Origin: a virus
Taxonomy: Duplodnaviria; Caudoviricetes
Reading direction: 5' to 3' (one strand)
IMG/VR virus record: IMGVR_UViG_3300038673_000807
Span: 1-28,007 of that record
Length of the DNA: 28,007 nt
The notes beneath the pieces were generated by a model. That model was not told where the DNA came from. It was given only the letters and a program-made list of their open reading frames with translations, and did no database searches. The translations under genes were made by a program, and so were the position numbers. Shown here piece by piece: positions 1-28,007 of this stretch. The number at the start of each line of letters is the position of its first letter. The first letter of the stretch is position 1.

Positions 1-2
1 CA

Positions 3-179
3 TTGGATAAGTTAGAAGAGCTTAAAATACTTGTGCATATCGGGAAGGAGATTAAAGCATTCCGATCATTTAAAAATTTTGAATTTGTAACTAGATTAAT
101 CGAAGATGTTTCAAGACAGTGCGAAGGGTGGTTGAGGAGCCAGAACATCGTTGGCAAACCGCCATCGGTTGTGCGCTAA
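3..179 (+). CDS. avd: DGR accessory variability determinant (Avd / four-helix bundle), 5'-partial
   Basis: Manual translation: LDKLEELKILVHIGKEIKAFRSFKNFEFVTRLIEDVSRQCEGWLRSQNIVGKPPSVVR*. It is helical, ends with an Avd-like 'Q-x-x-GW' motif, and lies directly upstream of the TR and DGR RT. Confidence 0.8.
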   Translation: MDKLEELKILVHIGKEIKAFRSFKNFEFVTRLIEDVSRQCEGWLRSQNIVGKPPSVVR

Positions 180-290
180 GGGAGTAATCACTGGGCGCTC
201 TTTCCACCCCATGGGTATGAGAAAGCAGGGGATCGTATCCGTAAGGACTCGGTGCCCGAAGGTCTGAAAAGACGTTAAGTGAAAGAGCAA

Positions 291-401
291 GTAGTTGCCG
301 GCAATACAAATCACGCGTGGTGCGTGAATTTCAATAACGGCAACGTGAACAACAACAATAAGGACAATAATAATTATGTGCGTCCGGTCCGTTCCAGCCA
401 G
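291..401 (+). repeat. DGR template repeat (TR)
   Basis: Reads VVAGNTNHAWCVNFNNGNVNNNNKDNNNYVRPVRSSQ with 13 AAC/AAT codons. This is the AW-x-V-x-F-x-x-G...YVRxVR pattern of CLec/DUF1566 variable regions, placed between avd and RT. Ends are approximate without the VR. Confidence 0.88.
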
Positions 402-1497
402 CGATTCAGATAATAGCGTTTTTTCTTACCGCAGTATCTATCAGCGATATCTTGAATGTCGTAAAAATAAGCGTAATTCAATTAACGCATTAAAATTTGA
501 GATAGACGCAGAAAGTAATCTACTTGAGCTGGAACATGAGCTTAAGTATAGGACTTATCGCCCTTCGCGCTCTATTTTATTCGCAGCAAAGAAGCCAAAA
601 CTTCGAGAGATTTTTGCCTCCGATTTTCGCGACCGTGTTGTGCATCATATATTAGTTCGGGAATTAGAAAATATTTGGGAACCGATTTTTATCCATGATT
701 CCTATGCCTGCAGAGTTGGAAAAGGTACACATAAGGCAGTTGTCCGTCTTAAGTCATTTCTATGTAAAATCACTAAAAACGGGAACATCAGGGCGTATTA
801 TCTGCAACTCGATATTAAGGATTTTTTTATATCAATTAATAAAAATATATTGTTCGAGATATTGAAAAAACGAGTTGCGGATCAGGACCTGCTTTGGCTC
901 ATTGAAACTGTACTATTTTGGGATTGTACAAAATCTTATATCGCCAAAGGGGATAAGAACCTATTACGAAATATTCCTAAAAACAAAAGTTTATTTGGAA
1001 AGGACAATCTCCGTGGTCTTCCAATCGGTAATTTAACAAGTCAGTTTTTCGCGAATGTATATCTTAATGAGCTTGATCAGTTCGTTAAACATAATCTCAA
1101 AGTTAACTATTATTTACGTTATGTCGATGACTTTGTGATCCTTAGTCATGATAAAAAACAGCTGGTGACGTTCAGAGAAGAGATCGGAAAATTTCTTACT
1201 AAAAAGCTTGTATTAAGGCTGCATCCGCGGAGAAGGAAACTTTCTTCGGTATCTTCTGGAATAAATTTCTTAGGATACATTGTCCGTCATAATTATGTTC
1301 TAGTCCGTCGTCGAGTAGTTAATAATTTGCGCCATAAACTGCACGATTTTGCTACATCTGGGATAAGGGATGATGGGAAATTGCGGGCGACTATTGCGTC
1401 TTATCTGGGGCATTTCCGCTTGGCAAATAGCTGGCGATTAACTAAAGAAATAATTGTTTATTTTGAAAAGATTGTTGGGAGCGATATTAAAAGATGA
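376..1497 (+). CDS. DGR reverse transcriptase
   Basis: 373 aa with RT motifs FRDRVVHH, LQLDIKDFF, GLPIGNLTSQFFANVYL (DGR-type IGxxxSQ), YVDDF and FLGY. No maturase or endonuclease extension. Confidence 0.93.
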   Translation: MCVRSVPASDSDNSVFSYRSIYQRYLECRKNKRNSINALKFEIDAESNLLELEHELKYRTYRPSRSILFAAKKPKLREIFASDFRDRVVHHILVRELENIWEPIFIHDSYACRVGKGTHKAVVRLKSFLCKITKNGNIRAYYLQLDIKDFFISINKNILFEILKKRVADQDLLWLIETVLFWDCTKSYIAKGDKNLLRNIPKNKSLFGKDNLRGLPIGNLTSQFFANVYLNELDQFVKHNLKVNYYLRYVDDFVILSHDKKQLVTFREEIGKFLTKKLVLRLHPRRRKLSSVSSGINFLGYIVRHNYVLVRRRVVNNLRHKLHDFATSGIRDDGKLRATIASYLGHFRLANSWRLTKEIIVYFEKIVGSDIKR

Positions 1498-1591
1498 TCA
1501 CAATATTCCACGAACCACAAAATTTAACACAGCAATAAAGAAGTGCATAAGCGTTTTGCGGCATGGAAGCATGTCTTTGTTAAATAAAGAC

Positions 1592-1640
1592 TTACGGGTC
1601 CTTCCAGGGGGGGGGGCCATTGAGGGTCGGCAAGCGTGCA
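1592..1640 (+). other. Putative lambda-like cos packaging site (cosQ-like GGGTCCT at 1596-1602, candidate cosN near 1624)
   Basis: TTACGGGTCCTT matches the lambda cosQ context, followed by a G10 run and GGGTCGGCAAGC. It sits in the intergenic region upstream of the packaging genes of a GpA-terminase phage. Confidence 0.55.
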
Positions 1641-1750
1641 GTTGGTCACTGATCGTGAAACTTTTTTTTGCCATTGCATGTTCATAAAAATAGATATCAG
1701 AGTGGTTAATAAAATATTAATTTTCTCCTCGGAGACATAAGCGGAAAAAG

Positions 1751-2803
1751 ATGCCCAATATTAACGTAAAACATGCAATTTTGGAATTGCATATTGCTGA
1801 TTTAAAACCGTGGTCAGAAAATCCTCGCGGGATTGAGCAGGAGTCCATTGAAGGCCTTCGTGCCAGTCTGGAAAATTTTGGGCTGGTCGATTTCCCGGTT
1901 GTGAATAAACGTAATATGCAGGTCATTTCCGGGCATCAGAGGATTAAGGTTCTTCAGGCGGATGGGATTGAGGTAGTCCCTTGCGTAATGGTCGACCTTG
2001 ATGATATGGCTGCACAGACATTGGCCATAACGCTAAACAATCAGGAAATTGCCGGTTATTTTACGGCTGCACTCATTCCGATTCTGGAGCAAATGCGGAA
2101 GGAGATGCCAGAGGATTATATCAAACTTCGGCTTCAAGAATTACGAGAGGAGGTTGATCAGTTTGAAGTGGAAAAGACCGGTAACACACTTCCAGATGAT
2201 ATCCCACCGGCACCGAAAGAGACGATCACGAAGACTGGGGATTTATGGATTCTTGGTGATCATCGGCTTTTGTGCGGAAGCAGTACCAGCGCGGAGGATA
2301 TTGCCAGCCTGATGGATGGATTACAAGCGCAACTGCTGGCCACGGATCCACCGTACCTTGTTGACTATACTGGCAAGGATAGGCCAGGAGGCGGGAAGGA
2401 CTGGTCAGACACATATCACGAGGTTGATATTAAAGATGCCCGTGGATTCTTTCATTCATTTTTGTCTCTGGCTTTACGGAATATCGATCAGAACACAGCT
2501 ATTTATGTGTGGCATGCGGATCGGAGGTTTGAGCTGATCAATGATATCTTCCGGGATCTCGATATTCTTTTGCACCAACATATCATCTGGGTAAAGCCGT
2601 GTACGGTGATGACGTATTCAATTTATCCTTGGCGACATGAGCCGTGTCTTTTCGGTTGGCGCCGCGGGAGTAAACCGTTCTTCCGGCCATCGCGTAAGAA
2701 GATTGGATCGGTTTGGGTTGTGGACTTATTGAGGACGGGAGATCCGGAAGGCCCGGAATATTACAGTGATCTTTGGGAAGTTGATTGGGAGGTGTTGGCA
2801 TGA
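1751..2803 (+). CDS. ParB-N domain / N6-N4 DNA methyltransferase fusion, apparently C-terminally truncated
   Basis: N-terminal ParB-like NPR...VISGHQR, linker GDLWILGDHRLLCGSS, catalytic TDPPY, IIWVK and HEPCLFGW. It lacks the HPTxKP and FxGxG SAM-binding motifs. Confidence 0.85.
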   Translation: MPNINVKHAILELHIADLKPWSENPRGIEQESIEGLRASLENFGLVDFPVVNKRNMQVISGHQRIKVLQADGIEVVPCVMVDLDDMAAQTLAITLNNQEIAGYFTAALIPILEQMRKEMPEDYIKLRLQELREEVDQFEVEKTGNTLPDDIPPAPKETITKTGDLWILGDHRLLCGSSTSAEDIASLMDGLQAQLLATDPPYLVDYTGKDRPGGGKDWSDTYHEVDIKDARGFFHSFLSLALRNIDQNTAIYVWHADRRFELINDIFRDLDILLHQHIIWVKPCTVMTYSIYPWRHEPCLFGWRRGSKPFFRPSRKKIGSVWVVDLLRTGDPEGPEYYSDLWEVDWEVLA

Positions 2804-3138
2804 AAACTGATAAATGGGTTGCTTATTATGGCGCTAATAACGAGCACGAAACCTTTGACAGCTTTGAAAAAGCTAAAGGATGGTTGGAAGATCAATATGA
2901 CGAAGACAGGGGAGAAGGATTCTCGGAAGAAACTTGTTGTGGGGAAGATTTTATAGCTAAGATAACTCATAGGTCGAAGTTCGTTGAAACCGCAAACAGG
3001 GAAAAAGATGGATACAAATGGAATGAGGAGGCACAGGGATATTTTATCAACGGCGACTCAAATTGTGAGGAGTGGCTTTACTCTGACGAAATTGATTGCA
3101 TTGGCAATGTGATCTTGGAGGAGGTCTGCCATAATTAA
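2800..3138 (+). CDS. Hypothetical acidic phage protein
   Basis: ATG at 2800 overlaps the MTase stop (ATGA), with SD GGAGGT at 2788-2793. No recognisable motif. Confidence 0.65.
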   Translation: MKTDKWVAYYGANNEHETFDSFEKAKGWLEDQYDEDRGEGFSEETCCGEDFIAKITHRSKFVETANREKDGYKWNEEAQGYFINGDSNCEEWLYSDEIDCIGNVILEEVCHN

Positions 3139-3176
3139 GCTTTGGGTGTTAATGATGTGTTTTAAGAAGATATAGC

Positions 3177-3238
3177 GGTCGGGGCAACGGCTGAGTTACC
3201 GCTCGAACCGTTACCCGACCCACATGAATGACCATGTG
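3177..3238. other. Intergenic double stem-loop, candidate structured RNA or regulatory element
   Basis: GGTCGGGGCAACGG (3177-3190) pairs with CCGTTACCCGACC (3208-3220), immediately followed by CACATG-aatgac-CATGTG (3221-3238). Confidence 0.45.
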
Positions 3239-3318
3239 AGCTTTATGCGACCGCGAGGAAGATTCTTTATTTTACGCGAGGGTAATATGCCCGTCAACCT
3301 TTCAATATCCGAGTTCTC

Positions 3319-4107
3319 ATGGCCGTTGAATCAAATAAAAAACCGAATGTTGTCGAAATGGCCAAAAAGAAGCGCCACATCCATCTACTTGAGAAGTTAC
3401 AGAAAAGCCAGCCACTTACGTCTTCTGAATTAAAAGAACTGTCTAAATATGAATCTGGACCAGATGAACCCGGTATTGTCGATAGCCAAGAGCAGGTGGC
3501 CAAGGCCTTTGGGGTTTCTTTGCGGACCATTGCATATTGGGCTAAGGACGGCATGCCGGTTACGCGTGACGGGCGGTATGACCTTAAAGAGATCCAGGCT
3601 TGGCGTTTTATACTGAAACATGGAGATGGCGACCAAAGCAATGGTAAGCCGGGATCAAAAAAGGCATTGGAGGAATGGGAGGCAAAATACCGAGAATATA
3701 AAGCCCTAAGGGAGCAAATGCGTTATCGGCAAGAAATAGGCGAGTTGGTTGAGCGGAGTTTGATTGAAGATGGATTGATTAAAATTTCGTTAGCAGTTAA
3801 AAGGGCCTTTTTAGCTCTTCCTCGTAATATTGCAACTCAGCTGGTTGGCCTGGAGCCACGACAGATCGAGGCTCGATTGCGGGAGCGGGTGCAAGAGATT
3901 ATTAAGGACTTCTCCACAGACCGCATTTTTGATCAGGCGGATACTCACACGATGGATCCGGAAGAAGACGAGAATTTTGAAGACACGCCCTCCGACGTAA
4001 CTGGTGGTTCTGCGGCGATGAGAAAGGAAATTCGGAAGCCCAATAAGCAGGCCAAGCGTAAACGGAAGAAAACGACTGGGAAAACTCATGACAGGACTCG
4101 CAGTTGA
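3319..4107 (+). CDS. Terminase small subunit (Nu1-like)
   Basis: Winged HTH VDSQEQVAKAFGVSLRTIAYWAKDGMP...YDLKEIQAW, coiled coil, GELV motif and FLALP; overlaps the TerL start. Confidence 0.85.
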   Translation: MAVESNKKPNVVEMAKKKRHIHLLEKLQKSQPLTSSELKELSKYESGPDEPGIVDSQEQVAKAFGVSLRTIAYWAKDGMPVTRDGRYDLKEIQAWRFILKHGDGDQSNGKPGSKKALEEWEAKYREYKALREQMRYRQEIGELVERSLIEDGLIKISLAVKRAFLALPRNIATQLVGLEPRQIEARLRERVQEIIKDFSTDRIFDQADTHTMDPEEDENFEDTPSDVTGGSAAMRKEIRKPNKQAKRKRKKTTGKTHDRTRS

Positions 4108-5983
4108 AACATTGCCGCTGATCTGGACTGATAATGTTCGGAAAGCTTGGGAATTGCCCAGGGAGATGACTGTTTCTGAATGGGCAGACGAGTGCCGGAT
4201 ATTGGATCATAATTCGGCAGAGCCTGGGCAATGGCACACAGGTCGCACACCATATTTGCGCGGGATAATGGATGCGTTGAGGGATCCCTTGGTTGAGGAT
4301 ATTACTATCATGTCGTCAACTCAGATCGGTAAAACCGAGGCGATGCTTAATATGCTCGGGTACGCAATTGATCAGGATCCGGCGCCGGCCATGTGGGTGC
4401 ATACAATTGAGGCGGACGCCAAGGAATTCTGTTCAGATCGTATTCAGCCTATGATACGGCTATCGCCAGCATTAAGTTCACAGCTGACAAATGATACTGA
4501 TGATATTACCAAGCGCGGGATCACTTTTCGGCGCATGAAATTATACATAGGCTGGGCAAACAGTCCGGCCGTATTATCGTCAAAGCGGATCCGGTATTTA
4601 TTTCTCGATGAAACGGACAAATACCCGCCATTCTCAGGGAAAGAAGCCGATCCCATTAAGCTGTCCACGGAACGGACCCGCACGTTTTGGAATCGGAAGA
4701 TTGTTAAATGTTCTACCCCTACCCTTGAACAGGGATTTATCAACCGGGAATATCAAAAGACCGATCAGCGTCGTTATTATGTGCCGTGCCCACATTGTGG
4801 AGAATATCAGGTCTTAGTGTTTCCTAATATTAAGTTTCCTAAAGATGAATGGGATCCGGAAGTTATCCAAGGTCAGAAGCTGGCGAGGTATGAGTGTGAA
4901 AAGTGCGACGGTATTATTACTGATGCGATGAAGCAAAATATGCTGTTGCGCGGTGTTTGGTGCCCGGGTGGATGCCATGTTAATAAAGAGGGGAAAATTA
5001 TGGGAGAAATCCCGCAAACATCTCGGCGCGGGTTCTGGATCAATTGTTTGTATTCTCCTTGGTTGACGTTTTCCGAGATTGCGGCTGAATTTTTACGCAC
5101 AAAAGGCGAGCCTGAGGAACAAATGAATTTTATCAATTCATGGCTGGCTGAGATATGGAAAGAGAATTTGGGCACCACCAAGCCGGATCAAATCAAAGCC
5201 CTGGCACTTCCTTGCGAGCCGGGGATCGTGCCGGCTGGAGTCAGATTATTGACTGCTGGCGTGGACGTGCAGAAGGACCATTTCTATTTTGCGATACGCG
5301 GGTGGGGAGTGAAATGGGAATCCTGGCAGATATTGTCCATGCGGGTGGAAACATGGGAGGACATCATTACCCGGTTGTTCAACACGTACTATCCTTCCGA
5401 AATCCGGGGAGTGGAGCCTTTCCCGGTAATGTTATCTAATTTTGACACCGGGTATCGTACTGATGAAGTTTATGACATTTGCCGTGCATGGATGGATCGG
5501 GCTAGGCCGATAAAAGGTAAGGATCATTTGCCCGGGGGGCCGTACAAACAAACCAATAACGCCAAAAATCCCGGGACGGGGGCACCGATTCCTGGGGGGT
5601 TGAAATTATGGTTATTGGATACGGCATATTATAAAAATAAAGTGGCCCGGTTAATGCATCCGTCGACGCCGGAATCGCCTAAGTTGTGGCATTTGCACCG
5701 GGATCCGGAAAAAAGTTACGTGGCAGGGATGTGTTCTGAACATAAAACACTGGTTCGCGACAAGCGGACACGCCGGGTTCATGAAGAATGGCGGCCAGTA
5801 TCACAGCATGCCCCTACGCATTTTTGGGATTGTGAGGTTTATGCCACTGCCGCTGCGGAGATGTTGCGTGTCTACGCATTGAGGGATGATCAGCCGGTCG
5901 TGAATAAACAGCAGCCTGCGGAGGGGGATCAAAACGAGGCCTGGATACAGAGGCGACCGGATTGGATACAAAGAAATGGCTAG
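4088..5983 (+). CDS. Terminase large subunit, lambda GpA family
   Basis: VSEWAD, TPYLRGIMD, Walker A STQIGKTE, Walker B LFLDETD, STPT, CPHC/CEKC zinc motif and nuclease GVDVQ. Confidence 0.95.
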   Translation: MTGLAVETLPLIWTDNVRKAWELPREMTVSEWADECRILDHNSAEPGQWHTGRTPYLRGIMDALRDPLVEDITIMSSTQIGKTEAMLNMLGYAIDQDPAPAMWVHTIEADAKEFCSDRIQPMIRLSPALSSQLTNDTDDITKRGITFRRMKLYIGWANSPAVLSSKRIRYLFLDETDKYPPFSGKEADPIKLSTERTRTFWNRKIVKCSTPTLEQGFINREYQKTDQRRYYVPCPHCGEYQVLVFPNIKFPKDEWDPEVIQGQKLARYECEKCDGIITDAMKQNMLLRGVWCPGGCHVNKEGKIMGEIPQTSRRGFWINCLYSPWLTFSEIAAEFLRTKGEPEEQMNFINSWLAEIWKENLGTTKPDQIKALALPCEPGIVPAGVRLLTAGVDVQKDHFYFAIRGWGVKWESWQILSMRVETWEDIITRLFNTYYPSEIRGVEPFPVMLSNFDTGYRTDEVYDICRAWMDRARPIKGKDHLPGGPYKQTNNAKNPGTGAPIPGGLKLWLLDTAYYKNKVARLMHPSTPESPKLWHLHRDPEKSYVAGMCSEHKTLVRDKRTRRVHEEWRPVSQHAPTHFWDCEVYATAAAEMLRVYALRDDQPVVNKQQPAEGDQNEAWIQRRPDWIQRNG

Positions 5984-6236
5984 CCCTTGGATAGAACGCC
6001 AGCGCGGATGGTTGGAGGGGTACACTCCAGAAAGATCCGAACCTAGTGATAAGGGTGATGAAACATCAGAATCCTATGGAGTCGTTTTTGTGCCGGTCAG
6101 ATGCCCGTATTGCAGGAGCAAAAATCAAAAATGTTATAGTAGTATCAAAGAAAAGGACGGCAAAATCACGCGATATCATAAATGTTTGAACGAAAAATGT
6201 GGAAAAAATTTTAAATCTGTTGAAAAAAACGATTAA
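5976..6236 (+). CDS. Small zinc-ribbon protein, Ogr/Delta-like putative transcription regulator
   Basis: CPYC...RYHKCLNEKCGKNFKSVE resembles the Ogr/Delta CPxC...CxNxxCGxxFxxxE pattern. Confidence 0.65.
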   Translation: MASPWIERQRGWLEGYTPERSEPSDKGDETSESYGVVFVPVRCPYCRSKNQKCYSSIKEKDGKITRYHKCLNEKCGKNFKSVEKND

Positions 6237-6244
6237 TTTTTAAA

Positions 6245-6302
6245 GTCGTTACTACGCTGTAGTAACGACCCTATTGACAACACATATTTGTGCGGATAGT
6301 AT
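6245..6302 (+). promoter_or_regulatory. Sigma70-like promoter with upstream perfect palindrome
   Basis: GTCGTTACTAC-gct-GTAGTAACGAC (6245-6269), then TTGACA (6274-6279), a 17 bp spacer and TAGTAT (6297-6302). Confidence 0.7.
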
Positions 6303-6446
6303 TGAAGATGAACCTACCTATTTTGATAATATCCTACATACGTCAGGCGATTGGTTGTTCGGTATTCCTGATTTTCCTATCACACTTTCATTAAGATAAT
6401 TTTAAAAGCTTGTTTGGCCGGTTATTTTAAGGATAAGGAGGCCTAA

Positions 6447-7223
6447 ATGAAAAAGTTTATATTTATGGTGGTGGCACTGTTATTAATCCCAGGAATTTGT
6501 TTTGCACAAATGTCTTTCCGTCCCAGCGGAGGGTCGGCGGTATCAGGCACTGATACGTATGTTTGCTTCTTTGATGGCGCGTCGGCCTCCTGCTCTGATG
6601 CCGGGCTGGCTTACGATAAAAGCACGGACGAATTGACCGCCAAGGGGGGGATATTAGTCGGAGACGGGACAGACAAAGACGTGACGGTATTTACTGTTAA
6701 TATCGCAGGGACTGATGTCACTGGCAAGTGGAACCAGACAACCGGCCAGCTTGAGTTCAGCGTGCCGATCAAAGGGGGTGGGACCAGCAATACAATCAGC
6801 TTCGATGATGGGGCCAGCCCTGATACTGACGAGACAGTTATCGGGACTGTGATGCCTTTTACCGCCAACGAAAACCAGGGGTTTGGCGATGTGGTATATA
6901 TTAACGGTGACGGGGAAATGCAATTAGCGGATGCTGACGCCATTGCCAGTTCGTACGTTTTGGCGATGGCGACGGAGGATATAACCGCGGATTCCTCCGG
7001 CTTTTATTTGATGCCAGGCGGGATAGCCCGTGATGACACGTGGAATTGGACCGTTGGAGAACCGATTTACCTGTCCACAACCGGGACCACCGGGAACACC
7101 CTCACCCAAACTGCTCCCAGCGGGGAGGACGACGCCATTGTCATTATCGGTGTCGCAACTCATTCGGATCGGATGTACTTTTTCCCGCAATTAACAATTA
7201 TCGAATACACGGCAGGATCATAA
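6447..7223 (+). CDS. Signal-peptide protein with C-terminal capsid-cement/fibre-like domain
   Basis: SD AAGGAGG; N-terminus MKKFIFMVVALLLIPGICFA-Q. The C-terminal GDVVYI...ADADA...LAMATEDI...WTVGEPIYLSTT...LTQTAPSG...IIGVA pattern recurs in phage structural proteins. Confidence 0.7.
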   Translation: MKKFIFMVVALLLIPGICFAQMSFRPSGGSAVSGTDTYVCFFDGASASCSDAGLAYDKSTDELTAKGGILVGDGTDKDVTVFTVNIAGTDVTGKWNQTTGQLEFSVPIKGGGTSNTISFDDGASPDTDETVIGTVMPFTANENQGFGDVVYINGDGEMQLADADAIASSYVLAMATEDITADSSGFYLMPGGIARDDTWNWTVGEPIYLSTTGTTGNTLTQTAPSGEDDAIVIIGVATHSDRMYFFPQLTIIEYTAGS

Positions 7224-7224
7224 T

Positions 7225-8439
7225 ATGAAAAAAATTATCATTTTGTTGCTTTGTTTCTTTTTAACCTCAGCGTCCCCGGCGATGGCCGCAGATAGGTATT
7301 GGGTCGGGAATGGCGGGGACTGGTCGGATGATGACACCCATTGGGCGACGTCGTCAGGGGGAAGCCCTGCTGACGGGAATAAACCGACCGCATCGGATAA
7401 CTGTATTTTCGATGGCGATTCTTTTCCCTCTGCCAGCCAGACTGTAACGGTGAATGAGGCTGCTTATTGCCTTGACCTTGATTGGACCGAAGCTGAACAA
7501 TCTCCAACATTCGCTATAACAGGAGGACATTTATACGTCAGCGGATCACTTACGTTCATTGCCGATATGACAGTCTCTTCCGGGACAACGTATATGGTTG
7601 AGATGAACGGGTCCGGGACACACACAATTACCGCGGCTGGGCATCGGATTAATTATCTGTCATTTAACGGGACTGGAACATTCACAGCCCAAGACACATT
7701 AGAAACATCATCCGGAAGTGGTAGGAAGATTTATCTTAAAAAAGGGACCTTTGACGCCAATGATCAGAATATTATTTGTAACCAGTTCAGCGGAAATTAT
7801 ACATACACCAAGGTTTTATACATGGGTTCCGGGACATGGACGATCTATAACAGTTATCAAGCTTCTGATGGGTGGATCATGTCGGCCACGAATACGACCT
7901 TGTATCCGGAAACGTCTACTATATCTCTCGGGAAGCATGCTTCATCGTCCAGCTATGGTTTCTCCGGCGCTGGGTTGACATATAACAATCTCGTGATTGA
8001 GGGGGGTAACACAGACAGGGCAACCCCGATAAAAGGCAGCAACACATTTAACGCCCTAATGATAGAAGAAAACAACCTGGTTCATTTTACCGATGGCACG
8101 ACGCAGACGGTTACATCCCTTGTTGCAACCGGGGACGCATCTAACCCTATAACTTTAACCGGGAGCAGCACAGGCGGATGGACGATTTCTGACTCTGCCG
8201 GGACAAACTCCGTGAGCTATGCAAATATTTCCTATTCTACGGCAACAGGTGGGGCAACCTGGGACGCCGACGATGGGACAAATACCGATGGCGGGAATAA
8301 TAGCGGGTGGATATTTCCGTCATCTCCGCCTGCGGGTAATGTCGGCAAATTTATGGAGACAGACTGGGGGAATATAGGCACGATTGCAGAAGTATCCGTT
8401 GGCAATATTAAAAAATTAAACGAAGTGGCCGCACAATGA
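7225..8439 (+). CDS. Signal-peptide, G/S/T-rich beta-solenoid/adhesin-like protein
   Basis: N-terminus MKKIIILLLCFFLTSASPAMA-A, then YWVGNGGDWSD...HWATSSGG and repetitive beta-strand composition. Confidence 0.7.
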   Translation: MKKIIILLLCFFLTSASPAMAADRYWVGNGGDWSDDDTHWATSSGGSPADGNKPTASDNCIFDGDSFPSASQTVTVNEAAYCLDLDWTEAEQSPTFAITGGHLYVSGSLTFIADMTVSSGTTYMVEMNGSGTHTITAAGHRINYLSFNGTGTFTAQDTLETSSGSGRKIYLKKGTFDANDQNIICNQFSGNYTYTKVLYMGSGTWTIYNSYQASDGWIMSATNTTLYPETSTISLGKHASSSSYGFSGAGLTYNNLVIEGGNTDRATPIKGSNTFNALMIEENNLVHFTDGTTQTVTSLVATGDASNPITLTGSSTGGWTISDSAGTNSVSYANISYSTATGGATWDADDGTNTDGGNNSGWIFPSSPPAGNVGKFMETDWGNIGTIAEVSVGNIKKLNEVAAQ

Positions 8440-11400
8440 GATTAAGAACAATTATTTTTATACTCTGCGCTCTTTTAATATCGTCAACGATCTGTTTCTC
8501 CGCCCCCGATAGCGTTGATAAGTTCTGCGGGTGGAATGATCTGCAAACAGCCAGTCCTAAGGCCGTGCTGGGTAACAATTCTGATGCGTGTGATCCACTA
8601 ATTTTGACTGATGTGGGGGCGTTCGCCGGGGGAAATTATGCTTGGCAATCCTTGCAACCTAACGTTGATAAGTGGATGTTCTGGGTTATACGGGCAAACA
8701 CTGACGATCAAATATTTGTCTGGCCCTCTGATCGGCTTGGGGTAGAGGTGCAAACCAACGGGGACATGGAACTCGAATCGTCCTGGTACGATTACGGGAC
8801 ACCAACAACCAACGAACGCAGCTCCGCGCAGACAATCCCCTGGGGGTCGTATTCCCGGCACGTTGTCGGCGACGCGGATGGGGACGGCATTGTCCAGACA
8901 GGCCTCCAGATCGACAAATACGAGACTGACTGCTCAACCGATCACAGTTCAAGCTGGAGTGGGGAGTATATGACAACAGGGTATATTTATATCGTGTCAG
9001 GCACTCCACGGATTCAAATGTTAGAAAACGACGGGACGACCCTAGAAGTCAACGAGGACATCGGGGATGATGCTATTACTGGCCGTTGGCAGGGGTTCCG
9101 GACCGGGCGCAGTGAGCAGTTTAATAACGTAACGTTCACAGCTGTTACGATTGACAGTGACACAGACACAATTTCTGCCGCGAGTATCCCTGACACGAAT
9201 GATGAGGTGGTGTTCAGGGCTACGACCACGATGCCGACGGGCCTTGACACTTGCACCACTTATTATGTCATTAACGCCGGTGACGGGACGTTCCAGATTT
9301 CAGAAACCAGGGGCGGCAGCGCGTTTAATTTCTCTGACACCGGGACAGACGTCGAATGGGGAGGGACCGGGGAAGTGAGGTTTGTTTGTTCCGGCGGGCC
9401 GTGTGAGTTTTATTTGGACGACGTTACGGTAGCGGAATATGAGTATGGTATGTACACCTATAATTATCCGGACTTGACGACATCCCCCGGTCCCTACTCT
9501 GGGACCGGGAATTATTATACCACTTACAACGAGGGCACGGATGAATACGCTGTTTATCGGGGGTGGCAGAAGGAATATTTCGCGAGTTTAAAGAGATGGG
9601 CCTTCGTTAACCCGATGGACAACTTTCATATCATACGGACCCTCAATAATTACAATGCCAGTCTATCCGACGGGGTGGATTTTAACGGGCTCTCGTTTAA
9701 GGGCAACTGGACGGCCAACCCCAGGGCTCCATTGCTCTCCAGTAACGCGGCTCTGATCTACTTCAACGCAGGATTTAAAGCTATGGGGTGGAACGCCGTT
9801 GGCGCGAATCTGTCCCGATACGATTATGATGACGACTGGAACCCCCCTGTCTATGGCGTCATGCCGCAGATAAGACAGGTGCGGCTTCAAAATGTTAATA
9901 AGGCAGATATCGGGAGGTTAAAGTTTGGGATAAGCAGCTCCACGCACACGATGGACAACCGCTGGCCGGACGTGTTCGACCCACAATGGGCCGAGCATTG
10001 GGAAGATGGGACTATTGCCCGAGATTATATCCTGGGGACGGCTGACGGGGACACCACAAATGGGGAGTTCCGTCAGCAAACGACCCAAAACGCTGTGCAG
10101 TTTGATGTCACTCCGTACATAGACACCGCTTTACAAACGCTCGCAAACCCGTATGTTATCGGATGGGACACGGCGGAAGAACCCGAAGGAATCATGTCAT
10201 ATAACATTATGGGGTATATGATTATGATTTCTCACCCGACAGAGGGGACAAGTTCCACCGACGGAGTTAACGACACAAAAGCGTTTGCCGTTAATTATTT
10301 GAGGGGTTATTACAGTGCAGGGGACGAAGATACGTTTGTGGCTAATATCAGCGAGGATGGGGCTAATCAAATAACAATTCATAGTTCATGGTCTACCGTC
10401 CCTGGGTATGTTTCGGCGGCGAAAGACGCGGCGGCGCTTGCGGCGCTCAACGCATCTTGGGGGACAACATACTCGGGTTGGGAAGAGGTGTATTACGAGG
10501 ACGGGGATGATGATGTTGATAGATATGCGACAGGAAAAGACGCAAATGCCGGGTTTGAAGCGGCCCTGGTTGCCGCAGGCAACTCCGGGTGTGCGTGGGA
10601 TAATGATTCGTTCCGTTGCTCCTGGGATTATCAGACGGCCAGTGAGCAGATCGAGGTTGACCTTGACCATATCCATGCCGGATATGGGCGCTATTGGACA
10701 CAGTTCATCCACCAATATTTTTTTGGTGAAAATGGGCAAATGCACGGGCAGAAGGTTAATTTCGGCCCAGGATTCGATAAGTTTTGGGGCTGGCTGCACG
10801 GGATGAAGTCTAAAGATGAAACGGAATATTACGTTGACCTGTACGCCCCTGGCGGGGCATGGGGCGGCGAGTATGGCGTTTATGAGGACTCGACCCCGGC
10901 TAAACCTAACCGCGTAACTGACTGGATTGAATGGCTGGGGCTCCCGGTATTTTTAGAAACCGGATGGATCAGGTGTGAGCCGGATTCCGCTATGGGGTTC
11001 AAAAACCCGGACGGCACGTCTCGCACAATAGACGCGGTGTACAAGCGCAACGACGCGGACAAAGCCGTGTACATCGGCGGCAGGACGAAGGGGTGGGACT
11101 GCGACGCAACGATATACGCTGACATCGGCGATTACTGCGCCGAAGACGTCGAAGATCACAGAATAACCGAAGATGCGACGGTGTACTGGAATTGCTCGGA
11201 CCCGCTGGACTCTGAAACCTGCGAAGATTCCGGGACATTGTTCTGGCAATTCATCAAGTTAACAGACCAACCGTACAGCAAATATACTTTTTTTAATCGG
11301 TACATTATTATTGCTGACCAGGCGTCAATAGGGAATTTGGATGACAATGATCTCGTTACCGACGGGGTGTCAAAGATGTTCACGATTATTGGGTCCCCTT

Positions 11401-12200
11401 ACCGGGCATCGATGATCGTTGACGAGGGCGCGAATTTTGATACAAACTGGAATAACCCTAACGCACTCGATCACACCAATAATATGTATTCTTTGGTTGA
11501 TGAGGACGATCCGGCCCCGCGCAGATATTACCACCTTGCACATGGGTTTGCTACGGAGCGGTCCCTGATATGTTGGAAGGAGTGGAGCAACGAACCGCCG
11601 GCAGGGTGGAAGGGCTGGAGTGAATCGAGTTTTGTAGGGTTCCGGGATGTCAACCCTGGCGACCATTACCATTTAAACTATATCGGCGTTGATCGCGCTG
11701 AATGGCTTGATATTTATTACGAGACGCTGACACAGGAAGACACCGCAGATATGGTGGTCTATCTGTTTAAACAAGCATTTGGCGATGTGTGGCGGGACTC
11801 TGCCGGTGACCAGCTGCTGATTGGGTTAGCGCACTTTGGGCCGATAGACGACGGATTCAACGACTCCAATTATGGCGGGGACTACGCAGCGACAACCGGC
11901 GCAGAGGTCGCGCAGTTTGGGTACTTGTCAAACAAGTGCAACTGGTACGGGCCTGATCCCACCTTAGAAAGCCCAACCGTGTTAATCGAGGCCACACGTT
12001 TGGGTAGGGACGGAATAGCGGAAACGCAGGATGATGAGGTGGGGGACTACGGGGACAGAGTTTCTGGGGTGAAGGAGTTCTTTACTACGATATATCAATG
12101 GATGGCTGAAGGGTATGAGGAGGAAGAGGAGGAAGACCTAGAGTGGTCCGGGGTGATTATTGACGGGACAATCTTGCAAAAAACAATACTGGGGAATTAA
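8436..12200 (+). CDS. Large secreted multidomain protein with putative GH-A clan (GH50/beta-agarase-like) glycoside hydrolase region
   Basis: Signal peptide MRLRTIIFILCALLISSTICFS-A. Ordered motifs RWAFVNP, MGWNAVG, WPDVFDPQW, NPYVIGWDTAEEP, LNASWGTTYSGW, PVFLE and LIGLAHFGPIDD; very acidic. Confidence 0.6.
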   Translation: MRLRTIIFILCALLISSTICFSAPDSVDKFCGWNDLQTASPKAVLGNNSDACDPLILTDVGAFAGGNYAWQSLQPNVDKWMFWVIRANTDDQIFVWPSDRLGVEVQTNGDMELESSWYDYGTPTTNERSSAQTIPWGSYSRHVVGDADGDGIVQTGLQIDKYETDCSTDHSSSWSGEYMTTGYIYIVSGTPRIQMLENDGTTLEVNEDIGDDAITGRWQGFRTGRSEQFNNVTFTAVTIDSDTDTISAASIPDTNDEVVFRATTTMPTGLDTCTTYYVINAGDGTFQISETRGGSAFNFSDTGTDVEWGGTGEVRFVCSGGPCEFYLDDVTVAEYEYGMYTYNYPDLTTSPGPYSGTGNYYTTYNEGTDEYAVYRGWQKEYFASLKRWAFVNPMDNFHIIRTLNNYNASLSDGVDFNGLSFKGNWTANPRAPLLSSNAALIYFNAGFKAMGWNAVGANLSRYDYDDDWNPPVYGVMPQIRQVRLQNVNKADIGRLKFGISSSTHTMDNRWPDVFDPQWAEHWEDGTIARDYILGTADGDTTNGEFRQQTTQNAVQFDVTPYIDTALQTLANPYVIGWDTAEEPEGIMSYNIMGYMIMISHPTEGTSSTDGVNDTKAFAVNYLRGYYSAGDEDTFVANISEDGANQITIHSSWSTVPGYVSAAKDAAALAALNASWGTTYSGWEEVYYEDGDDDVDRYATGKDANAGFEAALVAAGNSGCAWDNDSFRCSWDYQTASEQIEVDLDHIHAGYGRYWTQFIHQYFFGENGQMHGQKVNFGPGFDKFWGWLHGMKSKDETEYYVDLYAPGGAWGGEYGVYEDSTPAKPNRVTDWIEWLGLPVFLETGWIRCEPDSAMGFKNPDGTSRTIDAVYKRNDADKAVYIGGRTKGWDCDATIYADIGDYCAEDVEDHRITEDATVYWNCSDPLDSETCEDSGTLFWQFIKLTDQPYSKYTFFNRYIIIADQASIGNLDDNDLVTDGVSKMFTIIGSPYRASMIVDEGANFDTNWNNPNALDHTNNMYSLVDEDDPAPRRYYHLAHGFATERSLICWKEWSNEPPAGWKGWSESSFVGFRDVNPGDHYHLNYIGVDRAEWLDIYYETLTQEDTADMVVYLFKQAFGDVWRDSAGDQLLIGLAHFGPIDDGFNDSNYGGDYAATTGAEVAQFGYLSNKCNWYGPDPTLESPTVLIEATRLGRDGIAETQDDEVGDYGDRVSGVKEFFTTIYQWMAEGYEEEEEEDLEWSGVIIDGTILQKTILGN

Positions 12201-12307
12201 TGGGCGGATCGGTGGATCATAAATGTTTACTACGAACTTGCACCGAAGAAGTCATTTGGTGGCGTCATAATCAGTGGCGCAGTCATGTAATAACATAAGG
12301 AGCCGAA

Positions 12308-13360
12308 ATGAAAAAGAAGCTTTTTGTGATTATGATCTTATTGTTTTGTTCAGTTCCGCCAGCTGATGCATTGGTAAGAAATATCCAAGATAACTATCAA
12401 CTGATATATACGATTTTGGATGTTTATGGTGATCCCGTAGAATCGGAAACGGTTACTATTAAAATCAAACGCATGTCAGATGGATATTGGCTTGATTTTA
12501 ATGACTCAACATTTAAGGCGTCTGGATGGACAAGCAAATCAACTACTTTGTCCGAAGATACTACGGAAGGATATTATTATTATACTTTTGATCCTCCTTC
12601 CAGTGAAACCGGGGCAGAAGAATATATTTTTCTGGTTGATAATGCCAGTGCTACTTATGGCGATCATCAGAGTCTAGTAATTTCCTATCAAAATATTGGT
12701 ACAGCAGTAGATACAGACATTGACTCTCAACTCGCTACTATTCAGGCTGACCTCGATAATCCGAGTCAATACAAAGCTGATGTTTCCGGACTGGCAACCG
12801 CATCTGCTTTGGCGACTACACAGGCGGATCTAGATAACCCAGATCAATACAAAGCGACAGGATTTTCAACGCATAGCGTATCCGACATCGTTACTGCTAT
12901 GCAAGCAGTGTCTGATGATTTTAAAGCTGATGGTGCCGGGTTAGCGACTGCTGCCGCCTTGGCGACCTCACAGACTGACCTCGATAATCCGAGTCAATAC
13001 AAAGCAACCGGATTCAGCACCCATTCAGCAGCGGATATTTGGGCAGTCGCCACCAGAGAGATTACCGGAGGGACTATTACAACGGTAAGCGATAAGACCG
13101 GATATTCTTTAAGTTCGGCCGGCATCGATGCCATCTGGGATGAAGTGCAGAGCGGGCATAGTTCATCTGGGACTTTTGGGTATTACCTCGATAGCCAGGT
13201 TAGTGCAGCTGGCGGGGATCCGTGGAATACTAGTTTGCCTGGGGCGTATACAGGAACTCAGGCCGGGAAGTTGTTGTCAGATATTTATGACGCCACTGAT
13301 GGCAATATGGAAAGCGGCAGTTATACCGGTGTTGAGAATTTGATTAGGAGAAATCGATAG
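12308..13360 (+). CDS. Signal-peptide protein with Ig-like N-terminus and repeated stalk, putative fibre/collar protein
   Basis: SD AAGGAG; N-terminus MKKKLFVIMILLFCSVPPADA-L; three LATxQxDLDNPxQYKA repeats, then ADIW / DAIWDE / GDPW motifs. Confidence 0.7.
   Translation: MKKKLFVIMILLFCSVPPADALVRNIQDNYQLIYTILDVYGDPVESETVTIKIKRMSDGYWLDFNDSTFKASGWTSKSTTLSEDTTEGYYYYTFDPPSSETGAEEYIFLVDNASATYGDHQSLVISYQNIGTAVDTDIDSQLATIQADLDNPSQYKADVSGLATASALATTQADLDNPDQYKATGFSTHSVSDIVTAMQAVSDDFKADGAGLATAAALATSQTDLDNPSQYKATGFSTHSAADIWAVATREITGGTITTVSDKTGYSLSSAGIDAIWDEVQSGHSSSGTFGYYLDSQVSAAGGDPWNTSLPGAYTGTQAGKLLSDIYDATDGNMESGSYTGVENLIRRNR
12747..13005 (+). repeat. Intragenic direct repeats
   Basis: Exact 31-nt CTGACCTCGATAATCCGAGTCAATACAAAGC at 12747-12777 and 12975-13005, with a diverged copy near 12825-12855. 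Confidence 0.85.
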
Positions 13361-14103
13361 TGAGCGTAAAAAATATTATTCAGATAACATTAAACGAGCC
13401 GTTTAATGCGACGATCTTTATCCCGGATTCATCCTTAGGAGAAACAGTAACGTATCGGATTATTCGGGCAATCTCGGGAGATATTTTTGCTTCTGGAAAT
13501 GCGACGTTCCTCGGAGGCAATCAATGGAAGGTCCGATTTACCCCTAACATAGCTGATGTGTATATTGTGGAGGTTTCCTGGGGAGACATCAAGTACACAC
13601 GAATATTTAGTACGCAGACGTCACCTACTGTTAATCAGTTGTATACGATGGTTGTCGCTATCCCCGATTCTCAATCTGGCGATTCTGTCGCGTATGTGCT
13701 TTATCGCGCATCTGATGGGCAGGCTTTATTGTCTGGAGTGATGACACATGTCACAGGGATCCATTGGAAAACATCATTTTCCCCGGCGTCTGCCGGAACC
13801 TTTACTCTCGAGGTGACAGATTCAACTCTTAGTGTTGTTCACTCTGTCGAGGTCGTTGTTGCTGCCGTTACCGTAGTTACGACAGCTGCAATAACAGCCG
13901 CTACTTTATTGGCGCAGGTGAATTCCGCTATAAATGCCCGGATGAGCGGAGGCGCTGTCCATTCGTATACTATGCCGGGCGGGCGGAATCTGCAGTACAT
14001 TCCATTGGCGGAGTTGTTGCAATTGCGAACACAATTACAGTTGGAAGTTACTAACGCATCGGGTGGGGCGAGAAGTTACGCTCAATTTGTAGATCCGATA
14101 TAA
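13360..14103 (+). CDS. gpW-like head completion protein fused to two tandem Ig-like domains
   Basis: The C-terminal LAQVNSAINARMSGGAVHSYTMPGGRNLQYIPLAELLQLR is gpW-like and lies directly before the portal. Two repeats of IPDS..G..V.Y...RA..G....SG......G..WK..F.P precede it. Confidence 0.7.
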   Translation: MSVKNIIQITLNEPFNATIFIPDSSLGETVTYRIIRAISGDIFASGNATFLGGNQWKVRFTPNIADVYIVEVSWGDIKYTRIFSTQTSPTVNQLYTMVVAIPDSQSGDSVAYVLYRASDGQALLSGVMTHVTGIHWKTSFSPASAGTFTLEVTDSTLSVVHSVEVVVAAVTVVTTAAITAATLLAQVNSAINARMSGGAVHSYTMPGGRNLQYIPLAELLQLRTQLQLEVTNASGGARSYAQFVDPI

Positions 14104-14118
14104 AAAAATGAGGTATTG

Positions 14119-15756
14119 ATGAAAAAAAATACACGAGAATATAAGTTATCTGCAGGAGATAGGATCGGAGAAGCATTTGACCGTTTTGTAGGTATATTTT
14201 CTCCGGAAAAGGCCATGAAAAGGCAATTCTTTCGTAGATCCATGATGGCTGCATCGTCATACCGATCGGCAGATAGTAAACGGATCCGGGGGAGCTGGAT
14301 CCCTGGTGGCGGGTCAGCTGATGCTGATCTGTTGCCAAACTTGTCGATTTTGCGGGAACGCAGCCGGGATTTGAACCGTAATGATCCGCATGCATCAGGA
14401 ATCACGTCTACGGTAACAATCAATTCCATCGGCACCGGGATTCGGCCACAAAGCCGGGTTGATCATAAATATATTGGGATTGAGGAAAGTAAGGCCGTTG
14501 AATTTCAACGTGCGGCCGAGCGGGCATGGCGCAAGTGGGTGCCGGTGGCCGATGCTGGGCAGAGGTTAGATTTTTACGCGATGCAGGCATTGATCGATCG
14601 GCAAATTTTAGAAAATGGGGAGGCTATTATTATCCCGGTCGCGATTAAAAGAAGTTTTACTCCGTATTTATTGGCACTGCAATGTATTGAAGCGGACCGG
14701 TTAGGAACACCGTCGGATAAGCGCGGTGATAAAAATATTCGGGATGGTGTTGAGATCGGCCAATATGGGGAGCCGGTTGCGTATTATATCCGTAAGACTC
14801 ACCCGGGAGATTGGCAATACAATAAATATAATTCGGACTCAGCACAATATGTCCGGTATCCGGCGCGTAATGAATTGGGACGGTTGAATGTGATCCATCT
14901 CTATGAGGTTAAACGTCCGGGACAAACCCGCGGAGAACCGTTTTTTGCGGCAGTTATGAACTACTTTAAGGATAAGGCCGAATATATGGAAGCGGAATTA
15001 GTAACGGCTAAAGTTGCCGCATGCTTTTCAGCGGTTGTTAAGAAAACTGATCCCTTGGGTGCGGCTATGGTCGGCAGAACTACAGTAGGTGCCGACAATA
15101 AACGGCTAGAAACCCTGGAACCGGGGACGTTTGAATATTTGCAGCCAGGGGAAGATATCACACAGATTAATCCGGCCAGACAGGGGAATACTTTCGAACC
15201 GTTTATTGAGACTATTTTACGGGCGATTTCTGCCGGATTGAATCTTCCTTATGAGGTTGTGGCTAAAGATTTTAGCCGGACAAATTACAGCTCTGCCCGG
15301 GCAGCATTGCTGGAGGCGCGAAGATATTTTCGGACACGGCAGGAATTTATGGGTAGACGGTTTTGTCAGCCGGTTTGGGAGATGCAGGTAGAGGAGGCGT
15401 ATTTGATGGGTGAATTACCGATTTTGGATTTTTATAAAAATCGGTCGGATTATACTACAGCGAGGTGGATCTCTCCGGGCTGGGGGTGGGTAGATCCGAC
15501 CAAAGAAGTTGATGCGGCTCGTAGCGCGGTTGAAGGGCATCTGTCAACTTTGGCCGATGAGACTGCAGCTTTGGGGTATGACTGGGAGGAAACATTAGAA
15601 CAGCTGGCCCGGGAGGAGAAGAAGAAAAAAGAGCTGGGACTGGAATCTAAACCACTAGCTAAATCCGGATCGAAGGACCCTAATAATCAGGAAAAAGAAG
15701 AGCCCGTGCCGGCTCGTCAGCGTCCGGCACCTAAAACCGAGGAAATATTATTATAA
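14119..15756 (+). CDS. Portal protein, lambda family
   Basis: LRERSRDLNRND, IEADRL, GVEIGQYGEPVAYYI, RPGQTRGEP, NYSSARAALLE and WVDPTKEV. Confidence 0.95.
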   Translation: MKKNTREYKLSAGDRIGEAFDRFVGIFSPEKAMKRQFFRRSMMAASSYRSADSKRIRGSWIPGGGSADADLLPNLSILRERSRDLNRNDPHASGITSTVTINSIGTGIRPQSRVDHKYIGIEESKAVEFQRAAERAWRKWVPVADAGQRLDFYAMQALIDRQILENGEAIIIPVAIKRSFTPYLLALQCIEADRLGTPSDKRGDKNIRDGVEIGQYGEPVAYYIRKTHPGDWQYNKYNSDSAQYVRYPARNELGRLNVIHLYEVKRPGQTRGEPFFAAVMNYFKDKAEYMEAELVTAKVAACFSAVVKKTDPLGAAMVGRTTVGADNKRLETLEPGTFEYLQPGEDITQINPARQGNTFEPFIETILRAISAGLNLPYEVVAKDFSRTNYSSARAALLEARRYFRTRQEFMGRRFCQPVWEMQVEEAYLMGELPILDFYKNRSDYTTARWISPGWGWVDPTKEVDAARSAVEGHLSTLADETAALGYDWEETLEQLAREEKKKKELGLESKPLAKSGSKDPNNQEKEEPVPARQRPAPKTEEILL

Positions 15757-15814
15757 GATAACAATTTTAAACCCGCTGTCAGGGTCGCTCCCTGATGGCG
15801 CCCGATAGTTGTTT

Positions 15815-15855
15815 AAAGCCCTCTTCCGTTGCAACGGGCGGAAGAGGGCTTTTTT
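15815..15855 (+). terminator. Intrinsic terminator-like hairpin between portal and protease
   Basis: AAAGCCCTCTTCCG / CGGAAGAGGGCTTT stem followed by a T run. Confidence 0.65.
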
Positions 15856-15882
15856 ATTGGGGAAAGAAATGAAGGAGCGACG

Positions 15883-17280
15883 ATGAAAAGAATAGATGAA
15901 TTGTTTTTCTGCCGGCCCTGGGCAGTGAAAGAAGATTATTTGCAGACTATATCTTCAATTGTGGAAAGGCATTTGCGTGGAGAAAAGCTAAGTTCCGATG
16001 AGATTATTGGCAAAATTGATACCGGCAAGAAGGAGAAACCCGGGTATTCCGTCGTTGATGGTACGGCTATTGTTCCTGTTTATGGTGTTATCTCCAAAAG
16101 AATGAGTTCTCTCGGATGGGTTTCACAGAGAGGAACGTCTGTCCAAGAAGTCAGGAATAACTTAAAAGACGCTCTGGAAGACGCCGCTGTCAGCCAGATC
16201 ATTCTCGATATTGACAGCCCTGGCGGCAGTTCCGATGGAGTATTGGAGCTATCAGATTTTATTTTTAATTCTCGCGGGAAAAAACCAATCTTGGCGTATG
16301 CGGACGGGCTGATGGCATCGGCCGCATATTGGATCGGGTCGGCCGCAGACAAAGTGTATGCCACCAGGAGCACCGATGTCGGGTCGATTGGTGTGTACAC
16401 AGTTATCACTGACTGGACGGTATGGAATCACAATCAAGGGCTGAAAACGGAAGTAATTCGTGCTGGCCGGCATAAAGCCGTTGGGCACCCGGATCGGCCG
16501 TTTTCGGAAGAGGACCGGGTTTTGGTGCAATCCGAGGTGAACGAGGTTTACGACTTGTTTGTAGAGGCTGTGGCGCGGAACCGTGGCATGAATCTGGATG
16601 ATGTGCTGGCTATCGCCACTGGCCGCACGTTTATTGGCCAGAAAGCTCTTGAGGTCGGGTTGATCGATGGGATCGATGAGTTGGATAACGTTCTTGTGGG
16701 GTCTCCGGATAGTAAAAAAACGCAGGCTGCAGCATCGGCCGCCGGGGTTGACATAAATTCAAATCATAAAGAGGGGACATTAGAAGAGGAGGAACCAAAC
16801 ATGGCGAAGATAACAAAGGAATCATTGAAGGCCGAGAACCCTGAGTTGGCCGCGGAATTGACCGAGGAGGGACGTAAGGCCGGGCATTCTGCAGGTTTTG
16901 CGGAGGGGAAAGCGGCCGGGATCGAAGAAGGTAAGAAAGCCGGGGTTGAGGAAGGCAAGAAAGCCGGAGTGACCGATGAACGCGTCCGGGTTAAGGGGAT
17001 CATCGAGAACAGCAAGATTATCCCCGGCAGTGAAGCTTTAGTGGAGGAAGCCATCTCGTCCGGAGAAAGCGCGGATGCGTCATTGGTGAGATTTAAAAAT
17101 AATCGGCTGCAGTCAATCCAAAAGACTGCGCCGGAAACTCCGGGGCCCAGCGATTCTCAAACGGACGTGCATAAAGATCATGTGACTCGTGCGGAGGAGT
17201 ATCAGAAGGAGCACAAGTGCTCGTTCATTGAAGCTATGCGGGCAACGGCCCCTAAACGTGCGCCAGTTCAAGCGGCTTAA
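15883..17280 (+). CDS. S49 (SppA-like) head maturation protease with C-terminal scaffold, gpC-like
   Basis: LDIDSPGG, MASAAYWIGS, VGSIGVY and FVEAVARNRG. Start moved to ATG 15883, which has SD AAGGAG. Confidence 0.92.
   Translation: MKRIDELFFCRPWAVKEDYLQTISSIVERHLRGEKLSSDEIIGKIDTGKKEKPGYSVVDGTAIVPVYGVISKRMSSLGWVSQRGTSVQEVRNNLKDALEDAAVSQIILDIDSPGGSSDGVLELSDFIFNSRGKKPILAYADGLMASAAYWIGSAADKVYATRSTDVGSIGVYTVITDWTVWNHNQGLKTEVIRAGRHKAVGHPDRPFSEEDRVLVQSEVNEVYDLFVEAVARNRGMNLDDVLAIATGRTFIGQKALEVGLIDGIDELDNVLVGSPDSKKTQAAASAAGVDINSNHKEGTLEEEEPNMAKITKESLKAENPELAAELTEEGRKAGHSAGFAEGKAAGIEEGKKAGVEEGKKAGVTDERVRVKGIIENSKIIPGSEALVEEAISSGESADASLVRFKNNRLQSIQKTAPETPGPSDSQTDVHKDHVTRAEEYQKEHKCSFIEAMRATAPKRAPVQAA
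16801..17280 (+). CDS. Putative nested in-frame scaffold protein (Nu3-like)
   Basis: Internal SD GAGGAGG 8 nt before in-frame ATG 16801; helical EEGKKAG repeats and ERVRVKGI. Confidence 0.6.
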   Translation: MAKITKESLKAENPELAAELTEEGRKAGHSAGFAEGKAAGIEEGKKAGVEEGKKAGVTDERVRVKGIIENSKIIPGSEALVEEAISSGESADASLVRFKNNRLQSIQKTAPETPGPSDSQTDVHKDHVTRAEEYQKEHKCSFIEAMRATAPKRAPVQAA

Positions 17281-17331
17281 GTTTTTGAATGTAAATTAAA
17301 AGAATTTTAACTGAATAGGGAGGATCAAAAG

Positions 17332-18048
17332 ATGACTACTAGAAGTCCGAAGACATTTGTCGCCGGCGAAGCCCTTGAAGCATATCGCCGGGTTAAGTTG
17401 GATGCCAGCGGGAATGTCGTTTATTCCGACGCTGGAGAGGGGTATATCGGGTTTACGCTCGAACTCGTTGCGTCTGGGTCCCCGGTTGCCGTTGTGTTGA
17501 AGAATGATGCCACAACGTTTAAGGTTACAGCTGCCGAGGCTTTTGCGATTGCTGCTGTCCTGTACGGCGCGGATGACGGGAAAGTGCAGGACACAGCAGC
17601 TGGAAACCAGATCGGCACCGCATTGGAGGCGGCGACCGCTGACGGCGATGTGGTGGAAGCTTTAGCCGATCTTGGAGCCGGCGCTCAGGTGAACGGGGCC
17701 GGGGTCTTGAAGCAGGCAGACGGAGAGCCCGGATCTATACCTATTTTACTTCATAAACAGGGGATTACCGACGCCACCACATCCGTTACGATCGCTACCC
17801 CTGCTTTTGATGTCCGGATTGTCGATTGGTGGCTGATTTCCCGCGACACAACGGCCTCTAATATCAAGTTGGTTAATGATGCCACTGATATGACGGCTGT
17901 AAAAGCCAAGGGCACGGCAGATGACGCTATTGTCCGTGGTGGTGACATCATCGAAGCACAGCGCGATGTCGCTGCCGGAGATCCTATCAAGGTTAACGCC
18001 AGCGTTGCAGCAGCGTTTGATATTTTTGTCATGGCGATTAAAGTTTAA
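17332..18048 (+). CDS. Capsid cement/decoration protein (DUF2190-like) with C-terminal extension
   Basis: FVAGEALEAYRRVKL...IGTALEAATADGDVVE; lies between the protease and MCP. Confidence 0.8.
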   Translation: MTTRSPKTFVAGEALEAYRRVKLDASGNVVYSDAGEGYIGFTLELVASGSPVAVVLKNDATTFKVTAAEAFAIAAVLYGADDGKVQDTAAGNQIGTALEAATADGDVVEALADLGAGAQVNGAGVLKQADGEPGSIPILLHKQGITDATTSVTIATPAFDVRIVDWWLISRDTTASNIKLVNDATDMTAVKAKGTADDAIVRGGDIIEAQRDVAAGDPIKVNASVAAAFDIFVMAIKV

Positions 18049-18092
18049 CATTCATTAACAGGCAATATTTTGCTAAGAAATGGAGGGGATAA

Positions 18093-19046
18093 ATGATTGG
18101 ACGCAGTGCTGTTAGGTCAACACCGAGACTGGATCTCGGAAGAGCATTTATGGAATACGTGCGAACTCAGGAACAGTTTATTGGTTTGCGCGTATTCCCG
18201 ATTGTTGAGGTTATGAAGAAAGCCGCGACGTTCCCGGCGATTACCCGGGAAAGCACGACCCGTTTGCTTGATACTAAACGGGCTGCGGGAGGGAACTACA
18301 ATCGCGATGGATTTGACACCGAGGATATTCCATACAATTGCGAGGAACATGGTCTCGAGGGCCCGCTTGATGATTCGCAGAGAAATCTGTATAAAACGGA
18401 TTTTGATGCGGAATTTGTTACGGTTCAAACCATTGGCGACAAACTTTTACTGGCGCAGGAGGGCCGAATTTCTGCGGCTGCGTTTAACACATCAGTGTTT
18501 ACGGGATCTGCCTTGTATACGGACGTTTCGGCGGCTCCGTGGACTGCAGCGGGGTCGGATGTTATCGGCCACGTCAAAGCTGCACGAGAAAAGGTTCGCC
18601 AGAATTGCGGGGTAGAACCTAACGCGATTGTAATGAATAAATCTAATTGGGACAAATTGATTGAAAATACCGCTATTAAGGCGGCGATTCAATACGTGGC
18701 CCGATTAACCGAACAGGAACTTCGAAACGCCCTGGCGGATATTTTGGGAGTCCAAAAGGTGATTGTCGGTAAGGCGATTTACAACTCGGCCAAACAGGGG
18801 AAAACGTTTTCAGGGGCTGAGGTGTGGGGCTCTAATTATGCGCTGATCGGGTATATCCCGGAGGACAAGGATATCGTTGCTCCGGCGGTCGGCCGCAGCC
18901 CGCTCTGGGTTGAGGATAGTCCCGAGAACCAGACAGTTGAGTCGTACCGAGAAGAAGGTGTTCGCAGTGACGTTTATCGCGTGCGGCAGAATATCGATGA
19001 GGTTGTGGTGGATCCGTATTTTGGCCACCTGCTTAAGGTTCGATAA
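18093..19046 (+). CDS. Major capsid protein (lambda gpE-like)
   Basis: 317 aa; position after the decoration gene; FIGLRVFPIVEV, YNCEEHGLE and PNAIVMN motifs. Confidence 0.88.
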   Translation: MIGRSAVRSTPRLDLGRAFMEYVRTQEQFIGLRVFPIVEVMKKAATFPAITRESTTRLLDTKRAAGGNYNRDGFDTEDIPYNCEEHGLEGPLDDSQRNLYKTDFDAEFVTVQTIGDKLLLAQEGRISAAAFNTSVFTGSALYTDVSAAPWTAAGSDVIGHVKAAREKVRQNCGVEPNAIVMNKSNWDKLIENTAIKAAIQYVARLTEQELRNALADILGVQKVIVGKAIYNSAKQGKTFSGAEVWGSNYALIGYIPEDKDIVAPAVGRSPLWVEDSPENQTVESYREEGVRSDVYRVRQNIDEVVVDPYFGHLLKVR

Positions 19047-19112
19047 AGATCAATATAACCCTTATGAGGGAGGAGTATCCTGGGGGCTTAAAAACCCCCA
19101 GGATGACTTAGC

Positions 19113-19460
19113 ATGACATTCAAAGACCAGTTAGCGATTGATGCTCGGCAGGTTTTTTTGAATACTGATGAACATGCGGAGATGATCGCATATACCCCGT
19201 ATGGTGGTACCAGCAAGGACATAAAAGCTGTTGTGTCCCGGCGCGGTATTGAGCCAGGGGGTGAGGATTCCGGCCGTGTCTTGCGTAACCAGGTCGAAAT
19301 TTTGATTGCGAACGACGCAGATGAAGGAGTTATTGCTGTGAATAAGGGGGGAGATGTGGTGGCTTTGCAGGAGAGAGAAGGAGGGGTTATGAAGAATTGG
19401 CGGGTGCTTGACATTATTAATCAGGATGCCGGTATGTGGCATTTATTATTGCAGGGGTGA
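19113..19460 (+). CDS. Head-tail joining protein (gpFII-like)
   Basis: MTFKDQLAIDARQVFLNTDEHAE N-terminus, plus size and position. Confidence 0.75.
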   Translation: MTFKDQLAIDARQVFLNTDEHAEMIAYTPYGGTSKDIKAVVSRRGIEPGGEDSGRVLRNQVEILIANDADEGVIAVNKGGDVVALQEREGGVMKNWRVLDIINQDAGMWHLLLQG

Positions 19461-20110
19461 GGGTGGAAATCTTATCAGAAATAAAACTGGTTAATTATCC
19501 TTCTCTGCAGGAGCTTGTTTTACATTTGCCCCAGCGGGTTAAAAGAGAAATCGCGGATGGGTTAGACCACGCTACCCGCAGTTTCTTAGCGTATTTTTTT
19601 AAGAATCGACTGCAGGGGCGCCCGGGAGTAAAGGCCAAGCAGGGAGGATTGTTTCATCGATTTAGACGAGTAACGTATATAAACGGAAAGCGTGTTTTTT
19701 TGCGGACCCAGGCATACCGCAATGAATCTATATCCAGAATTTCCAAGTCATTAAAAGACCCGTTGAATATGAAGATTGAAATGTTTTCTGAGTCGAAGGT
19801 GGTTGGCATACATGAACGCGGAGGTGTTGTGTCCGGGCATGGATCCGCAATGCCTATACCGCTCAATGAAAAAGCTAGGGCTATGTCGCCTAAAATGAGA
19901 AATTCTTCGGGTTTAGAAGTAATGGAAATCGGGAACAAATTATTTCTTGGGAAGAAACGCCGGCGCGGAAAGCCGGAATTGTTTTTTTTGTTATCGAAAC
20001 AGATCCGGATCCCGGCTCGTTTGGGATATTACTCCAGTTGGGAGGCGCATCAGTCCAGGCAGGAAGAGATTTTGGAGAAATCAGTCAGTAAAGCAATCGA
20101 GAAATTGTGA
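19457..20110 (+). CDS. Tail completion / minor tail protein (gpZ-like position)
   Basis: Basic protein between the head-tail joining and tail terminator genes, with IHERGG and IPARLG. GTG start overlaps the upstream TGA. Confidence 0.6.
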   Translation: MRVEILSEIKLVNYPSLQELVLHLPQRVKREIADGLDHATRSFLAYFFKNRLQGRPGVKAKQGGLFHRFRRVTYINGKRVFLRTQAYRNESISRISKSLKDPLNMKIEMFSESKVVGIHERGGVVSGHGSAMPIPLNEKARAMSPKMRNSSGLEVMEIGNKLFLGKKRRRGKPELFFLLSKQIRIPARLGYYSSWEAHQSRQEEILEKSVSKAIEKL

Positions 20111-20577
20111 TGAGCGAAACTGTCAGAGAAAAAATTTTACAGGACGTCCTTGAAACTCTTGAAACGGTCACGGTGGCTAGTGGGTATGACAATACGTTGG
20201 CGAGTGTGCAGCGGTGGAAGCAAAAGGGGAATGACACGACCGTTAACGTCCCTTGTGTTGTAATTGTCGCCGGAACAGAAAAAAAAGAACCTAAGCCGAA
20301 TCCGTTAATGACGTGTATGTTTACGGTTGTTTTGACGGTATGGACCCAGCAGGTTGATTCGGATGAAACGCCCACGGACACTATTCTCGACAGTCTGCTG
20401 GGAGATATCGAAAAGGCATTGATGATCGACATAACACGCGGAGGATATGCGCAAGATTCCTTTATTACTGATGTGATCCCGTTTGAGACCGTTGAAGGCC
20501 AGCCTCAATGCGGGCTGATTATAAATTTGGATATTCAATATAGACACTTACAAGACGATCCGGGAACAGCCGGATAA
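20110..20577 (+). CDS. Tail terminator protein (gpU-like)
   Basis: VREKIL...DIEKALMIDITRGGYA; acidic, ~155 aa, directly before the tail tube gene. Confidence 0.7.
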   Translation: MSETVREKILQDVLETLETVTVASGYDNTLASVQRWKQKGNDTTVNVPCVVIVAGTEKKEPKPNPLMTCMFTVVLTVWTQQVDSDETPTDTILDSLLGDIEKALMIDITRGGYAQDSFITDVIPFETVEGQPQCGLIINLDIQYRHLQDDPGTAG

Positions 20578-20593
20578 TTAAGGAGGAACCCAC

Positions 20594-21751
20594 ATGCTAA
20601 CTCGGAAAAAACAGTTTTCCGGCAAAATTGAAACAACTGCCGGCGTAGCCGAATTTCTCAGCGCTGCTGACGCAAAAGTGTTGATGTATGATCCCAGAAT
20701 GACCTTTGACCCGGAATTTTTTGAGCGCCGGCCGGCCGGGGCCAGTATTTCACGTTTGTCAAAGATCCCCGGGAAACGGCCGGGAGCGAATGTGTTTCAG
20801 GCCTTAATGCGGGGATCCGGGACCGCAACGACCCGGGCCGAGTGGATTAAATATTTACTGGCATGCGGGTTCACCGAACATGACCTGTATGCCATTACGA
20901 TTGGGGCTATAACATCAGGGCCCTTCCAGCATTTGGAAGTTATCACTGGCAGCGTCTCGGAGGCAACCGGGCTTGTTGTCAAGAAAACGTCTAACGGCAC
21001 CACCACGCTTTATTATATCCCCGTTTCGGGAACACTCGCCAGCGGTGACACAATCACCGGGGCGACGTCCGGGGCGACAGCCACAGCCGGCGGGGCCCCG
21101 TCTCAGGTTGGATTGTGTTATCGTATCACGACCATTGACGAAACTTTCACCAATATCCCGACGATGACCCAGTCAGGAAACGTTCATGGGGTTTATATGC
21201 TGTTAAAGGGATGTATGGGAAAGGTTAAGTTTGGATTGAAGTCCGGGAAGCCGGTCACAATGGATTTTGAATTTAACGGTGTTGAGGCCGGCATTACGGA
21301 TGTGGCGATGGTTACCGGGATTGTCCATGAGAAAACCATCCCGCCGGTGTTCATGAACGCTGCTTTTAAGATTGATTCATACGCGGCCAAGTTCAGCGAA
21401 ATGGATATTGATGTCGCGAACACCTTGGCAGCCAGGGACGACCCAGCGGATAGCCGCGGGATTCATTCGTTTATTATTACGGATCATCCGGTCAGCGGTT
21501 CATACAACCCAGAAATGGTGGAGGTGGCAACGCACGATTTCTACGGTAAATGGCTTGCCGGTACTGAAATGGACATGGTAATCCCTGTTGGATCTGTTCC
21601 CGGGAATAAATTTGAGCTTTATGCTCCCAGGACGCAGTACACCAATATCAGCGATGAGGACCGTGACGGGATCGCCGTGGCGAAGTCACAATTTGATTTT
21701 AATGGATCAGAGGATATTGGCGACGATGAGTTCATGATTTTGGCATTGTAA
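20594..21751 (+). CDS. Major tail tube protein with inserted beta domain
   Basis: SD AAGGAGG; MLTRKK...KIETT, YLLACGF and C-terminal EDRDGIA motifs; position before the chaperone and tape measure. Confidence 0.8.
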   Translation: MLTRKKQFSGKIETTAGVAEFLSAADAKVLMYDPRMTFDPEFFERRPAGASISRLSKIPGKRPGANVFQALMRGSGTATTRAEWIKYLLACGFTEHDLYAITIGAITSGPFQHLEVITGSVSEATGLVVKKTSNGTTTLYYIPVSGTLASGDTITGATSGATATAGGAPSQVGLCYRITTIDETFTNIPTMTQSGNVHGVYMLLKGCMGKVKFGLKSGKPVTMDFEFNGVEAGITDVAMVTGIVHEKTIPPVFMNAAFKIDSYAAKFSEMDIDVANTLAARDDPADSRGIHSFIITDHPVSGSYNPEMVEVATHDFYGKWLAGTEMDMVIPVGSVPGNKFELYAPRTQYTNISDEDRDGIAVAKSQFDFNGSEDIGDDEFMILAL

Positions 21752-21780
21752 CTTTTTATAACAAGTTAAGGAGGTCTGTC

Positions 21781-22209
21781 ATGGCATTAATAGGTATAAA
21801 TTCAGCGGAGACCCGGGACTATGTTTCTCCCAAAGATCCGGATAAAGATAATCCTACTGTTTTTTCTGTTGGGGTTTTGGATCCGTATGTCCAATCCTAT
21901 ATCGAAGAGATGACCAACAAAATTTCCGTCAGATCTAAGAACCCAGATGAAAGGGCCAGTATTAATTATTCCGATTTGAAACGGAATATATTGATTGTTC
22001 GTCTTGGGGTTAAGGACATCAGGAATTTTATTGATCCGCAAACCCAGAAACCAATACGGTTTGATACTGTCAGTATGCCACTCGGAGGCAAGAATTTTCC
22101 GGCTATAACCGAGAGCATCATTAGCATGATGTCCAAAGAGTTGATCAATGAACTGGCTGGTGAGGTTGAGACAGACAATAATTTGTCGGAGGAAGAGGAA
22201 AAAAACTGA
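21781..22209 (+). CDS. Tail assembly chaperone (gpG-like)
   Basis: Between tail tube and tape measure; ends EEEKN* on a slippery A AAA AAC. Confidence 0.8.
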   Translation: MALIGINSAETRDYVSPKDPDKDNPTVFSVGVLDPYVQSYIEEMTNKISVRSKNPDERASINYSDLKRNILIVRLGVKDIRNFIDPQTQKPIRFDTVSMPLGGKNFPAITESIISMMSKELINELAGEVETDNNLSEEEEKN

Positions 22210-22493
22210 GACTGGCGGTCTGGGTTGCCCAACGGAATCAAGACTGCCAGGATGAGGATACCGGGGGGTGGGAATTTGATGGTGAGGAATTGCCGGAAAA
22301 TCCCAAAGACATGATAACGCCGCAATCGTTTGCATATTTATCCGCATGGATGGATTTAGAAAAAGGGCGCGGGTGGCCGAACGGAAAGGGCCGGCAGGGT
22401 GAATCGTTAAAATTGTCCCGGGCAGTAGATGTCATCGATGTCGAGGTTGTAAAAATAAAACAAGTCAAGAATCGGAAGAGATATGAAGAATAA
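22200..22493 (+). CDS. -1 frameshift extension of tail chaperone (gpT-like portion)
   Basis: Heptamer A AAA AAC at 22200-22206. The -1 frame is open (LRLAVWVAQRNQDC...WPNGKGRQGE...RYEE*) to 22493. Confidence 0.75.
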   Translation, partial: KKLRLAVWVAQRNQDCQDEDTGGWEFDGEELPENPKDMITPQSFAYLSAWMDLEKGRGWPNGKGRQGESLKLSRAVDVIDVEVVKIKQVKNRKRYEE

Positions 22494-24003
22494 AGAAGTC
22501 AGCATCCTGATCCGGTTAGCTGATTATTTCAGCAAGGAATTTCAGAAAATCGATAAAGCTGTCAGCAGTTTTGCCGTAAAGATCAAACACGTGTCGAGAG
22601 ATATTAAGAAGTTTGGACAGACTTTAAAATCTATCGGATTGGACGCAATCTACTTGGGGGCCGCGATTACAGGGCCGTTGGTCTTGGCGTTTAAAAGCGC
22701 CGAGGGATATTCTCTCGGCGTTAGGAACGAATTAGCACGATTCAATAATATTGTGACGTCTATTAAGATCAATATTGCGACCGCCCTTATCCCCGTATTT
22801 GACCAATTAAATGACGTTATGGCTTCCGTATTAAACTTCTGGAACAAGATTCCCCAGGAGATCCAGACGAATATTATTCAGTTTACGTTTTGGTCAGGAG
22901 CGATATTATTAGCCGCCGGCAGTATTCTGCTTTTGATTGGCCGGGTGAGTCTGCTGACTGGCAAAGTTATAGAAGCAGGGGGCAACGTCACCTTGTTTAT
23001 AGCCAAACTGTCGCCATTGGCTTTGGCGATAGGATCAGTCGCCGCCGCCATTGCTACGTTGATTATTTTTTGGGACCAGATGAGAGGAACGGCGGTCCCT
23101 GTATTAAACGCCATTGAAATCGGTATCCTCGCAGTCGGGATTGGGTACACCAAAATCTTTAATTCCATGTCTGCTGGCCTTATCAGGTTTATAAACGCAT
23201 TAACTGATAGATTGAGAGTTGTCGCGCAGATCCCCGGGCCCCAGCAAACGTTGTATTTAAACATCATAAAAGATGCGGACAAAGCATCAGCGAAGTTGCG
23301 GGCGTTTTCCACTGACACCCAAAATGTTATCGCAGCCATGGAACAGCGGATTTCGGAGATTATGTCTGGTGATGATGGGGCTTTGGCAGGATCGCTGGAC
23401 AGCGCTCATGAAAAAGTGCAGGAAACCTACGAGTTGATCAAAAGCATGTTTAGCGGGCAAGTGAATGAAGTTGGGCGGGCATTTGATGGCTGGATTACAG
23501 CAGCTCAACAGGCGGCACAGGCTATGACCAGCGCCCTGGGAGATGGGTTCTTTAATGTTATCCTGGGGCGTTTTGATGAATTACAGGATGTGGCCGCGGA
23601 TTTTGGTGATCAGATATTGAAAATATTATCTCAAGCAGTTGCTAAATTCGCCCTGGTCAACACTATCGGGAAATCATTCCCTTGGCTGGCAGAATTTTTT
23701 CATTCAGGAGGGGTGGTCCGGGCTCATTCAGGGACGCTGGCTTACGGAGAAGTACCTATTATCGGCCAGGCGGGAGAAGGTATCGTTTCTAAAAGGGGGA
23801 TGGCCGCCTTGGGTGCCGGCAATCTTATGCGACTGAACCGGGGGGAACAGCTTGGGGGAGGAACCACACTCCAGCCGACATTAATCATTAAAGCGTTTGA
23901 TGCGACAGACGTTTTTAACAGTCGAAAGCAGATAGAAGGGATTATGATCGATGCGTTACGGCGGAATGCGCCTATACGAGGAGCGGTGAGACAATATGGC
24001 TGA
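22483..24003 (+). CDS. Tape measure protein
   Basis: Helical A/I/L-rich 506 aa with hydrophobic segments and C-terminal FHSGG...GEVPIIGQAGEGIVS. Confidence 0.88.
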   Translation: MKNKEVSILIRLADYFSKEFQKIDKAVSSFAVKIKHVSRDIKKFGQTLKSIGLDAIYLGAAITGPLVLAFKSAEGYSLGVRNELARFNNIVTSIKINIATALIPVFDQLNDVMASVLNFWNKIPQEIQTNIIQFTFWSGAILLAAGSILLLIGRVSLLTGKVIEAGGNVTLFIAKLSPLALAIGSVAAAIATLIIFWDQMRGTAVPVLNAIEIGILAVGIGYTKIFNSMSAGLIRFINALTDRLRVVAQIPGPQQTLYLNIIKDADKASAKLRAFSTDTQNVIAAMEQRISEIMSGDDGALAGSLDSAHEKVQETYELIKSMFSGQVNEVGRAFDGWITAAQQAAQAMTSALGDGFFNVILGRFDELQDVAADFGDQILKILSQAVAKFALVNTIGKSFPWLAEFFHSGGVVRAHSGTLAYGEVPIIGQAGEGIVSKRGMAALGAGNLMRLNRGEQLGGGTTLQPTLIIKAFDATDVFNSRKQIEGIMIDALRRNAPIRGAVRQYG

Positions 24004-24337
24004 TTTTGTTTATAAACCGGATTTTGGGTATAAAACAAAGCCGTTTTATAACGTGTTACGGACGAAGTTTGATAATAAGGTGGAACAGCGCCGGTTAAAG
24101 ACTTCTCAAAAACTGCGCTCTTGGGAATTATCATTCAATAACCGATCGACTACGGAAAAAAATGCGGTCAGCACATTTTATGATGACAAAAAAGGGTCAT
24201 TAACGGCTTTTTCTATTTCAATCGACGGCAGTGACGTGACAGGGATTTTTGTGGAGGATTCGTTTTGGTATGAACGGATTGCCCCCAATGTTTATAACTA
24301 TGGATTCGAATTTGAAGAAGTTATAACCAGCAGCTAA
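23996..24337 (+). CDS. Distal tail protein (gpM-like)
   Basis: 113 aa directly after the tape measure; TKFDNKVEQRR...RSWELSF...FEFEEV. Confidence 0.75.
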   Translation: MADFVYKPDFGYKTKPFYNVLRTKFDNKVEQRRLKTSQKLRSWELSFNNRSTTEKNAVSTFYDDKKGSLTAFSISIDGSDVTGIFVEDSFWYERIAPNVYNYGFEFEEVITSS

Positions 24338-24346
24338 TTCTGGCCC

Positions 24347-24964
24347 ATGAAAGACATCACATACGAATTCACGCTGCAGAAAAATAAGCAGGAACAAACG
24401 CCTGCTATTGTTTTATTTACTATCCACAACTATGACGGATTAAGCAATGACTTGCGATATACGTCATACGATTCCGATGTGACTTTTGATGGACTGACAT
24501 ATAGCAAATATCCGATTGACTTTTCTAATTTGGGAGAAAATTCCAGCGGGGAGGTTGACGCGGTCCGTATCACGGTGGGGAACGTATTGCGGTACATCGA
24601 AAGCCAATTGCATACGTATGACCTCCGTGAGAAGAAGGTCACTATCCGCGTTGTATGGGAGGACCTCCTTTCTGATCCAAACTCTTATTTGGACTTCGTG
24701 TATTACATTGATTCATATTCTGCTAACCAAAGCCAGGTTGAATTTATTTGTACCACAAAATTGGATGTCATAGATAAGACTATCCCGGGGGAGATTTATT
24801 TGCGGACGCATTGCCGATATCGACAATTTAAGGGGCCGCAATGCGGATACTCTGGTTCAGAGACAGAATGTAATCGCACGATGCAGCGATGTCTTGAATT
24901 GAATAATTTGAGCCGGTTCGGTGGATTCCCGTCGTGCCCATTAAGGAGTTTGTATGTTGTTTAA
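24347..24964 (+). CDS. Minor tail protein gpL-like (tail tip hub)
   Basis: C-terminal four-Cys motif HCRY...QCGY...ECNRTMQRC...RFGGFP. Confidence 0.85.
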   Translation: MKDITYEFTLQKNKQEQTPAIVLFTIHNYDGLSNDLRYTSYDSDVTFDGLTYSKYPIDFSNLGENSSGEVDAVRITVGNVLRYIESQLHTYDLREKKVTIRVVWEDLLSDPNSYLDFVYYIDSYSANQSQVEFICTTKLDVIDKTIPGEIYLRTHCRYRQFKGPQCGYSGSETECNRTMQRCLELNNLSRFGGFPSCPLRSLYVV

Positions 24965-25379
24965 TAATGTGGACCAGGATGAGGAGCGGTTACTCTTGAA
25001 ATTTATGGCCATCCCTTATAAACATCGGGGGCGGTGTTTTGACGGGGCTGATTGTTACGGTTTGGAGATCCTGTGGTACAGGCACCGTTACGGTATAGAG
25101 TTGTTCGACCTTGAAGAGGATTATGACGTTCCCGGGCGATGGGGTGACAGGTCTTATATTTTGGAAAATTATTATCGGCAGTGGACAAAGACTGATCATC
25201 CAGAACCCGGAGATCTCATCATTTTTAATCGATATCAGCAGGCGGATCACGTAGGAGTATGCCTGACAAACGGCCGGTTTATGCACATGATGCGATGTGG
25301 CGTGGTCATCGGCCGATTATTGGATAAAGAGTGGAGCAACATCGTCGAAGGATATTATCGATTCAAAGGGAAAAGATGA
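24954..25379 (+). CDS. NlpC/P60 tail assembly protein (gpK-like)
   Basis: IPYKHRGR, GADCYGL, PGDLIIF and HVGV...FMH. Confidence 0.88.
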   Translation: MLFNNVDQDEERLLLKFMAIPYKHRGRCFDGADCYGLEILWYRHRYGIELFDLEEDYDVPGRWGDRSYILENYYRQWTKTDHPEPGDLIIFNRYQQADHVGVCLTNGRFMHMMRCGVVIGRLLDKEWSNIVEGYYRFKGKR

Positions 25380-28006
25380 ACGTACTCATTAAATATATTC
25401 CTAATTTCATGAAGTTTGACGGACGTGAGCAGCAGGATGTCCATATTGAAATTTTAGGATCTACGACAGTACGTAATGTCCTGAATCAATCCGGGTTTAA
25501 ATATGCCGGCATGCGCGTGATTGCCAATTCTCAGAAAATCGATGATATTGATAATACTTTTGTAACCGATGGCGCGCAGATAATTATTACCAATCATATC
25601 CGGATCGGGGTCCTGGCTAAAGCTGCAGCATTTCTTATTAAGGGATTTATCAAGCACTGGGTAAGTTGGTCTATTTTTATTACTACCACCGCTTATGGCG
25701 TTTATTCATCCCTACAAAGAGCCCGAACACCAACGTATGGTGTTGATGCGGAAGGGATTGATGAGGGATCTGCGGCTGCATCTTGGGATGGGGTAACGAC
25801 CACTCAGGATGTGGGGATTCCTATCCCGGTATGTTTTGGCGAGGTCCGGGTCGGCGGGAATATCATTAACCAGTATTTACGGAGTGACGGGGATAACAGC
25901 TACCTGAATGTGCTTTTGGGATTATGTCAAGGTGAGATTGAATCTATCGGTGACATTCTTATTAATGATAATCCGATTGAGAATTTCTCGGGAATTATCA
26001 CGTATCTGCGGTATGGAACGACATCCCAGTCGGCGATTCCTAATTTTGGGGATCTTCATAATGTGATTGGGGTGAGTGCCGGGACATTATTAAAAAATGT
26101 CCCGTATATTTACACCACCATCGATGCGGATATTGAAGCGTTTGAGTTGATTTTTACCATTCCTTCGCTGTTTCAGGTGAACACATCATCCGGAGCTATT
26201 GAATCATGGAGCGTAACATATCAGGTTGAAATTCGAGTAAACGGCACGTCTTCCTGGACAGATTTAGGAAGCACCACAATCAGCGCTAAAAGCCGGACAA
26301 CACTCAGGCGTACATACCGGAAAACCGGATTATCTGCGAATAAATACGATATCCGTATTACCCGGACGTCTGATGACAGTTCGCTGGATCCGCAAAGAGA
26401 AGGCGATATCTCCTTACATGCCGTTGATGAGATCAAAACCGGGAACCTTAATTATCCAGATGTGGCATTATTTGGTGTTGAGGCCTTGGCGACCAACCAA
26501 TTATCCGGCGCGACCCCGAATTTTTCAATATTGCTTAAGGGTTTAAAAGTGGATGTCCCCCAAGTCATGAATGGAGCCGTTGAAGTTGATTGGGAAGATT
26601 ATTACTGGGATACCAGTACATCACAAAACCGGCGGTTTTCCGATGACGCCGTTTTGTCCTGGGATGGGACTACGTATGTAAAGCGGTATTCCGCCAACCC
26701 TATTTGGTGTTTGCGATATTTATTTATAAACAATGTTTGGGGCCTGGGGGATCAGATAGACTCCAGCCAGATATCCAATTCTGAATATCTTTATATGAGC
26801 CGGATTTGTGAACGCAAGGTGGATGATGGGGAGGGTGGGTATGAAAAGCTGTACCGGCTCGATGTCGTTATCGACAGTTTAACGAAAGCCATGGACGTAA
26901 TATCCCAATTGGCTGCGACATTTGATACATTTGTGTTTTACAGCGAAGGCATGGTCAAACTCAAAATCGATATTGATGAAGATCCAATTCAACTGTTTGG
27001 TATGGGAAATATCATAGAGGGCAGCTTGTCAGAGCAGTGGAAGTCCAAAAAAGAGGCATACAACATGATCCGGATGCAGTTCACGGATAAGGATAAAGAT
27101 TACCGTATGGAAACGATATCTGTGATTGAGGATGATGCCATTATTAACGGAGAACCATTAAGGACAAAGGACATCCGTTTGCATACGGCAAAAATGTCGT
27201 ATGCATTACGGGCGGCCAGGCGGGAGCTAAAGGTCGCACGAAACATCAACCATTCTATCGAATTCAAAGTGGGGATTGAGTCTTTGGCTATAACACCGGG
27301 TGATCCCATCGGATTCTCTCATGATGTCCCGGGGATAGGGTTTTCCGGAAGGGTAAAGGCTGGTAGCACGGCATACGCGGTCAAGATTGATCAAACTGTC
27401 ACAATTGAAAGCGGGAAATCGTATAAAATTGCCGTCCAATTCTCCAACGATTCCATCGAAGAGCGGACCGTGACTAATTCCCCAGGGAATACGGATGTAA
27501 TTACCGTTTCGGCCCCGTTTACGGACGCGCCGGCAGCTTTTAATGTCTATGCTCTCGGGGAGGTTGATATCTATTATAAAAAATACCGGGTGGTATCGAT
27601 GTCTTGGGATAAAGACTTTATCGCTACTCTGCAGGCCATTGAAATGAGTTCCAACGTATACGATTATTCTGCGCCGGTGATCCCTCAGACCAGATATTCA
27701 TCTTTGACAACCGAGATCCAAGATGTTGAGGACCTGGCGTTGACAGAGATGGTCCGCAGAGCCCAGGATGGCACAATTTTTAATACGATAGAGGTGTGGT
27801 GGTTGAAGCCGGTCGATACCGCATATCACTTGAGCAAATGGCAGAAAGCAAAGATTTACTTGTCGGAAAATGATGGTGTTAGCTGGGTTATGGTGGGAGA
27901 GTCGTCCGGGGAAAGTTTTATCATTAATGAGAACATCCAAACCGGGAAAACGTACATGGTGGCGGTTACCCGCGTATCCGTTAACGGTATGGAGAGTGCT
28001 ATTGAT
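25376..28006 (+). CDS. Central tail tip / host specificity protein, gpI-gpJ fusion, 3'-partial
   Basis: Absent from the ORF track because it runs off the window. ATG 25376 overlaps the upstream TGA. Manual translation gives MNVLIKYIPN..., GIPIPVCFGEVRVGGNII, LLGLCQGEIESI, YDIRITRTS and YSANPIWCL. Confidence 0.88.
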   Translation, partial: MNVLIKYIPNFMKFDGREQQDVHIEILGSTTVRNVLNQSGFKYAGMRVIANSQKIDDIDNTFVTDGAQIIITNHIRIGVLAKAAAFLIKGFIKHWVSWSIFITTTAYGVYSSLQRARTPTYGVDAEGIDEGSAAASWDGVTTTQDVGIPIPVCFGEVRVGGNIINQYLRSDGDNSYLNVLLGLCQGEIESIGDILINDNPIENFSGIITYLRYGTTSQSAIPNFGDLHNVIGVSAGTLLKNVPYIYTTIDADIEAFELIFTIPSLFQVNTSSGAIESWSVTYQVEIRVNGTSSWTDLGSTTISAKSRTTLRRTYRKTGLSANKYDIRITRTSDDSSLDPQREGDISLHAVDEIKTGNLNYPDVALFGVEALATNQLSGATPNFSILLKGLKVDVPQVMNGAVEVDWEDYYWDTSTSQNRRFSDDAVLSWDGTTYVKRYSANPIWCLRYLFINNVWGLGDQIDSSQISNSEYLYMSRICERKVDDGEGGYEKLYRLDVVIDSLTKAMDVISQLAATFDTFVFYSEGMVKLKIDIDEDPIQLFGMGNIIEGSLSEQWKSKKEAYNMIRMQFTDKDKDYRMETISVIEDDAIINGEPLRTKDIRLHTAKMSYALRAARRELKVARNINHSIEFKVGIESLAITPGDPIGFSHDVPGIGFSGRVKAGSTAYAVKIDQTVTIESGKSYKIAVQFSNDSIEERTVTNSPGNTDVITVSAPFTDAPAAFNVYALGEVDIYYKKYRVVSMSWDKDFIATLQAIEMSSNVYDYSAPVIPQTRYSSLTTEIQDVEDLALTEMVRRAQDGTIFNTIEVWWLKPVDTAYHLSKWQKAKIYLSENDGVSWVMVGESSGESFIINENIQTGKTYMVAVTRVSVNGMESAID

Positions 28007-28007
28007 C

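Follow-up and report, generated by a model that had tools for sequence, protein, structure and literature searches.

A signal-bearing gene cassette between terminase and portal in a lambda-like phage: a putative optional neck fibre exported to the periplasm

The assembly of tailed phages is understood to be finished in the cytoplasm. Signal-bearing virion proteins are known from filamentous phages, extruded ssDNA phages whose membrane-inserted coat proteins carry Sec/YidC signals. Exported proteins are also encoded by lambdoid morons (lom, bor, HK97 gp15), which are inserted in the late operon and are patchy among relatives; a moron brings a promoter and a terminator of its own and is not linked to the domains of the neighbouring gene products.

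Fibres and adaptor extensions at the neck have been described in other phages. The neck fibre gp82-gp81-gp80 of cyanophage A-1(L) (8KEG; PMC10966104), a myophage, is encoded by fibre genes of one operon and has an anchor on the neck adaptor (site, 15-mer gp5), beads and a sugar-binding tip. It was suggested to self-assemble before hooking to the neck; gp82 was modelled from Met1, and 'signal peptide' occurs 0 times in the available text (PMC10966104). In the gpW-type adaptor of roseophage R4C (8GTD; PMC10276861), encoded directly before the portal, an Ig-like 'attachment' domain forms the N-terminal part; the available text on it likewise contains 'signal peptide' 0 times. The neck passage structure of lactococcal 936/TP901-1 phages is non-essential and present in 73/113 phages (PMC6669499). 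This collar-whisker consists of one polypeptide with an N-terminal beta-sandwich, a stalk and a variable carbohydrate-binding or beta-helix tip, in phages of a Gram-positive host, and 'signal peptide' is found 0 times in the text available (PMC6669499).

The locus analysed here lies in a virus record of 28,007 nucleotides (the window, meaning the whole stretch), which holds a lambda-like late region. The gene order is TerS, TerL, Ogr-like zinc finger, four ORFs (A-D), extended gpW, portal, S49 protease, cement, capsid and a long-tail module to J. The four ORFs, all on the + strand, were confirmed at the place given by the sequence-only reading, between TerL/zinc finger and Ig-gpW/portal (Table 1), a position referred to below as the slot. 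A-D are interpreted as a putative optional neck (collar) fibre that would be exported to the periplasm and dock on the virion at lysis, with a probability of roughly 0.6. The whole window is covered near-identically by contigs of another public assembly (30/30 bins), which may be the source sample. Searches of Pfam and NCBIfam gave no meaningful match for A-D, and there was no template/variable repeat pair of the DGR type among the repeat families listed for the window.

Table 1. Features of the window around the signal-bearing cassette
Feature	Position	Strand	Basis or remark
Sigma-70-like promoter of the head/tail operon, with an operator-like palindrome	6245..6302	+	motif also in relatives whose slot has no signal genes
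A, 258 aa: signal peptide followed by a fibre-like part and a cement-like 'bead' domain at the C-terminus	6447..7223	+	8KEG match
B, 404 aa: right-handed beta-helix behind a signal peptide, ending in a short repeat tag	7225..8439	+	model pLDDT 89.8
C, 1254 aa: signal peptide, multi-domain, candidate GH50-like glycoside hydrolase	8436..12200	+	weak profile matches
D, 350 aa: signal, Ig-like N-domain, repeat stalk, conserved C-terminal tag; predicted anchor	12308..13360	+	family comparison
D C-terminal tag	13265-13357	+	
Head-tail adaptor (Ig-Ig-gpW), 247 aa, signal-less; would be the hook for D	13360..14103	+	phrog_5774
Lambda-family portal (context; query for gathering relatives)	14116..15756	+	PF05136, E 1.7e-108

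The promoter upstream of A is an ordinary head-operon promoter. A perfect palindrome at 6245-6269 precedes a sigma-70-like site, TTGACA-17-TAGTAT, at 6274-6302. The upstream motif plus -35 was also found in 14/27 tested relatives that have no slot signal genes and whose next genes are gpW and portal, and in 3/7 tested relatives with such genes; the earlier proposal that the cassette has a promoter of its own was therefore dropped. A-B, B-C and D-gpW abut or overlap, with the D stop overlapping the gpW start, and C and D are separated by 107 nt. No terminator-like site was found between D and gpW in the window sequence. Since the promoter motif is shared with insert-free relatives and D overlaps gpW, the cassette looks co-transcribed with portal and capsid. 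The own promoter and the terminator after the insert that characterise morons are both absent, given the shared motif and the D/gpW overlap.

Export signals were scored with a home-made rule combining n-region charge and hydrophobicity, not with SignalP. The Sec-type N-termini noticed earlier on all four ORFs were upheld, as A, B, C and D all passed (best 10-residue hydropathy 3.46-3.68, charge +2/+3) versus 0/21 other window ORFs, of which the top score was 1.91. Chance passes amounted to 14 of 7,694 internal positions (0.18%). Each of the four has a basic n-region, a hydrophobic h-region and small residues at -3/-1, and inspection of motifs and hydropathy found no lipobox, twin-arginine motif or internal membrane segment in A-D, which are likely Sec/SPI export substrates. 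In nine related phages 25/45 slot ORFs carried a signal, compared with 0/96 core genes. Signal-less genes stand beside signal-bearing ones in some cassettes (L110, L336).

In three protein families the signal sits just ahead of the start of signal-less phage homologues. For B, 934 homologues were found; among the best 120, 18 pass the signal rule and 102 fail, and the signal-less ones in this set mostly begin at the predicted cut site of B. The fibre gene after J carries a 23-residue signal-like extension in G211 (h-score 2.06, below the cut-off), which is absent from six orthologues with the same mature start. D proteins with an N-terminal extension have small residues at -3/-1 in 43/44 cases, against a background of 45%. 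Because of these three observations the signals are regarded as a maintained addition to phage proteins whose counterparts elsewhere have none. Disulphides are the usual reason for export. This explanation was set aside: signal-bearing B homologues were not richer in Cys than signal-less ones (0.64 vs 0.87 Cys per 100 aa), and DsbB and VKOR were not found in five incomplete host genomes.

The signals could instead be leftovers of captured host adhesin genes, with cytoplasmic forms made from internal starts building an ordinary neck fibre. A Met adjoins the predicted cut site in A and likewise in B, and the domains are common to host proteins, as this explanation would have it; however, the D consensus has no Met at its predicted cut site, the signals and the -3/-1 pattern are retained across divergent D proteins, and the structural neighbours of the D N-domain are almost all viral, adaptor proteins included. 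Leftover signals are accordingly considered very unlikely, and exported proteins of a putative neck fibre are the preferred reading.

The first of these proteins, A, gave a sole PDB match at E < 0.05, to neck fibre gp82 of cyanophage A-1(L) (8KEG). The match is confined to the C-terminal domain of A and about 40 residues (gp82 residues 180-216), with E values of 7e-4 to 2e-3. Homologues of A bear PF09956 cement and BppL_N domains, and just 3/120 of them have a signal. The cement/fibre-like domain first assigned to A by eye is thus seen as a cement/neck-fibre bead, and A has, over this short stretch (E 7e-4), the bead domain of an A-1(L)-type neck fibre.

The beta-solenoid that had been proposed for B is present as a right-handed beta-helix in the predicted model. 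This model aligned with Vag8 (VIA Z 17.2, rmsd 4.0, 304 aligned residues) and with phi29 gp12 (VIA Z 15.5), the fold by itself indicating no function for B; Foldseek gave no match with E < 0.001. Two signal-less B homologues are fused to Dit, and signal-less B homologues have a C-terminal short repeat tail of the same kind as B. A signal-bearing B homologue was found within the tail-fibre region of prophage G326. As a side observation, a C-terminal beta-repeat tag occurs on cargo in 4/96 signal ORFs versus 5/1,948 others, using a pattern that was drawn post hoc and misses most C homologues.

For C, the glycanase identity suggested beforehand was kept in part. The only PDB profile matches were to beta-agarases of the GH50 type, colinear and weak (best E 0.025), and an invariant Glu aligned, within this weak match, to the NE motif of beta-agarases; Pfam gave no match. 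The C model has a pLDDT of 50.5 and is unreliable, Foldseek and VIA were uninformative on it, and the Atlas matches were all under 0.9. Eight of nine full-length C homologues pass the signal rule and the remaining one is borderline. C is a weakly supported candidate GH50-like glycanase.

D contains the repeated stalk described by the sequence-only reading, preceded by an Ig-like N-domain at residues about 22-130. Compared with the PDB for a gp82N-type anchor bound to a gp5 pentadecamer, the D profile gave no significant match; the adaptor here is gpW-type. The adaptor profile matched the R4C adaptor 8GTD (E 4e-4) over the gpW part only. Like that adaptor it has a gpW-like C-domain, an N-terminal beta-sandwich extension and a gene before the portal, and its Ig portion aligns with Ig class I. 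There is also a relationship between the D N-domain and the adaptor Ig (hhalign 84%, E 7.5e-6).

Searching with the D alignment yielded 61 viral, 73 metagenome and 3 genome loci; a scan with a single protein, used in place of an Ig or B alignment, gave 2 loci. Of the listed D-family proteins with the N-domain, 43/57 pass the signal rule, as do 13/19 proteins of a second type, the others of which have no signal. The gene after D encodes an Ig-extended adaptor of gpW, gp6/gp15 (PF05135), Mu gp36 (PF07030) or podovirus type, so that the pairing of D with an Ig adaptor spans lambda-, HK97/SPP1-, Mu- and podovirus-type modules. A D-type gene lay directly upstream in 23/25 loci with distinct class-I Ig matches that were profile-searched, loci mostly fetched through D itself; one of the other two has a DGR-like block in between and one has a frameshifted D. 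The tag is kept in D proteins with another N-domain and with stalks of 137 to 963 aa. A D-Ig-adaptor fusion in L119 was rejected as a frameshift artefact with an internal start.

The D tags fall in four classes, and the tag class equals the Ig class of the next gene in 30/30 loci. Linkage alone leads one to expect part of this agreement, as the 3' end of D adjoins the 5' end of the Ig sequence; the loci are also relatives of one another, and the classes were defined with the data in view. The match is thus no more than suggestive of a D-adaptor pairing. A signal-less D-like gene with a class-II tag precedes a class-II Ig adaptor in L044, and L103 has a signal-less counterpart in the same slot. 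D and the Ig adaptor are, from these family comparisons, the conserved core of the cassette, with D as predicted anchor and the adaptor Ig domains as predicted hook. The link of D to the adaptor would also fit a D that remains as an inner-membrane anchor and holds necks there for membrane-bound assembly or non-lytic exit. Against this, the cleavage pattern is present in 43/44 D proteins, topology would put the mature part of D in the periplasm, away from the adaptor, and lysis genes are retained in relatives, which makes membrane tethering highly improbable.

Relatives were compared in 91 loci from portal scans, of which 22 were left out as duplicate or truncated; the relatives are not independent. 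Signal genes were found in the slot in 4/4 loci with a class-I Ig-gpW and in 0/65 of all other loci. A complete record (G004), nearest to the window on a quick portal tree, provided a fifth class-I case with signal genes. The genes upstream of D vary by phage and include LamG lectins, CBM96, polysaccharide lyase or deacetylase, a YadA head, an Mtd N-domain and Big domains, so A-C appear as swappable cargo, replaced from phage to phage. The four genes had been viewed as one conserved unit; this did not hold, since only D and the Ig adaptor are conserved and A-C are exchanged. Nor are the genes sporadic, unlinked morons: in head-tail modules that are unrelated to each other, D goes together with an Ig-fused adaptor.

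Contigs of a second study are near-identical to the window over 6618-12230 only and diverge on both sides, which indicates that B, C and the greater part of A moved together as one unit that excluded D. Some slots also contain lysis-type genes, namely holin-like, lipoprotein and peptidase-like genes (G004, L120). Together with the glycanase-like character of C, the mobile block and these neighbours would suit exported free lysis aids or decoys, in which A-C clear capsule or cover receptors on debris and at most D is on the neck. Yet A carries a structural bead domain, signal-less B homologues are Dit-fused with the same kind of short repeat tail, and the signal-bearing B homologue of G326 lies among tail-fibre genes; free lysis aids are judged quite unlikely, and A-C are preferred as parts of the neck fibre.

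In 10 further prophages a slot cassette was present in G301 only, and the slot of 7 was free of signal genes. In G326 and G211, genes with a signal or a signal-like start lie close to the tail genes. From these comparisons the cassette is classed as optional in related phages. The statement that all Omnitrophota phages do this was rejected, as only 28/401 genomes carry the portal clade and most prophages inspected lack the cassette. A single origin was not supported either; cassette phages fall on several branches of the quick portal tree, which has a weak backbone.

The host of the window phage was inferred from relatives only as a diderm member of the Omnitrophota. One D locus is in a Candidatus Omnitrophota record and another in a Planctomycetales record, D was matched in 8/401 Omnitrophota genomes, and an entire prophage with a cassette (G247) is flanked by host genes on a 515-kb contig. 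BamA was present in 5/5 hosts of such prophages, so Sec export would end in the periplasm. Relatives encode holin, SLT, lysozyme, muramidase or DPBB proteins, and the phylum has, from the available text, peptidoglycan synthesis and giant proteins that mostly bear membrane segments or signals (10.64898/2026.06.07.730766).

B-type domains were found in 34/401 Omnitrophota genomes, mostly inside very long frames, and part of C in 2/401. B-type domains may therefore act at the cell surface, and it is plausible that B-type genes were captured from those of host surface proteins with extracytoplasmic folding. These matches, the signal-bearing giant proteins and the sigma-70-like promoter would agree with lysogenic conversion, in which A-D form a surface appendage or glycanase complex of the lysogen or infected cell, used by a host-dependent Omnitrophota cell to attach to or digest a partner and never present on the virion. 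The promoter, however, belongs to the head operon and D overlaps gpW, and A-D have no lipobox or internal membrane segment. A surface complex would also leave unexplained why a cytoplasmic adaptor has added Ig domains only where D is present, and why signal-less counterparts occupy the same slot (L044, L103). Both options had been offered by the sequence-only reading: the first, an exported appendage that would join the virion at lysis, is the best supported, and the cell-surface complex is retained as unlikely.

A neck fibre of this kind would be made as follows. Late in infection Sec would export A-D, and signal peptidase I would cut them in the periplasm of the diderm Omnitrophota host, where they would fold and pre-assemble. 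Opening of the inner membrane by holin would give A-D access to finished particles, and D would dock on the Ig domains of the adaptor ring via its C-terminal tag and/or Ig-to-Ig contact. The beads of the fibre would consist of A, with B and C as exchangeable tips that bind or cut sugars and aid adsorption via surface glycans.

The cassette would work like the A-1(L) fibre, with which it shares fibre genes in one operon, a predicted neck-adaptor anchor, beads (A matching gp82) and a putative sugar-binding tip, but it differs in that all four proteins carry signals and is therefore not classed as a member; its predicted anchor site is also an Ig-fused gpW rather than gp5. The likeness to R4C lies in the adaptor type, Ig-like extension and gene position. 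With the lactococcal collar-whisker it has in common its optional nature and its predicted sandwich-stalk-tip plan, whereas that structure has no D-type tag or Ig hook. Morons are similar as exported, patchy late-operon inserts, but the present insert relies on the operon promoter and is accompanied by a change in the adaptor; filamentous coats are likewise signal-bearing virion proteins, but A-D would be soluble and belong to an appendage on a tailed dsDNA phage. Such an appendage would represent a variant of the known neck fibres. In the literature searched (coverage incomplete, few subscription papers), no description was found of Sec-exported virion appendages of tailed phages or of a portable tag/Ig pair.

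In a wider form, held tentatively and at somewhat less than even odds, the exported D tag and an Ig domain on any adaptor would constitute a portable hook-and-eye. Tailed phages of Omnitrophota would finish their virions in two compartments, and lambda-, HK97/SPP1-, Mu- and podovirus-type phages would fit interchangeable fibres or glycanases made in the periplasm to the neck at lysis, some of them drawn from the domain pool of giant host surface proteins. The window contributes a named, small, predicted anchor/hook pair with four co-varying classes, spread over four adaptor families and accompanied by natural signal-less controls, which makes the idea directly testable. The pair could also serve for display of exported proteins on phage particles. 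If the reading is true, signal peptides in prophage late operons would not by default indicate lysogenic conversion, and tailed-phage assembly would gain a final step in the periplasm through a Sec-exported neck fibre.

Genes at the tail-fibre position carrying Sec-type signals or signal-like extensions were located in an Omnitrophota prophage (G247), in the nearest neighbour of the window on a quick tree (G004) and in two further relatives, G211 and G326. These genes place the predicted signal trait beyond the neck slot, to which it is therefore not confined.

Coordinates of features in the window and in loci of related phages
Feature	Locus (genome)	Position
Reverse transcriptase (PF00078)	window	376-1497
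ParB-methyltransferase region	window	1751-3138
DNA repeats, D stalk	window	12734-13014
Cement protein	window	17332-18048
Fibre-stopper fusion	L102	7837-9642
Fibre-stopper fusion	L104	15464-17350
DGR-like block	L245 (G004)	10673-14187
Tail-fibre-position gene	L274 (G247)	6290-7948
Tail-fibre-position gene	L246 (G004)	10419-12536
Tail-fibre-position gene	L293 (G211)	2620-3465
Tail-fibre-position gene	L291 (G326)	2457-5898
YidD-like gene	L251 (G003)	6368-6592

The stalk of D, the predicted anchor, is encoded by repeated DNA. The version of D on a 28,646-bp contig (P0121) is 426 aa long, with a repeat part 76 residues longer than in the window; thus either the repeat number varies or one of the two assemblies was collapsed. 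D of G004 reads in frame with a peptidase-like region upstream and is separated from Ig-gpW, the adaptor with fused Ig domains, by a DGR-like block (Mtd-domain gene, reverse transcriptase, small genes). The window reverse transcriptase is probably part of a diversity-generating retroelement (DGR), as its kind adjoins bAvd and Lcl_C genes in the relative G003; neither template nor target was found within the window.

At 238 aa, the window cement protein is roughly double the size of the usual form (117 aa). Many phages with the cassette have a long form, as do some without it. Two cassette-free relatives carry a gpFII-like stopper fused to the C-terminal side of a 500-residue fibre-like part, which forms the N-terminus. 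The window ParB-methyltransferase ORF, at 350 aa, is shorter than in relatives (about 430-445 aa) and looks truncated through an insertion; the next ORF, of 117 aa, is unrelated.

In cassette-free Omnitrophota prophages (L283, L284, L287 and L297, from G101, G220, G240 and G153), two similar genes of 361-405 aa with cysteine motifs, radical-SAM-like by eye, lie directly 3' of the tail-fibre genes. D-bearing G003 encodes a YidD-like membrane insertion factor (PF01809). Glycosyltransferase, methyltransferase, LicD and radical-SAM genes lie amid or close to structural genes in several D-bearing phages (L108, L110, L112, L270 of G157 and L251 of G003), in which virion glycosylation is possible.
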